A stretch of 61,871 nucleotides of DNA, filler included, from Theionarchaea archaeon (GCA_018992565.1; 4 parts of 4 records of this genome joined end to end with filler, not necessarily neighbours in it); one strand, 5' to 3'; positions 1 to 61,871 are shown, counted from the whole stretch's first letter. Program-made: numbers and translations. Notes: a model not told the origin generated them from the sequence alone.

Positions 1-1
1 T

Positions 2-172
2 CTGCAGATACATCGCCTGCTCAAGTCCATTGCTGCCAGAACAGGAGTATCTGAAGGTGACATTAACAGAATACTCAGCCTTGCCCGGGTCATGAATAAG
101 ACCTGCCTGTGCCCTCTGGGCCAGTCTGTTATAATGCCTCTGCAGTCAGGCTTGAACCTTGAGGTGGTATAG
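2..172 (+). CDS. C-terminal fragment of NuoF/HoxF-like NADH-binding flavoprotein subunit (5' end outside window)
   Basis: Manual translation from base 2: LQIHRLLKSIAARTGVSEGDINRILSLARVMNKTCLCPLGQSVIMPLQSGLNLEVV*. The C-x-LGQ motif matches the NuoF 4Fe-4S C-terminus. The stop overlaps the fdhA GTG. Confidence 0.7.
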   Translation: MQIHRLLKSIAARTGVSEGDINRILSLARVMNKTCLCPLGQSVIMPLQSGLNLEVV

Positions 173-2880
173 TGCGGGTGGAGATCACCGTCGACGGGAG
201 CCCCATGCAGCTGACCAAGGGGGAAAATCTGTTGTCTGAGCTGCGTTCTTCTGGGATTGACGTGCCTGGGCTCTGTTACTACGAAAAAGTGTCTCCTACC
301 GGGTGTTGCCGCCTGTGTTCTATCAAAGACACGAAGACTGGCAAGGTGGAGATGGCATGCACCTTAACTGTGTGTGAAGGGATGGATATTCAGGTCTTCA
401 CTTCAGAATTGGAGAGCTACCGAAAGGAGATTCTCCAGTTGATCCTTTCAGAACATGACCATGACTGCATGACCTGTGAAGCTGCTGGTGGCTGTGATCT
501 AGAGGACTTGGCATATCGATATGGCATTGATGCCTCCAGCGAAGTGTATCCCCCTTGTTACAAGGCATCGAGCGTTCATGAGACGCAGGTCCTCATGTTT
601 GATCCCAAGAAATGTATAAAGTGTTACAGATGCATAAAAGCTTGTGATGAACTCCAGGAAAAGCATGTGTTAGACATGGCTGAACGCGCCAGCTACATCA
701 TGGTCTGGCCTGGACATAACGGGATATGGAAAGAGAGCGTATGTGACGGTTGTGGTGAATGTATTCAGGCCTGTCCTGTTGGAGCCTTGTACGAAAGAGA
801 TGCAGTAAGAAAAGGGAGAACCTGGGAACTGACCAGTACAAACACGGTATGCGAATACTGCGGTGTGGGATGTTTAATTCAGGTGTACACTAAAGACAAC
901 CATGTTATTAAGGTCAAAGGCATAGATGGGCCAGCAAATAAAGGGAGATTATGTGTGAAGGGACGATTTGGGCATCAGTATCTCGAAAAAGATCGATTGA
1001 CGTCTCCTCTTATCAAGAAAAATGGCACATTTACAGAAGTCACATGGGATGAAGCTATTCAATATGTTGCTGACACATTCTCGAAGATATTGACCACACA
1101 TGGACCTCACGCACTGGGAGGACTGTCGTCAGCGCGGTGCACAAATGAAGAAAACTACCTCTTCCAGAAATTTGTGAGAGTCCTCTTCCAGAACAATAAT
1201 GTGGATCACTGTGCCCGTCTCTGCCATGCCTCTACTGTAGCAGGGTTGAGCAGAACATTCGGCTCGGGTGCAATGACCAATTCCATTGCTGAGCTCGCTG
1301 ATAGTGACTGCATCTTCGTCATAGGTTCAAATACCACGGAGACCCACCCCGTCATTGCTACCTTTATCAGAAATGCAGTCCGAAAAGGGGCTGCTCTCAT
1401 TGTAGCAGACCCTCGAACCATAGACCTGGCTTCATCTGCTCATGTCCATCTCCAGCACAAGAACGGCACTGATGTAGCACTGCTCAATGGTATAATGAAT
1501 TACATATATATACAGGGGCTACACAACCAGGATTTTATAGAAGCCCGCACAGAAGGATTTTCTGATTTCATAACCGTAGTAAAAGAGTACACCCCTGAAA
1601 GGGTGGAAGACGTTACTGGAGTTCCCACAGAGAAGATACAGGAGGCTGCCCGCCTTTTCGGTCAGGCTGAGAAAGCGTCTATTGTATTCTCCATGGGGAT
1701 AACCCAGCATACCACGGGCACTGATAATGTGGTATCCCTCGCTAATCTGGCCATGCTTACAGGGAATGTGGGCAGGCCCTCTACTGGAGTCAACCCTCTC
1801 AGGGGTCAGGGAAATGTGCAGGGAGCCTGTGACCTAGGTGCTCTATCTGCTGTATACCCCGGCTATCAACCAGTTGCAGATCCTGAAATAAGGAAGCAGT
1901 TCGAAGTTGCCTGGGGTGTTGCCCTGCCAGACACGCCGGGGCTGACTGTCGTTGAGATGATAAACAAGGCAGCACTGGGTGAAATCAAGGGGATGTATAT
2001 CATGGGGGAAAATCCCATGGTTTCAGATCCCAATGGTAACCATGTGGAGAAAGCGTTGAATAACCTAGATTTTTTAGTAGTGCAGGATATTTTCATGACA
2101 GAGACTGCTTTGATGGCAGATGTAGTGCTTCCTTCACAGGCAGCACTGGAAAAAGAGGGTACATTCACCAATACTGAGAGACGCATCCAGGCAGGAAGAA
2201 GAGTGGTGGAACCGCCTCTCAATACAAAGGCCGACTGGGAAATCATTGGGTTACTTGCAGAAAAAATGGGATACCCTATGAAATATGAAGCAGTCTGGGA
2301 CATTCTGAGAGAGATCAACCAGGTAACGCCGATCTACAGAGGAATTACCCCCAGCAGGGTTGCAGAAGGCCTTCAATGGCCATGTCCTTCTGAAGATCAT
2401 CCTGGAACGCCCTACCTGCACAGCGGAACGTTTTCCAGGGGAAGCGGGTTGTTCTCCCCTGTTGACTTCATACCACCTGCAGAGTGTCCTGATGAAGAGT
2501 ATCCCTTCGTGCTGTCAACAGGTAGAATTCTCTATCATTATCACACGGGAACAATGTCCCGGAAAGTGGAAGCATTGAACTCCTTTGTCAATGAAGGGTT
2601 TGTGGAGATTGCTCCTCAGGACGCACATACCCTCAATATAAAGCATAATGACCATGTGGAAGTTGCCACCAGAAGAGGAAAGATCATAGTAAGAGCTCAT
2701 GTCTCTGAGAGGGTAGCTCCACGGTCTGTGTTTATCCCCTTTCACTTCAGCGAGGCACCAGCCAACAGGCTCACCAATGATGCTCTGGATCCTGAAGCTA
2801 TGATTCCGGAGCTCAAGGTGTGTGCATGTGCCATCACAAAGCTGGACATGACTACATCACAGAAGGAGGGAGAAAAATGA
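172..2880 (+). CDS. fdhA: Formate dehydrogenase alpha subunit (Mo/W-bisPGD) with N-terminal NuoG-like Fe-S domains
   Basis: 2Fe-2S motif, HxxxCxxC and 2x[4Fe-4S] motifs, CEYCGVGC, active-site NNVDHCARLCH (Cys, not Sec), LRGQGNVQG. Confidence 0.93.
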   Translation: MRVEITVDGSPMQLTKGENLLSELRSSGIDVPGLCYYEKVSPTGCCRLCSIKDTKTGKVEMACTLTVCEGMDIQVFTSELESYRKEILQLILSEHDHDCMTCEAAGGCDLEDLAYRYGIDASSEVYPPCYKASSVHETQVLMFDPKKCIKCYRCIKACDELQEKHVLDMAERASYIMVWPGHNGIWKESVCDGCGECIQACPVGALYERDAVRKGRTWELTSTNTVCEYCGVGCLIQVYTKDNHVIKVKGIDGPANKGRLCVKGRFGHQYLEKDRLTSPLIKKNGTFTEVTWDEAIQYVADTFSKILTTHGPHALGGLSSARCTNEENYLFQKFVRVLFQNNNVDHCARLCHASTVAGLSRTFGSGAMTNSIAELADSDCIFVIGSNTTETHPVIATFIRNAVRKGAALIVADPRTIDLASSAHVHLQHKNGTDVALLNGIMNYIYIQGLHNQDFIEARTEGFSDFITVVKEYTPERVEDVTGVPTEKIQEAARLFGQAEKASIVFSMGITQHTTGTDNVVSLANLAMLTGNVGRPSTGVNPLRGQGNVQGACDLGALSAVYPGYQPVADPEIRKQFEVAWGVALPDTPGLTVVEMINKAALGEIKGMYIMGENPMVSDPNGNHVEKALNNLDFLVVQDIFMTETALMADVVLPSQAALEKEGTFTNTERRIQAGRRVVEPPLNTKADWEIIGLLAEKMGYPMKYEAVWDILREINQVTPIYRGITPSRVAEGLQWPCPSEDHPGTPYLHSGTFSRGSGLFSPVDFIPPAECPDEEYPFVLSTGRILYHYHTGTMSRKVEALNSFVNEGFVEIAPQDAHTLNIKHNDHVEVATRRGKIIVRAHVSERVAPRSVFIPFHFSEAPANRLTNDALDPEAMIPELKVCACAITKLDMTTSQKEGEK

Positions 2881-4838
2881 ACACAAAAAGTAAACGAGAC
2901 GCGAACCATGAAAATCCGTTAAGAATAGCATCAAAGAAAGATTTTATGGCCCTGGTGGATTCACTCATAGAAGATGGATCTCTGGAAGTCCATGGCGTAA
3001 AATCAAAAGGCACCAAATTCGTGTTTGGACTGCTGGAATCATCTGATGAATTGCGGCTGGACTATGATGTTACTGTCATACCGCCCAAGAAGTACTTCTT
3101 ACCCCAGGACGAATCCATGATGCACTTTGACACATCTCAACCCTTTTCAGTACAGGCGAATGAAGACATTCCCAAGAGAGTGATAATCGGAGTCCATCCC
3201 TATGATATCGTGGCCATAAAGCAGATGGATACGTACTATACAGATTCCTTTGTAGATGATCTGTATGTCAAGAGACGAAAGAATACCCTGCTTGTGGGAG
3301 CACATGTGGCCAGAGTTTCGGAGAAGGCATTTTTCGGTGATATGGGAACTGGTATGGTAGATTCTGGATTTGATCTCATGTTGACTGACCTCAAAGACGT
3401 AATTGCACTGGAGGTTGGTACAACTGCAGGAGCAGACCTGATATCGAGCCTGAAGACTCGAGATGCTACCCCAGAAGAAGTAGAAAAGATCAGAAAAGCA
3501 GTAGAAAAAGCTGCAGCAGAGGCCAGGAGGGGATTGAAAACACCTCCGGATCAGTGGTCTCATCTCCTGCAGGGGAACTACGACAACCCTGTGTGGAAGA
3601 CCCAGTCCGAAAAGTGTCTCTCCTGCGGAACCTGCACCAGCGTATGTCCCACCTGTTTCTGCTATGATGTCAATGACAAGATGCATCTCGACATGAAAAC
3701 TGGCAGCAGGATAAGAACATGGGATGGCTGCATGCTGCGTTCCTTTACACGTGTTGGCTCTGGTGAAATCTTCAGAGAAAAGAGAATAGACAGATACAGA
3801 CACAGGTTCTACCGCAAGGGGGAATACCTCCCTGCCAGGCTCAATTTTGTCGCATGCGTTGGCTGTGGGCGTTGTTCCACACAGTGCATTCCTGACATTG
3901 CAGATCCTGTCACACTCATCAACATGGTAACAGACAGTTCTCAGACGCTGAAACCCCCTGTACCCCATGCTGCGTCTCCTGTCACTGTTGAAGGACAGGT
4001 TCCTGACGACACAGGCCCTGGATTGTACATCCCCTGCCCTGCCACCATCAAGAGAGCAGTGCAATTGTCAGAATGGGAGAAGCTGTTCGAGCTCGAGCTG
4101 GACGATGGAAGTGCACTGGACCATGAACCTGGTCAATTTGTAGAAGTCTCTATCATGGGATATGGTGAAGCGCCCATATCTGTATCTTCAGCTCCTGGAA
4201 CCAAATCCTTCGAACTGGCTGTACGGAAGGTGGGAGATGTCACCTCGCGGCTGCATGCACTGAATCCCGGAGACAAAGTGGGTATTAGAGGTCCTTTTGG
4301 CACAGGGTTTGGTGTTGAAGAACTGAAAGGCAAGAACCTCCTGGTTATTGCGGGCGGCATTGGTATTATCCCCGCCCGTTCACTGATCAACTATGTCCTG
4401 GATCACAGGAAGGACTTTGGGGAGCTTACAATTCTATACGGGTGTAAGAAGCCCTGTGAGCTGCTATTTGGTGACGAAGTCCAAGCATGGGATAAGAGAG
4501 AAGATGTAGCCCATTTGAGATCAGTGGATTCCTGTCCTGAAGGAGAGTGTTGGGAAGGTGAGGTTGGTCTCATCACCTGTCTGATTCCTCTGGCTACCTT
4601 TGATCCAAAGAACACCATAGCCATTGTAGTGGGTCCTCCTGTCATGTACAAGTTCGTGATACGGGACCTCATGGGCAGGGGCATGCCTGAAGAGAATATC
4701 ATAGTCTCTCTGGAAAGGCGTATGAAGTGCGGTGTGGGAAAGTGCGGGCACTGCCAGATAAACGGAGTCTATGTGTGTAAGGAGGGGCCAGTGTTCAGGT
4801 ACAGCCAGATAAAGAACTCACCGGAGGCGTTCACATGA
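2877..4838 (+). CDS. Fused sulfhydrogenase (group 3b hydrogenase) beta (Fe-S) and gamma (FAD/NAD(P)) subunits
   Basis: N-half has CLSCGTCTSVCPTCFC and CVGCGRCSTQC. C-half has PGQF, RGPFG, GGIGIIP and ERRMKCGVGKCGHC. ATG at 2877 overlaps the fdhA stop (ATGA) after GGAGG. Confidence 0.88.
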   Translation: MNTKSKRDANHENPLRIASKKDFMALVDSLIEDGSLEVHGVKSKGTKFVFGLLESSDELRLDYDVTVIPPKKYFLPQDESMMHFDTSQPFSVQANEDIPKRVIIGVHPYDIVAIKQMDTYYTDSFVDDLYVKRRKNTLLVGAHVARVSEKAFFGDMGTGMVDSGFDLMLTDLKDVIALEVGTTAGADLISSLKTRDATPEEVEKIRKAVEKAAAEARRGLKTPPDQWSHLLQGNYDNPVWKTQSEKCLSCGTCTSVCPTCFCYDVNDKMHLDMKTGSRIRTWDGCMLRSFTRVGSGEIFREKRIDRYRHRFYRKGEYLPARLNFVACVGCGRCSTQCIPDIADPVTLINMVTDSSQTLKPPVPHAASPVTVEGQVPDDTGPGLYIPCPATIKRAVQLSEWEKLFELELDDGSALDHEPGQFVEVSIMGYGEAPISVSSAPGTKSFELAVRKVGDVTSRLHALNPGDKVGIRGPFGTGFGVEELKGKNLLVIAGGIGIIPARSLINYVLDHRKDFGELTILYGCKKPCELLFGDEVQAWDKREDVAHLRSVDSCPEGECWEGEVGLITCLIPLATFDPKNTIAIVVGPPVMYKFVIRDLMGRGMPEENIIVSLERRMKCGVGKCGHCQINGVYVCKEGPVFRYSQIKNSPEAFT

Positions 4839-5617
4839 AGAAACAAAAACCACGGGTAGCCTTCTTTGACTTTGCGAGTTGTGAAGGCTGTCAGCTGCAG
4901 ATAGCAAACCTCGAAGAAGCAGTCATTGATGTAACGAAGCTCGTAGACATTGTCTCATTCAGGGAAGTCATGAAAGAACACTCAGATGACTATGATATTG
5001 CAGTGGTGGAAGGGTCTATCATGCGGCCCATGGACGAGGAACGACTTAAGAAGATCAGAGAGAACGCCAAGATACTGGTGGCTCTAGGAGCCTGCGCCTG
5101 TACCGGATGTGTACAGAGAATGGTCAATCAATGGCCAGTTGAGGAGAGCATCACCACAGTCTATAACAAAGACGAGGCCCTCAAAGACAATCCCTACTTC
5201 GCCAATTTCGAGACCAAAGCCCTGGATGAAGTGGTTCCTGTGGATGCGTATGTACCAGGATGTCCCATAGACCGTGATGAATTCTGCAAGGTGTTAGTGG
5301 CGTTGCTGCTAGGAAAGAAGTCCCCTGTTCCTGACTATCCTGTGTGTGTGGAGTGTAAGAAGAAAGAGAATGTATGCTTATTTGAGCTGGGCAAAGTCTG
5401 CATGGGTCCTGTAGCTCGGGCGGGATGTGGAGCTATCTGTCCCACGCATGGGGCCGAGTGTGAGGCATGCCGGGGGTATGTCACTCATCCTGAAGAGGAT
5501 GCTCAGACTGATGTCCTGACGAAGTACGGGATATCTGCAGAACAGATCATGCAGCGAAAATCCATGTTCACTTACCGCTACATTGAGGAGAAAGCCAAAC
5601 AGGAGGTGGAAGAATGA
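4835..5617 (+). CDS. hydD: Group 3b [NiFe]-hydrogenase small (delta) subunit
   Basis: SCEGC, VEGS, GACA, PGCP and C-terminal Cys cluster. Confidence 0.9.
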   Translation: MKKQKPRVAFFDFASCEGCQLQIANLEEAVIDVTKLVDIVSFREVMKEHSDDYDIAVVEGSIMRPMDEERLKKIRENAKILVALGACACTGCVQRMVNQWPVEESITTVYNKDEALKDNPYFANFETKALDEVVPVDAYVPGCPIDRDEFCKVLVALLLGKKSPVPDYPVCVECKKKENVCLFELGKVCMGPVARAGCGAICPTHGAECEACRGYVTHPEEDAQTDVLTKYGISAEQIMQRKSMFTYRYIEEKAKQEVEE

Positions 5618-6906
5618 GCGAAATAGCTATTAAAGTGGATCATCTTACTCGTGTGGAAGGCCATGGGAACATTATTCTGAATGCAAAGAACGGCGCCATA
5701 GAGAAAGTCCAGTGGCAGGTTACTGAAGCTCCTCGCATGTTCGAATCATTTGTCAGAGGAAGGCACTACCATCAGGTATCGCATGTCATGTCACGGATAT
5801 GCGGGATTTGTTCCATTGGCCATGCATTGTGTTCACTGAAAGCCACAGAAGCTGCCATGAGTGTCACCATCAGTGAACAGACGGAGCTCTTGAGGAAAGT
5901 TGCCTTACATGCTGAGAACATGCAGAGTCACATACTTCACGTTGGGTATCTGGTGGCTCCTGACTTGTTCAGAAAAGGAAGTGTATTCCCACTGATAGAG
6001 ACTCATCCCGATGCTGTTCTAAAGATCATTGCTTTGCATCGACTGGCCAATGAGATGTCAGATCTCCTCTGTGGTAGAACGACACATCCTATTACTCTGA
6101 TGGTGGGTGGATTTACCAGTACACCTTCAGAGAGAGAACTTTCCTCCTTGAGAGACAGATTATCTAACATTCTCCCCGTGTGCGACGAAGTCAATCAATT
6201 ATTGCTGGACAACGTGCACATGCTCCCTGATTTTACCAGAGAAACAGAGTACATAGGACTAACCAGTGATACAGAGTATGCCCTCTATGACGGAGTCATT
6301 GGTTCCACTGACACGGGTACTCACCCTGTAGAAGACTACGAATCTATTGCCAACGAGTATGTTGTGCCCTATTCTACAGCGAAATTTGCCAGCCATGCAC
6401 GGGAATCCTATATGGTGGGAGCTCTGGCCCGGTTCAACCTCAATGCTGAGAAATTAACCTCAGGAGCCAGAGCATGGGCACAGAAGTTCGGATTGAGCCC
6501 CATCAGCTACAATCCCTTCATGAATAATGTTGCCCAGCTGATCGAGTACTACCACTCTGTAGAGGATTCCATAGCATTGATAGACACAATCCTGAACAAA
6601 GGATTGAAGAACGAGACACCCAGCTACGCGGTGAAAGCAGGACGCGGTGTTGGAGCTGTTGAAGTTCCTCGCGGGATCTTATTCCATGACTACACGTACA
6701 ATGACAAGGGATTCTGCACCAGAGCCAACTGTGTCATACCCACAAACCAGAATCACAAGAACATCAACCTGGATCTGGAAGCTCTTGCTCCCACTCTCCT
6801 GGGGTTAGCAGAAAAAGAAATCGAGCTGAATCTGGAAATGCTGGTCAGAGCCTACGATCCCTGCATATCGTGTTCAACTCATTATCTCACTGTGGAATTC
6901 ACATGA
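5614..6906 (+). CDS. hydA: Group 3b [NiFe]-hydrogenase large (alpha) subunit
   Basis: RVEGHG, L1 motif RICGIC, L2 motif DPCISCSTH followed by a short cleavable tail. Confidence 0.95.
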   Translation: MSEIAIKVDHLTRVEGHGNIILNAKNGAIEKVQWQVTEAPRMFESFVRGRHYHQVSHVMSRICGICSIGHALCSLKATEAAMSVTISEQTELLRKVALHAENMQSHILHVGYLVAPDLFRKGSVFPLIETHPDAVLKIIALHRLANEMSDLLCGRTTHPITLMVGGFTSTPSERELSSLRDRLSNILPVCDEVNQLLLDNVHMLPDFTRETEYIGLTSDTEYALYDGVIGSTDTGTHPVEDYESIANEYVVPYSTAKFASHARESYMVGALARFNLNAEKLTSGARAWAQKFGLSPISYNPFMNNVAQLIEYYHSVEDSIALIDTILNKGLKNETPSYAVKAGRGVGAVEVPRGILFHDYTYNDKGFCTRANCVIPTNQNHKNINLDLEALAPTLLGLAEKEIELNLEMLVRAYDPCISCSTHYLTVEFT

Positions 6907-6917
6907 AGGGTTCCCAC

Positions 6918-6938
6918 CCTTTTTTCCTTCTCTTTTTT
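6918..6938 (+). terminator. T-rich archaeal terminator-like tract
   Basis: CTTTTTTCCTTCTCTTTTTT immediately after the hydA stop. Confidence 0.45.
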
Positions 6939-7046
6939 GGTTGGATTTACACATGGACTTCCTGTACGAGTACAGATTCTTAACAGATTGATAAGTCCTG
7001 GTCCTTCTTCCAAACCTTTATTTTTGTAGTGGCTTTATGACAGGTA

Positions 7047-7538
7047 ATGAATCCAGAAAAGGATGAACTACATGAGGCAGCTGCTATTGCAGTCATCACT
7101 ATTGGCAATGAACTCATGGGAGATGATGGTGCAGGCCCTGCTGTTTTTGAGGCTCTCCGGAAAGAACCACTGCCTCCTGGCGTTGATGTAATTGATGGGG
7201 GAACTGGGGGGATGTCCCTCTTACATGTAATAAAGGACTATCCCCATGTTATCCTTGTCGATTGTGCAGATTTTGGAGGAAATCCTGGAGAAGTCAAAGT
7301 ATTTGTGCCGGAGGAAGTGAGATCGCTAAAGGAGATCGAGTATTCGCTACATCAACTGGACCTTCTGGAGGTTATTGCTCTCTCCCAGAGAATTGGAGAA
7401 GCACCACGTACAATTCACATCGTTGCTGTTCAGCCAGAAAGAATAGAACCTGCTACAACACTGACAAGAAAAGTCTCTGCTGCCCTTCCACTGATGGTGA
7501 AGGAGGTGCTAAAGCAGATCATGAAAATGACTCAATAA
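7047..7538 (+). CDS. Hydrogenase maturation protease (HycI/HyaD family)
   Basis: IGNELMGDDGAG, DGGTGG, VDCAD and SLHQ motifs; adjacent to hydA. Confidence 0.92.
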   Translation: MNPEKDELHEAAAIAVITIGNELMGDDGAGPAVFEALRKEPLPPGVDVIDGGTGGMSLLHVIKDYPHVILVDCADFGGNPGEVKVFVPEEVRSLKEIEYSLHQLDLLEVIALSQRIGEAPRTIHIVAVQPERIEPATTLTRKVSAALPLMVKEVLKQIMKMTQ

Positions 7539-7605
7539 CGCAGCCAAAATTCATCCTACATGTCAGAGAATTTCGGGCTTCACGTTGTTTGCCAGCATTC
7601 TACTG

Positions 7606-7740
7606 TTAATCTTCTTCCCCAAATTCTCGTTGCCGCTTCTTTTGTTCATTAGCGTCCCGCAATAGGGCTGCAACATATTCCCTCGTTTCCAGACTTTCCA
7701 TCCAGATTGTTGGTAGTGTTGGTAGTGACCTTCTTCTCAA
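7606..7740 (-). CDS. Small hypothetical protein (44 aa)
   Basis: GGAGGTG RBS then TTG: MRRRSLPTLPTIWMESLETREYVAALLRDANEQKKRQREFGEED*; below the ORF-track cutoff. Confidence 0.35.
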   Translation of the reverse strand: MRRRSLPTLPTIWMESLETREYVAALLRDANEQKKRQREFGEED

Positions 7741-7849
7741 CGCACCCACCTCCACAAGATTCTACAAAATCGCTTACAAGGCTTGCCATTTCAACATGAC
7801 TTTACACATATATATTCTGCGTATGGAATGTATATAGCTCGCATGTCAT

Positions 7850-8689
7850 CTATATAGAACGAGAATTTGAGTTTTTAATATCCTCTTCTTCCATCATTCT
7901 GCAGGAGCCTGTCCTGCCAGGTATTCCTACTGCATCAGCCCTGCATTGGATGCACAACCTGAACTGGGGAAGTATCTTTTCACATCGTGCCCTGGTGGAC
8001 CTGAGCTCTTCACACGTGGGAGCCAGAACATGGGAATAACCAGCCAGTGGAATTAAGGGGATAATATTTTGCATACAAGCGCCTCTCTCCTTTGACTGGA
8101 CAGCCACATCTTCCATTCCTTTTGAAGTAACACCGGGGATGAGTACTGAATTCACTTTGACTCGCATTCCCAACTCAACGCAGGCTTCAATTCCTCTCAA
8201 CTGGCATGAGATAAACTGTTCTGCTACTTTTTCTGGAGGTTCTCCCATGATATGCAGATACACTTCTGGGATAGTCTCTGCTTTCACAGTATTAATTGTT
8301 ACTGTGACCGTTTTCACTCCCAACTGGGCAAGAAGCTCAGCCTTATCAGGCAGCAACAGTCCATTGGTGGCAACGCAAAGAATGAGACGGGGAAACCTTT
8401 CGTTTACCAAATCAAGTGTTTCAAATGTGTCTTGGTTGTACAATGGTTCGCCAGGCCCCGCAATGCCTGCTACCTTCATTGCAGGATTCATGTAGAAGGC
8501 AACTCTCTCAACTGCTTCATGAGGAGTCAATATTCTTTCAGCCACACCGGGCCTGCATCCATGATATGAAACTCCAACCTGACGTGAGCAATACCTGCAG
8601 GAAATATTGCACGCTTCTGCCACAGGGAGGTGGATTCTCCCATACAGAAAGTGTGCTTTTTCATCAAAACAGGGGTGGTCCAGCATCAC
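7850..8689 (-). CDS. NifB-like radical SAM protein (stand-alone SAM domain, no NifX domain)
   Basis: HPCF, RIHLPVA-CNISCRYC, AGPGEPL, TVTIN and CIQCRADAVG motifs. Confidence 0.85.
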   Translation of the reverse strand: MMLDHPCFDEKAHFLYGRIHLPVAEACNISCRYCSRQVGVSYHGCRPGVAERILTPHEAVERVAFYMNPAMKVAGIAGPGEPLYNQDTFETLDLVNERFPRLILCVATNGLLLPDKAELLAQLGVKTVTVTINTVKAETIPEVYLHIMGEPPEKVAEQFISCQLRGIEACVELGMRVKVNSVLIPGVTSKGMEDVAVQSKERGACMQNIIPLIPLAGYSHVLAPTCEELRSTRARCEKILPQFRLCIQCRADAVGIPGRTGSCRMMEEEDIKNSNSRSI

Positions 8690-8767
8690 GCATACTACTG
8701 CGACTGAAGTTAATAAAGGTGAGGAAGCACAGGCAATTCAGAAAAAGGTGAAAAAAAAGAGAGTCTT

Positions 8768-9403
8768 CTAGCTTCTGAAAGAACTGATGGCATGTTTTAT
8801 TGCTTTACTGGCAAAGAGGGCTTCACACACTATCCCCAGCAGCAAAATCTCTACTGCCCCCTTAACCAGGATCCCTTCCACCACAGGCATGGGCAAGAAA
8901 TAAGGAATACCCACAATTCCCATGGTAACCAGTGTAAACGCCGCTTCAGGGATCCAGCCAGCCAGAGCTGTAGGGACAATTCGTGGTATTCTCCTGTTTC
9001 TGACGTTATCTTTTTCAGTGCCATTGCTGCCCAATACATTCAATTTCATGGCCAGGTACCCAACAAACAGTCCAGTTAGTGCCTTGCCTGGAGGCACGAG
9101 CACATTTCCGAACACTGTCATAGGATAGATTCCAATCAGTGCACCGGTAACCATTCCATAGAAGGGCCCCAGAGCAATAGCAACAATAAACGTTCCAATG
9201 TGAGAAAAATCCACATTAATGTTGGGCCCTATAGGTACAAAGGAGACTACAGCCAGGGCAGTACCCATAGCTGACATAATACCAACGAAGACAATGTGTT
9301 TCACCGTGATTTTTTGTCTACTTACATATATCCTTAGGAAAACTCCCAGAAGTACAATAGCCACAATGACAGTCAGTTCCGGGATCAATTGTTCCATGTC
9401 CAT
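8768..9403 (-). CDS. ECF-type transporter S-component-like membrane protein
   Basis: About 6 hydrophobic helices with the pattern SAMGTALA...DFSHIG...ALGPFYGMVTG. Start placed at MDMEQ after GGTGA. Confidence 0.65.
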   Translation of the reverse strand: MDMEQLIPELTVIVAIVLLGVFLRIYVSRQKITVKHIVFVGIMSAMGTALAVVSFVPIGPNINVDFSHIGTFIVAIALGPFYGMVTGALIGIYPMTVFGNVLVPPGKALTGLFVGYLAMKLNVLGSNGTEKDNVRNRRIPRIVPTALAGWIPEAAFTLVTMGIVGIPYFLPMPVVEGILVKGAVEILLLGIVCEALFASKAIKHAISSFRS

Positions 9404-9528
9404 CGGATCACCGCAGTGAGCTGGAGTTGTCTTTTTAAATATCTTTGGGTACATACTCACATCTGAGTAAAATCAGGAGGTGATGAAGTGACATGGGGGT
9501 TTATGCTGGAATCTCGAGATGTGACCTG

Positions 9529-11127
9529 CTACTCACCTGAACCATCACGAGGTTTGCCCCTGTGAACGTATTTCATGTAAGTCAGCTCCAGGTTGAAGTA
9601 TTTGGAACCAATAATGCCCGAGGCTTTCACCCCTCCCAGGTGCGGTAACCGGGAGGTAAAGAGTAGATGATCATCATTGACCATCACACCACCTGTGTCC
9701 ACCTTTTGTACAAAAGACTCTGTGACATTATTATCTTCAGACCACACAGAGGCCCTCAATCCATACTTGGATTGGTTGATCCTGGTGATAGCCTCTTCCA
9801 GGGTTGACACCTTGCATATGGGGAGCAATGGTCCAAATGTCTCTTCCTGCATGCATAACATGGAGGTATCACATTCAGAAAGGACAGTGGGCTCAAAATA
9901 CAGCCCAAGATCATCGGGCTCTCTTCTGTAGTTCACTCTGTGACCGCCACATTCCAGGCGGGCACCATGTGCCACAGCATCTGCAGTGTATCCTTCAATA
10001 CCCTCAAGAGCTTCAATGGCTGTAGGAACGATGTCAGTGCGGGGGTCTGAAGGAAGTCCAATGTGCAGTGACTCTGCATATCTGGCCAGGGCAGAGACCA
10101 CATCATCATACACGTTTTCGTGGACAAAGAGTCGCTTGGTAGCAATGCAGGCCTGACCAGACCCCAGAAACCGTGCCCTTCCTGCATCTTCAATGGCTTT
10201 TTCCAGATCCGCGTCTTCCCATATCAGTGTGGCATCGCTTCCTGCTATTTCCAGGATCACTTTCTTGTAGTTTTTCACTGCCTTTGATGCAATCTGTACT
10301 CCACTTTCAGACGATCCATAGAATATTATGCAGTCCAGTCCATTGATCCATTCATTAACACACATTTTTGACTCGGCCACTGTGGTGCACAGTGGATTGA
10401 TGGCATACTCCTGGAATATGTCATACATCATTTCAGAAATATATAAAGTGGAAATGGGGAGCATGGAAGGTGGTTTTACCACAGTACAATTCCCCGAAAT
10501 AAAGGAACAGCAAATATTTAGAATTCCCAGAGTCGTGGCTGCATTATACGGAGTGACCAATCCCACTGCCCCAAAAGGTATTCTTAGCAGGTAATCCCCA
10601 TTGAGTCTCTTGGGGCTCACCTGCTCCCCAAGGTAGTACAACATATCATCTGTAAAAAAGGTGGAGGATTCCCTATATTCCCAGTCCAGCATTTTCTGGG
10701 GATGACCTTCAGCAACACTGATTTCCTCAATGTTTTTCCTGTGATTCTTGAACTCATCCCCGATTCTGGACAAAATCTCCTTTCTCTTCTCTATGGGGAT
10801 TGATCTCGTTTCCTGTTCATGGGACTTCGCTACCCTGATGGAGTTCTGCACCTCTTTCTGAGAAGCAATGCAGAACTCAGCGTATGCTGCGCTCTCATCA
10901 AAATGGGGGATACCATGTCTCTTCATGTACTTTACAGCGTATCGTTCTTCTGCACTCTTGGGTGTGAAGAATCCCGGAACCAGCCGTAGGAGCTGCTTCT
11001 GATATGCAGGAACTGTTCTGAGATAGTATGCAATGGATATGCCGGGATCTTTGATGATGTCATCTGCCCTGAGGGCCAGCCCCTTATGAGCTGTTTCCAC
11101 CCAGTCACCAATGAGAAGCTTGTACAT
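9529..11127 (-). CDS. NAD(P)-dependent aldehyde dehydrogenase with an atypical N-terminal insert
   Basis: TPYN, KPP, FYGS, LEIAGSD, catalytic GQAC, EETFGP, YGLRASVWS. Confidence 0.9.
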   Translation of the reverse strand: MYKLLIGDWVETAHKGLALRADDIIKDPGISIAYYLRTVPAYQKQLLRLVPGFFTPKSAEERYAVKYMKRHGIPHFDESAAYAEFCIASQKEVQNSIRVAKSHEQETRSIPIEKRKEILSRIGDEFKNHRKNIEEISVAEGHPQKMLDWEYRESSTFFTDDMLYYLGEQVSPKRLNGDYLLRIPFGAVGLVTPYNAATTLGILNICCSFISGNCTVVKPPSMLPISTLYISEMMYDIFQEYAINPLCTTVAESKMCVNEWINGLDCIIFYGSSESGVQIASKAVKNYKKVILEIAGSDATLIWEDADLEKAIEDAGRARFLGSGQACIATKRLFVHENVYDDVVSALARYAESLHIGLPSDPRTDIVPTAIEALEGIEGYTADAVAHGARLECGGHRVNYRREPDDLGLYFEPTVLSECDTSMLCMQEETFGPLLPICKVSTLEEAITRINQSKYGLRASVWSEDNNVTESFVQKVDTGGVMVNDDHLLFTSRLPHLGGVKASGIIGSKYFNLELTYMKYVHRGKPRDGSGE

Positions 11128-11330
11128 ATCAGAAGAACCGTGGATGTCTTTAAAGATTTTTTGGGTCTTTTTCTTACAATCACTGCATTCTCACCTGCCG
11201 TATGCACGTAGATCAAGTCAGAAAAATGTGATTAATAAAGGAAAAGGAGGAGGCAGAGCTCCAGAAGACTGAGAAAGCAGGCAAAAAATTTATAAATGAA
11301 TAGGTTGGTGAACAAAGAGAGGTGACTAAA

Positions 11331-11552
11331 ATGGCTGATATTAAAACCTGGGAAAGTGAAGATGTTGGATGCACTATCCGAATAGACTATGATCTGTGCA
11401 CCGGTTGCGGCGAGTGCGTAGAAGTCTGCCCCACTGAGGTGTATGAAGTAGTAAACGAGAAATCAACGGCTCCTAACGTAGATGAATGCATTGAATGTTG
11501 CGCGTGCGTGGAAGGATGCCCCCAGGACGCGATCGAACACAGCTCATGCTAG
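11331..11552 (+). CDS. 2x[4Fe-4S] ferredoxin
   Basis: CTGCGECVEVCP and CIECCACVEGCP; GAGGTGA RBS; TTTATAAA TATA box upstream. Confidence 0.92.
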   Translation: MADIKTWESEDVGCTIRIDYDLCTGCGECVEVCPTEVYEVVNEKSTAPNVDECIECCACVEGCPQDAIEHSSC

Positions 11553-11767
11553 ACAGTGCTCAGAGATAGTACTATCCAGTGTCTATTTTTTCAAGGAGAG
11601 GATGACTCTTGTGGAGGACTCTTCGCAGAAGATTTTACGTCACCAAGAGTATGATTGGATTGGATCTATCGTGAAGATGACATGGTGCCCCAAATACTAG
11701 GAGATTATCACAATCAGTAATGTTGCTGGTTGAGAACCTTTTTAAAGTGAGAGAGCAATAACGGAGT

Positions 11768-13705
11768 ATGCCCTTTGTTCTCCAATCTGATTTCGCCCCA
11801 GCAGGGGATCAGCCAAAAGCAATTGCTCAGTTGACAGAGGGCATCCAATCAGGACTATCAGAGCAGACCCTTCTGGGTGTCACTGGATCAGGGAAGACCT
11901 TCAGCATGGCCTGTGTCATAGAAAGGGTTGATAGACCCACACTGGTGATTTCCCATAACAAAACCCTGGCAGCCCAGTTATATACTGAGTTCAAACAATT
12001 CTTTCCCGAAAGCGCAGTGGAATACTTCGTGTCCTACTACGATTATTACCAGCCTGAAGCGTATATTCCAAAAACAGATACCTACATCGGGAAGGAAACC
12101 TCAGTGAACGAAGAGATTGACAAGATGCGGCTGTCTGCCACTGCTTCTCTCCAGGATCGCAATGATGTGGTTGTCGTCGCTTCTGTATCCTGCATCTACG
12201 GGCTGGGTATTCCCAAAGACTACAAAGAGATGGGCATTGCTTTGAGGCCAGGCATCCCCTATGATAGAGATGTATTCCTGCGGCGCCTGGTGGAGATCCA
12301 GTATGAGCGAAATGACATGGCTTTTGGCAGAGGTACCTTCAGGGTTCGGGGGGACATGGTGGACGTTTTTCCCTCTTACAGTGATATACCTATCCGTGTG
12401 GGATTTTCAGGAGGGAAGATGTCCAGAATCTACTATTTCAACCCAGTAACAGGTAAGATACTGGAAGAAACATCAGGGTCCCATATTCATCCCGCCAAAC
12501 ATTACGTTACCCCTGAAGAGAAGACTAAGAGAGGTCTCCAGTCCATTGAATTGGAACTGGAAGAAAGACTGCAGTATTTAAAGAAAGAAGGAAAATTGCT
12601 TGAAGCCCAGAGACTGGAGCAGAGGACTCGATTCGATCTTGAAATGTTGAGAGAAATCGGATATTGCCCAGGAATTGAAAACTATTCCCGCCATTTCGAT
12701 GACAGGTCACAAGGAGATCCACCGTATACCCTCATGGATTACTTCCCTGAGGATTACCTCCTCATCATTGATGAATCTCATGTTACTGTACCACAGATTA
12801 AGGGGATGTACTTCCAGGACAAGGCCAGAAAAGACGCTCTGGTGGCATATGGGTTCAGGCTGCCTTCTGCATATGATAACAGGCCCCTGCAATTTGAAGA
12901 ATTCAGGAAGAAGATCAACCAGGTTGTCTACGTCTCTGCTACTCCCGCTCTCTACGAGATCAAGAGATCCCAGCAAGTTGTGGAACAGATTATCAGGCCC
13001 ACCGGACTTGTGGATCCTGAAGTCATCGTGCGCCCCACTGCTGATCAGATTGACGATCTCATAGCAGAGATTAAAAGGAGAGCCCCACAGGAGAGGATCC
13101 TGGTGACCACTCTGACTAAGAGAATGGCAGAAGACCTCACTGAATACCTGATCGAAATGGGACTCAGGGTGAGATACCTGCACTCTGAAATCGACACTCT
13201 GGACCGGATGGACATCATCAGAGACCTGCGCCTGGGCGAATTCGACTGTCTGGTGGGAATCAACCTGCTGCGGGAAGGACTGGACCTTCCTGAGGTATCT
13301 CTTGTGGCTATCCTGGACGCAGATAAGGAAGGATTCCTGCGATCTGAGACCTCGCTCATCCAGACAATTGGCAGATGTGCACGTCATGTCTCAGGTCAGG
13401 TTATCATGTATGCAGACCAGACTACAGACTCCATGCAAAAAGCTATTAAGGAAACAGAAAGGAGAAGGAGTATCCAGAAGGCATACAACGAAAGCCATAA
13501 TATCAAACCTGAGACAATAAGGAAAAAAGTGTTTGAGAGAATGGGGGAAGAGAAAGAAAAAGAGAGAGAGAAGAAGCCATATGAGGAACTGCCTTTGGTT
13601 TTAGATGATCTGGAGAGAGAAATGTTGGAAGCCGCACAAAGACTGGAATTTGAACGTGCTGCTGTGCTCAGAGACAAAATACGGGAATTGAAAGGAGGAT
13701 CATAA
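11768..13705 (+). CDS. uvrB: Excinuclease ABC subunit B
   Basis: [32 protein letters not shown] and C-terminal UVR motif. Confidence 0.97.
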
Positions 13706-14211
13706 TGCGAATACATATTACCCAGAAGAATTTGTGGGGAAATCTCTCCGAAAGGGAAATGGAGATCATCTATCAGTCAAACAAGATGGTCATTGCTCGC
13801 TACCCGGTTAGCAACCTACAGAGTCCATTGATCATTGACGAGTCCTACGTTCTGGAAAACGGGTTTACAGCGGTGGCCTTCATAGAATACGGCAACTGGT
13901 ACATCACAGAAAAGATCTTCGACTTCCAGGCACGTCCCACTGGGTTTCTCATCAACCTGGTAACTCCTGTGGAAGAGAACCTGACATTTCTCAACACAAT
14001 GGATCTCTTCATCAAAGTATGGGTCTCCCCTTCAGATCAGTGCAGGGTGTTCGGCACCAACATATTCAGGAATATTGCCAAGGATGGACTTCTCACAGAA
14101 ACAGTGGAGAAGATAGCACTGGAAACAGTAGACACTCTTGTATCAGGGGTACAGAAGGGAGCGTTCCCGCCTCGATTTGTCAAGGATTTCTGTATTGAGA
14201 ACAACGGGTAG
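13705..14211 (+). CDS. DUF402-like protein
   Basis: W-Y-I..IFD...GF.INL.TP...DLFI.VWV pattern and C-terminal FPP; coupled to uvrB. Confidence 0.55.
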   Translation: MRIHITQKNLWGNLSEREMEIIYQSNKMVIARYPVSNLQSPLIIDESYVLENGFTAVAFIEYGNWYITEKIFDFQARPTGFLINLVTPVEENLTFLNTMDLFIKVWVSPSDQCRVFGTNIFRNIAKDGLLTETVEKIALETVDTLVSGVQKGAFPPRFVKDFCIENNG

Positions 14212-14320
14212 CTCTTATTGAGGTGCCGCGACTTCTACTGCAGGGGCCTCACAAGTGGACCGTGCAGTCCACGGTCTCTCGCGTGAAGGAACAACTCCCA
14301 CCTGGTAACAGGACCGATAC

Positions 14321-14359
14321 CTTTATAAGTACCTTAACTTAACTTAAGGTAAGGTTAAG
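14321..14359 (+). promoter_or_regulatory. TATA box followed by a palindromic TTAA-repeat operator-like element
   Basis: CTTTATAAG then ACCTTAA-CTTAAC-TTAAGGT-AAGGTTAAG upstream of psmB. Confidence 0.45.
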
Positions 14360-14393
14360 CACATGAACAGAATGCTTAGTCAAAGGTGATAAT

Positions 14394-14999
14394 ATGGATG
14401 TTACAAAAGGAACGACTACAGTGGCCTTAGTTGGTAAAGATGGAGTCGTGCTGGCAGCAGATAAGAGAGCATCCATGGGCTATTCAGTTGCTCATAAGAA
14501 TGCGCGGAAGATTTTCCAGGTTTCCAAACTGGCTGGTGCTACCGGCGCAGGCTCAGTGGGTGACATTCAGAACTTTGTCAATTTGCTCAGGGTTGAATCC
14601 AATCTCTACGGCATTAAGACCAACCAGGACTTGACTGTCAGATCACTGGCCACGCTTGCATCTCGTATCCTCTTCAGTCAAAGATACTATCCCTACTACG
14701 CTCTCTTCATTATCGGTGGGTATGATGAGCGACCAGTTGCTTTCTCACTTGATCCGCTCGGTGGAATGAATGAGGACAAATTCATTGCGTCAGGGTCAGG
14801 CATGCAGGTGGCATACGGTCTTCTCGAAGACCAGTATAAAGAAGGAATGGCAGTGAAAGAGCTGGAGAAACTGGCTGCTCGCTGCATTAATGCAGCCACT
14901 CAGAGGGACCTGGCCACAGGAGATGGTATTTCCATGGCAGTCATCACAAAAGACGGGTATCGAGAACTCACCAAGAAGGAAATTGAAGAGGTGTTGTAA
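14394..14999 (+). CDS. psmB: 20S proteasome beta subunit
   Basis: 6-aa propeptide, G|TTTV catalytic Thr, AADKRAS, GSG, RDLATGDG. Confidence 0.96.
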   Translation: MDVTKGTTTVALVGKDGVVLAADKRASMGYSVAHKNARKIFQVSKLAGATGAGSVGDIQNFVNLLRVESNLYGIKTNQDLTVRSLATLASRILFSQRYYPYYALFIIGGYDERPVAFSLDPLGGMNEDKFIASGSGMQVAYGLLEDQYKEGMAVKELEKLAARCINAATQRDLATGDGISMAVITKDGYRELTKKEIEEVL

Positions 15000-15713
15000 A
15001 TGGCATTTAGACCACGCGGTATTGGATATGACATGGCTATCACAGTCTTCAGTCCAGATGGATCACTGTACCAAGTGAACTATGCTTCAGAAGCAGTGAA
15101 ACGAGGTGCTACAGCGCTGGGTGTCAAGTGTGAGGAAGGCATCGTGCTTGCTGTAGATAAGCGAATTCCTTCCAAGCTGGTGCAGCCTGAATCCTTTGAG
15201 AAGATCTTCCAGGTGGACACTCACATCGGGACAGCAGCCTCAGGGATGATTGCTGACGCCCGCCAGCTGGTGGAAAGAGCACGCCTGGAAGCACAAATTC
15301 ACAGGCTGACCTACGATGAGGACATCTCTGTTGCTCTTCTCTGTAAGAAGATTGGGGATCTCATGCAGATGCACACCCAATATGGAGGACTGAGACCCTT
15401 TGGTGCTTCTCTCATCATTGCGGGTGTCAATGAAGAGCCTGAACTCTTTGTCACAGATCCCAGTGGAGGATACCTGGGCTGGAAAGCTTCTGCCATTGGT
15501 TCTGGTAGAACCAGTGCTCAGGATGTCTTCGAAGCAGAATACAGGGATGACATTACCATGGATGAGAGCATCGTTCTGGCCCTCAAGGCCCTGAAGCCTT
15601 CTGTAGAGGCACTGGTCAAAGGGAATATTGAGATGGCTCTGATCAAGGACAAGAAGTTCAAGAAGATGTCAGATGACGAAGTCAAGAAGTACATTGACCA
15701 ACTAAGGGAGTGA
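15000..15713 (+). CDS. psmA: 20S proteasome alpha subunit
   Basis: [31 protein letters not shown]. Confidence 0.96.
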
Positions 15714-15717
15714 TTAA

Positions 15718-16677
15718 GTGAAGAAGATCAGCTGTCTTCTTCTCGTGATTCTTATGATGGGCTGTCTCTCTCAACAAGAGAGAGGGATTCAGTCCATCGA
15801 TGATTTAAATGGCAAGACAATTGCAATCCCGGGAAAAGCCACAGTGCAGGATTTTCTGTTGCAGAGATTTCTCAAAGACAACAATATCACTGCCACTACG
15901 GTGATTGTGAAACCTCCTGAAATGATTCAGACACTGGAAAGTGGAGGCATTGATGCTTTTATTGCCTGGGAGCCATATCCTGGCCGCGCAGTGGTAGAAG
16001 GCGGACACAGCTTGCTGGTGACGTCCCAGGACATCTGGCCCCACCATCCGTGCTGTGTGGTGGCTGTTCGAGAGGAGTTCCTTGCAGAGGACAGGGATGT
16101 GGTCCTTGCTGTCTTGGCCTGTCACATGAGAGCAACAACCTTCATACTGGAAAACCCTCAGGAAGCAGTGAGGATTGGCGTCGATTTTACAGGGATGTCT
16201 GAAGAGGTTATCAGCCAGGCTATGCAGACGATTGAATATGTCTATGAACCCAACTACAGTGGAATAAAAGAGTACCTTGACCAGCTGCTTGACATGGAAT
16301 ACGTGAACCCAAGTGATGTGGGTGAGGTAGATACATTTCTCAGCAAATTCATCAATTCACAGTTGATTGAAGAAGCTGCGACGTATTCGTGTTCGAACCT
16401 GGACAAGACGATTCGGATAGGATACCTGAGAGCAGATCTGCACCAGCTTGCCCTCTTTGTTGCCCTGGACCAGGGGTATTTTGATGAATTCGGACTGACT
16501 GTGGAGCTCTATGTCTTCTCTGCGGGTCCTGAAGAGATGGATGCTTTCGGTTCTCAGGATATTGACATGGGCTACCTGGGGATTGCACCTGCTACTACCA
16601 AACGGTTGAACCTAGGAATCCCCATTGTGATACTGGCCGGAGTCAACAATGAAGGATCAGCGCTTGTTGTGAGTTGA
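15718..16677 (+). CDS. SsuA/NMT1-type ABC substrate-binding lipoprotein, circularly permuted
   Basis: Lipobox-like MMGC; DLNGKTIAIPG, AWEPY, HPCC; the IRIGYL...EGSALVV segment lies at the C-terminus. Confidence 0.85.
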   Translation: MKKISCLLLVILMMGCLSQQERGIQSIDDLNGKTIAIPGKATVQDFLLQRFLKDNNITATTVIVKPPEMIQTLESGGIDAFIAWEPYPGRAVVEGGHSLLVTSQDIWPHHPCCVVAVREEFLAEDRDVVLAVLACHMRATTFILENPQEAVRIGVDFTGMSEEVISQAMQTIEYVYEPNYSGIKEYLDQLLDMEYVNPSDVGEVDTFLSKFINSQLIEEAATYSCSNLDKTIRIGYLRADLHQLALFVALDQGYFDEFGLTVELYVFSAGPEEMDAFGSQDIDMGYLGIAPATTKRLNLGIPIVILAGVNNEGSALVVS

Positions 16678-16681
16678 GGAA

Positions 16682-17416
16682 ATGAGAACACACAAGGTGT
16701 TCATAGTCCTCACCTTTATTGCAGCATGGGAAGTAGTGGCAGTCCTTGTCAACAGCCGATTTCTGCCGAGTCCTCTCCTGGTGGGAGCAACTTTCTGGGG
16801 CCTACTGAGTTCAGGCGCACTGCTCCAGCATGCTGCAGTAAGCCTTGCCCGGGTTATGGCAGGGTTCCTTCTGGCAATTGCAGTTGGGCTACCTCTGGGA
16901 GTATTGATGGGATGGTCTCCGAAAATGGAAAATTTCTCCGTTATCATAGAAATGTTGCGCCCTATCCCTCCTCTGGCCTGGATTCCTCTTGCCATGCTAT
17001 GGTTTGGCATTGGATTTCAATCAAAAGCCTTTATCATATTTATTGGCGCACTCTTCCCTATTCTAAGCAACGCATTGCTTGGAGTACGGGAGACGGAACC
17101 ATACCTGGTTGAAGCAGGCAAAGTCCTGGGAGCCAGTGACAGTCAGATTCTGCAAACCATTATCCTCCCAAACTCCTTTCCTTCCATTCTGGAAGGCCTG
17201 AGAATTGGGTTGGGGATAGCCTGGATGTGTCTGGTTGCTGCAGAACTCACTGGGTTGAAGACTCCACTGGGACTGGGGTACCTTATAATGGAAGCACGTG
17301 ACCTTGGCCGCGCAGACACCGTCATGGCAGGTATGATTGCAATAGGAGTCATCGGGTACGTGATGAACATTGCACTCAAGTGGATGGAGAATAGACTGGT
17401 GAGGTGGAAACCATGA
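16682..17416 (+). CDS. SsuC/TauC-type ABC permease
   Basis: SLARV, RPIPPLAWIPL, EAA loop (EAGKVLGAS), AWMCLVAAE. Confidence 0.92.
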   Translation: MRTHKVFIVLTFIAAWEVVAVLVNSRFLPSPLLVGATFWGLLSSGALLQHAAVSLARVMAGFLLAIAVGLPLGVLMGWSPKMENFSVIIEMLRPIPPLAWIPLAMLWFGIGFQSKAFIIFIGALFPILSNALLGVRETEPYLVEAGKVLGASDSQILQTIILPNSFPSILEGLRIGLGIAWMCLVAAELTGLKTPLGLGYLIMEARDLGRADTVMAGMIAIGVIGYVMNIALKWMENRLVRWKP

Positions 17417-18174
17417 TCACACTTGACCATGTGGATAAGACCATTGGAGAACTCCCTGTCCTTGAGGCCGTATCTCTGAGAGTGAGAAAGGGGCAATTTG
17501 TATGTTTGGTGGGACCATCAGGATGTGGAAAGACCACCCTCCTCAAGTGCATAGCTGGACTGAGAACATACCAAGGGGAAATACGTATTGATGAAAGGTT
17601 GTCACAGGGGGTCAATCCAATGATTGGATATGTTTTTCAGGAGTTTTCCCTCTTCCCTTTTTTGACAGTCGGGGGGAACATGGAATTTGGGTTAAAAATC
17701 CAGAAAGTCCCCAGGAAAGAAAGGAACGATATTGTGAGATCACTCATCGATCTTTTCCTGCTACAGGGATTTGAGACAGCGTACCCTCATGAACTTTCTG
17801 GAGGGATGCAGAAAAAGGTGGCAATTGCCAGGGCTCTGGCTACCGACCCAGAAATTCTGCTCATGGATGAACCCTTTGTATCACTGGATGCCCAGACGAG
17901 GAACATGCTGCAGAAGGAGCTCCTGAGAATCTGGCAGAAAACACACAAGACGATATTGTTTGTCACTCATAATGTGGATGAGGCTGTCTTTCTGGCAGAC
18001 AAGGTCATGGTTCTCACCAGGAGACCCGCTACAATAAAGAGTGAGTTTCCAATAGATTTAGAGAGGGAACGCGACCGTACTTCCTCTGAATTCGTTTCCG
18101 TGAGAAAGGAAATTCTGAGAGAACTGGAGGAAGAATATGTTGAACAGGTTGATAAAGGATATAAAGGAATATGA
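17413..18174 (+). CDS. SsuB/TauB-type ABC ATPase
   Basis: GPSGCGKT, LSGGMQ, LLMDEPF, VTHNVDEAV. Confidence 0.93.
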   Translation: MITLDHVDKTIGELPVLEAVSLRVRKGQFVCLVGPSGCGKTTLLKCIAGLRTYQGEIRIDERLSQGVNPMIGYVFQEFSLFPFLTVGGNMEFGLKIQKVPRKERNDIVRSLIDLFLLQGFETAYPHELSGGMQKKVAIARALATDPEILLMDEPFVSLDAQTRNMLQKELLRIWQKTHKTILFVTHNVDEAVFLADKVMVLTRRPATIKSEFPIDLERERDRTSSEFVSVRKEILRELEEEYVEQVDKGYKGI

Positions 18175-19078
18175 AGGCCTGACCCGGAAGAAAGGAGTGA
18201 AACATGTAGTGAGATTGCAGGAGAGTGCATCCTGGGGTGGTATCACGTGCATGTTAGGAGACGATGCAGCTGTCCTCCCCTGGGAAGACTACTTTCTGTT
18301 GCTGGCTTCTGATGGTATCTGGTGGAAGCTGGGAGGAGACCCCTTCTGGGCAGGATACTGTTCCGTTCTCGTCAATGTCAATGATATCTACGCCATGGGA
18401 GGCGTGCCTGTTGCTATGGTCAACGTGTTGTCTCTAAGTGAAGAGGTAGGAGAAGAGCTCTTGCAAGGAATTGAGACTGCCTGCCAGAAGTTCAAGGTCC
18501 CCATGGTAGGAGGACATGTCCATCCAGATGCACCTACATCCATAGCAGTCTCTATCCTGGGGAAAGCCAGGAAGGTTCTCACCAGCTTTGATGCACGCCC
18601 TGGGGACAAGGTGATGCTGGCTCTTGACTTGAAAGGAAAGCAGTACAACCCGTATCTGAACTGGGATTCAACAAGTATGAAGACTTCTGAAGAAGTCTTA
18701 TACCGGCTGGAGGCGTTACCCATCATTGCAGAGAAGGAGTTGGCCACATCTTGCAAGGATGTCTCCAATCCGGGAATACTGGGAACCCTCGGGATGCTAC
18801 TTGAGACCAGCAAAGTGGGAGCTGTCGTGGATGTGGAGTCCATACCCACGCCTGTAGACATCGATATGACAACATTTGTGAAAATGTACCCAGGTTACGG
18901 ATTTATCCTCACTGTACATCCCATTCATGTCGATGAAGTAACCCAGCTCTTCAAAGAGCGTGGCATCTCGGTCAGTATCATGGGTAACATTTCTAGTGAG
19001 AGGAAATTAGAACTTCACTACAAAGAAGAAGAGGGAATTCTTTTTGATTTCGAAAAAGAGTGCATCTGTGGATTTTGA
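18137..19078 (+). CDS. AIR synthase/SelD-fold protein resembling methanogenesis marker protein 2
   Basis: GDDAA, AGYCSVLVNVNDIYAMGG, GGHVHPD, KDVSNPGILGTLGMLLETS, YPGYGF. Confidence 0.75.
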   Translation: MLNRLIKDIKEYEGLTRKKGVKHVVRLQESASWGGITCMLGDDAAVLPWEDYFLLLASDGIWWKLGGDPFWAGYCSVLVNVNDIYAMGGVPVAMVNVLSLSEEVGEELLQGIETACQKFKVPMVGGHVHPDAPTSIAVSILGKARKVLTSFDARPGDKVMLALDLKGKQYNPYLNWDSTSMKTSEEVLYRLEALPIIAEKELATSCKDVSNPGILGTLGMLLETSKVGAVVDVESIPTPVDIDMTTFVKMYPGYGFILTVHPIHVDEVTQLFKERGISVSIMGNISSERKLELHYKEEEGILFDFEKECICGF

Positions 19079-19119
19079 AACCTCAATCCCTCGTGTCAGT
19101 GGATACGGTATGGACCATG

Positions 19120-19716
19120 CTAGGAAGGCTTCTCCAGCAGTGTTCGTATTGTGGTCAGTTCCTCCAGAATTCTCTTGAGTATGTCCTCAGGTTCGTACGT
19201 TTCTACTGCCATGGGTTTCTTCCCTCGCACACATTCCATTATCGCTTCCTGCAATTCCTGGTACTGCTCTATGCCATCAAGATGCAACTCTGCAGTGCCC
19301 ACTCCTCCAGATTGGCCAGAATACCCTGCAGTCTGTACCTTCAGAGATGCGATACCCAATCGTCGTGACAGCGGGCCCTGAGATACATCCACATTCGTGA
19401 TCCTGTTGTAAGGGACAATTCCTGTCCTTCTGAACCATACCCCCCTCACCCACTGAATCTCATTCTCAGTCATTGTATATCGTATCGTGGAGCAGTACTT
19501 GGGAATCCAGTATGCAGTGAAGCAGAACCCAACAAGGAAAGGAATGCCCACCAGGACTGCCACTGCAAGAGGAGCCAGCAGCAATACAACGATCCACCAC
19601 CACAGGAAGGCAAGAACTATCACCAGAATGAGATACATGAAGTACAGGTTTTGAAACTGTGGTGCTGGGGTGAATTCTTCTCCAACTCGTGGTCTGCCTC
19701 TCCTCACAGTCATCAT
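19120..19716 (-). CDS. Membrane-anchored bacterial PH domain (bPH_2) protein
   Basis: 2 TM helices then RGVWFR..IVPYNRITNVDVSQGPLSRRLGIASLKVQTAG. Confidence 0.85.
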   Translation of the reverse strand: MMTVRRGRPRVGEEFTPAPQFQNLYFMYLILVIVLAFLWWWIVVLLLAPLAVAVLVGIPFLVGFCFTAYWIPKYCSTIRYTMTENEIQWVRGVWFRRTGIVPYNRITNVDVSQGPLSRRLGIASLKVQTAGYSGQSGGVGTAELHLDGIEQYQELQEAIMECVRGKKPMAVETYEPEDILKRILEELTTIRTLLEKPS

Positions 19717-19918
19717 GACTCATACTATGTATACCTGGTTTATATCTCTTCCTGAATACTGCACTATGGTCCAGGAATGCACAGGGTTCAGTAACGCCTC
19801 TTCATGGTTCTTCTGTTCCTGAAGCACGTCAACACTGTCAGGGGTCCAAAAAGACAGCCATTGGTTGCTTGAGATGGGCTACGTCAATTGATAACGAGGT
19901 TCATCCAGAGAGTGAATC

Positions 19919-20560
19919 CTAGATACCCAGAATTGAAAAGATCACATACAACCCTACTGCTACCGGAATGGTCAGAAAAAAGGGGAGGAACACTCCAACT
20001 GCATACTTTGAATGCCCCGCCTCCTTTCCAGAAAAGTCCAGCAGCTGAAGCGGTAAAACGAAAATGGCAGCATACACTACTACAGCAAGGGGGGCAACCA
20101 GCAGGATTCCTCCAGGGTTCTCCAGCACGGTTCCAGTGCCCACAAATTCATACAGAATCCCTGTACATCCTGCTGTAAGCAATGCTTCCTCTTCTCGGAA
20201 CCTGTACCATTTGGAAAGCAAAAAGTACCACGTACCAAACCACACTGACCACAACGTCGTCACCATCACAAGATCGACCCACAGGACTGGATGAGCAATC
20301 CTGTTGCCCAGGACATAGCAGTATATTTCTTCTCCGACAGTAACGAGAACAGTTATAATCAAAACCCCAGCATAATTCTGAAAATGTAAATCTATCAAGA
20401 GGGTTCTCACCCTTTTTCGCAATACATAACAAATTCCGCCAAATCCCAGTCCATATGTTGTTGCAAAGAGGACGACAGACCATTCTCCAGCAGCAGCAAG
20501 CACCAATACAGCAACACCGAACCACAGTATCACGATGTTCCAGACAGACTTCCAGTTCAT
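19919..20560 (-). CDS. Hypothetical multi-pass membrane protein
   Basis: About 7 hydrophobic segments, with EE and YE motifs inside helices. Confidence 0.7.
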   Translation of the reverse strand: MNWKSVWNIVILWFGVAVLVLAAAGEWSVVLFATTYGLGFGGICYVLRKRVRTLLIDLHFQNYAGVLIITVLVTVGEEIYCYVLGNRIAHPVLWVDLVMVTTLWSVWFGTWYFLLSKWYRFREEEALLTAGCTGILYEFVGTGTVLENPGGILLVAPLAVVVYAAIFVLPLQLLDFSGKEAGHSKYAVGVFLPFFLTIPVAVGLYVIFSILGI

Positions 20561-20606
20561 GAAATCACTACGTCTTTCCACGATTCACTTGTTCCCATGA
20601 CAGCCC

Positions 20607-20990
20607 TTAAGCGACAATCAACTTGACATACTCCATTTTCCCACTGGTGAGAAAACACTTCACCAGCTCTTTTATCCTCTCAGCCTCACCCTCCAGAATG
20701 AAGATCTCCAGACATTTCCCGCCCTTCAAATGACTGTGGACCTGTGTGGTGGTGATATCCTCAAAGTCATGTTTTGTTCGTGTTACCACGCTCTCTACTT
20801 CCTGGTTGTGAATGAGCAACAGTATGGAGTTAATCTCCCCAGTGAATTTTTCCTTTTCCCTGGCATCTGCAATCAACATGCGGGCCGCCGCTCTTATCAC
20901 TTCAGATCTCCCGGAAAATCCCAGCTCCTCCTGCACTTTGTCTATGTCTTGCAGCATTTTCTCGTTTACCGAAATACTGACCACAGGCAT
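20607..20990 (-). CDS. nikR: NikR-family ribbon-helix-helix metalloregulator
   Basis: VVSISV...SGRSEVIR RHH domain; H...HSH...CLE metal-binding ACT domain. Confidence 0.85.
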   Translation of the reverse strand: MPVVSISVNEKMLQDIDKVQEELGFSGRSEVIRAAARMLIADAREKEKFTGEINSILLLIHNQEVESVVTRTKHDFEDITTTQVHSHLKGGKCLEIFILEGEAERIKELVKCFLTSGKMEYVKLIVA

Positions 20991-21107
20991 ACCATAGCGT
21001 ACGTCGCAGCATATAAAAGGTTAACCTTCACGTTGTGGCGAGAATTCGTCCCGGTTTTCACGCCTATTCGCTATGGACAACTCTTCACTCGTTTTTTGCT
21101 TTACTAA

Positions 21108-21140
21108 GATAATAGCAGAATCATCATAAAAATTATTATC
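21108..21140. promoter_or_regulatory. Inverted repeat, candidate NikR-type operator
   Basis: GATAATA-N19-TATTATC between divergent nikR and the metal ABC operon. Confidence 0.45.
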
Positions 21141-21181
21141 AAAATCCTTAAATACTAATAAGAGCATATGTATCAGATGGT

Positions 21182-22036
21182 ATGAAAAAAGGATTACTAC
21201 TCTTGATATTACTCATGTCCACAGGATGCACATCAGTTCCGCAGTCTGGATCCACTGGGAAAATTGGCGTTATCGTTTCCATACTTCCTCAGGCTGAATT
21301 TGCAGAGAAGATAGGTGGAGACAGAGTGGCTGTGACAGTCATGATACCTCCTGGAGCCAGTCCTCACTCGTATGAACCCGCACCCAGCCAGCTGACCCAG
21401 GTCAGTACAGCTTCTCTGTATTGCGCAGTGGGTTCGGGAATTGAGTTTGAACTGGCATGGATGGATAGAATCACCAGTATGAACAAGGACATGGTTGTCA
21501 TAGACTGCAGCAAAGGAATTGAACTTATTTCTGGAGATCCAGACCGCAAAGACCACAGCGGGACTGATCCCCACATCTGGCTTTCTCCGGGGAATGCAGC
21601 CAAAATAGTGGAGAACATGTACCAGGGGTTAATAGCAGTAGACCCGGATTCAACTGAGTACTACACAAAGAACAGGGAAGAGTACCTCCAGGAGCTTCAA
21701 ACTCTGGACAACAAGATACGGGAAGCGCTTCCTGCATCTCTCACCAAGATCATGGTATACCATCCTTCATGGGGCTATTTCTGCAGAGCGTATGGACTGG
21801 AACAAATACCCATTGAAAAAGAGGGAAAGGAGCCTACTCCTCAAGATATTGCTCAATTGATTGACCTGGCCAGGGAAGAAAACATAAGGGTAATCTTTGT
21901 CTCTCCCCAGGTAAATACACAATCTGCTGAGGTAATTGCCAGGGAAATTGGGGCGAAACTGGTACTGGTGGATCCTCTGGAGAAGGACTATGTTGAAAAC
22001 CTGTTGAGAGTCGCATACCTGTTTGCGGAGGTGTAG
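21182..22036 (+). CDS. znuA: Zn/Mn-type ABC substrate-binding lipoprotein
   Basis: STGC lipobox, SPHSYEP, DPHIWLSP, YHPSWGYF. Confidence 0.88.
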   Translation: MKKGLLLLILLMSTGCTSVPQSGSTGKIGVIVSILPQAEFAEKIGGDRVAVTVMIPPGASPHSYEPAPSQLTQVSTASLYCAVGSGIEFELAWMDRITSMNKDMVVIDCSKGIELISGDPDRKDHSGTDPHIWLSPGNAAKIVENMYQGLIAVDPDSTEYYTKNREEYLQELQTLDNKIREALPASLTKIMVYHPSWGYFCRAYGLEQIPIEKEGKEPTPQDIAQLIDLAREENIRVIFVSPQVNTQSAEVIAREIGAKLVLVDPLEKDYVENLLRVAYLFAEV

Positions 22037-22037
22037 A

Positions 22038-22796
22038 ATGGCTCTCGTTGAAGTACGGAATGTGTGGGTGTACTGTGATCATTCTCCCCAACTGGAAGAT
22101 GTATCTCTACTCGTCAATGATCATGACTTTCTTTCCATAATCGGCCCAAATGGAGCAGGAAAGACAACGCTACTCAAGGTTATATTGGGCTTGATACAGC
22201 CAGCAAGGGGTTCAGTGACGGTTCTTGATTCTGCTCCTGAAATTGGAAGGAAGCAGATAGGGTATATGCCACAGGACATTCAATTCGATAGTGCGTTCCC
22301 CATTTCAGTTTTTGATGTTGTTTTGATGGGGCGTTACAAGCATTTACTTTCCTCTTATTCTGAGAAAGACAAAAAGGCCGTCATGGAGGCTCTCAAGACA
22401 GTGGAAATGGCCAAATTGAAAGACAGAAGAATCGGCACCCTTTCTGGAGGAGAACAGCAGCGCGTGTTTCTGGCTCGTGCCCTGGCCCGACAACCGAGAC
22501 TCTTGCTGCTTGACGAACCTACTGCAAGTATTGACCCTGACGCACGGAAGTCATTTTACGAATTATTAACCTCTCTGAAGGAGAGAATGGCCATTCTTCT
22601 GGTAACGCATGATATCAGTGTCGTCAGTGTGTACGTGGACAGCGTTGCCTGCTTGAACAGGAGGTTATACTATCATGGTCCTGCGGAAGGAGCCTTGAAA
22701 CAGCTGGAACAGGTATATCAGTGCCCGGTGGAAGTCCTGGCCCATGGGATACCTCATCGAGTACTGAGGAGGCACAACAATGATGGAGATCTTTGA
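22038..22796 (+). CDS. znuC: Metal ABC transporter ATPase
   Basis: [21 protein letters not shown]-terminal HGIPHRVL. Confidence 0.88.
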
Positions 22797-23613
22797 GTAC
22801 GAGTTCATGAGGAATGCACTGGCGGCAGCAGCACTGGTGAGTATTGCCTGCGGAGTGGTGGGCACATTTGTGGTTATCAGGAAAATTGTGTTCATTAGTG
22901 GAGGGATTGCTCATGCTGCCTTTGGTGGCATTGGACTGGGATACCTTGTAGGAATAAGCCCCATTGTAGCGGCCATTCCCTTCAGTGTGATGTCAGCTCT
23001 GGGAATCGGGATATTGAGCAAGAAGGCAGACATGGGAGAAGATGCAGCCATCGGAGTCCTGTGGACACTGGGGATGGCATCCGGCGTTGTGTTCATTCAT
23101 ATGAGCCAGGGGTATGCCCCTGACTTATTCAGCTATTTGTTTGGGAGTATTCTCACTGTTCCCAGACAGGATTTGGCAATGATGGGAATCCTGGATGTAT
23201 TGATAGTGGTAGGCGTACTTCTGTTTTATAAGGAACTGGTGGGGCTGTCCTTCGACGAGGAGTTCTCCACTGTGGTGGGTGTTCCTGCTCAGCAGTTGAA
23301 TTTGCTCTTGCTGTGTCTGGTGGGATTGAGTGTTGTGACGCTGATCCGCGTTGTGGGAGTCATCCTGGTTATTGCATTACTGACCATGCCTGCAGCCATT
23401 GGGAGGTATTTCACCTATGACGTGAAAAGGATGATGATACTGTCTGTAGGTATTGGAGTCATAGGAACTGTGGCTGGATTATTCATATCCTATGCTGCAG
23501 ATTTGCCTTCAGGCGCAACCATTGTTCTGATTCTGGGAGGGATGCTACTGTGTTCAACAATCCTGAAGAACGTGTGGAGAGGGCGGGGTTACTCCCACTT
23601 GTGCAGCCTGTAA
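22780..23613 (+). CDS. znuB: Metal ABC transporter permease
   Basis: [26 protein letters not shown]. Confidence 0.88.
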
Positions 23614-25388
23614 TATTCATCAACCATTGAGGTGATGTCAACAGTAGATCCCTCAGTGGGTCCTTCTGTCAGAGGCTCATTCACGAATCGTGCGGGGAGT
23701 GTATCCTCCTCTTTTGTCACTCCCATGGTTCTGTTGAGGTTATGGTCTCTATCAATACAATCCCCCATGATGTTCTTGAGATATTCAGGTGTATACGGAA
23801 TTCCAGTCGCCGCAGTCAGTAAGGCGGCACTGTTCTCAAAGGTCAGACAATCCATACATAACCCAATATTCTTGCACATGGTCAATGAATCGCATAACAA
23901 TGCAATTTTCTCAGAATAGGTGACCAGAGCCGCTTTTCCTTCTTCTGAGAGACGATGAGCTGCTTTTTCTGTACCAAATCGTCTTAGAGCTTCCTCTTCC
24001 CTGTTGGTAAGTTCGAAGTAGGGTTCTGCCCGCAGGTGATCCGCTCCTCTGGATGCCACAGCATACGTCAATCCATAGGCCTTTATCCCCCTGGGATCCC
24101 CACAGATGATGTCAAGTCCTTTTACCTGCATCACCAGGTTCTGGGCTTCTTTGCTGAATCGTTTAGAAACTCTCGTAGCACCTTCTGCCAGAAGGTCTCC
24201 AATCCCCTCTCGGAATGCAATCTTGGCTACTGTCTCCCGGACAGTACTGGTGTCTCCCCAGGTAATGGAAAGGTTGCCTACGTCAGCAGGTGCCAGTAAC
24301 CCTCTTTCCTGACATTCCATGAGCCACCCCAGAACCTCCCCTGTAGATATGGAGTCCAACCCCATTTGATTGAGCGTCCAGTTCATCTCCAGAGCAAAGG
24401 ATAGATCCTCAATGCCCAGTCGAGACGTGAAACTGCACAGGGTCTCGAATTCGGGACCTTCTGCTTCTACATCGCTGCAGACGTAGTATCTGGAGCAGTG
24501 AAGGTTGCAGTTAAAACATGCCTTGTTCTTCACCTTAAATCGGGCCGCCAATTTCTGGCCAGAAATCTCATCCACATACGGGCATACTCCCCTCTGGAAA
24601 TGATTGGTGGGGAGGATGCCTATTCCATCTAAATCTCTCATCAGCATGGTGGTTCCCATGAGGTGCCGCTTCTGGTATTCAGGATGACGTGCAATCGCAT
24701 TTTCAATTCTACTAGTTTCTTCAGCAAATTTCAAAGGATTTTTCATTTCTACTGGATGAGAACCCCTCACTGCCAGGGCTTTCACTCCTTTACTGCCCAT
24801 GACAGCCCCCATTCCTGTTCTCCCATTCACTCTGTTCCCGCTGGACACGATAGTACTAAATAGTACGCAGGCCTCACCGGCTGGCCCAATTGCAGCAACC
24901 TCCATCTGGAAGTCTTTGGTCTCCTTCCGTATGGCATAGGTAGTCTGCATTACAGATTTTCCCGTCAGGTGAGGACATTCTACGAATTCAACTGTATCAT
25001 CTCTCACCACCAAGTATAAGAGATGTTCGCTCTTCCCAGTTATGATGATCTGATCAGTCCCTGTTTGTTTCATCTCTGCAGCAAACTGCCCACCAGCTGC
25101 TGAATCCCCCAGGATTCCTGTCAGGGGCGACTTGGCACTGACTGTGTAGTACGCAGATGCGGGAAGCAGCGTACCTGTCAGAGGCCCCACGCCAAAGATC
25201 AGCACATTCCTGGGTCCCAATGGATCACACTGAGGGTCCAATTCCTCTGAAAGGCGTTTCGTGTTGGCTGCCCTTCCGCCAATGACTGACTTCATCCAGG
25301 CGAGAGACAGTGGCTCGCAGGTATATGTTCTCTCAGACATGTCTATTCGTAGGATGTGTCCTCCGTACCCGCACATCACCTCATCCAT
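23589..25388 (-). CDS. aor: Tungsten aldehyde:ferredoxin oxidoreductase family protein
   Basis: [53 protein letters not shown]. Start placed at MDEVM after GGAGA. Confidence 0.92.
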
Positions 25389-25518
25389 GATGGTCTCTCC
25401 ATTTCTTCCTGACCCCAATACCTTGAGTCTCAACGTAGTGATACCGCTTCTCACCGGGAGGTCCAGCCCACCTGCCAGCAAATTGGCGCAAGGACGGGCT
25501 CTGGCCTGCGGGGTTATA

Positions 25519-25618
25519 NNNNNNNNNNNNNNNNNNNNNNNNNNNNNNNNNNNNNNNNNNNNTTAATTAATTAANNNNNNNNNNNNNNNNNNNNNNNNNN
25601 NNNNNNNNNNNNNNNNNN
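25519..25618. other. Artificial contig spacer (N-run with six-frame stop TTAATTAATTAA)
   Basis: Identical 100-nt construct occurs three times in the window. Confidence 0.97.
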
Positions 25619-26896
25619 ATACTCATTATCCCCGTGAAGAGATACTATCTGCGGTATCATCAGACTGGAGTCTGTCATCTCAGCCCAGAAGATCTCATAA
25701 TCTGTCCCATCAAACCCGTACCACACCACGTACGAGTTCCCCTCTGAATCCACAGCAATTTGAGGGTTGTAGTCATCCCAGACTTTGTTATAAGGACTGA
25801 TGGAGATTTTCAACGTAGTCTCTTGACTCCCAGAGGACGCTACTGTGGTCCAATAGATTTCGTTGTCCATTCCATCAAACCCATACCAGGTTACATACGA
25901 ATTACCCTGCAGGTCTACCGCAATGCGAGGGTCGTAGTCGTCTTTGAACAGATTATCCAGGTGGGTGGATATTTTCTCAACATCACCTGCCTGAGTATTG
26001 ACAACTGCTGCCCAGTAAATCTCCAGATCATTTCCATCAAACCCATACCACACCACGTACGAATTCCCCTCTAAATCCACAGCAATCTGCGGGTTGTAGT
26101 CATCCAGATCTCTATTATCCACATGCGTGGAGATTTTCTCCACATCCTCCTGTACCCCAGTTCTGTCTATGAAAGTCCAGTAAATCTCCAGGTCATTTCC
26201 ATCAAGCCCATACCACACCACGTACGAATTCCCCTCTAAATCCACAGCAATCTGCGGGCTGTAGTCATTCCTATTTACATTGTCCTTATGAGTGGAAATC
26301 TGTTCTACCTTACCTGGTACACCAGAGCTGTCAATTTTGATGAAATAAATGTCCTGGTCACTTCCTCCTGCCCCTTGCCAGGTTACATACGAGTTCCCCT
26401 CTGAATCCACAGCAATCTGAGGGTATCGATCCGATGGCCTTTCACCAGGTTTCTCAGCAGAAATCTCTTGCACATCTTCCAGTACTCCAGAAGGGTCAGT
26501 CCTTGCCCAGTATATGGTGGATCCATTTCTGGTGACCCCGTACCACACCACGTACGAGTTCCCCTCTGAATCCACAGCAATCTGAGGGTTGTAGTCATCG
26601 GACAGCTGATTGTCTTCATGAAGGGAGACTTCAGCCACCTTCTCAATAATCCCATCTTCAGAAACTCTTGCCCAGAAAATTCCCTGGTCGTCCCCAGAAG
26701 TCCCGGACCATACAATAAACGAATTTCCTTTCCCATCAACAGCAATGTCTGGTGATTCATTATCTTCCAGTGCATCGAATTCAGCAGATACTTTTACGGC
26801 AGAAAAAGGTGATTTAACTGGTGCGGCTGCTAGAAGCAAGAGAACAGTTAAAGTGAGGGTATTTATTTTTCTTATTTTCTGTTCCCCTTTGAACAT
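25619..26896 (-). CDS. Secreted beta-propeller (SBBP-like) repeat protein, truncated at contig end
   Basis: Signal peptide; at least 7 repeats of ~56 aa with P(Q)IAVDxxGNSYV(V/T)W. Confidence 0.85.
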
Positions 26897-27462
26897 ACCT
26901 TGATTTTTGCTTTCAGAATTTATAAAGTTTCTTGTGGCGAGCCTCTTTCAATTTGTGGTATTACTGCATATATGGTCTTTATGAGGTGTTCTTTTTGGTG
27001 ACAACCTGCATTCTGTGCAGGAAGATTCTTTTTCTGCGAAATTACATACGTTCCATGACGAATATCATTCTCAAGAGGCTCTGGAAGTCATCAAGCCTCA
27101 TTTGGCCAGAATAGTCACAAGGCCAGAATATCTTCTTTCGTGTCTTTCATCTCTGTTGAATGACAGGTTCACTTTTGCTAACCTGCTTTCACGTTCAAGG
27201 CCAGGACTCTCCTTGAATCTCTCGCAGCTGCGAACATACTCAAAGCTCAAGAGAGGTCTTCACTTGATCAAGCAGATGAGACTACAAACAGAGAAAAAAA
27301 GTGCATTTTGTTCCTAGAAAGGCAAATAAAGTATGTTAGTGCTAATTGAATTACAGTAACTACACAGTCCGGAGGTAGGTGCCAGTTCACAAGGTGATTG
27401 AGATCCGAGTTTTCCAAATTCCTCCTGACTTGTGAAGATGAAAAGTGTAGGGAGGTGCAGAT

Positions 27463-27621
27463 GTGATAGCCAGACTGATAGAACCGGGAAACATAGATGA
27501 TGCTGTAATACTTGGCAACTGCATAGTCATCGGAGCAAATCCCAAAAATGGGGAATGTCAGGGTCTTGGATGGGATCCGAGTAGCGGGTGCAATCTTGGT
27601 GGTCTTCCGTTCGAACACTGA
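27463..27621 (+). CDS. Putative RiPP precursor peptide A (52 aa; absent from the ORF track)
   Basis: GGAGGTG RBS then GTG: MIARLIEPGNIDDAVILGNCIVIGANPKNGECQGLGWDPSSGCNLGGLPFEH*; clear paralog of 31140..31304. Confidence 0.85.
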   Translation: MIARLIEPGNIDDAVILGNCIVIGANPKNGECQGLGWDPSSGCNLGGLPFEH

Positions 27622-27764
27622 ATATGATCGAGCGCGTTTCCTATTGAGTATCTTACATAGTCTTGAGAAGCTGTCGAGCCGTGGTGGTTTCACATAGGGT
27701 GGGGCCATTGTCAGTAAGACATTGCGCTCGACAGTCTGAAAGAGCAGAATTCGGAGGTGAAATC

Positions 27765-27932
27765 ATGCTTGCAGAGCTAGTAGAACCAGGAATATCAATA
27801 TCTGGGTCAAGTCCAGACTGGTGGGTTTGTATCATTGGTGGAACCCCGACTAAAGAGCAGGATTGTGTACCTTATGGTAAATTCCCTGCAGGAATAGGAG
27901 ATTGCGGCATTGGCGGAACTCCGGGGTCCTGA
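27765..27932 (+). CDS. Putative RiPP precursor peptide B (55 aa)
   Basis: GGAGGTGA RBS then ATG: MLAELVEPGISISGSSPDWWVCIIGGTPTKEQDCVPYGKFPAGIGDCGIGGTPGS*. Confidence 0.85.
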   Translation: MLAELVEPGISISGSSPDWWVCIIGGTPTKEQDCVPYGKFPAGIGDCGIGGTPGS

Positions 27933-27985
27933 GCCATTGGATCATCCTCAGATGATTCGCCTGGCTAAGCAATCGGGGTAGAGCA

Positions 27986-28007
27986 TTTTCCTCTTTTTTT
28001 CTTTTTT
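27986..28007 (+). terminator. T-rich terminator-like tract after the precursor pair
   Basis: TTTTCCTCTTTTTTTCTTTTTT. Confidence 0.5.
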
Positions 28008-28324
28008 GGTATGAGTATTTGAGCACTGATACAGCTGTGAGGGATTGACTTCCGTAAAGGGGGATGCTGTGAATAGAATAGAAAACACACCATGAGAGCA
28101 TTGATAACGTGTATTATCAGTCTGGTCGACCTGCGCACAATGATGTATCTTGAAGGACCAGCTCCCGTGCCTCCAGTTGAGATGTGGCCTGTTCTTGATA
28201 ATGATTGTTTAGATGACTTCTCTTTTCCAGATATAAAATAAATTACACTTTTTTTCTCAATAATACATATAAAATGTCCGATGCATCATATAATCATAAT
28301 AAAGACACACTGTTCTACTTGTCA

Positions 28325-28360
28325 TTCCAGTGAAATCTCCCTCGAAGTTCATCACTGGAA
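28325..28360. promoter_or_regulatory. Perfect 9-bp inverted repeat upstream of radical SAM 1
   Basis: TTCCAGTGA-N18-TCACTGGAA. Confidence 0.4.
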
Positions 28361-28397
28361 AACGAAAGCAGTCCAAATGAGATAGAGGAGTGGTACC

Positions 28398-29726
28398 ATG
28401 AAAGAATCAAGATACAATATTTATCTTCTGGACGAAAAGGAGAAGAAAGGGCTCATATATAACTCAATGCAGAGATCAATAGTACACATAGACGATGAGG
28501 TATACAATCTGATGAGGAGCGGGCGAATTGAGGAGATAAGTGACGACGTTACAGACGTCCTAAAACAAGGAAGGGCACTCATTGATGAAAACCAGGACGA
28601 GCTACAGATTCTGAAGATCATGTTCAATAGGGCAAAATTCAGTGCACTTTCAACAGGGTTCACTATTATACCGACTCATTTGTGCAACCTGGCGTGCACG
28701 TATTGCTATCAAGGGCATGGCGATGTAATGGGGAAAACAATGAGCACTGAAACTGCAAGACGGGCAGTTGAGTTTATTAAGAAAAATGCAGTGGGACGGA
28801 AATCTCTGGGAATAAATTTCTACGGCGGAGAGCCCCTCCTGTTCCCAGACATACCTTTTGGAATACTCGAACAGATAAAGCAATTTACCGATGAAAATGG
28901 AATATACCTCTCAACGTCGTTCACATCAAACGGAACCCTTTTTACAGAAGAGATAGTCAAGAATCTTAAGGATTTTGAGCATGAAGTACAGATCACTTTT
29001 TGTGGATCACGAGAAGTCCACGATGCTGTACGAGTTGATAAGAAGGGCAATGGCACATACGAGAGACTCATGGACGTCATCTCGCTCTTCAGGGACAACG
29101 ATATACGGTTCCATATTCGCGTTGATATTGATCAAGAAAACTATCATACCATATCATCGCTGCTTGAGGATTTGAGCCAGCGAGGATTTGGGGGACTCTA
29201 CATAGGATTCTGTCCCATAGGCAAAGACATCTGCTACACTGAAATGGAACGTGACAGCGGGAGAATAGACTTGGTTTCTTTGACTCGATTGTTCAAGGTA
29301 GCTCATGACATGGGATTCAGGACAAATCCAATCTACATTCAGAATTTCATCGAGGGGTGCGCTGCAATAAAAGATGCATTCCTGGCTATAGACCCTGATG
29401 GTGACGTCTACAAATGCATTGCTGCACCCAATTACAAAGAACATAGATTTGGCACTCTCGATGAGTCTGGCAATCTCAGCAATGTCAATTATGACGCTTT
29501 TTGTTCATGGACGCTGAGGGATCCTCTTCTCATTGAAGAGTGCGTCCAGTGCAAATTCGCCCCTATATGTGCAGGCGGGTGTGCTCTCAGTGCCTACAGC
29601 AAGCACGGTTCAATAATGTCGCCTGGATGTGATGAGAAGGATCTGGGAGAGATAATGAGGACGTATATCATGTTGAAACATCCAGAGTTGTTCGAGGGGT
29701 GTAGTTATGAAAGTATCGTACTATAA
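28398..29726 (+). CDS. Radical SAM/SPASM peptide maturase 1 with probable N-terminal RRE
   Basis: CNLACTYC, FYGGEPLL, SPASM (GC...IDPDGDVYKC...CVQCKFAPICAGGC...C); ~80-aa N-terminal extension SRYN..LIYNS. Confidence 0.9.
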   Translation: MKESRYNIYLLDEKEKKGLIYNSMQRSIVHIDDEVYNLMRSGRIEEISDDVTDVLKQGRALIDENQDELQILKIMFNRAKFSALSTGFTIIPTHLCNLACTYCYQGHGDVMGKTMSTETARRAVEFIKKNAVGRKSLGINFYGGEPLLFPDIPFGILEQIKQFTDENGIYLSTSFTSNGTLFTEEIVKNLKDFEHEVQITFCGSREVHDAVRVDKKGNGTYERLMDVISLFRDNDIRFHIRVDIDQENYHTISSLLEDLSQRGFGGLYIGFCPIGKDICYTEMERDSGRIDLVSLTRLFKVAHDMGFRTNPIYIQNFIEGCAAIKDAFLAIDPDGDVYKCIAAPNYKEHRFGTLDESGNLSNVNYDAFCSWTLRDPLLIEECVQCKFAPICAGGCALSAYSKHGSIMSPGCDEKDLGEIMRTYIMLKHPELFEGCSYESIVL

Positions 29727-31044
29727 TGTCATGTTCCCTTATGATGATAGCTACATACTCTTCAATACACTGAGAGGAGCTGTGTTCGTGGTGGATTCAG
29801 AGACCAGGGAAGTCTTGATGGAAGGAAAGTTGTCTGCCCTTGGCGAGGAGCTCACGGATTTGTTCACGACTCATGGAATTATCGTCAAGAATGAAGTAAA
29901 TGAGTGTGATGAGTACAGATTGATGTACGAGAAATCCAAGTACGCCACCAATTCAACAACGCTACACATTATCACCACATACAGCTGCAACCTTGCATGC
30001 ACATACTGCTACGAAGGAAAGGGAGAAATAGAGCAGAAAAGCATGGACACTAAGGAGGCTGAGCGTGCAATTCACTTCGTAGAGAACCTGACAGAAAGCA
30101 ACAATAGCAGCTCACTGGGGATCGAGCTTTTTGGTGGAGAGCCCTTTTTGAATATGCCCATAAATACTATGGTGGCCAGAGAGCTCGAAAAATGGTGTGA
30201 AGAGACTAGCAGAAATTTCTCAATTAACGCTGTGACTAATGGCACCTTGTCTACCCAGGAGACTGTGGAAGAGCTTGCGCAGTATAAATGTAGCTTCCTG
30301 GTGACTGTTGATGGCACGAAAGAAATCCATGATCAAAGAAGAAGGTACAAGGATGGGAGGGGCACATTTGACGATATCATGGACGGGTTGTGGCGAGTAA
30401 GAGATTCGGGTCTGCATATCATGGTTCGAATCAATGTAGACGAATATAACAAAGAGTATATCGTGCCCCTGTTCGATTTTCTGAAGGAAGGAGGTCTCGA
30501 AGACACTTTGATTTCCATAAAACCCGTGTTTAACAGCTCGCCTGCCTGCCTGTCCTATGGCTATTGTCTGCCAGACACGGAAGAATTGAGAACAATCAAC
30601 GATCTTTGTCACTGCGCCAGAGAAAGAGCCTTCAAGACAGAAGAACCTGAAAAAGTCCTTCCTCAGGGCCCATGTAGTGCACAGCGATCTTCGTATTTCA
30701 CCATAGATCCTTATCTGAGGTTGTTCAAATGTGCAATTCTGCCCCCTTATGAGGAGAACTCTGCTGGTTTGGTGGATCTGGAAAGCTCCCGACCATTGCT
30801 CAATAGCGTGCATACTGACTTCATGCTGCGGAATCCTATGGAGATAGAGCCATGTAAGACATGCGAATATGTGCCCATCTGCCGAGGGGGATGTCCGGTG
30901 GAAATATACCAGACTCAAGGAACTGCTCGTGGATATATTTGCAGAAAGCCTGAATTTCAGGAGGTTATTCAACAGAAGCTTCTGAATATTGTAAAAAAGC
31001 ATTCTAGTTGTGACCATGCACTCGCGAATGGAGAGAGGAGGTGA
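29707..31044 (+). CDS. Radical SAM/SPASM peptide maturase 2 with probable N-terminal RRE
   Basis: CNLACTYC, FGGEPFL, SPASM (PC...FKC...CKTCEYVPICRGGCP...C); SYYN..LFNT N-terminus; overlaps gene 1 by 20 nt. Confidence 0.9.
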   Translation: MKVSYYNVMFPYDDSYILFNTLRGAVFVVDSETREVLMEGKLSALGEELTDLFTTHGIIVKNEVNECDEYRLMYEKSKYATNSTTLHIITTYSCNLACTYCYEGKGEIEQKSMDTKEAERAIHFVENLTESNNSSSLGIELFGGEPFLNMPINTMVARELEKWCEETSRNFSINAVTNGTLSTQETVEELAQYKCSFLVTVDGTKEIHDQRRRYKDGRGTFDDIMDGLWRVRDSGLHIMVRINVDEYNKEYIVPLFDFLKEGGLEDTLISIKPVFNSSPACLSYGYCLPDTEELRTINDLCHCARERAFKTEEPEKVLPQGPCSAQRSSYFTIDPYLRLFKCAILPPYEENSAGLVDLESSRPLLNSVHTDFMLRNPMEIEPCKTCEYVPICRGGCPVEIYQTQGTARGYICRKPEFQEVIQQKLLNIVKKHSSCDHALANGERR

Positions 31045-31139
31045 AAAAAAGGCGACAGATCGCTCGATGGAGAGTATCTATTCCTAGCATATTCAATAAA
31101 GGTTTTTCCAGAGACAAAAAAAGTCCAGGAGGTGTAAAT

Positions 31140-31304
31140 GTGATGGCCAAATTGATAGAATCGGGAAACACAGATGATGCCGTAATACTTGGAGAATGCG
31201 TCTTAGGTGGCGAACCTCTCAACGGAGATTGTGTTATTTACGGTTCCAAGCCTCATCTTACATATTGTATTTGGGGTGGTCTTCCACAATACAAACCTTG
31301 GTAA
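31140..31304 (+). CDS. Putative RiPP precursor peptide C (54 aa from GTG; alternative ATG at 31143)
   Basis: GGAGGTG RBS: MMAKLIESGNTDDAVILGECVLGGEPLNGDCVIYGSKPHLTYCIWGGLPQYKPW*. Confidence 0.85.
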   Translation: MMAKLIESGNTDDAVILGECVLGGEPLNGDCVIYGSKPHLTYCIWGGLPQYKPW

Positions 31305-31360
31305 CGAACCATGCACTTCTGAGAAACTGTCAAGGCTTGGAGGCTTGTTATGTACTTGCG

Positions 31361-31477
31361 TGCTACATCATCGGTGAAACCTCCCGTAAGGAGCAGAACT
31401 ACGGCAAATCTCCTACAGGGGTGTGAGATTGTGGTAGTGGTGGAGCTCCGGGTCTTGGATGTTGGTACATGTCTTAG
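31361..31477 (+). pseudogene. Decayed copy of precursor B core
   Basis: CYIIGETSRKEQN---YGKSPTGV*DCGSGGAPG aligns with VCIIGGTPTKEQDCVPYGKFPAGIGDCGIGGTPG; no leader, 9-nt deletion, in-frame TGA. Confidence 0.7.
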
Positions 31478-31824
31478 ATAACGCAAGTACCTGAACAAGC
31501 GAAACAGAATGTTCTTTTCTTTTACTTTACCTTCTTCTTTGCACATGGGTATTTCAGCGCTTCAAGAACCATCAGTGCGATGGAATCGAGTGACCAAAGA
31601 GTGAGCACATTCATTTCCAACAGGTTCAACAGGTGTTAGAAATCTAACTGGAAAGATATTAGTATCGGATTTAGAATGAGATGTAGTATAGACATGGCCT
31701 CTCTTGGGAGTTAATCTTTCACATAGGGAAATGATTCGCAACTCTTGAACAAGTATTTGAAGCATAAAATACTTGACGGCCTACTTGAGAAGAAAGACTT
31801 TTATGAGAATCCTGGTCTTTCAAC

Positions 31825-33216
31825 ATGATGCAAGCAGTATTACAAGAGGCTGTCCGTCTGTTAAGAACCCACAGAGAGGGAAAGATATCACTTGTATCCC
31901 ATCTGGATGCTGATGGAATTGCTGCAGCCTCTATTCTTTCAAAAGCCTTAGACAGAGAAGGAATTCACCATACTGTCACGTGTATGAAGCTCGACCAAAT
32001 CCCGGATGTAGAGCCTGCAGACCTCATACTCTTCTCCGATCTGGGGAGTGGGCAGCTCAATCATCTGTCTCACCTTGATCACTGCGCAAAAATCATTCTA
32101 GATCACCATCCCCCTTTGGAGTATTCTGTACATAATGCAGTTCATGTGAATCCCAACCTTTCTGGATATGATGGTTCTTCTGAGATCTCAGGGGCAGGTA
32201 TTTCGTACCTTTTTGCCAGGGCGCTGGACAGAGAAAACGCAGACCTGGCACCACTGGCTATCGTTGGGGCATGTGGAGATATGCAGGATTTTGGCAGGTT
32301 ATCCGGGTTGAACAGGGAGATTCTCGAGGATGCCCACAGCACAGGCCTACTGGAGTATGGCGATGATCTTTTGTTGTATGGCAGGTACACCAGGCCCCTG
32401 TTTAAGTCACTGCAGTACTTCTCGGATCCTTTTGTCCCCGGTATTACAGGCAATGAATTCGGATGCAAACAACTTCTGGAAACCCTCAACATAGGAAAGA
32501 AGGACGTCCAGTGGGTTACCCTGTCTGATTTGTCCTTTCAGGAAAAGAAGATTCTGGCATCTGAGCTGGTGAAACGAAGCATCCATCATGCTCCACCTGA
32601 TCTCGGGAGGTACATACCACAGATGATAATTGGGGAGAGCTACTCCCTCACCCATGAAGAGCTATCATCCCCACTCAAAGACTGCAATGAGTTTGCCACC
32701 TGTCTGAATGCATGCGGCAGGAGAGGCAGATTTGAGGTGGGAATCGAGGTGGCAAAGGGGAACAGGGGAATCTACTATGATATGCTGGTTACTCTGCTTC
32801 AGGAACACAGGGCTTCCATTGCCTGTGCTCTGGAGAATATGTCCAACACACCAGTCAGGAGAATAAGCGGATTGCAGGTCATTGATGGGTCAGGCATCCC
32901 GGATACCATTGTGGGGACGTGCACCCAGATGCTCCTGGGACAGAATGGCATAGACACATACGCTCCCTTGATGGCCTATACACCATCAGACCGAGATCCT
33001 GACGTTTATAAGATATCTGCGCGGTGTTCGAGGCTGCTCCTGTACAGAAACATTCACATGGGGAAAGCCATGAGAAATGCCGCACGTGAGGCAGGGGGAG
33101 AAGGAGGAGGCCATGCCCCTGCGTGTGGTGCATACATACCAGCCGGGCATCTTGATGAGTTTGTTCAACACTTTGCGGGGCTGCTCTCTCTCCAGCTGGG
33201 CCAACCTCATGGATAA
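31825..33216 (+). CDS. Archaeal RecJ-like DHH/DHHA1 exonuclease (GAN/Cdc45-related)
   Basis: SHLDADG, DLGSG, LDHH, GACGDMQ, LNACGR, GGGH. Confidence 0.88.
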   Translation: MMQAVLQEAVRLLRTHREGKISLVSHLDADGIAAASILSKALDREGIHHTVTCMKLDQIPDVEPADLILFSDLGSGQLNHLSHLDHCAKIILDHHPPLEYSVHNAVHVNPNLSGYDGSSEISGAGISYLFARALDRENADLAPLAIVGACGDMQDFGRLSGLNREILEDAHSTGLLEYGDDLLLYGRYTRPLFKSLQYFSDPFVPGITGNEFGCKQLLETLNIGKKDVQWVTLSDLSFQEKKILASELVKRSIHHAPPDLGRYIPQMIIGESYSLTHEELSSPLKDCNEFATCLNACGRRGRFEVGIEVAKGNRGIYYDMLVTLLQEHRASIACALENMSNTPVRRISGLQVIDGSGIPDTIVGTCTQMLLGQNGIDTYAPLMAYTPSDRDPDVYKISARCSRLLLYRNIHMGKAMRNAAREAGGEGGGHAPACGAYIPAGHLDEFVQHFAGLLSLQLGQPHG

Positions 33217-33240
33217 AAGGTTCTGACCAAAAAGATCCTT

Positions 33241-34035
33241 CTACACTGTAAAAGTCTTCATTTTCTCATCAAATAGAGTGTCTACATCTTCTTTTGCACA
33301 TGACAACACTCTCTGGTCACCTCTTGAACACAAGTATGCTGCACATAACCCATACATGACTGCAGGCTCTGTACGTTCGGACTTCAGGTAACGAACCAGA
33401 AATCCAGCAACAAAGGCGTCTTTTACTCTTCTGGGTTCTTGATCCTTTTCAATGAACGAAGGAATGATCTTCCCATTGACCTCAATCCCTTTCTCAAAAT
33501 CCATGATTACTGTGGTTTTCCCTTCCCTTTTCGTGGTAGTAAACACGATATCTGCTTCTACATCGGCAAATTCCGTATCAGTGCTGGTGATTCTCCTCTG
33601 GGTTTTGACTCTCTTCACGATAGTCTCTGCTATGCGTGAATCTGGAAAACAGATGTGGACTATCTTTGCCTGTTTCAGGTAGTCTTTTGCTATCTTATCA
33701 GGATCTAAATCTGAAGTGGCACCTTCATAGTACATGGTGTAATGCTTCCTGGCAGTGTATAACTCAATGTAATTGGGAGTCTTCTGCGAAGAAAGTACAA
33801 TGTTGGAATAGTCCACTGAGTATCTGCGCAGGATGTCCATGAGACCCGTGGCATCTCTTCCTACTGGGGCGATAATGCCTACATCGGCCCCCAGCAACGA
33901 AGCATTGAGAGCAACTCCGAGGGTGGAACCTGAAAACCGTTCCCTGTACTCAGAAACGGGATTGAGAGCTCCCGGCTTCAAAGATGTCCTGAGAATACTG
34001 TGAATATTGATGGTACCGATGACCAGCAGGTCCAT
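33241..34035 (-). CDS. PfkB/ribokinase-fold protein with degenerate catalytic motif
   Basis: N-terminal VIGTINI...SGS..VA..ASLLG...VGRD; C-terminal RRVKDAFVAGF in place of TGAGDAF. Confidence 0.7.
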   Translation of the reverse strand: MDLLVIGTINIHSILRTSLKPGALNPVSEYRERFSGSTLGVALNASLLGADVGIIAPVGRDATGLMDILRRYSVDYSNIVLSSQKTPNYIELYTARKHYTMYYEGATSDLDPDKIAKDYLKQAKIVHICFPDSRIAETIVKRVKTQRRITSTDTEFADVEADIVFTTTKREGKTTVIMDFEKGIEVNGKIIPSFIEKDQEPRRVKDAFVAGFLVRYLKSERTEPAVMYGLCAAYLCSRGDQRVLSCAKEDVDTLFDEKMKTFTV

Positions 34036-34413
34036 GCATCATCTGCATTCGTACGTTTTTATAGTTACTGATACGCCGGGCTGCTTGATCTGATGGTATT
34101 GTGTGACGCACTCACGTGTGTGACAGGATTCAGGTTGGTAGATTCACTTGACGAAGATCAATGCCAGTCAGACACCAAAGTAGTGGCCCACAGCAACGGT
34201 GAGTTGACATGGGGATATGTTACTCAGGAGTCCTGACCTGTCAATGCGTGAAGCATTTTGTTTCAGCCAGAGGGTTGGTTGTGTCTTGACATGTTCTTCT
34301 TGCCTATCTCTCTGCACATTTTACGAAAACAGAAGGGAAGAAAGGGGCTACCTTTATATAATCCGATTAATATATGAAGGTAAGAACTCATCGAACCAAT
34401 TCTGGGTGAGTCA

Positions 34414-34779
34414 ATGAAAGTACTCATAGTAGACGATAGGAAAGAAATGCTGGACGTCATGGAAGAGGTCCTCAAAATGAGAGGAGACGAAGTAGTGGCC
34501 AGAGCGTCCACTGGAGAGCAGGCTGTGGAATTGTACGACGAAACAAAACCAGATCTTGTTCTCATGGACATTCTGCTTCCAGATATTAGCGGGGCTGAAG
34601 CGACAAGAAGGATTATTGAAAAGGATGAGAATGCGAGGATTCTGGCCATCAGTGCATTTAACAAAGAAAGGCTGGAAGAAGACTGCTTGAAAGCCGGCTG
34701 CAAAGCATTTCTGGCAAAACCCTTTTCTGTACAGCAGTTGTATGATGCTATGGAGAAGACATCTCAAGACCAATCCTGA
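34414..34779 (+). CDS. Single-domain response regulator (CheY-like receiver)
   Basis: KVLIVDD, PDLVLMDILLP, ISA, AKPF. Confidence 0.92.
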   Translation: MKVLIVDDRKEMLDVMEEVLKMRGDEVVARASTGEQAVELYDETKPDLVLMDILLPDISGAEATRRIIEKDENARILAISAFNKERLEEDCLKAGCKAFLAKPFSVQQLYDAMEKTSQDQS

Positions 34780-34952
34780 TTCAAGAGATGATCCATGGCA
34801 TGAATGGTATTGATGCTCTAGGTTGAGTGGGGTCATGACATCTGTGTTATTGCCCGAAGGATGGGTAGGAGGGCAGGTGAGAGTGGTGGTTCCCTTTAGA
34901 GAACCTGCGGTCAGAAAAGCTTATAAGACACTAGTTTACCACAATCAAGACA

Positions 34953-36227
34953 TTGAGGCGATCGCATGGGACAACGATTATCCGACGGTTAAGGACTTCC
35001 ATAAAGGAAAAAAGACGCATGGTGGTTTCCCTAGCTGACAAACTTGAATTCATTTCTGTTCGAGCTACAGTTTTCAGGCAGGGAATACTCTCTCTCGTAC
35101 TAGCTTCTCTGGGATCTCTTGTGGGAGGTATCATTCTGGGAACGTTTTCTGAAATGCTGGAATTCTTTCCGGGGTTGATGATTATGGTCCCCGCTGCTAT
35201 TGGCATGAGGGGTAACATTTTTGCTTCACTGGGCTCCCGAATGAGTACCTCTCTGCACATGGGAGAAATCTCCAGGCTGAGTCGTTCCCCTGTTATCACA
35301 GGGAACATTTCTGCTTCTCTGTTCCTCACTATCATTGTCTCATTCTTTCTGGGAGCGTTGTCCCGGACGACTGCTCATATATTTGGGTTTGCTTCCATTT
35401 CGTTTGTTGACCTGGTAGTGGTGTCAGTCATTGGGGGATTAATTTCCAGCCTTCTGATACTGGTGTTCACTCTCCTGGTAGCAGTCCAGAGTTTTCTGAG
35501 AGGATGGGACCCGGACAATGTCACTGCCCCTCTGATTACTTCTGTGGGTGATTTGATAACGTTGCCCTGCTTATTCATAGCAACCCGGTTTCTCGGAGCA
35601 CGGTTTGTGGTATTTGCTGCTATTGTGGTAGTCTGTGTGGTGAGCGGAATAATCATGGTGAAGAGAAGAACTCCTCTACCCACACGTATCATAAAAGACA
35701 GTCTGGGAATCCTGGTGATATCTGCTTGCTTGAGCACAGGATCAGGTCTCCTCATTAACAGCAGAATCCAACAGTTTCTCATCATGAGTGGACTGCTCAC
35801 CCTGGTTCCCCCCTTCCTGGAGGGAGGAGGGGCTCTGGGAGGCATCCTGAGCTCTCGACTGTCTACAGGGCTTCACCTGGGTATGATAGAATCCACCTGG
35901 AGACCGAGCTCAGATGCACTGGAGGATTTCTCTGTCATTACCCTCCTGGGGATAACACTGTTCCCTGCCATTGGCGTCCTGGCATTTGGTGCCAGTACAT
36001 TCCTGGGATTGGATTTTCCTCCACTGTATCTCGTGGTTCAGGCATGTCTGTATGCTGGGGTGCTCATAGCTGTGGTGGTCTGCTTCCTTTCTTACTATGC
36101 TGCTGTTGCTTCCACTCGATTTGGACTTGATCCTGACAGTGTGGTCATCCCCATGATATCTGGGTTCATGGATTTTCTGGGGACCAACTGCCTCCTGGTT
36201 GCCTTGGTTGCTCTAGGAATTGCCTGA
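34953..36227 (+). CDS. MgtE/SLC41-type divalent cation transporter (duplicated membrane domain); start uncertain
   Basis: GMRGNI, WDPDNVTAPLITSVGD, and second copy LDPDSVVIPMISGFMD. Confidence 0.88.
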   Translation: MRRSHGTTIIRRLRTSIKEKRRMVVSLADKLEFISVRATVFRQGILSLVLASLGSLVGGIILGTFSEMLEFFPGLMIMVPAAIGMRGNIFASLGSRMSTSLHMGEISRLSRSPVITGNISASLFLTIIVSFFLGALSRTTAHIFGFASISFVDLVVVSVIGGLISSLLILVFTLLVAVQSFLRGWDPDNVTAPLITSVGDLITLPCLFIATRFLGARFVVFAAIVVVCVVSGIIMVKRRTPLPTRIIKDSLGILVISACLSTGSGLLINSRIQQFLIMSGLLTLVPPFLEGGGALGGILSSRLSTGLHLGMIESTWRPSSDALEDFSVITLLGITLFPAIGVLAFGASTFLGLDFPPLYLVVQACLYAGVLIAVVVCFLSYYAAVASTRFGLDPDSVVIPMISGFMDFLGTNCLLVALVALGIA

Positions 36228-37143
36228 TGTTCTCTGCAATTCGGGACAGATCAACTTTCTGAGGAGAGCTCGCTATGGCCTGTTCAGGTTTGCCCCCTCC
36301 CTTTCCCTCAGGAAGGAGGGTGCGTATGAGTTGCCTGCAGTCCAGGTTGAGGCTGGGAGAACAGCCTGCTACCAGAAACGTGTCCTCGACCTGCTCCACG
36401 GTTACTACCAGACAGGAATTCTCTCTTGTAAGACGGGCTGCTTCTCTCTGAATTGTCTTCCTGTCTCCTCCCGGAACTTCAACACAGTAAACTGGAATCC
36501 CCTCCATATATTCGGGCTGTACATTCGACAGGACCTGTGAGGTCAGGAGACGTACAGATTCTGTGAGCAGATGAGTCCTGTCTTTCAAGTTATGCAGAGT
36601 CGGAATGACCTGATCCATAGAAGTTTTCAACTCGTGGGCCACATTCCGGGCCAATGCTGCCCGCTTCACTGCCTCTACCTTTGCCTTTTGGGCCACTTCA
36701 AACTCTATCTCATATTCATGAGGTCCTGTAGAATTGACCCGCGTGATGATGATAACCTCAATAACACCCGTGCGGGCCACATGCTGACCCACGCAGGCTG
36801 CCCAGTCAAAGTTGTCCACCTCCACAACTGTAACAGAGGCATCAGATATCCTGTCCCATCTCACTCTCAATCGTGGGTAGTCTCTCATCGCTTCTTCTCG
36901 GGATTTCACTACTGTAGTAACCGACAAATCCTGTGCAATAATGCTGTTGGCAAGCAGTTCTGCTTGCAGAAGACGCTCACCTTCAAGTTCTTCACTGTAG
37001 GTGACCAGGAAGTAATTTCTCTCCCCCAGTTCAACCTTCTTCACTTTTATTCCTTCAAATACGGTAGATAATGCTCGAAATAGTATGTGCTCTCCCGTGT
37101 GAGCCTTTGCAGCTTCACCAGGAGGGATATTCTCTCGTTCCAT
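36166..37143 (-). CDS. AlaX-like tRNA editing protein with C-terminal DHHA1 domain
   Basis: HTGEH and ACVGQH zinc motifs; C-terminal GKGGGK. Confidence 0.8.
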   Translation of the reverse strand: MERENIPPGEAAKAHTGEHILFRALSTVFEGIKVKKVELGERNYFLVTYSEELEGERLLQAELLANSIIAQDLSVTTVVKSREEAMRDYPRLRVRWDRISDASVTVVEVDNFDWAACVGQHVARTGVIEVIIITRVNSTGPHEYEIEFEVAQKAKVEAVKRAALARNVAHELKTSMDQVIPTLHNLKDRTHLLTESVRLLTSQVLSNVQPEYMEGIPVYCVEVPGGDRKTIQREAARLTRENSCLVVTVEQVEDTFLVAGCSPSLNLDCRQLIRTLLPEGKGGGKPEQAIASSPQKVDLSRIAENIRQFLEQPRQPGGSWSPENP

Positions 37144-37149
37144 AAGAAA

Positions 37150-38595
37150 TCACCTCTTTGGTAGCAAGATGAGCCCTCTTGGAGAGATATCTAATGCATA
37201 CCTCACCGGGCTATCTACCATTCCGCGTATCCATAAAATGCGGAACTCATCATCTTCAATTTCAAAAACGCCATCCAACAGAAATTTCAATGAATTCTCA
37301 ATTTTTTGATCATTTACTCCTTTCTCTACAATGAAAAGGCCTGTCCACCCCCATTCTTTGAATCGGGATGCCTGATTGACGGCGAATTTGATAACCTGTT
37401 CAGGATCAGAATACAACATCACGTTAGAGAGAGAGTCAATGACGCAGATGCCCTGCTGTATGTCCATGGCCTGGTGGGCATCGGATAAAACCATGGCAAA
37501 ATCAGTGAGAGAACTGGTATCGATGGGAGCCGAATACATGTGTGGCGATTTTTGCCTCCGGGGATAACAGTCCACAAAGATGAGGGTTCCATCCTGCTCA
37601 AACGACGAGACATCCTTGTTGAACCGCAGGAAGTTCCTTCTCACATCATCAGGAGGTGAATTCACGCTGAGATAGATGGCCCCTTTGTTGTTGAGAAGTT
37701 CTCCATAGAGATAATGCTGAGCCCACAGCTGCTTCAGGGGGCCCGGGTCTCCGAAGAGCAGAATATTCATGGGCATATCCTGGGGAACAGGATATTCGTC
37801 CAGCAGTCCCACTGAGTCCCACCCACAGTGAACCAGAGGGCGGAATTCAGGAGATGGCGGAATAAACCGGAAGGCAGCCAGAGCTTCATGGAGAAGAGCC
37901 TGGATGAATTGCTTGTATGCTGCAGCATCCAGCACCCGGAATGTATATCCTTTGTCTCTGACGAATTCCTTTATGATACCCCTGGATCTCATGTCCTGGA
38001 CTGCAGCCATGACTTCTTCTCTGCAGTCTTTCATATCCGAGAAGGTTACCCTCATGATCCTTCGGTTGAGAGCTGACACTCTGATATACGCTCTGATCTG
38101 CCTGATAGCCTGCTGGAATGGTTCTTCTCTAAAGGGGAATTCAAAGAAGGTGTAAAGTGTCCTGGGGGCTTTCACAGTGTCTCCTTCCAGGTAGGCAAGT
38201 CCTGAGCGCTGCAACGTGGTCATTATTCTATTGTACGCCTCCTCCAATGGCTTGAAAGAACGCAGAAACTGGATCTCCAGTTCCTCCAGGTGAGGATACA
38301 TGAACGTCAGGATGAAAAAGAATTCTGGCGTCATCACGTCTTGAGACATGCTGCGGACCCTCTCCTTTATGAGCTGTTCAGCAGCAGCCAGCCCCTGGGA
38401 TGTAAGGGTTAGGTAGCTCCCCCTGTCAGAAAGTACGCGGAAGGCCACCAGAAGACCTGTTTCTTTCGTTGGCACAATTCTCCGGGAATACGTGTACTCT
38501 GTATATGAGCGCAGCAGTGTGTTCATGACTTGTGTGATATACTGGCTGCTGTACCCGTAGCTTTTCAGTGTTTTCACAAAAGACTCCAAGCTCAT
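37150..38595 (-). CDS. RAD55/KaiC-like ATPase domain with a long N-terminal extension
   Basis: NILLFGDPGPLKQ (degenerate Walker A), IFVDCY, VIDSLS, LLDGVFE. Confidence 0.75.
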   Translation of the reverse strand: MSLESFVKTLKSYGYSSQYITQVMNTLLRSYTEYTYSRRIVPTKETGLLVAFRVLSDRGSYLTLTSQGLAAAEQLIKERVRSMSQDVMTPEFFFILTFMYPHLEELEIQFLRSFKPLEEAYNRIMTTLQRSGLAYLEGDTVKAPRTLYTFFEFPFREEPFQQAIRQIRAYIRVSALNRRIMRVTFSDMKDCREEVMAAVQDMRSRGIIKEFVRDKGYTFRVLDAAAYKQFIQALLHEALAAFRFIPPSPEFRPLVHCGWDSVGLLDEYPVPQDMPMNILLFGDPGPLKQLWAQHYLYGELLNNKGAIYLSVNSPPDDVRRNFLRFNKDVSSFEQDGTLIFVDCYPRRQKSPHMYSAPIDTSSLTDFAMVLSDAHQAMDIQQGICVIDSLSNVMLYSDPEQVIKFAVNQASRFKEWGWTGLFIVEKGVNDQKIENSLKFLLDGVFEIEDDEFRILWIRGMVDSPVRYALDISPRGLILLPKR

Positions 38596-38789
38596 TACAA
38601 ATGCTTTAGAAAAAAGAGTTAAAAAGGTTGTCAAGCACCTTGGCTGTTACACTCCTTTGAGATGATTTGTTCAGAACTGGCAACCTACGGGAACACACGT
38701 CTTAAGGGTGCCTCAGAATCTCCCTCTTTCTCCTTTCCGGTTCAACTTCAAATGCAACATCTTCTCATAATAAAAGGAAAGGAAGCAGG

Positions 38790-41039
38790 TCAGCACTCTG
38801 AATATCCACAGGACCTGCACTTCAAGCATCCTTCCTGCATTTCAAGCATGGCGCCACACTCAGGGCACTCAGGGCATCGTCCCCACAATCCCTCACTGAG
38901 CTGATCGAGGCTGAGCTGGACGGAACTCGCTCCGTTATGGATGTACCGCTGGATTGCAATCTGAATGGCATCGGCGCAGGAGAGTACCTTCTCCCCGTTA
39001 TGAAAGGCTGGCTTGGGACATCTGATTCCTTTCAATTGCTTCATCACAGACTCAGTCCCCACACCCGCCCGCAGAGCAAGTGAGATAAGGCGCCCAATAG
39101 CTTCAGAGTGTGACGAAATGCATCCACCAGACTTTCCCATACGCGCAAACACCTCGCACAACCCATGTTCATCCTCATTAATAGTCACATACAGGCTACC
39201 ACATCCCGTGGTGATTTTCACAGTCCCTCCTACCGTCAGCTCAGGGCGTGGTCTCGGAGCTTTCTGCACTTCTTGTTCCCCTTCTTTCTCCTTCTTTGTA
39301 CCTCTGTTCAGGACTTGTGTTTCCCGTGAACCATCCCTGTATACTGTCACTCCCTTGCACCCAAGTTCGTAGGCCAGCTCAAAGACCCGGGCCACATCTT
39401 CTTCAGTTGCAGAATTCGGGAAGTTGACAGTCTTGGACACAGCATTGTCAGTGTGGTTCTGAAATGCTGCCTGCATTCTCACGTGCCATTCAGGAGAGAT
39501 ATCGTGGGCAGTGACAAACAACTCCTGCACGTCGGGGGGGACCTCTGTCCCCTGAAGACTTCCTGTCCTGGCTATTTCCTCTATGAGTTCTGCACTGTAG
39601 AACCCTCTTTCTCTGGCGATTTCTTCAAACAGGGGATTGACTTCCACCATTATTACATCGTTGAGGATATTCTTCCGCACGAATGAGACGGCAAACAAGG
39701 GCTCAATCCCCGAAGAGCAACCGGCAATGATGCTCAAAGAGCCAGTGGGGGCAATAGTCGTTCGGGAGGCATTGCGGATTGGTTCAGCGAACACAGAACG
39801 GGAAAAATTAGGGAATACTCCTCTCTTTTTTGCCAGTTCTATGGAGGCTTTTGTTGATTCCTGAGAAATGAACCTCATGACTTTTTCTCCGACTGCCAAT
39901 GCTGCCTGAGAATTATAAGGAATGCCCAGCATGATAAGCATATCCGCAAATCCCATGACTCCCAATCCGATCTTCCTGTTTCCCTTGGTCACGGTTTCCA
40001 TTTCAGGGAAAGGGAAGTTGTTCTTATCAATAACATTATCCAGAAAATGAACAGCTAGCCATACTGTTTCTTTCAGATGGTTAAAGTCGATTTTTCCTGC
40101 CTTCACCATTCCTGCCAGGTTGATTGAACCCAGATTGCATGATTCATAGGGGAGCAGTGGCTGCTCTCCACAGGGATTGGTGGATTCAATCTCCCCGATT
40201 TCTGGCGTGGGATTGTCTCTGTTTATCCTGTCAAGAAAGATGATTCCAGGCTCTCCATTCTTCCATGCCATCTTGACAATGAGCTCAAATACCTTTCGGG
40301 CCATGACTTTCCTAGTGACTTCTCCATTTCGAGGATTGACGAGTTCAAATTCTCCATCTGACTTCACTGCTTCCATGAATCGCTCGGTGATTCCCACGGA
40401 GATATTGAAGTTGTTTAGCGTGGCGTCATCCTCTTTGCATGTGATGAATTCAAGGATGTCAGGATGGTCTACATATAGAATGGCCATATTTGCTCCTCTA
40501 CGTGTTCCTCCCTGCTTCACTGCTTCAGTAGCTGCATCAAATACTTTCATGAATGACACAGGTCCTGATGCAATACCACCAGTGGAGTGGACCACGTCAT
40601 GTGCAGGCCTCAATCGAGAGAAGGAGAATCCAGTGCCCCCTCCGCTTTTATGGATGAGTGCAGTATATTTAATGGCCTGAAAGATAGATTCCATGGAATC
40701 TGCAATGGGCAGCACAAAGCACGCAGAAAGCTGCTGCAGGTCACGTCCTGCATTCATGAGCGTGGGGGAGTTGGGCAGAAATTCAAGGTTCGTCATCATG
40801 GTGTAAAACTTTTCTTCCAGAGCAGCATCATCTGCTTCAGGATCATAGAGTAAATCTGCTGACGCAACGTTGTGGGCTACTCTCCTGAATAATTCCTCAG
40901 GAGTCTCTACTACATTACCATGCTCGTCCTTTTTCAGGTAACGTTTTTCCAGCACGGTCAAGGAGTTGGAAGAGAGCTCGATCTGGTCTTCTAGGGAACG
41001 GTCAGAGATTGCACTATCTGCTTCACAGGCAGTGATCAT
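38790..41039 (-). CDS. nrdJ: Class II (adenosylcobalamin-dependent) ribonucleotide reductase
   Basis: [43 protein letters not shown]-like domain and C-terminal zinc ribbon. Confidence 0.95.
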
Positions 41040-41750
41040 GCAACCCCTCCATCGGTGTCACAAACATAATCTTTCCTCCTTATGGTCTCTGCTCTTTATA
41101 CAGCACAGCTTCACCTAAGAGGAGACAATTATTTCCTCTACAGCAAATTAAGGAAATACTCACTATGCACGGAATCCTACTTTTGCTCCCTTCCTTTTAT
41201 AGTTTTCGGTTATGATAAGTAAATCTTTTTCGTCAAAGTCAGTACCTTCTCATGGTGCCATGAGAATAAAGAGGGCTGTGAGAAAAGAGGAATAGCTTCG
41301 GTGGAATGACCTCTTCAGTATGCGGTGTATATTTCGCACGTAGCTGTGGAAAGCTGAGGGCACGCTTACATGCATGAGGATTGCTGCGTTACAGAATCTG
41401 GATCAATGAAGAGTGGATTTTTGATTAAAGACTTGAATCGCGTTAATTTCCATATTAAGAAATATTAATGCGTATTAGAATCGATTGAAAGCGTTCTGTA
41501 GACTCTCAGGACGCTGTAGGACAACCATGCACTCAATATCAGTGCAAGGTAAACCGTGTCAATGAAACAGTTAAATAGGTGGATTTACAAGTAAGTATAC
41601 AGCTCCAACCTTTCCACTCTTTTTGATGGCCACTTATTCAAGTAAGACTTACCCTTAAGGAATGAAAAATCCATCATCTCTCACAAATCGCAAAAACGCT
41701 GACCGTCAAGGTCTCCCGCTACTAGGTCATTCATGAAATGCACAAAGGGA

Positions 41751-42140
41751 TTATCCAATGAAAGCGTCCAGGCGTTCCAGCACTTCATCTTTGGCCTCTT
41801 TCACCAGTTTTTCCATCTGCTCTTTGGAGACTTCTACATGCTCCAGCATTCGCCCTGCAACCACATTGAGCAGCGGCACGTTGACATCTTCTGAAGTTAT
41901 GACGCCTAGTACGTATGAGTCGTGAAAGAAAATGAAGAACCGGTCATTTCCCACGATGGACAGTTTTCTGACGTCTCCTTTCTTGTCACATATAACCTCA
42001 AGTAGATAGGAAATACTCTTGGATAGATATTTCACATCTTCGCCAAGCTCTACATCTACGTCAAGGATTTCTCCGTCCTTGGTGAGGAAAACACCCTTGA
42101 TTCCTCGAACATTCTTCCTCAAGAAGCTTATGTCAGGCAA
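41751..42140 (-). CDS. Roadblock/LC7-like protein
   Basis: VRGIKGVFLTKDGEIL...VLGVITSEDVNVPLL; GGAGGT RBS; TTG start. Confidence 0.65.
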   Translation of the reverse strand: MPDISFLRKNVRGIKGVFLTKDGEILDVDVELGEDVKYLSKSISYLLEVICDKKGDVRKLSIVGNDRFFIFFHDSYVLGVITSEDVNVPLLNVVAGRMLEHVEVSKEQMEKLVKEAKDEVLERLDAFIG

Positions 42141-42457
42141 CTCGATACCTCCCTGGGATATACTCTATTCAAGAAGGGTATATAAAAAAGTTTCGGTATC
42201 TATAGAGTTCCCTTCATTGTATATCTCAAGGTTGACAGGTAAGTGAGGAGAGCGCTCCTTCCCTGAGTGAACGAATGCTGGGCTGAAACATCCGGGTTTT
42301 GGGTACATGACTATCTCAATGTTGAGGTCAAGATGTTCTTTCACGTACGTGTATAGTATTTACAGTAGTATTTGTTTGTTATTATAGAAAAGGGCTGTGA
42401 ATACTTTTCCAATGCTCTATCTAAACGTATAAATGCCATAATTTCTCTTTCGGATCT

Positions 42458-43036
42458 ATGCATTATTTCGACGAGATTTCCCTGCGTCCCCAATTATACA
42501 TAGTGGAAGGTGATCCCTCTCTGCTCAAAGAATTCACAGCCTACCTTTTGGTGAAAAGGACACCTTCCCTCATTATAGATGGTGGAAACAAGTTTGATCC
42601 CTTCATTCTCTCATCCTTCTGCAAACAGCTAGACATGAATGCTATGGAACAGGTGTATGTTTCCAGGGCTTTTACCATATTCCAGTTGAAGATGTTGATT
42701 ACGAGTGCACTCCCTGCTTTCATACGGGAGAGTGCTCCTTCTGTGGTGGTGGTCTCCTTTTTCAGCGACCTTTTCCGCTCTGATGATGTAGAAGGGGAGA
42801 TAGCAACTATCTTATATAAAAAGCTCTTATTTAGATTAAAAGAAATAGTAAAGACATATTGTGTGCCTGTTGTGGTAACAGATCATAAGAATACTGTAAA
42901 AATCTTTGACTCTCGTGTTTCTTTCAAAATGAAGAGAAATGCAATGGTATTATCTATTGATCAACAGACATTCCAGGTGCCGTTTATCCACCCGTACCAG
43001 AAAACACTGGATCTCTGGAGGACTACCCATGGGTAG
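42458..43036 (+). CDS. Inactive RadA/RecA-like protein of the PolB2 cassette
   Basis: IDGGNKFDP and VSRAFTIFQL; no Walker A; C-terminal QKTLDLW. Confidence 0.8.
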   Translation: MHYFDEISLRPQLYIVEGDPSLLKEFTAYLLVKRTPSLIIDGGNKFDPFILSSFCKQLDMNAMEQVYVSRAFTIFQLKMLITSALPAFIRESAPSVVVVSFFSDLFRSDDVEGEIATILYKKLLFRLKEIVKTYCVPVVVTDHKNTVKIFDSRVSFKMKRNAMVLSIDQQTFQVPFIHPYQKTLDLWRTTHG

Positions 43037-43283
43037 AACAGCCCCAACCTACCGCATGCTTACAGAATCCGAAATACAGAAATGGAATACATTCAAAAGG
43101 GCATTGCGAAGGAAAGATCGAGAAGCATTTGATGAACTGATGAAAAAAGTGAGAGAACATGCCTCTGCTTCCAGCTACATGGCACCATTAGACGTATTTG
43201 ATGCCATGAGTCTAGCTATTTTACTGGAACATGAAAAGGAGATTACTGCACTAAAAAAGAAGGTTGAAAATGTTTCTGATTGA
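43029..43283 (+). CDS. Small PolB2-associated protein (arCOG07300-like)
   Basis: MGRTAPTYR...W..FKRALRRKDREAFD.L; located between the RadA-like gene and polB2. Confidence 0.8.
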   Translation: MGRTAPTYRMLTESEIQKWNTFKRALRRKDREAFDELMKKVREHASASSYMAPLDVFDAMSLAILLEHEKEITALKKKVENVSD

Positions 43284-45417
43284 CTGTTACCCAGATTATA
43301 GAGAAGCCTGTATGAAGATCTGGTACTATGATGGGAGATCCTTTCTTAAGAAAGAGAGATTTTCACCCTGGTTTTATGTACGAGCTGTAGAAAAAGAGAG
43401 AGAACATGCATTGCATCTCTATGTGGAAGATCTCCCTTCCGTTTCCTACACCCGCCGTGAAGTGAAGTCCATCTCTTTCACTAAGAAAGCTCCTGTAGTA
43501 AAGATAGTCCTCAACCAGTATACTGTACAGGAACTGGCAGCAGAGATTGATCGATTAGGAGGGTATGAACTCTATGAACTGTTCAATGTAGATATCAGTT
43601 TTCCTCAACGCTACTTTTTTGAAAGAGATTTGTTCCCCATGATGAACCTAGAGGAAGATTCTCCCTTTGCCGTTGAGTACGATATTCCTCCGCTAAAAGA
43701 GCTCTTCTTTGATGTAACAGTGCAGACGAAAGGTATTCACTCCTTTTCAGATCCTTTGACAGGGATTGTACTGCGGGATACTGAGGGTTCTTTCGAACTG
43801 GATGGTACAGAGGAGAGTATCCTCACTGATTTTGTGAAAACAGTACGCATTCTGGATCCCGACATTATATATTCACATGGGGGAGACGAGTTCGCAATTC
43901 CCTATCTGCTTCATCTGGGCCAAATCCACCGGGTTCCACTGGAGCTGGGGAGGGAGCCAGGCTGGTTCGGCAAGGAGGGGACATCCTATTTCTCGTATGG
44001 GCGGATCGTGTACAAGCCACCCCAGTATTTACTGAAGGGGAGAATACACATTGATACTAAGAGTTCCTTCCACTACAGAGAAGGAGGACTAGACGGATTG
44101 ATAGAACTCTCTCGAATGTCCCGAATACCTGTACAGCGACTGTCCCGATTATCTCCTGGAACAGCTATCTCTTCCATGCAGTTATACGAGGCATACAGGC
44201 GAAAGGTGTTAATCCCCTGGAGAAAGCAGACTCCTGAACAGTTCAAGACTGCTTTGCAGCTGGTAAAAGCAGATCGGGGGGGCCACATTTTTGAGCCACG
44301 GGTGGGCATTTATCCACATGTAGGAGAGGTGGACTTCAGTTCTCTGTATCCCAATATCATCAATGAGTTCAATATCTCTCCCGAGACTGTACTATGTACC
44401 TGTTGTCCTGATTCGGGAAGAAAGGTGCCTGTCCTGGGGTACAATATCTGCGAAAAGAGGCGAGGCTTCATACCCGATGTAGTAAAGCCATTGATTGTAA
44501 AAAAAGCGTTGTACAAAGGGAATCCTCATGTAAAAGGAAGAAGAACTTTATTAAAATGGGTACTGGTAACCTGTTTTGGTTATTTAGGGTATAGAAATGC
44601 TCGATTCGGTCGCATAGAATGTCATGAATCAGTCACAGCCTACGCCCGTGAGATACTGCTCACTTCCATGCATACAGCTGAAGAACTGGGATTTGAAGTC
44701 TTACATGGTATTGTGGATTCATTATGGGTGAAAAAAGAGGCACCCCGTAAAGATTTTGAGGAGCTCTGTACTGCGATTTCAGATAAGATTGGCATCCCTC
44801 TGGAACTCGAGGGGATGTACTCCTGGATTGTATTTTTACCCTCCCAGGCAGGTATTGGGTCATTAACCAGTTACTACGGCGTTATTGATGGAGAACTAAA
44901 AGCGAGAGGGATAGAACTGCGAAGGAGTGATCAGCCTCCTCTTCTCAAGCATATGCAGGAAGAGATGTTATCAACCCTGGCCCAGGCAGAGAGTGTACCT
45001 CACTTTTTCAGGTACCTCCCTGATGCTCTGGAAGTCGTTAACACCTATGTTGGTGGTGTATTACAGGGAGATGTACATCTGGAAGATCTGGTGATCTCCA
45101 TCGGTATCAGCCGTCATCTGGAGGAGTATAGGGTGACTAATCTATCTGTGGCTGCACTCAAAAAGTTGAAAAAGGAAGGGGTGGAACGTCATCCTGGTCA
45201 GACAGTGCGTTACATCATACGGGACTGGAAAGCCAGGAAAGCCACAAACAGAGTATCCATCCCTGAACTGATGGAAGATACTGAGTATGACAAGGAAAGA
45301 TATGCAGAACTGCTGCTGAGAGCAGGTCATCACATACTGTCTCCCTTCACCAGTGAAAGAAAACTCAGAGAGTACTGCAACAATGTGAATCAACTTACTC
45401 TAAGGGAATATCTATGA
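43270..45417 (+). CDS. polB2: Family B DNA polymerase, PolB2 group
   Basis: DFSSLYPNII, KWVLVTCFGYLGY, HGIVDS (variant of YGDTDS), degenerate exonuclease domain; C-terminal QLTLREY. Confidence 0.88.
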   Translation: MFLIDCYPDYREACMKIWYYDGRSFLKKERFSPWFYVRAVEKEREHALHLYVEDLPSVSYTRREVKSISFTKKAPVVKIVLNQYTVQELAAEIDRLGGYELYELFNVDISFPQRYFFERDLFPMMNLEEDSPFAVEYDIPPLKELFFDVTVQTKGIHSFSDPLTGIVLRDTEGSFELDGTEESILTDFVKTVRILDPDIIYSHGGDEFAIPYLLHLGQIHRVPLELGREPGWFGKEGTSYFSYGRIVYKPPQYLLKGRIHIDTKSSFHYREGGLDGLIELSRMSRIPVQRLSRLSPGTAISSMQLYEAYRRKVLIPWRKQTPEQFKTALQLVKADRGGHIFEPRVGIYPHVGEVDFSSLYPNIINEFNISPETVLCTCCPDSGRKVPVLGYNICEKRRGFIPDVVKPLIVKKALYKGNPHVKGRRTLLKWVLVTCFGYLGYRNARFGRIECHESVTAYAREILLTSMHTAEELGFEVLHGIVDSLWVKKEAPRKDFEELCTAISDKIGIPLELEGMYSWIVFLPSQAGIGSLTSYYGVIDGELKARGIELRRSDQPPLLKHMQEEMLSTLAQAESVPHFFRYLPDALEVVNTYVGGVLQGDVHLEDLVISIGISRHLEEYRVTNLSVAALKKLKKEGVERHPGQTVRYIIRDWKARKATNRVSIPELMEDTEYDKERYAELLLRAGHHILSPFTSERKLREYCNNVNQLTLREYL

Positions 45418-45863
45418 TAACAGAACATATTCGAGAGCATGGAATCCCCATATATGTAGAAAGAGAGTTCCACATAAAGCCCTACAGAGATCGCTCAGAT
45501 GTATGTTACTACGGCGATATCGTTGCCGTATACCAGAATGGCAGGCGCTGGTACATCGTAGGTATAGAGGTCAAGGACTGGAAAGCCCGTGTGGGCTCCA
45601 AGCTGGCAGCCCAGTACCTATCCGTGTATGGAGAGGTGTGCGAGTACTTCTACATTGCGGCTCGCAGATTCTCTCAAAGCCTCTTGAGAACTTCTCGTAT
45701 AGGACTGTTCTCCCTGGAGAGTATGAAAGTGATACGAAGATCACAGTATTTGTTCCCTGACGAGAGATTGAGGATCAGTGCTGTGAAAAGAATGAAAAAG
45801 GGTGGCCTTAATCCACGAGTGCTAGAATCACCATACCAGACTATGCTAGACGCATTCTTGTAA
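45414..45863 (+). CDS. PD-(D/E)xK nuclease-fold protein
   Basis: ERE...GDIVAV...GIEVK...QY pattern; ATGA-coupled to polB2; C-terminal QTMLDAF. Confidence 0.7.
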   Translation: MITEHIREHGIPIYVEREFHIKPYRDRSDVCYYGDIVAVYQNGRRWYIVGIEVKDWKARVGSKLAAQYLSVYGEVCEYFYIAARRFSQSLLRTSRIGLFSLESMKVIRRSQYLFPDERLRISAVKRMKKGGLNPRVLESPYQTMLDAFL

Positions 45864-45923
45864 CACGGCTCCTCAACTCTGACTGTCTCCACCACATACC
45901 ACCAGAACCAAAAAAAACAAAAG

Positions 45924-46367
45924 CTAATCTTTCACCACAAACTGAATTTGAGTTCCCCGTGCCGTCACCAGCTTAACTCGATTTCCTTCTAGGAAAGCTC
46001 CATCACCACCCTTTGAGCCTACCAGAGAAGTCAGGTCCACAAGGGTAACGGAATTACTGACTAGCTTGCATCCAATCGTACATGCTCTCAATTCCCCATC
46101 GACATAGACTGCATCAAGATATATGTTGGAAGGTTCATGGTTCCTGATATGAACGGTGAGATTGGTTCCGCTCAATCGCATGACTTCCAGAACCAAAGAT
46201 TCTGCACTTGTAGCCTCTTGAGTATTTTTTTGTGATATAAAACCAGAACTCCAGGCATAAACAATGACAGAGATAGCAACCGCAACCGCAATCATTAGGA
46301 CGACAGCTATGACTGGCGAAGTGCCTCTTTTTTCCGCTATCCATCTACAGGTAGTCAAACTCTTCAC
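45924..46367 (-). CDS. Archaeal type IV pilin-like protein
   Basis: Class III signal peptide KRG|TSPVIAVVLMIAVAVAISVIVYAW. Confidence 0.88.
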   Translation of the reverse strand: MKSLTTCRWIAEKRGTSPVIAVVLMIAVAVAISVIVYAWSSGFISQKNTQEATSAESLVLEVMRLSGTNLTVHIRNHEPSNIYLDAVYVDGELRACTIGCKLVSNSVTLVDLTSLVGSKGGDGAFLEGNRVKLVTARGTQIQFVVKD

Positions 46368-46778
46368 CTCAGGAATTACACTATGCCCTCAGCTCCTGAG
46401 TACTTAAAGATATCGTTTTGCTGCGAATTTCCCAGTAATGGAAGTATTGAAGTTTATGGCGTGATAATTATTAGTGTTCTTCTGAGATTTTTCCAAGGAC
46501 ACAAATATTCTTTCAGTAGAAATTCCAAGTGTGTCATAACCGTGGGTGTGCTGGACCAACCGTTTCCAGAAGTCTGAGAAAGGGAACAACCCAGAGAAAT
46601 GAGATGAGTTCATGACTCTGGAACATCTTTATGTTGTAGTCCCGCTTTTTTTTCAATAAGGAATCCTGTGCTATTGCAGATGACGCGACAGAACACCCGG
46701 ATTTGTGCAAAAAACAGACATTACGCATACTTTCTTATATCTCATATCAGCAAGAGGACGCTGAAAGGAGGAACTGAC

Positions 46779-47942
46779 ATGGCTGAGAGTATGAGAAGAT
46801 TTGGAAGTATTGTACTTATAGGTTTACCACTGCTTTTTCAGGTCCACTTCGTGGGATCACAACCTGTGATGGCTGTTGCCTGTGCAGCTTACCGATATTC
46901 TCCCCGATGGGTTGACCTACAGGCCGGGGTTCGCTGTTGTGGCGGGATTACTTTATGAACCTGATTCAATTGTTGATAGCCTTGATGGAACACAGACATT
47001 GACCTGGTTGAACATTGGTGCCATGAGCCCGGGTGACATACTTTCAGTGACTTTTGAAGCAGAAGTGGACCCCGGAAGAGTGGGAACCTTCATCAACAGG
47101 GCTATCGTCATTGGCACATCTGTCATTGGGGATGAGTCAGATGAAGATACCTCACCTGTGGGAGTAGCTGCTCCTGCAATTCATGTTATCAAATCAGTGG
47201 CTCCTTCTCCTCTGAATCCTGGCCAGAATGTCATATTCACTCTGACCATAACAAATACTGGAGAAGTCCCTCTGGACCCTGTTGAAGTTGTGGATGTTCT
47301 ATCTGTGGGATTGACCTACCAGGATGCAGCCAACATCCCCCCGGATCTCATGGCTGTTGGCCCAGGGGCGCGACTGCTTTGACTTGGGTGAATGTGGGTC
47401 CTCTCGATAGTGGAGAGACCCTAACCATCACCTTCGAAGCGTATGTGAACGGGGAGGAGTTACCTGCCCTGAATGAAGTCACGGTTACGGGGACACCTCC
47501 CAATGGGTCTCCAGTCTCTGATGAGGATTCTGCCCTGGTGACAAACCCAACTGGAACAGTGTACCAGCCACGGGTATCTCTGCAACCACTGGCATACGCA
47601 GGAATGATGGACTGCTACTCCAGGTATAAGGAACTCATAGAGAGGATCAGGGAGTCAGGAGTGGAAGTGGAGTGGCGCAGGGAAGCCCCCTGCTGTGAAA
47701 CCCTGGAGGATCTGGTGGAACAGCTTTTGAGAATGATACTTGACAAAGGTCTTGATAAGACGTATCCTGGAAAGTGGGCCAGAGTGCAGGAGCTCTTGCC
47801 TTACGTGGAACTGTGCTGCAGGCAACTTGAAGAGTACTTCTTTGCAGGAAACTATATTGCATCAAACTACTGGAGCAACCAGAGAGACAGAAATTACGAA
47901 GAACTCATTGAACTTCTCCTGGAGATTCTGGAAGAAGGCTGA
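46779..47942 (+). pseudogene. Frameshifted secreted DUF11-repeat protein
   Basis: Signal peptide from ATG 46779 (GGAGG RBS). Frame changes near 46875 and 47380 join the DUF11 repeats (TDILPDGLTY, KSVAP..PGQNVIFTLTITNTG, LTW.NVG.L). Confidence 0.65.
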
Positions 47943-48064
47943 TTCAGCCGGGATTCCTCCAGTCATTTCGGGAGGGGGTTCATCTCCTAGAGATTGCCTG
48001 GTCATCATGGACATACGTAAACATTTAAATAGGCGTATGCAAGGTGACCTCAGGAGGAACGATC

Positions 48065-49276
48065 ATGGTAGATTTCAAGCTTTCATTGGGAGAAGAAGAA
48101 CTCTTCAACAAGGCAAAAGAGTTCGCTCATGAACATATTACACCAGTCGCTGCTGATCTTGAAAAACAAGATGAGTACCCCATGGATGTGGTTCAAAAGG
48201 CCTACGAAGCGGGGCTGATGAATCTACATGTACCCAAGGAAGTGGGCGGTCAGGGACGCTCGTTACTGGAAGAGACACTGGTATCAGAGGCAACTGGTTA
48301 TGGATGTGCGGGATTGGCTACCTCCATCATGTGTAATAATCTGGCTTTTGCACCCATCCTGATTGGTGCCACTGCAGAACAGCTCAAGAAGTATGTTTCA
48401 CCCTTGATCACGGGGAAAAAGGTGCAGTTTGGAGCATTTTGCCTGACAGAAAGGGAATCTGGCTCTGATGCAGCATCCATCAAGACCACAGCCACAAAGG
48501 AGGGGGATGGATGGGTAATCAATGGAGCCAAGTGTTTTATCACTAATGCTCCGGTGGCTTCTCTGCACAGTGTTTTTGCCTCCACTGATCCTTCAAAAGG
48601 GTATAAGGGATTGGCCTGTTTTATGGTGCCTGCAGATCTGGAGGGAGTAGAAATCGGGTATACTGAGAAGAAGATGGGACAGAAAAACTCGGTGCAGTCG
48701 GAAGTCATTTTCACCGATGTACACATACCTGGAGATTGTCTGATTGGCAACATAGGAGACGGCTTCAAGATTGCCATGATGACCCTGGACAAGACCAGGG
48801 CCGGGATTGCTGCCATTGCCACTGGGGTTGCTCAGAGATGTGTGGATGAGGCTGCCAAGTTCAGTAACGTCCGTCGTCAATTTGGCAAGCCTATTGGAGC
48901 GAATCAGGGTATTTCTTTCATGTTGTCCGATATGGACTGCAGGACAGAAGCTGCTCGATGGTTAACTCGATATGCAGCCTGGCTAGCTGATAATGGAATC
49001 AGGAATAGCAAAGAGTCTGCTTTTGCCAAATATTTTGCTTCAGATGCAGCCATGCAGAATGCTGTAGAGTGTGTACAGATCATGGGCGGATACGGGTACT
49101 TGGAGGAATATCCTGCTGAAAAACTGATGCGGGATGCAAAGCTCTTGCAGATCTATGAGGGAACAAACCAAATACAGCGCATGGTGGCTTCAAGCGTGAT
49201 ATTGAAAGAGAACCCACCAGACAAGGATACAGGATTTAGATATCAATATGAAGGAAGAGATGCTCCACAGATATGA
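48065..49276 (+). CDS. Acyl-CoA dehydrogenase
   Basis: FCLTERESGSD, INGAKCFITN, RRQFGKPI, GGYGY, IYEGTNQIQR. Confidence 0.95.
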   Translation: MVDFKLSLGEEELFNKAKEFAHEHITPVAADLEKQDEYPMDVVQKAYEAGLMNLHVPKEVGGQGRSLLEETLVSEATGYGCAGLATSIMCNNLAFAPILIGATAEQLKKYVSPLITGKKVQFGAFCLTERESGSDAASIKTTATKEGDGWVINGAKCFITNAPVASLHSVFASTDPSKGYKGLACFMVPADLEGVEIGYTEKKMGQKNSVQSEVIFTDVHIPGDCLIGNIGDGFKIAMMTLDKTRAGIAAIATGVAQRCVDEAAKFSNVRRQFGKPIGANQGISFMLSDMDCRTEAARWLTRYAAWLADNGIRNSKESAFAKYFASDAAMQNAVECVQIMGGYGYLEEYPAEKLMRDAKLLQIYEGTNQIQRMVASSVILKENPPDKDTGFRYQYEGRDAPQI

Positions 49277-49481
49277 TTCTCTTCTTTATTATTTTCTTCT
49301 TTGTTGCCCTAGTCAGTGAGTCGATGCTGTCCCTATTGAACAGGTTCCCTTTCGAACTCTCTCTACGTGCTCTGCTTCTTCTTTCATCTGCCTGATTCTC
49401 TTCTCGAAAGTTCTCACGTTCATTGCCAATGTCACCCATCATGCCAGAGTACAAGGTCTTCTCTGGTCTATATTCTACCAT
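49236..49481 (-). CDS. Small charged hypothetical protein
   Basis: GGTGA RBS before ATG; same strand as the upstream gene; overlaps the acyl-CoA dehydrogenase 3' end. Confidence 0.35.
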   Translation of the reverse strand: MVEYRPEKTLYSGMMGDIGNERENFREENQADERRSRARRESSKGNLFNRDSIDSLTRATKKKIIKKRIISVEHLFLHIDI

Positions 49482-49508
49482 GAACAGCTCACCACGTCTT
49501 CTGACCCA

Positions 49509-50294
49509 CTATTGAGAACGTTCCAGTTTTTTCAGTTCCTTTTTATATTCATCTCTAGAGACTTCTCCATATACGAACCTGGCCTTTAATTCTCGTATTT
49601 TCTCTGCTTTTTGAGATTCTTTCGATTCGGAACTCTCTGGTGCTCCTGACATCTTCTTCCTGTACAGGAAATACCCTATTACCAGTGTAGCTGCCGCAAC
49701 ACCCAGCAATACCATGATTGAAAACCGAGTCCTGGTCACCTCTCTCTGCGTCTGTTCCACATGCCAGTCCTGGCAGAGCCAGTCCATCCCGAACTTGAGT
49801 AGACTATCAACATCAAATAACAAACTGACTGCCTGGAATGTGAGAGGATCGTATCCCACTGCTAGTATTCTACCTTTTCCTTGCTGAGAAATGGAGATTC
49901 TCTTCTTCAACTCATCTATTTTATCTTCTGGCAGAAATGGGAAGACAATGTTGCTATCTGCTTCAGCAGCTCTTTCCAACTGGTACGCGGAGAGTACATC
50001 CTCTATATTATCGTGTGTCATGGCATTATAGAGGATCAGGAGACCTCCTCCTGCCTCTAGAAAGTCCAGGATTACTCCTTTTTCCTGGTCTGATGGTTCA
50101 GTGAGGCATAGTACAAGGACATCGTATCGAGAGAGCGTTTTTTCATCGATGCTCTCAATGTACTTTACGGTGTATCCCTCTTGCTCCAAGGAGGTGATAT
50201 TTCCCTCGAATTCCTTTTCCCCATACCATGCTATTCTCCCTTGAGACGAGGCCAGCATTACAAGCACGGAAAGGGCCAAGACCGATTTCTTCAT
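49509..50294 (-). CDS. Exported membrane-anchored protein (GATase-like fold) with C-terminal SHOCT-like domain
   Basis: Signal peptide, LSRYDVLVL..FLEAGGGLLI, a TM helix, then LKARFVYGEVSRDEY. Confidence 0.75.
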   Translation of the reverse strand: MKKSVLALSVLVMLASSQGRIAWYGEKEFEGNITSLEQEGYTVKYIESIDEKTLSRYDVLVLCLTEPSDQEKGVILDFLEAGGGLLILYNAMTHDNIEDVLSAYQLERAAEADSNIVFPFLPEDKIDELKKRISISQQGKGRILAVGYDPLTFQAVSLLFDVDSLLKFGMDWLCQDWHVEQTQREVTRTRFSIMVLLGVAAATLVIGYFLYRKKMSGAPESSESKESQKAEKIRELKARFVYGEVSRDEYKKELKKLERSQ

Positions 50295-50692
50295 GGAAGT
50301 AGTGAAGGGTAGAGCCTAAAAAAGGTTTGTATGGTCACTCCGAATTCGACATCTTCTTATCTGGTGATACGCGAGAAGAAGCGGTGATGCCAGTGCTGTC
50401 AAGGATTCTTATTCGACTGAATGCCATGGGGAGGTTTGAAGGTAGCCAGAACGCTTTACAAGGTCTGGTAGTACAGATTCTCCAAACCACTCGTGCTCAT
50501 AAATCTGAAGTATACAATGACGGTCAATGGTGGTGCGCCCGTGGAATTGGATGGGACATATTGCACAAGGGAAGACTCTGGATGCACAGACAGAAAACAT
50601 GAAACATACCATCATATGAATCATCTTTGACTTTTGTTTCTTTTCGGGTTTTATCACCATACATTTAAATCTCAAATAGGGCCTACTACTGC

Positions 50693-50937
50693 ATGAGACG
50701 AGCATCATGCCTGATTATCATCTTCTTGTTAACAACAGTAGTCCCAGTAGCCACCCAGCAATCATGGATCACAACGGCACGCATAGCAGGAGGCGTTCTC
50801 TGGCCAGATATCACAGATCAAGAAATGATAGAGACAATTGATGAGCTTCACGAGAGAGGCCAGTCAGTCATTTTAACCTGGATTTCAGATCCCCTACTTG
50901 AAGACTGGGCGCCTGACCTTCAATTTCTCAGGAGGGC
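50693..50937 (+). CDS. Secreted protein, N-terminal fragment (contig end)
   Basis: Signal peptide; runs into the spacer; TATA-like TTTAAA upstream. Confidence 0.6.
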
Positions 50938-51037
50938 NNNNNNNNNNNNNNNNNNNNNNNNNNNNNNNNNNNNNNNNNNNNTTAATTAATTAANNNNNNN
51001 NNNNNNNNNNNNNNNNNNNNNNNNNNNNNNNNNNNNN
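50938..51037. other. Artificial contig spacer
   Basis: N-run with TTAATTAATTAA. Confidence 0.97.
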
Positions 51038-51039
51038 TA

Positions 51040-51837
51040 GTAACTGCAGACGTCCTCGATGAGTATGGCCTCCCCCCCGATTTTTCTTTTATCATTGCTG
51101 ACCCGGAGAACACCCGTTACGTGAGAGACCTGGCGCACTTCTCTTACATCAAGGAGGGGTCTGAGACTGTGGGGTTCATGGCTTTCCATGAGCAGGAGTC
51201 TCAGATGGTGATTCATTATATCTCCCTTGATGGAAATGTTTCCCTTTCCAGTGCTGAAGCCTTTATCAGCGACCTTTCATCTGGAAAGGAAGTTTACGCT
51301 GTTACCTACGATTGCAACAGGGCAGAAACCCTTTTCGAGGCTATGGGATTCTATAGAGAGGCAGGTCTCCAGTACATGGAGATGGAGACTATTCCCCATT
51401 TCAGATCCCCCTATGGACTGGAATTCGTATCCATAACCACCGCGAAAGTCCCCAGAAAAATGTCCAGTCTGTACAATACCTGTTTTTCCGTCTCTGATGG
51501 CAAGAGGACTCTGGAGGAATTCGTCAGTGACCCACTTTCTACCACAGGGACTGATCTCATCCTGCGAAGAGAAGGGAGGAATATCGGGTTTTGGGTTGAT
51601 GTCACCTACTTTGGGACTGTGTGCTTCAACTGCTGGATCGGTATTGTCCCCCGGCACAGGAGAAAAGGGTACGCCACCCAATTAATGGAGTACGCTTTGA
51701 CTGCAGCCGCTGAAAAAGGATGTACAAGAGCAGGTCTCCTTGTAAACCCGCGGAATGACGCTGCGGTGAAGTTCTATCACCAGATGGGATTCACAAAGCA
51801 GTGGGGAAGGCTCCATTTCAGAAGTGAACTCGACTGA
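51040..51837 (+). CDS. GNAT acetyltransferase (tandem domains), 5' truncated
   Basis: Frame open from the contig edge; IGIVPRHRRKGYA and N.AAVKFYHQMGF. Confidence 0.85.
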   Translation, partial: VTADVLDEYGLPPDFSFIIADPENTRYVRDLAHFSYIKEGSETVGFMAFHEQESQMVIHYISLDGNVSLSSAEAFISDLSSGKEVYAVTYDCNRAETLFEAMGFYREAGLQYMEMETIPHFRSPYGLEFVSITTAKVPRKMSSLYNTCFSVSDGKRTLEEFVSDPLSTTGTDLILRREGRNIGFWVDVTYFGTVCFNCWIGIVPRHRRKGYATQLMEYALTAAAEKGCTRAGLLVNPRNDAAVKFYHQMGFTKQWGRLHFRSELD

Positions 51838-51842
51838 ATTCT

Positions 51843-52760
51843 CTATCGTGCTTTCACGAATTGAGGGGTGGCATCTCGCACTGGATCAAACTTCTCCCAG
51901 TCTCTGACCACAGTGCATATCATAGACACCTTGGAATGCAGCGATGTGGGTAACCTGAGAATTCGTTTAATATCTACGGTGCATTTCCCATCGACAGACT
52001 CTGCATTGACCAATGACAGTTCCTCAAGCAGAGATTCCAGAGCTTTCTTCTTTATAATCTCCTCCAGACGCACTTTGTCCCTGTTGATTAAAGCTTCAAT
52101 GATGGAGTCTCTGTTCTGGAGATGGGTAGAGCCCCCCCTCATGGCAAGGGACTTCATTTTAGAGAAGGTCACAGAACTCATCTTCCTAAAAGCTGAGGGG
52201 TATCCTTTTACCATGAACAGGTCTGGAGGGACTCTGGACCCTGTCACAAAGGTGAAGACACTGCCCCTGTTTCTAATGCTCATGGCTTCTTCGTCAGTAC
52301 ACCTGACGTGATACCCTCTACCTGAATAAATCAGGAACAGCTTATTCACCCCAAAACTCTCTTTCAATGTGTCTATCAGAGTCAGAGCAACATCCCGGGC
52401 ATCTTCCAGGCAGGTTTCACATACTTTCCCTGGCTTGCATTCGCATCTGCGGGCAGGAAGGTCACGAGCATCAATGTCGAACACCAGCTCAGCTCTCAGC
52501 CACCCTTCCCTCTGGGAGGGTACCTCGTAGTGAGAAACACTGGAATACACCGCATATGGTGCAGTCTTTCGGATCCTGGAACTCAGCTCTTCAAGAGAGG
52601 AAAAGGCATTGTACCTGTCATTTGGACCTGTTCCGTCATTATCAAAGGCAAATTCCAAAAAACGGAAATATTCAGTAATAAAAGGAGGGAGGAAGTGAGG
52701 GTTCCATTCACGAGCAAAATACTCTCGTCTATCCTGAAGGGTAGCTTCTCTGAACTCCAT
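51843..52760 (-). CDS. priS: DNA primase catalytic subunit
   Basis: EFAFD, ELVFDIDA, zinc knuckle, YSGRGYH, D..RILRLP.SLHSKV. Confidence 0.95.
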   Translation of the reverse strand: MEFREATLQDRREYFAREWNPHFLPPFITEYFRFLEFAFDNDGTGPNDRYNAFSSLEELSSRIRKTAPYAVYSSVSHYEVPSQREGWLRAELVFDIDARDLPARRCECKPGKVCETCLEDARDVALTLIDTLKESFGVNKLFLIYSGRGYHVRCTDEEAMSIRNRGSVFTFVTGSRVPPDLFMVKGYPSAFRKMSSVTFSKMKSLAMRGGSTHLQNRDSIIEALINRDKVRLEEIIKKKALESLLEELSLVNAESVDGKCTVDIKRILRLPTSLHSKVSMICTVVRDWEKFDPVRDATPQFVKAR

Positions 52761-53406
52761 GGTCTTTCTCTATGCGAGTTATTATATCTCTGATGTCAGC
52801 TGAAATCTCCTTAATTGATTTGGTTCCATCAACAGTGATCAGTGTCCCCTTTTTGTTGTAGTACTGGATGAGTGGCGCTGTCTGCTTTTTATACGTTTCA
52901 AACCGGTGAGTGATGGCTGCGGGGGTATCATCAGCTCTCTGATAGAGGTCTTTTCCGCACTTATCACACAGCCCTTTCTGACGCGGTGGGTTGTAGACTG
53001 TGTGATAGATGGCATTGCACTCGGGACAGGTTAACCTTCCTGAGAGTCTTTCTACCAGCTTTTCCAGAGGTACGTCAATAGTAATTATGGCGTCAAGAGG
53101 GAGGTTCATCTCTTTCAACACACCATCTAGTGTTTCAGCCTGCTCAAGGTTTCTGGGAAACCCATCTAGAATAAACTGGTCTGTGTCAGAGATAGCTTCT
53201 CTCACGAGGCCAATGACAATTGAATCGGGGACAAGGGCTCCTTTTTCCATGTACTCACGGGCCTTTAACCCTGCAGGAGTACCTCTGTCCGCTGCTTCTC
53301 TCAGGAGGTCTCCTGTGGAAATCTGACGGATTCCCCGAGTCTTGGCCACTATCTGAGCCTGGGTTCCTTTTCCACTCCCCGGGGGTCCAAGAAAAACAAT
53401 CCTCAT
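52729..53406 (-). CDS. adk: Adenylate kinase (bacterial type, Zn-LID)
   Basis: GPPGSGKGTQA, STGDLLR, LDGFPR, CxxC...CxxC, QRADD. Confidence 0.95.
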   Translation of the reverse strand: MRIVFLGPPGSGKGTQAQIVAKTRGIRQISTGDLLREAADRGTPAGLKAREYMEKGALVPDSIVIGLVREAISDTDQFILDGFPRNLEQAETLDGVLKEMNLPLDAIITIDVPLEKLVERLSGRLTCPECNAIYHTVYNPPRQKGLCDKCGKDLYQRADDTPAAITHRFETYKKQTAPLIQYYNKKGTLITVDGTKSIKEISADIRDIITRIEKDHGVQRSYPSG

Positions 53407-53498
53407 ACAGTCACCTGGGCATACAACGAGTAATACCATAAAAAGGTTTTCAGTACCAGCATCAGAAATCCATGTGGTAACCACATCGTCTTTCCCAG

Positions 53499-54860
53499 CT
53501 ACTCCACAGTATAATCAGAAGGGTTCTTCAATTCTTTCTCCAGAACGGCCAAATTCTCCTTGTCAAATGCCCTGCCATCATAACTCAAGATAAATCGGCA
53601 CTGCTGCTGAACGACTCTATCATCGAGACAATACAGGAATTTCATGATAGTATCAAATGTATTGTGGACCATGAGAAATTCGAATCCCTCAAACAGGACG
53701 CAGCAGACAGGGTATTCCTCTATGAAGGTGCTGATCATGTGAGTCAATTTGGCGAGATCGGTGGGACTGACACTCCACGAGTTCTCTTCATTAATGGCAA
53801 GCCATATCATGGGAACACGGTCTATGTCCCAATCCCTGAAGAAGATATCAGGGTGTTCTCTGCTGACCACAAGCCCAAAGTCACCCTTTATCAGCTGGTC
53901 CCTGAAGATTGTCCTGGCTACCTCGTAGTCGGGTGAATCTACTCTGTAGGACCCACCTACAGGGAGCTTCCCTGCATGATGGAGAAACGGACATTGTTCC
54001 CTGTTCTGAATGTAAATCTGACACCGGGTTATCTGGCCGCATTGGTGGCAGTTGATGCCCTTTTCCTTTGCACAGACATATATTGGGCATTTCTGTTTCT
54101 GTTCCTCCTCTTCTGCTGCACAGCTCTTGCATCTTCCAGTCTGGAAAGAAGAACATAGGGAGCATCTGCTTCCACACAGAGCATCTCTCAAGGTTAATGT
54201 ATTCTGTACAGGATAAATAATGGGACTTCCTTCCACATACGAGTACTTGAAAGCCACCGTACTGAACAGGGCGAATAGAGATCCAATTTTGGGTAGTCCC
54301 CAACCCAGCAAAGGAGAGAAAACCTCAAAAATGTAAGCAAATGCCATGGAAAACATAAACCCCTGCATCATAACATCTACACGATGTATCTTTCTCAGCT
54401 TTTTGAACTTCATTCTCTCAGCGTACAGCAGCGTGAATACGGCGACTACCAGTACGAGGTGAATTGCTGCCAGGTACACGAAGAGGGTACCCGGCTCAAA
54501 TAGACTTGATGTACCTGCATGAATAAACCTGTTTGTGAGAATAATGGCGATAAAAGGAATGCACAGGGCTTTTGAAAGGTAATACGGAATTTTATATCCG
54601 TGTTCAGAGATATGGTAGACGAGATGATACAATTCTGAAGGCATGATGAAGAAGGGTATATATGATAATCGGGTCAACCACATAGCTCCCCGTGATATAA
54701 TTAATGCACTTCCTTCAGCAATTCCCCATGCACCTATGAGCAATGTTACCAGGAAAAACCGTTTCACTATCTTTGATTGAGGAGACTTCCGGTATATCCA
54801 CACTCCAATGCCGAGGTTACACAAAGCTCCCAGCACAGCTACAACGCCATAAACCTCCAT
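53499..54860 (-). CDS. 7TM sensor-like domain + Cys-rich (DUF3795-like) domain + DUF835 domain protein
   Basis: About 7 TM helices; CGSRCSLC...C..C...CPIYVCAKEKGINCHQC; GLVVSREHP, SPTDL, FEGFEFLMVHNTF. Confidence 0.75.
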   Translation of the reverse strand: MEVYGVVAVLGALCNLGIGVWIYRKSPQSKIVKRFFLVTLLIGAWGIAEGSALIISRGAMWLTRLSYIPFFIMPSELYHLVYHISEHGYKIPYYLSKALCIPFIAIILTNRFIHAGTSSLFEPGTLFVYLAAIHLVLVVAVFTLLYAERMKFKKLRKIHRVDVMMQGFMFSMAFAYIFEVFSPLLGWGLPKIGSLFALFSTVAFKYSYVEGSPIIYPVQNTLTLRDALCGSRCSLCSSFQTGRCKSCAAEEEEQKQKCPIYVCAKEKGINCHQCGQITRCQIYIQNREQCPFLHHAGKLPVGGSYRVDSPDYEVARTIFRDQLIKGDFGLVVSREHPDIFFRDWDIDRVPMIWLAINEENSWSVSPTDLAKLTHMISTFIEEYPVCCVLFEGFEFLMVHNTFDTIMKFLYCLDDRVVQQQCRFILSYDGRAFDKENLAVLEKELKNPSDYTVE

Positions 54861-55026
54861 TACATCTACTCCCTTTCATCCTCCCCTCCTTTTCCTGAAG
54901 AAAAATAGGAGTACAATCATAAAAACCTTTCCATCCTGAAGAAGCAACCTCTTGGATCAGTTGAAACTCTCTCTACCCGGATTGCTGTTCTCCCTATTTC
55001 GGATACAATTTCGGATTCTAACAATG

Positions 55027-56166
55027 CTATCCTACAACGTAGGCTTCTCCCGTTATTTCTCCTTCAAACCTCTTCAAGTTGAGATCATCTATAGGCATAG
55101 ATGGTTTCCCGTCCACAATCAATTCAGCAATCAGTTCAGTGACCTTGGGAGCAATCATGAACCCGTGTCCACTGTACCCATTGGCCTGGCAGAACTGGTC
55201 AACTCCTTCTGTCCATCCAAGGACAGGTTGCGCATCCGGGGTAACATCGTACAGTCCTGCCCACTGGCGGAGAACATTGAGATGACCAAAGGCAGGTACC
55301 AGCTCAACTACAGTTCTGGCCATTCGCTTCATGAACCGCAGACTTGCTGAAATATTGTAGGAGGATGGTTCCTCAGGGTCACCAATCCCTCCAATGATTG
55401 GGCCATGCTTCTGCTGTGAGAAATAGACGCCCGTCTTGAAAGATATAACCATGGGATCCAGTACATGTTCCACGGGTTCTGTTACCAGTATTTCATGGCG
55501 ATAGGGTTTGTTAGGTAAACTCACCCCCACCATGGAAGCGATATCCCTGGAATAAGCTCCTGCAGCATTAACCACGGTATTGGTTTTGATGGTTCCTTTA
55601 TCAGTCTTCACAGCCCGGATCTGTCCATCTTCAACTACAATACCAGTCACAGCGGTGAATTTGCTGATTTCGACCCCCATTTTCTGAGCTTTCCTGGCAT
55701 AGCCATGGACTACTCGGAAAGGGTTCGCATGTCCATCAGTCTGACAGAATGTGGCCCCCGCTATAGGGTCAATATTCAACAAAGGAACTATCTCCCGGGC
55801 TTCTTCGGGAGTGATGAACCTGCTTTCAAGGCCCAGAGAGTTCTGCAACCTGACATTCCTCTTGAACTGGTCCACCTCGTCCTCGTAGGCGATAATCAGG
55901 TACCCTCCCTGCTCGTACTCAATGTCTGTGTCAAGTTCCACTGAGAGCTGCTCAAAAAGGCGTACGCTCTCCATTGCCAGGGTGATGTTGGCGTCTGTGG
56001 TGAACTGCTGTCTGATGCCTCCACCGCACCTGCCGGATGCTCCCACACACGGGACCTGTCTTTCCAGGACTATGACGTCAGTCAGTCCCTTCTTGGCCAG
56101 GTTGTAAGCAATCCCACACCCGGTTACTCCTCCTCCTATGACAACTACATCGGCCTCCTCTCTCAT
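55027..56166 (-). CDS. FAD-dependent oxidoreductase, proline dehydrogenase/sarcosine oxidase beta-like
   Basis: GGGVTG, GASGRCGGGIRQQF, WAGLYDVTPD, GYSGHGFM. Confidence 0.9.
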   Translation of the reverse strand: MREEADVVVIGGGVTGCGIAYNLAKKGLTDVIVLERQVPCVGASGRCGGGIRQQFTTDANITLAMESVRLFEQLSVELDTDIEYEQGGYLIIAYEDEVDQFKRNVRLQNSLGLESRFITPEEAREIVPLLNIDPIAGATFCQTDGHANPFRVVHGYARKAQKMGVEISKFTAVTGIVVEDGQIRAVKTDKGTIKTNTVVNAAGAYSRDIASMVGVSLPNKPYRHEILVTEPVEHVLDPMVISFKTGVYFSQQKHGPIIGGIGDPEEPSSYNISASLRFMKRMARTVVELVPAFGHLNVLRQWAGLYDVTPDAQPVLGWTEGVDQFCQANGYSGHGFMIAPKVTELIAELIVDGKPSMPIDDLNLKRFEGEITGEAYVVG

Positions 56167-56426
56167 TCTTCCTCACCTGCAAAAACTGAGAGGGGTAAAG
56201 GTTGCAAGGGAGGTCTGGTAGTGGGGCGGGATACCTCAGCCAGAGATTTCCCCGTTTTTCTGGCCACGATTCGGGTTATCAGAGGAATACATGTCCTCCC
56301 CTGGCAGGGGCCCATACCACACCTGAGCACACGCTTGATCTCTTCCAGTGTGGTATATCCCTGGTCAATAGCATCCAGGATGTCTTCTTCTGTTATGTCC
56401 TCGCATCTGCATACAATCTCTGTCAT
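56163..56426 (-). CDS. BFD-like [2Fe-2S] subunit of the dehydrogenase complex
   Basis: VCRCED, RCGMGPCQGRTC, RPP; GGAGG RBS before ATG 56426. Confidence 0.88.
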   Translation of the reverse strand: MTEIVCRCEDITEEDILDAIDQGYTTLEEIKRVLRCGMGPCQGRTCIPLITRIVARKTGKSLAEVSRPTTRPPLQPLPLSVFAGEEE

Positions 56427-56641
56427 AGAATCCTCCTCACATTGCGAACTCTCATGGCCAGCTCTTTGGGCACGAGAACAGACAATACAGCAGTCTTGTT
56501 CTTGTGAACTCTCACTTTCACAATCTCGCCTTTCCCGCATGAGGTACCTTCTCTGTCCAGCAGGTCTACTGTTTCTCCTTTTTCAGGGAGAGGGACAAAC
56601 TCGTAAGGCAGCATCACTACTGCTTTGTCCTGAGAATAGTC
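56423..56641 (-). CDS. C-terminal part of a ferredoxin-like subunit of the proline dehydrogenase-type complex
   Basis: LPYEFVPLP.KGE.V.LLDREG...VRNV; truncated by the spacer. Confidence 0.65.
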   Translation of the reverse strand, partial: DYSQDKAVVMLPYEFVPLPEKGETVDLLDREGTSCGKGEIVKVRVHKNKTAVLSVLVPKELAMRVRNVRRIL

Positions 56642-56741
56642 NNNNNNNNNNNNNNNNNNNNNNNNNNNNNNNNNNNNNNNNNNNNTTAATTAATTAANNN
56701 NNNNNNNNNNNNNNNNNNNNNNNNNNNNNNNNNNNNNNNNN
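56642..56741. other. Artificial contig spacer
   Basis: N-run with TTAATTAATTAA. Confidence 0.97.
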
Positions 56742-57421
56742 TCCAGAAGATGATGCTGGTCCTGAAGGGCATGGACCAGTTCATGGGAAGCTATAAACTC
56801 CTGGTACGCCAGAGGACTCCCCGGGTCAACTACCTGGTAGTACGTGTGATCCCCTGTATCGTAGTAACTTGCCACCTGCTCGGTCATGACATCTATATAT
56901 ACCTGGAAAAGGTCGTCTTCAGGATTCCACACATGAAGTGCCTCATACACCTTCTGTTCTATCTCTATGGCTTCCCTATCTTCCTGGATATCCTCCAGGA
57001 AATTCTCTCTCATTTCCATTCTGTCAATGACGATCCTTCTCACAGATTCCAGGAACTTCAATCCACGAATAGCCTCCACCTTAGATTCAATTATAGAAAA
57101 ATCCAGTGACGCTAGAGATTCTTCAACTGTAACTTCCCATTCATGAGAAATAGTCTCCCTCCCGTATGTGACTTCTATGGCAACGGTATAGGTTCCTGGT
57201 GCTTCGCTGAAAGTGAAAATGCTGTCCTGCGAGACCATCTCTTCATCAACGTACCACATATAGGATACATTTGGTGAGTCTGTCAATACGCAGGAGAATT
57301 CCAGTTCTTCTCCCTCACCAATCGTCACCGCCTGTTCTGCAGGGCTGCACGATTGGAATTGAAGCTGCTGCTGACCAATGCATCCAGCTATTATAATGAT
57401 AAGGATGAGAACCCGTTTCAT
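56742..57421 (-). CDS. Lipoprotein with Ig/PKD-like domain and zincin HExxH motif, 3' truncated
   Basis: IAGC lipobox, PGTYTV, IRGLKF, HELVHALQDQH. Confidence 0.8.
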
Positions 57422-57607
57422 GTCATTGCTGGCCTGCCCAGCTATAAATACTTTGCTGGCCGGAATTCAGTGATTTTCGCATTGTTCATAAAACATGTGA
57501 CATATTTTAAGACTCTCTAAGAAATGAAAATCTCTTCACATATACAGACCAAGAAGACTGAACCATATCAAGAATATCAAGAGTACATTTGGAACTACTG
57601 TAATCAC

Positions 57608-57621
57608 CGAAAGGTTTATAT
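57608..57621 (+). promoter_or_regulatory. BRE/TATA promoter of the asd-aro operon leader
   Basis: CGAAAGGTTTATAT about 230 nt upstream of asd. Confidence 0.55.
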
Positions 57622-57664
57622 GTACCTCTATGCTAGCACGCAAGATGAATGCTGAAATGACTGA

Positions 57665-57754
57665 AAGAAGGGATTTATTTTATTGTTAGGAGTACGCTAG
57701 CTTGTTTTGCTCAGTCTTCTGGAAAATCAAGAAGAAGGGATTTATTTTATTGTT
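57665..57754 (+). repeat. Exact 23-bp direct repeat (57665-57687 and 57732-57754)
   Basis: AAGAAGGGATTTATTTTATTGTT occurs twice. Confidence 0.9.
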
Positions 57755-57852
57755 GATGACTTCTCTCTATCTCAATTTCTGGAGGATCTTCCTGGCAAGA
57801 CTATAGGTCATCAAGGTACTGATCTTATTCTCTCAACTGAGGAGGTCACATT

Positions 57853-58884
57853 ATGAAAGTTGGAATTTTAGGTGCTACAGGGAGTGTAGGCCAGAGATTT
57901 ATTCAGATTCTGGAAAATAGCTCCCGATTTGAAGTAGTACAGCTATTTGGAGAAAAGTCTGCTGGATACACGTATGATACCATTCGATGGATTTTGGAAG
58001 GTGATGTCCCGAGGTATGTCCAGAAAAAGAGAGTAGAACCCATTTCTGACATTTCCCAAGAGATAGATGTAGTATTCTCAGCACTACCTGCTACAGTTGC
58101 CCAAATCGAGGAAATTAATCTTGTCAAAAAGGGATTCATTGTGGCCAGTAATGCCTCCGCTCACAGGACGGATGCCTATGTTCCCATTCTGATTCCCGAG
58201 GTGAACCCAGATCATCTCTCGCTCTTGACCCATCAACGGGAAAAGAAAGGGTGGTCGGGTGTACTGGTGACCAATCCAAACTGCGTGACTGCAATCCTCT
58301 GTCTGGCCCTGAAACCTTTGTTGGATGCCTTTGGCCTATCACAGGTCACTGTAGTGACCATGCAGGCAGTATCAGGAGCTGGATACCCGGGGCTACCCTC
58401 ACTGGATATACTGGGCAATGTGATTCCCTTCATCCCTGGTGAGGAAGAAAAAATAGCTCGGGAGACCTGTAAGATTCTGGGAACCTATTCAGGGGAGCAG
58501 ATTTCTCCTCTCCCGCTGAAGATGGTGGTATCCTGCAACAGGGTTCCCACCGTGGATGGGCATGTCATGAATGTTTTTGTGAAGACAGATCAGGAATGTG
58601 GAGTGGATGAAGTAGTAGACGTTTTTCGGCACTTTTCTGCATTACCACAGAAGATGAATCTTCCCACAGCTCCAAGAAGACCCATAGTCGTTGTAGAGAG
58701 AGAAGATAGGCCTCAACCCCGCTTTGATCTCCACCCTATGGCCATTACCATAGGAAGAATACGGGAATGTGAGGGATGTCTAGCTTTCACTGTTTTAGGG
58801 CATAACACCATACGGGGAGCTGCGGGAGGCTCTGTCTTAAATGCAGAACTCATGGAGGTGATGAATTGGATGGAAAAACAGTAA
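57853..58884 (+). CDS. asd: Aspartate-semialdehyde dehydrogenase
   Basis: GATGSVGQRF, SNASAHR, PEVN, TNPNC, QAVSGAG, HNTIRGAAG. Confidence 0.95.
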   Translation: MKVGILGATGSVGQRFIQILENSSRFEVVQLFGEKSAGYTYDTIRWILEGDVPRYVQKKRVEPISDISQEIDVVFSALPATVAQIEEINLVKKGFIVASNASAHRTDAYVPILIPEVNPDHLSLLTHQREKKGWSGVLVTNPNCVTAILCLALKPLLDAFGLSQVTVVTMQAVSGAGYPGLPSLDILGNVIPFIPGEEEKIARETCKILGTYSGEQISPLPLKMVVSCNRVPTVDGHVMNVFVKTDQECGVDEVVDVFRHFSALPQKMNLPTAPRRPIVVVEREDRPQPRFDLHPMAITIGRIRECEGCLAFTVLGHNTIRGAAGGSVLNAELMEVMNWMEKQ

Positions 58885-59651
58885 GAAAGAAGAGAATCTC
58901 AAGAAATGACAAATTTCTTATTGTCCCCATGGACCATGGAGTGACTGTGGGGGCAGTGAAGGGGTTAGAAAACATGGATGAGATTGTGTCAAAAGTTTCG
59001 AACCATTGCTCAGCAGTACTCTTTCACAAGGGGGTTGCCATGAATCTGAGCACTGAATGCCTGCATGGTACAGGATGTATTGTACATCTCTCAGCCAGTA
59101 CGTCTTTTGGTCTTGATGGAAACAAGAAAGTCTTGGTGGGATCAGTCTTCGATGCAGTAAGGCTGGGAGCAGACGCTGTTTCAGTCCATGTGAACGTGGG
59201 CGGGTGTGAAACAGAACCAGATATGCTGGAAGATCTGGGGAAGGTCTCATCAGAATGTGAGAGTGCAGGAATGCCTCTTCTTGCAATGATGTATGCCCGG
59301 GGTAACCATGTGACTGATTCACTGGATGCCCTGAATGTATCCCATGTAGCACGGATTGGGGCTGAACTGGGAGCAGATATTGTCAAATGTAACTACACTG
59401 GATCTCCAGAGACATTCAGGGAGGTCACCAGGAAATGCCCTGTGCCTGTTGTCATTGCAGGGGGACCCAAGGTCTCTACTGATAGAGAGCTCTTGGAAAT
59501 GGTGGCAGGATGCATGGAGGCTGGAGGTAAGGGGATTTCCATCGGCAGGAATGTATTCCAGCATCAGCAGCCGGGTCTCATCACCACAGCTCTCGCCCAG
59601 ATCATTTTCGAAAACAGAACAGTGGATGAGGCACTGGAGGTGCTCAAATGA
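58866..59651 (+). CDS. aroA': 2-amino-3,7-dideoxy-D-threo-hept-6-ulosonate synthase (class I aldolase family)
   Basis: VPMDHG, HLSAST, GADAVSVHVN, GADIVK, AGGPK, GRNVFQ; adjacent to DHQ synthase II. Confidence 0.88.
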   Translation: MDGKTVRKKRISRNDKFLIVPMDHGVTVGAVKGLENMDEIVSKVSNHCSAVLFHKGVAMNLSTECLHGTGCIVHLSASTSFGLDGNKKVLVGSVFDAVRLGADAVSVHVNVGGCETEPDMLEDLGKVSSECESAGMPLLAMMYARGNHVTDSLDALNVSHVARIGAELGADIVKCNYTGSPETFREVTRKCPVPVVIAGGPKVSTDRELLEMVAGCMEAGGKGISIGRNVFQHQQPGLITTALAQIIFENRTVDEALEVLK

Positions 59652-60616
59652 AACAGATTTTTTACCGGATTCAGGATGAATTCAAGAGGGATGAAGTTAT
59701 CCCTCTCCTGGAGGCAGGAATAACCAATTTCATTGTCTCCACTGAAGAGGTGAAGGAGAAAATTGAAGAGCTCTCTGTTTCCACTGTCCTGCTTGAAAGA
59801 GACTATGAGGTGGTCAGGTTAGAAAAGAAAGAAGACGAGAGGCAGATCATTGATTCAACCAAAGAACATCTCTTTATCAAGGCAGAGAACTGGAAGATAA
59901 TTCCCTTCGAAAATCTGATTGCGCAGAAGAAAGACGCTCACCTCTATGCTGTGGTAGATGATGTGGATGAGGCAGAGCTTCTACTGGAGGTCTTGGAAAA
60001 GGGAGTAGATGGGGTTGTCTTCGAGAATCAAAGAGCAGATGACCTCGTCCGCTTCATGGGAAAATTCCAGGAAGAAAAAATAGGACTGCAAAAGGCTGTG
60101 GTCTGCAGGATGGAAAATGTGGGAAGTGGAGACAGAGTGTGCGTGGATACGACATCCTTATTCAGGAGAGGAGAAGGGCTCCTAGTAGGGAGTTTTGCAC
60201 GGGGTTTGTTCTTGGTTCATTCAGAGAATGTGGAATCGGAATGGGCAGCTCCCCGTCCCTTCAGGGTCAATTGCGGGGCAGTCCATTGCTATGTATTGTG
60301 TGATGGAAAAACAAAATATCTTTCAGAAGTGCGGTCAGGAGATCAGATAAAAGCAATCTCTTCAACAGGAGAGGTCCGTCGGGTGTCTGTGGGCAGGTCG
60401 AAGGTGGAAAGGAGGCCCTTGACCCTTGTTTCAGCACTGGTTGCTGAAGATGAGGTCAGTGTCGTAGTCCAGAATGCAGAAACCATACGATTTGTTACTC
60501 CTACAGGTTATAAGAGCGTGTCCCAGCTGAAACGTGGGGATGAGCTGCTGGTGTTTTACAACCCTGCGGGACGGCATTTTGGAATGGAAGTCAATGAGTT
60601 CATACAGGAGCGATGA
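59648..60616 (+). CDS. aroB': 3-dehydroquinate synthase II
   Basis: WKIIPFENLIA, GDRVCVDT, RPFRVNCGAVH, QNAETIR, GRHFG. Confidence 0.92.
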   Translation: MKQIFYRIQDEFKRDEVIPLLEAGITNFIVSTEEVKEKIEELSVSTVLLERDYEVVRLEKKEDERQIIDSTKEHLFIKAENWKIIPFENLIAQKKDAHLYAVVDDVDEAELLLEVLEKGVDGVVFENQRADDLVRFMGKFQEEKIGLQKAVVCRMENVGSGDRVCVDTTSLFRRGEGLLVGSFARGLFLVHSENVESEWAAPRPFRVNCGAVHCYVLCDGKTKYLSEVRSGDQIKAISSTGEVRRVSVGRSKVERRPLTLVSALVAEDEVSVVVQNAETIRFVTPTGYKSVSQLKRGDELLVFYNPAGRHFGMEVNEFIQER

Positions 60617-60619
60617 TCG

Positions 60620-61261
60620 ATGATCTGCACAGTTGTGGCAGAGAAGAGCTATGTTGCATCAGCTCAGCATGTAAAAGGATTCTGTGAATGGAGGCTGGAC
60701 TACCTGGATGAGATCAATATTGAGCGCATCAGAAAGATAATTCAGGGAAAAAAAGTGATACTCACCTTGAGACCGAGCTGGTGCGGTGGAAAATTCCATG
60801 ATGAATCACTCCGAAAGTACTATCTCATGGAAATCATGAAGCTCAACCCATTCTGCGTTGATCTGGAATTGCACACCAGGGGGATTGCCGAACTGGTGTC
60901 CTGTGCTCAAAACTATGGGGTAAAGTACATTCTCTCCTACCACAATTTCTGTGAAACCCCTCCACTGGAAACCCTCCATTCCATCTGTGAGGAGGCGCGG
61001 CGGTTCACTCCATTCATTGTGAAGATTGTAACCACGGCAAATTCCCTGGAGGATAACTTGACCATACTCCAGTTCAACCTGGAGGCTGGATCAGACATAA
61101 TTTCCTTCTGCATGGGGGGCCAGGGTATTCTTACCAGGATCTTCTGTACACAGTATGGATCTGTTTTCACCTATGGTGGCGAGAAAAAAGAGACTGCACC
61201 GGGACAGCTTTCCACAAAAGAGCTCTCCCATCTCTATGCGATATTGGGGTGGTCCAAATGA
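60620..61261 (+). CDS. aroD: Type I 3-dehydroquinate dehydratase
   Basis: EWRLD, TLR...GG, SYHNF..TP, VKIV, APGQ. Confidence 0.92.
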   Translation: MICTVVAEKSYVASAQHVKGFCEWRLDYLDEINIERIRKIIQGKKVILTLRPSWCGGKFHDESLRKYYLMEIMKLNPFCVDLELHTRGIAELVSCAQNYGVKYILSYHNFCETPPLETLHSICEEARRFTPFIVKIVTTANSLEDNLTILQFNLEAGSDIISFCMGGQGILTRIFCTQYGSVFTYGGEKKETAPGQLSTKELSHLYAILGWSK

Positions 61262-61871
61262 TCGACACAGATACCAGAGTACTCTGTATTCTGGGAAATC
61301 CGGTGTATCATTCGAAGTCACCCCTTCTCCACAACTACTGGATACAGAAATTTGGTCTCAACCTGGTATATCTTGCATTCAATGTTTCTGAACTAGAATC
61401 TACAGTCTCTGGATTGAGAGCTCTTAATTTCATGGGAGCGAATATTACAATTCCTCATAAGACTGAAATTTTGCAGTACCTCGATACAGTGGATATGGAA
61501 GCTCGTCATACTGGAGCAGTGAACCTGATAGTAAATAGAAACGGCAACCTTTATGGATACAATACAGATATCTATGGAATTAACCAGACGCTGCAAGTTG
61601 AAAATCATAGAGTGGTAGTCATGGGGGCAGGAGGAGCAGCACGGGCTGTCTGCAAGGCTCTCGACAAGAATGAGATAATTGTGATTAACAGGACATTCCA
61701 AAAGGCCAAAGCCATGGAAAAGGAATTCAACTGCACAGCAGAACCCATGGGGAATTTGGATAGAGTGGTAGGAAAGAGCGATGTCATCGTCAATGCTACT
61801 CCCATAGGGATGGTTCCTCATGTGGAAGAGACTCCTGTACCAAAACGGTTATTGAAAAGCCAGCATATTGT
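61258..61871 (+). CDS. aroE: Shikimate dehydrogenase (3' end outside window)
   Basis: Manual translation MIDTDTRVLCILGNPVYHSKSPLLHN...GANITIPHK...GAVN...NTDIYG...GAGGAAR...NATPIGM. Confidence 0.93.
   Translation, partial: MIDTDTRVLCILGNPVYHSKSPLLHNYWIQKFGLNLVYLAFNVSELESTVSGLRALNFMGANITIPHKTEILQYLDTVDMEARHTGAVNLIVNRNGNLYGYNTDIYGINQTLQVENHRVVVMGAGGAARAVCKALDKNEIIVINRTFQKAKAMEKEFNCTAEPMGNLDRVVGKSDVIVNATPIGMVPHVEETPVPKRLLKSQHI

Follow-up and report, generated by a model that had tools for sequence, protein, structure and literature searches.

A candidate RiPP locus with three putative precursor peptides and paired radical SAM/SPASM enzymes in an uncultured Theionarchaea archaeon

A locus of an uncultured sediment archaeon (Theionarchaea) carries genes for three peptides of 52-55 aa, A, B and C, which flank a pair of radical SAM (rSAM)/SPASM enzymes, rSAM1 and rSAM2. 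We consider it likely that this is a multi-precursor RiPP locus, in which three small thioether rings are predicted to form in each peptide by way of leader-RRE docking. As far as computation reaches, the multi-precursor interpretation, first proposed in a sequence-only reading of this DNA, is supported by the peptide family, by an RRE-like fold in the enzymes and by a co-fold; the computed results are the genes and the family to which the peptides belong, the architecture of the enzymes, the docking predicted between leader and RRE, and the RNA contigs that cover peptide A. A, B and C would be ribosomal precursors whose conserved N-terminal leader docks as a β-strand on the enzymes' RRE-like domain, with a core of about 33 aa, comprising three C-x2-3-G-x2-P units 11-12 residues apart, threaded into the active site. 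rSAM1 and rSAM2, which would be translationally coupled and co-evolving, would both act through 5'-deoxyadenosyl radicals, linking the sulfur of every Cys to a carbon of the unit in which that Cys lies, and the product would carry three small tandem thioether rings, each lowering the mass by 2 Da. That the peptides are modified at all, that the bond is a thioether, where the acceptor carbon lies and how the enzymes divide the labour is what we infer.

The window, meaning the whole 61,871-nucleotide stretch of DNA analysed, joins contigs C104 (1-25518) and C105; the locus belongs to C105, roughly 1.8 kb from that contig's start, and all its features are on the plus strand. The genes for peptide A (27463..27621; 52 aa, GTG start) and peptide B (27765..27932; 55 aa, ATG start), each recognized as an ORF with an RBS, precede those for rSAM1 (28398..29726; 442 aa) and rSAM2 (29707..31044; 445 aa), and the gene for peptide C (31140..31304; 54 aa, GTG start) follows them. 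A T-rich run read from the sequence 3' of B (27986..28007) is probably an archaeal terminator that splits the A-B unit from the enzyme operon; comparable T-runs lie 3' of paralogous peptides on C52, C1, C97 and C106. The flanking genes are housekeeping genes, and neither a leader peptidase nor a dedicated exporter was found within the window.

All three peptides begin M-x-A-x-L-[IV]-E-[PS]-G and contain exactly three Cys residues 11-13 aa apart (A 20/32/43, B 22/34/47, C 20/31/43), each within a C-x3-G-x1-2-P unit, just as the sequence-only reading had described them. In peptide A, for example, the leader is MIARLIEPG and the core consists of three such units. The strong GGAGGTG RBS described earlier is present five bases 5' of the start codons of A, B and C, and it occurs 5-6 nt upstream of the start in all seven family copies of this genome. 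The earlier view that the ORF track had given B and C wrong starts also held, since 90 of 90 aligned family members begin at M-x-A; the longer ORF starts at 27663 (TTG) for B and 31041 (GTG) for C were rejected. With its GTG start, C reads M-M-A-K-L-I, with M1 and A3 in register with the rest of the family.

A profile built from A, B and C alone and run against a six-frame translation of the 2.8-Mb genome gave self-scores of E 5.6e-31 to 4.4e-23 (1.1e-27 for peptide A), with remnant D (E 0.006, one TGA) and the C52 paralogue (E 0.10) as the next best. Remnant D (31361..31477), located 3' of C, is a decayed B-like core without a leader, a fourth copy absent from the first description of the locus. 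In a DNA alignment with B, 9 nt are deleted and the second Cys is lost with them; D also has an in-frame TGA.

We then compared the peptides with a much larger sequence set, as the sequence-only reading had suggested. A family profile made from nine peptides was searched against 1.84 billion representatives at E <= 1e-3 and identified 109 proteins, 97 of them of 90 aa or less. An alignment of 90 members shows no variation at M1, at A3 or in two C..G..P units, and at least 90% conservation of the third C and G; the positions between the conserved residues vary widely. The leader consensus is M-[FYHL]-A-x-L-[IV]-x-x-G, followed by a core of about 33 aa; 244 of 297 family Cys residues fall in C-x2-3-G-x2-P, and the Cys-Cys distance is 11-12 in 150 of 207 cases. 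These 90 members thus have the layout of RiPP precursors: short genes in which a conserved leader precedes a variable core. No Pfam or NCBIfam model matched any family member at cut-off, nor did the curated rSAM-target families proposed for comparison, and A, B and C had no NCBIfam match at E <= 1. Peptide B is present in the database as a 55-aa protein (P0004). Judged by their sequences, the peptides are a real conserved family that is described in no database.

These data bear on whether the small ORFs are genes at all, rather than chance frames or the antisense of a 146-aa minus-strand ORF (27268-27708). Peptide A was indeed missing from the first-stage ORF track, as had been claimed, and the longer antisense ORF overlaps it. 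However, B and C have no comparable antisense ORF, the same RBS at the same 5-6 nt spacing precedes 7 of 7 paralogues, the 109 homologues share invariant columns, the family dN/dS is 0.27-0.55 (below 1), and two members already have database entries as hypothetical Theionarchaea proteins. Metatranscriptome contigs (27446-27651 and 27638-27791) also span the whole of gene A with zero differing bases, in an RNA run that is stored as contigs and for which DNA carry-over may account for the coverage of A. The idea that these ORFs are not genes is practically refuted by the homologues, RBS, dN/dS, RNA contigs and deposited members, and we give it next to no weight.

The enzyme genes bear out the earlier description of two overlapping paralogous rSAM/SPASM genes between 28398 and 31044: they are on the same strand, overlap by 20 nt, and encode proteins 27% identical over 429 aa (E 3e-66). 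Matches to PF04055 (68.1 and 65.7 bits for rSAM1 and rSAM2; cut-off 29.5) place both in the Radical SAM superfamily. Since the Pfam Radical_SAM match begins at residue 88-90 in both, each carries an N-terminal extension of about 85 aa, close to the 80 aa first estimated. Both have the CX3CX2C cluster motif, with C96/C100/C103 of rSAM1 invariant among 47 aligned homologues and C94/C98/C101 of rSAM2 at least 90% conserved among 50. The invariant SPASM Cys residues are 321, 340, 382, 385, 391, 395 and 411 in rSAM1 and 323, 342, 383, 386, 392, 396 and 412 in rSAM2. PF13186 scored 20.1 bits on rSAM1, below its cut-off of 21.5, and did not match rSAM2; the seven-Cys motif and a full-length fold like those of CteB and anSME assign both to the SPASM subfamily. 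Full-length matches of the two enzymes are to the RiPP maturases CefB, TIGR04463, Clo7bot, geopeptide and PapB.

AF2 models of rSAM1 (pLDDT 92.3) and rSAM2 (pLDDT 90.6) have CteB as the closest solved structure and top full-length match, residues 4-80 included (rSAM1: Z 28.4, rmsd 3.4, 383 aligned, model 4..429; rSAM2: Z 27.9-28.4, model 4..432). At the N-termini, where an RRE fold had been proposed, three strands (7-12, 17-22 and 27-32 in rSAM1; 7-12, 15-20 and 25-29 in rSAM2) and three helices (33-40, 49-57 and 68-80; 31-39, 46-55 and 66-78) are predicted. This RRE-like domain (about residues 1-80 in rSAM1) superposes on CteB from residue 4, and both models superpose on TigE from residue 1; anSME, which has no RRE, aligns to both only from residue 82-84. 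The models thus predict that rSAM1 and rSAM2 are RRE-bearing RiPP maturases with a PqqD-like N-terminal domain. Co-folding of leader and RRE, another suggested check, placed the leader of peptide A on an RRE strand of rSAM2 and passed its controls: ipSAE was 0.79 in three of three runs, compared to 0.05 for the best control, and peptide residues 3-9 paired with strand 24-29. The runs shared at least 50% of contacts, with a partner pLDDT of 45-47. The mark applied had been calibrated without user-supplied alignments such as the partner alignment used here, which has peptide A as its first sequence; in that calibration 116 of 157 solved complexes reached it, compared to 2 of 215 mismatched pairs. 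Resemblance to the solved complexes CteB-CteA and SuiB-SuiA may account for the pass.

We also examined how closely the peptides and maturases are associated. In this genome five of seven peptides have an rSAM/SPASM gene no more than 1.5 kb away: A, B and C adjoin rSAM1/rSAM2, the C52 peptide is upstream of a paralogous enzyme pair, and the C97 peptide is upstream of genes for a methyltransferase, DUF3795, PqqD, an rSAM/SPASM enzyme and a B12-rSAM C-methyltransferase. The remaining two, on C1 and C106, have no rSAM gene in their contig neighbourhood. In genome G033 none of seven peptide genes, on six contigs of 4.9-20 kb, is beside a maturase, and the sole rSAM-like ORF on these contigs scores 98 bits and is 6.8 kb away; across the two genomes 5 of 14 peptides are maturase-adjacent. 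Among four related genomes, the peptides and the rSAM1-then-rSAM2 subtype both occur in G000 and G033 and neither occurs in G032 or G031, and the rSAM1/rSAM2 pair is a co-evolving module in Theionarchaea. The sequence-only reading had held that pairs elsewhere lacking such peptides would count against it; the co-occurrence in G000 and G033 favours the proposal, but the orthologous pair on C62 of G033 has no flanking peptide. Because of G033, its C62 pair and the C97 locus, the link appears to be one of family to family, partly in trans, rather than a strict cassette, and we infer that scattered family members would be served in trans. The same leader family adjoins a different maturase set on C97.

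This genome has 30 CefB-like rSAM/SPASM ORFs above 240 bits, and 65 with E <= 1e-20, so adjacency by chance has to be reckoned with. The peptides might accordingly be unmodified Cys/Gly/Pro-rich small proteins, for example metal- or redox-binding ones, beside enzymes that act on a different substrate, and it is consistent with this that 9 of the 14 peptides lack an adjoining maturase and that G032 has a twin pair and no peptide. However, the G032 pair is of the other subtype, with the gene order reversed and an in-frame TGA in its rSAM2-like gene, and three independent loci in one genome pair the family with RiPP machinery, in one case including a stand-alone PqqD. A rough P for three of five independent loci being adjacent, given 30 such genes in 2.8 Mb, is about 1e-3. 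In the co-fold, whose controls were clean, the conserved leader sits on the RRE; a conserved N-terminus joined to a hypervariable scaffolded core is how a precursor is laid out, unlike a folded metal-binding protein; and in some metagenomic proteins a PqqD domain is fused to about 25 of the same family repeats. We therefore regard unmodified proteins as improbable.

A somewhat stronger alternative, though still an unlikely one, accepts the peptides as RiPP precursors and holds that the chemistry is not, or not only, thioether formation, with one or both enzymes perhaps making C-C cross-links, cyclopropyl groups or epimerised residues; in that case the invariant Cys residues could be AuxI-cluster ligands or later disulfide or metal sites. 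TigE, the fourth structural match and aligned from residue 1, is reportedly a cyclopropylglycine synthase that works on repeat motifs. The enzymes here also score 62-81 bits on cyclophane-forming and epimerase rSAM families, two non-identical enzymes suggest two different reactions, and at the C97 locus a B12-rSAM C-methyltransferase accompanies a peptide of this precursor family. Against this, Cys is the sole invariant reactive residue of each repeat, the repeats have no conserved aromatic or aliphatic residue, and the best-scoring characterised relatives, TIGR04463/CrpC, PapB, the SCIFF maturase and QhpD, all make Cys thioethers (available text of PMC13692751). For the preferred thioether product, enzyme similarity favours ranthisynthases, whose thioethers go to a non-alpha carbon (PapB 146-154, SCIFF 93-118 bits), over sactisynthases, which link the Cys sulfur to an alpha-carbon and whose models score low (RumMC 62-65, GggB 62 bits). 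The in-ring residues are hypervariable and only Gly and Pro are invariant, therefore no side-chain acceptor is conserved; since Gly has no side chain, enzyme similarity and conserved residues disagree on the acceptor.

Among known systems, CefB (NF038107) is the best-scoring family for both enzymes, with profile positions 1-416 and 1-434 of 444 matched, the N-terminal domain included. However, scores of 274.1 (rSAM1) and 306.6 (rSAM2) are below its cut-off of 600 bits, and CefB-named proteins, which in Firmicutes are about 33% identical to the enzymes here, form a clade separate from those of rSAM1 and rSAM2 in the tree. The CefB partner has a Cys every fifth residue, compared to every 11-12 here. 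A CefA-type precursor was rejected on the Cys spacing of 11-13 and on the lack of any match of NF038108 (listed as 'RiPP_NF038108'), which we take to be CefA, to the family peptides of this genome; no paper containing 'Cys-every-fifth' was found.

The SynChlorMet cassette, with its ScmA precursor, PqqD-like ScmD and twin rSAM/SPASM enzymes ScmE/ScmF, shares the twin enzymes. Among weak matches to the family, ScmA (TIGR04252) alone of the precursor models turns up repeatedly, on core residues (2 of 87 members at E <= 0.05, 3 of 90 at E <= 1), with best scores of 16.1 bits on family members and 14.7 on the C52 peptide against a cut-off of 35, and the leader is unmatched. The C97 PqqD scores 38.8 bits on ScmD (cut-off 100) and rSAM2 70 on ScmE (cut-off 400). 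On these sequence matches the likeness is a lead, not membership.

PapB makes tandem C-x3-D rings in freyrasin, and the ring topology predicted here would, by analogy, resemble these. However, scores on PapB (NF047865; rSAM1 154.3, rSAM2 146.3 bits) and on the SCIFF maturase are below the cut-offs of 340 and 425, and, unlike PapB/freyrasin and CteB/SCIFF, the peptides have no conserved Asp, Glu or Thr acceptor. Two paralogous rSAM/SPASM enzymes beside paralogous precursors are found for thuricin CD (TrnC/D). As described in the available text of PMC8188230, ruminococcin C likewise combines two paralogous rSAM/SPASM enzymes (RumMC1/2) with several precursors (RumC1-5). Both systems are bacterial, with precursors unrelated to those here, and the RumMC cut-off is 720 bits.

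The second-best family, TIGR04463 (rSAM1 211.5, rSAM2 175.7 bits; below the cut-off of 525), includes CrpC of Methanococcus voltae. According to the available text of PMC13692751, CrpC is, like the enzymes here, an archaeal protein with RRE, rSAM and seven-Cys SPASM domains; it installs thioethers in repeats of a Cys motif, each to an acceptor a few positions further downstream, and its RRE is predicted to recognize the substrate by the extreme N-terminal end. That substrate, CrpA, is a 28.8-kDa protein with ten copies of a 17-residue motif and C-X-X-Q/D units, whereas the substrates here would be 52-55-aa peptides with C-x2-3-G-x2-P units, and Crp has a single enzyme where this locus has a co-evolving pair. 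rSAM/SPASM RiPPs are a known kind, and the candidate precursor family of this locus is a new one.

As the sequence-only reading had described, the locus contains two overlapping, paralogous radical SAM/SPASM (rSAM/SPASM) genes, rSAM1 (28398-29726) and rSAM2 (29707-31044). The overlap measures 20 nt, and the two proteins have 27% identity end to end (E 3e-66). Also borne out was its account of the three small ORFs around them. Peptides A (27463-27621), B (27765-27932) and C (31140-31304) all have a strong ribosome-binding site, GGAGGTG, five bases 5' of the start codon, all begin with M-x-A-x-L-[IV]-E-[PS]-G, and each carries three Cys spaced 11-13 residues apart, every Cys lying within a C-x3-G-x1-2-P unit. 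A fourth, decayed copy (D, 31361-31477) can be aligned as DNA with the core of B; its leader is absent, its second Cys has been lost through a 9-nt deletion, and it contains one in-frame TGA. An ORF between B and rSAM1 (28092-28241) had no family match and is not conserved at the related locus on contig C52. Taken as a whole, the locus is probably a multi-precursor RiPP system. The source is a metagenome-assembled genome of 2.80 Mb in 154 contigs (88% complete), in which positions 1-25518 of the window correspond to contig C104 and the locus lies on C105, approximately 1.8 kb from the contig start. No leader peptidase or exporter was found within the window. An MFS transporter gene that is convergent with the end of the C52 twin pair (L042, C52:1114-2286, + strand) is a possible exporter, and its counterpart is absent from the window. 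Upstream of A, the window encodes a divergent secreted lipoprotein with SBBP/PDIAV-type beta-propeller repeats (25571-26896, - strand). Another secreted repeat protein is found in the sister species G033 (L007:8751-10115, - strand), with two family peptides of two Cys each directly downstream. Comparison of these two proteins gave no significant similarity (BLASTP E 0.23), and the presence of repeat proteins beside the peptides in both genomes may be coincidence.

We searched for further peptides in 34 species genomes of the organism's order and 133 of its phylum. A profile built only from A, B and C recovered these three from six-frame segments of their own genome at E values of 5.6e-31 to 4.4e-23; the next matches were at E 0.006 (copy D) and E 0.10. 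The genome contains four further full copies, at C52:5213-5365 (-), C1:897-1046 (-), C97:464-628 (+) and C106:3618-3779 (+). GGAGGTG precedes the start codon by 5-6 nt in 7/7 full members, and B and each of the four copies on other contigs are followed by a T-rich run. G033 has seven members spread over six contigs, and zero members were found at E <= 0.1 in a 91%-complete genome of the same genus (G032) or in two others (G031 and G005). Only 2 of the 133 genomes of the phylum have the family. When a nine-sequence profile was compared with 1.84 billion representative proteins, 109 matched at E <= 1e-3, which establishes a conserved family; 97 of them are no longer than 90 aa, and these short matches mostly align from the first residue or near it. 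Grouped at 50% identity, the peptides make up about 100 clusters. Among 90 aligned members, M1, A3 and two C-G-P sets do not vary and conservation of the third C and G is at least 90%, with the remaining core positions widely variable. Three Cys are present in 55 of these 90 members, 244 of 297 Cys lie within C-x2-3-G-x2-P, and the Cys-Cys spacing is 11 or 12 in 150 of 207 cases. Among paralogues and orthologues dN/dS was 0.27-0.55.

The earlier suggestion that the peptides lie outside described families was upheld, since none of the 90 members reached any Pfam or NCBIfam cut-off. The sole recurring weak match at E <= 1 was ScmA (TIGR04252), in three of the 90 and at about 16 bits, below its cut-off of 35. 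The profile of A, B and C found nothing in a protein database beyond the window's own proteins, and two family members have been deposited as 'hypothetical protein [Theionarchaea archaeon]'. Look-alikes in a protein atlas all scored below 0.9; among them are Apre_1838 and CLI_3235, families of putative sactipeptide bacteriocins, as a lead only. NF038106 was rejected as an unrelated family. Three longer metagenomic proteins (P0128, P0131 and P0136; 435-514 aa) combine an N-terminal PqqD-like domain, with Pfam scores of 23.6 and 23.9 bits for two of them, with many tandem C-x2-3-G-x2-P units (about 25 by eye; the family profile aligned to 8-12 stretches per protein). Each looks like a recognition domain fused to its own poly-substrate.

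DNA nearly identical to the locus occurs in 19 public runs from seven studies of marine, estuarine, mangrove and soil/sediment samples, nine of these runs perhaps being the source of the assembly. In one metatranscriptome, two assembled contigs, which convey no strand, ends or expression level, cover positions 27446-27791 with zero differing bases, that is, all of A and the start of B. The contigs of this run (X20) cover only 3 of 30 bins, and the absence of enzyme-gene cover is therefore uninformative. The public runs show strain variation. Assembly bubbles lie just upstream of A (27330-27460) and in the gap between A and B (27672-27752). Peptide C has a synonymous variant at 31223 and a Leu-to-Phe variant at 31257, and no variants were seen within A or B among these runs.

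The placement of precursors beside maturases, noted at this locus by the sequence-only reading, holds for only part of the family. In the genome of the window, five of the seven peptides (A, B, C and those on C52 and C97) lie within 1.5 kb of an rSAM/SPASM gene. The C52 peptide is upstream of a paralogous twin pair. The C97 peptide stands upstream of a maturase set unlike the twin pair (L039, C97:464-6082), in which the genes downstream of the peptide (464-628) encode a SAM methyltransferase, a DUF3795 protein (L039:1691-2056; Pfam, 59 bits), a stand-alone PqqD (PF05402, 76 bits), a more distant rSAM/SPASM protein and a B12-rSAM 'RiPP maturation C-methyltransferase' (TIGR03975, 148 bits). By a rough estimate, based on the 30 G000 ORFs of this type that score above 240 bits, adjacency at three of five independent loci would arise by chance with P ~1e-3. 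In G033, however, none of the seven peptides is beside an rSAM/SPASM gene, the only rSAM-like ORF around them being a generic one (98 bits) that lies 6.8 kb away from the peptides on C8, and the twin pair on G033:C62 is not flanked by a family peptide. Many members must therefore be served in trans, if at all. A small Cys-rich ORF beside the G033:C174 peptide (L069, ~4195-4437, - strand) resembles the C97 DUF3795 protein by appearance. The host genome has a very large expansion of CefB-like rSAM/SPASM genes, with 30 ORFs above 240 bits and 65 at E <= 1e-20 against the family HMM. These genes are often paired or arrayed (for example at C13:34-50 kb, C30:25-33 kb, C128, C154, C29 and this genome's own C62), and most have no family peptide nearby.

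Both enzymes gave full-length matches to RiPP maturase families of NCBIfam. The CefB family scored best (274 and 307 bits for rSAM1 and rSAM2, respectively, below the cut-off of 600), with TIGR04463, the CrpC family, second (211 and 176 bits, below the cut-off of 525), followed by Clo7bot, geopeptide and PapB (PapB 154 and 146 bits); sactisynthase models scored low, at about 62-65 bits. Homologue alignments (47 sequences for rSAM1, 50 for rSAM2) retain CX3CX2C together with the seven cysteines of the SPASM motif. In AlphaFold2 models (pLDDT 92.3 for rSAM1 and 90.6 for rSAM2), the closest solved structure to both enzymes is the thioether synthase CteB, which matches over the whole length (rSAM1, Z 28.4, rmsd 3.4 Å over 383 aligned residues, model 4..429; rSAM2, Z 27.9-28.4, model 4..432). 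The structure of TigE aligns from residue 1, whereas that of anSME, which is free of an RRE, aligns only from residue 82-84. The N-terminal extension of about 80 aa is thus predicted to be an RRE-like domain of three strands and three helices in both rSAM1 and rSAM2, in keeping with what had been proposed, and the profiles of the two enzymes align across this domain with a probability of 100%.

We also examined the predicted docking of the leader. Co-folding of rSAM2 with peptide A, from alignments of 50 and 90 rows, respectively, scored 0.79 in all three runs against 0.05 for the best control. This passes a mark that 116 of 157 solved complexes attained, as did 2 of 215 mismatched pairs. At least 50% of contacts agree between runs, and the pLDDT of peptide A was only 45-47. 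Confident contacts involve residues 1-19 of the peptide, with residues 3-9 modelled on the RRE strand 24-29 of rSAM2 beside helices 44-57 and 69-80; the docked residues coincide exactly with the conserved positions of the family. This result may stem in part from the existence of solved complexes of CteB-CteA and SuiB-SuiA. The models support a putative binding of the leader by the RRE of rSAM2.

The enzyme pair is a conserved, co-evolving module. Each type has about 60 homologue clusters, with identities of 50-74% for rSAM1 and 40-65% for rSAM2 before a sharp fall to 34% or less, and all named close homologues are from Theionarchaea or Methanofastidiosia. A quick maximum-likelihood tree (IQ-TREE) of 42 rSAM/SPASM proteins placed five rSAM1-type and ten rSAM2-type rows in two clades, each with support of 100 and both with an identical inner split. 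One subtype has the order rSAM1 then rSAM2 (C105, C52 and G033:C62) and the other the reverse (C64 and G032:C33). The peptide family is confined to the two genomes having the former, a co-occurrence that fits, among only four related and non-independent genomes. Longest-contig size, a proxy too weak to rely on, was common to the two enzymes' match lists in 14 cases, which suggests that their homologues share contigs; by the same weak proxy 1 of 20 peptides shared a size (4678) with an rSAM match. Beside the reverse-order pairs (C64 and G032:C33), a search for conserved small ORFs matched only antisense enzyme frames. The rSAM2-type gene of the G032 pair (L010, G032:C33:779-2074) contains one in-frame TGA, which could mark a pseudogene, stem from an error in sequencing or encode selenocysteine.

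In the maturation that we propose, the leader would dock onto the RRE, the core would thread into the enzyme barrel, and each Cys would bond to a carbon of the C-x2-3-G-x2-P unit in which it lies, giving three tandem rings per peptide at -2 Da each. A thioether is proposed because Cys is the sole invariant reactive residue and because the best-characterized relatives, CrpC, PapB, CteB and QhpD, all form Cys thioethers; by enzyme similarity the bond type leans towards ranthionine. In PapB the acceptor is an Asp at i+4. The only invariant ring residues of the present family are Gly, at i+3 or i+4, and Pro. [quoted passage not shown] The two enzymes could catalyse a different reaction each, serve separate sets of sites, or form an obligate pair. 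An ambitious joint reading, which we think improbable, would make the hypervariable peptides a Theionarchaea-specific M-F-A-x-L-I library with at least two maturase sets, rings on invariant residues and an obligate enzyme pair. Its leader would be shared by the twin SPASM pair and the C97 set of PqqD, SPASM and B12-rSAM methylase, and its rings would be either sactionines from Cys to the Gly alpha-carbon, an option drawn from the Gly at i+3 or i+4, or Cys-Pro thioethers. To our knowledge, neither is an established cross-link. If true, this reading would mean combinatorial RiPP biosynthesis in archaea.

Finally, the locus offers a tractable test case, with three short substrates, two enzymes, a nine-residue recognition element and a predicted docking mode, and about 100 natural core variants could be used for mapping substrate tolerance. 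It could show why many SPASM maturases come paired and whether an invariant Gly or Pro accepts a thioether. The roughly 30 CefB-like maturases of the host point to Theionarchaea as an exceptionally rich, untapped reservoir of peptide chemistry in anoxic sediments. The searched literature contained nothing on 'Cys-every-fifth', nothing about such a system for Theionarchaea with RiPP or radical SAM, and for SynChlorMet/ScmA only unrelated uses of 'scMA'. The general scheme, in which an RRE-bearing rSAM/SPASM enzyme modifies a Cys peptide, is already known. Pfam, NCBIfam and the searched literature do not describe the precursor family or its motif, the co-evolving twin module or the archaeal host. 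Archaeal radical-SAM RiPPs have been predicted in bulk and hardly characterized, with 'ranthipeptide' and 'sactipeptide' clusters listed by genome mining without characterization (PMC12144867). CrpC, the only archaeal SPASM thioether enzyme that we found in print, is predicted to recognize the extreme N-terminus of its substrate, a protein (PMC13692751).
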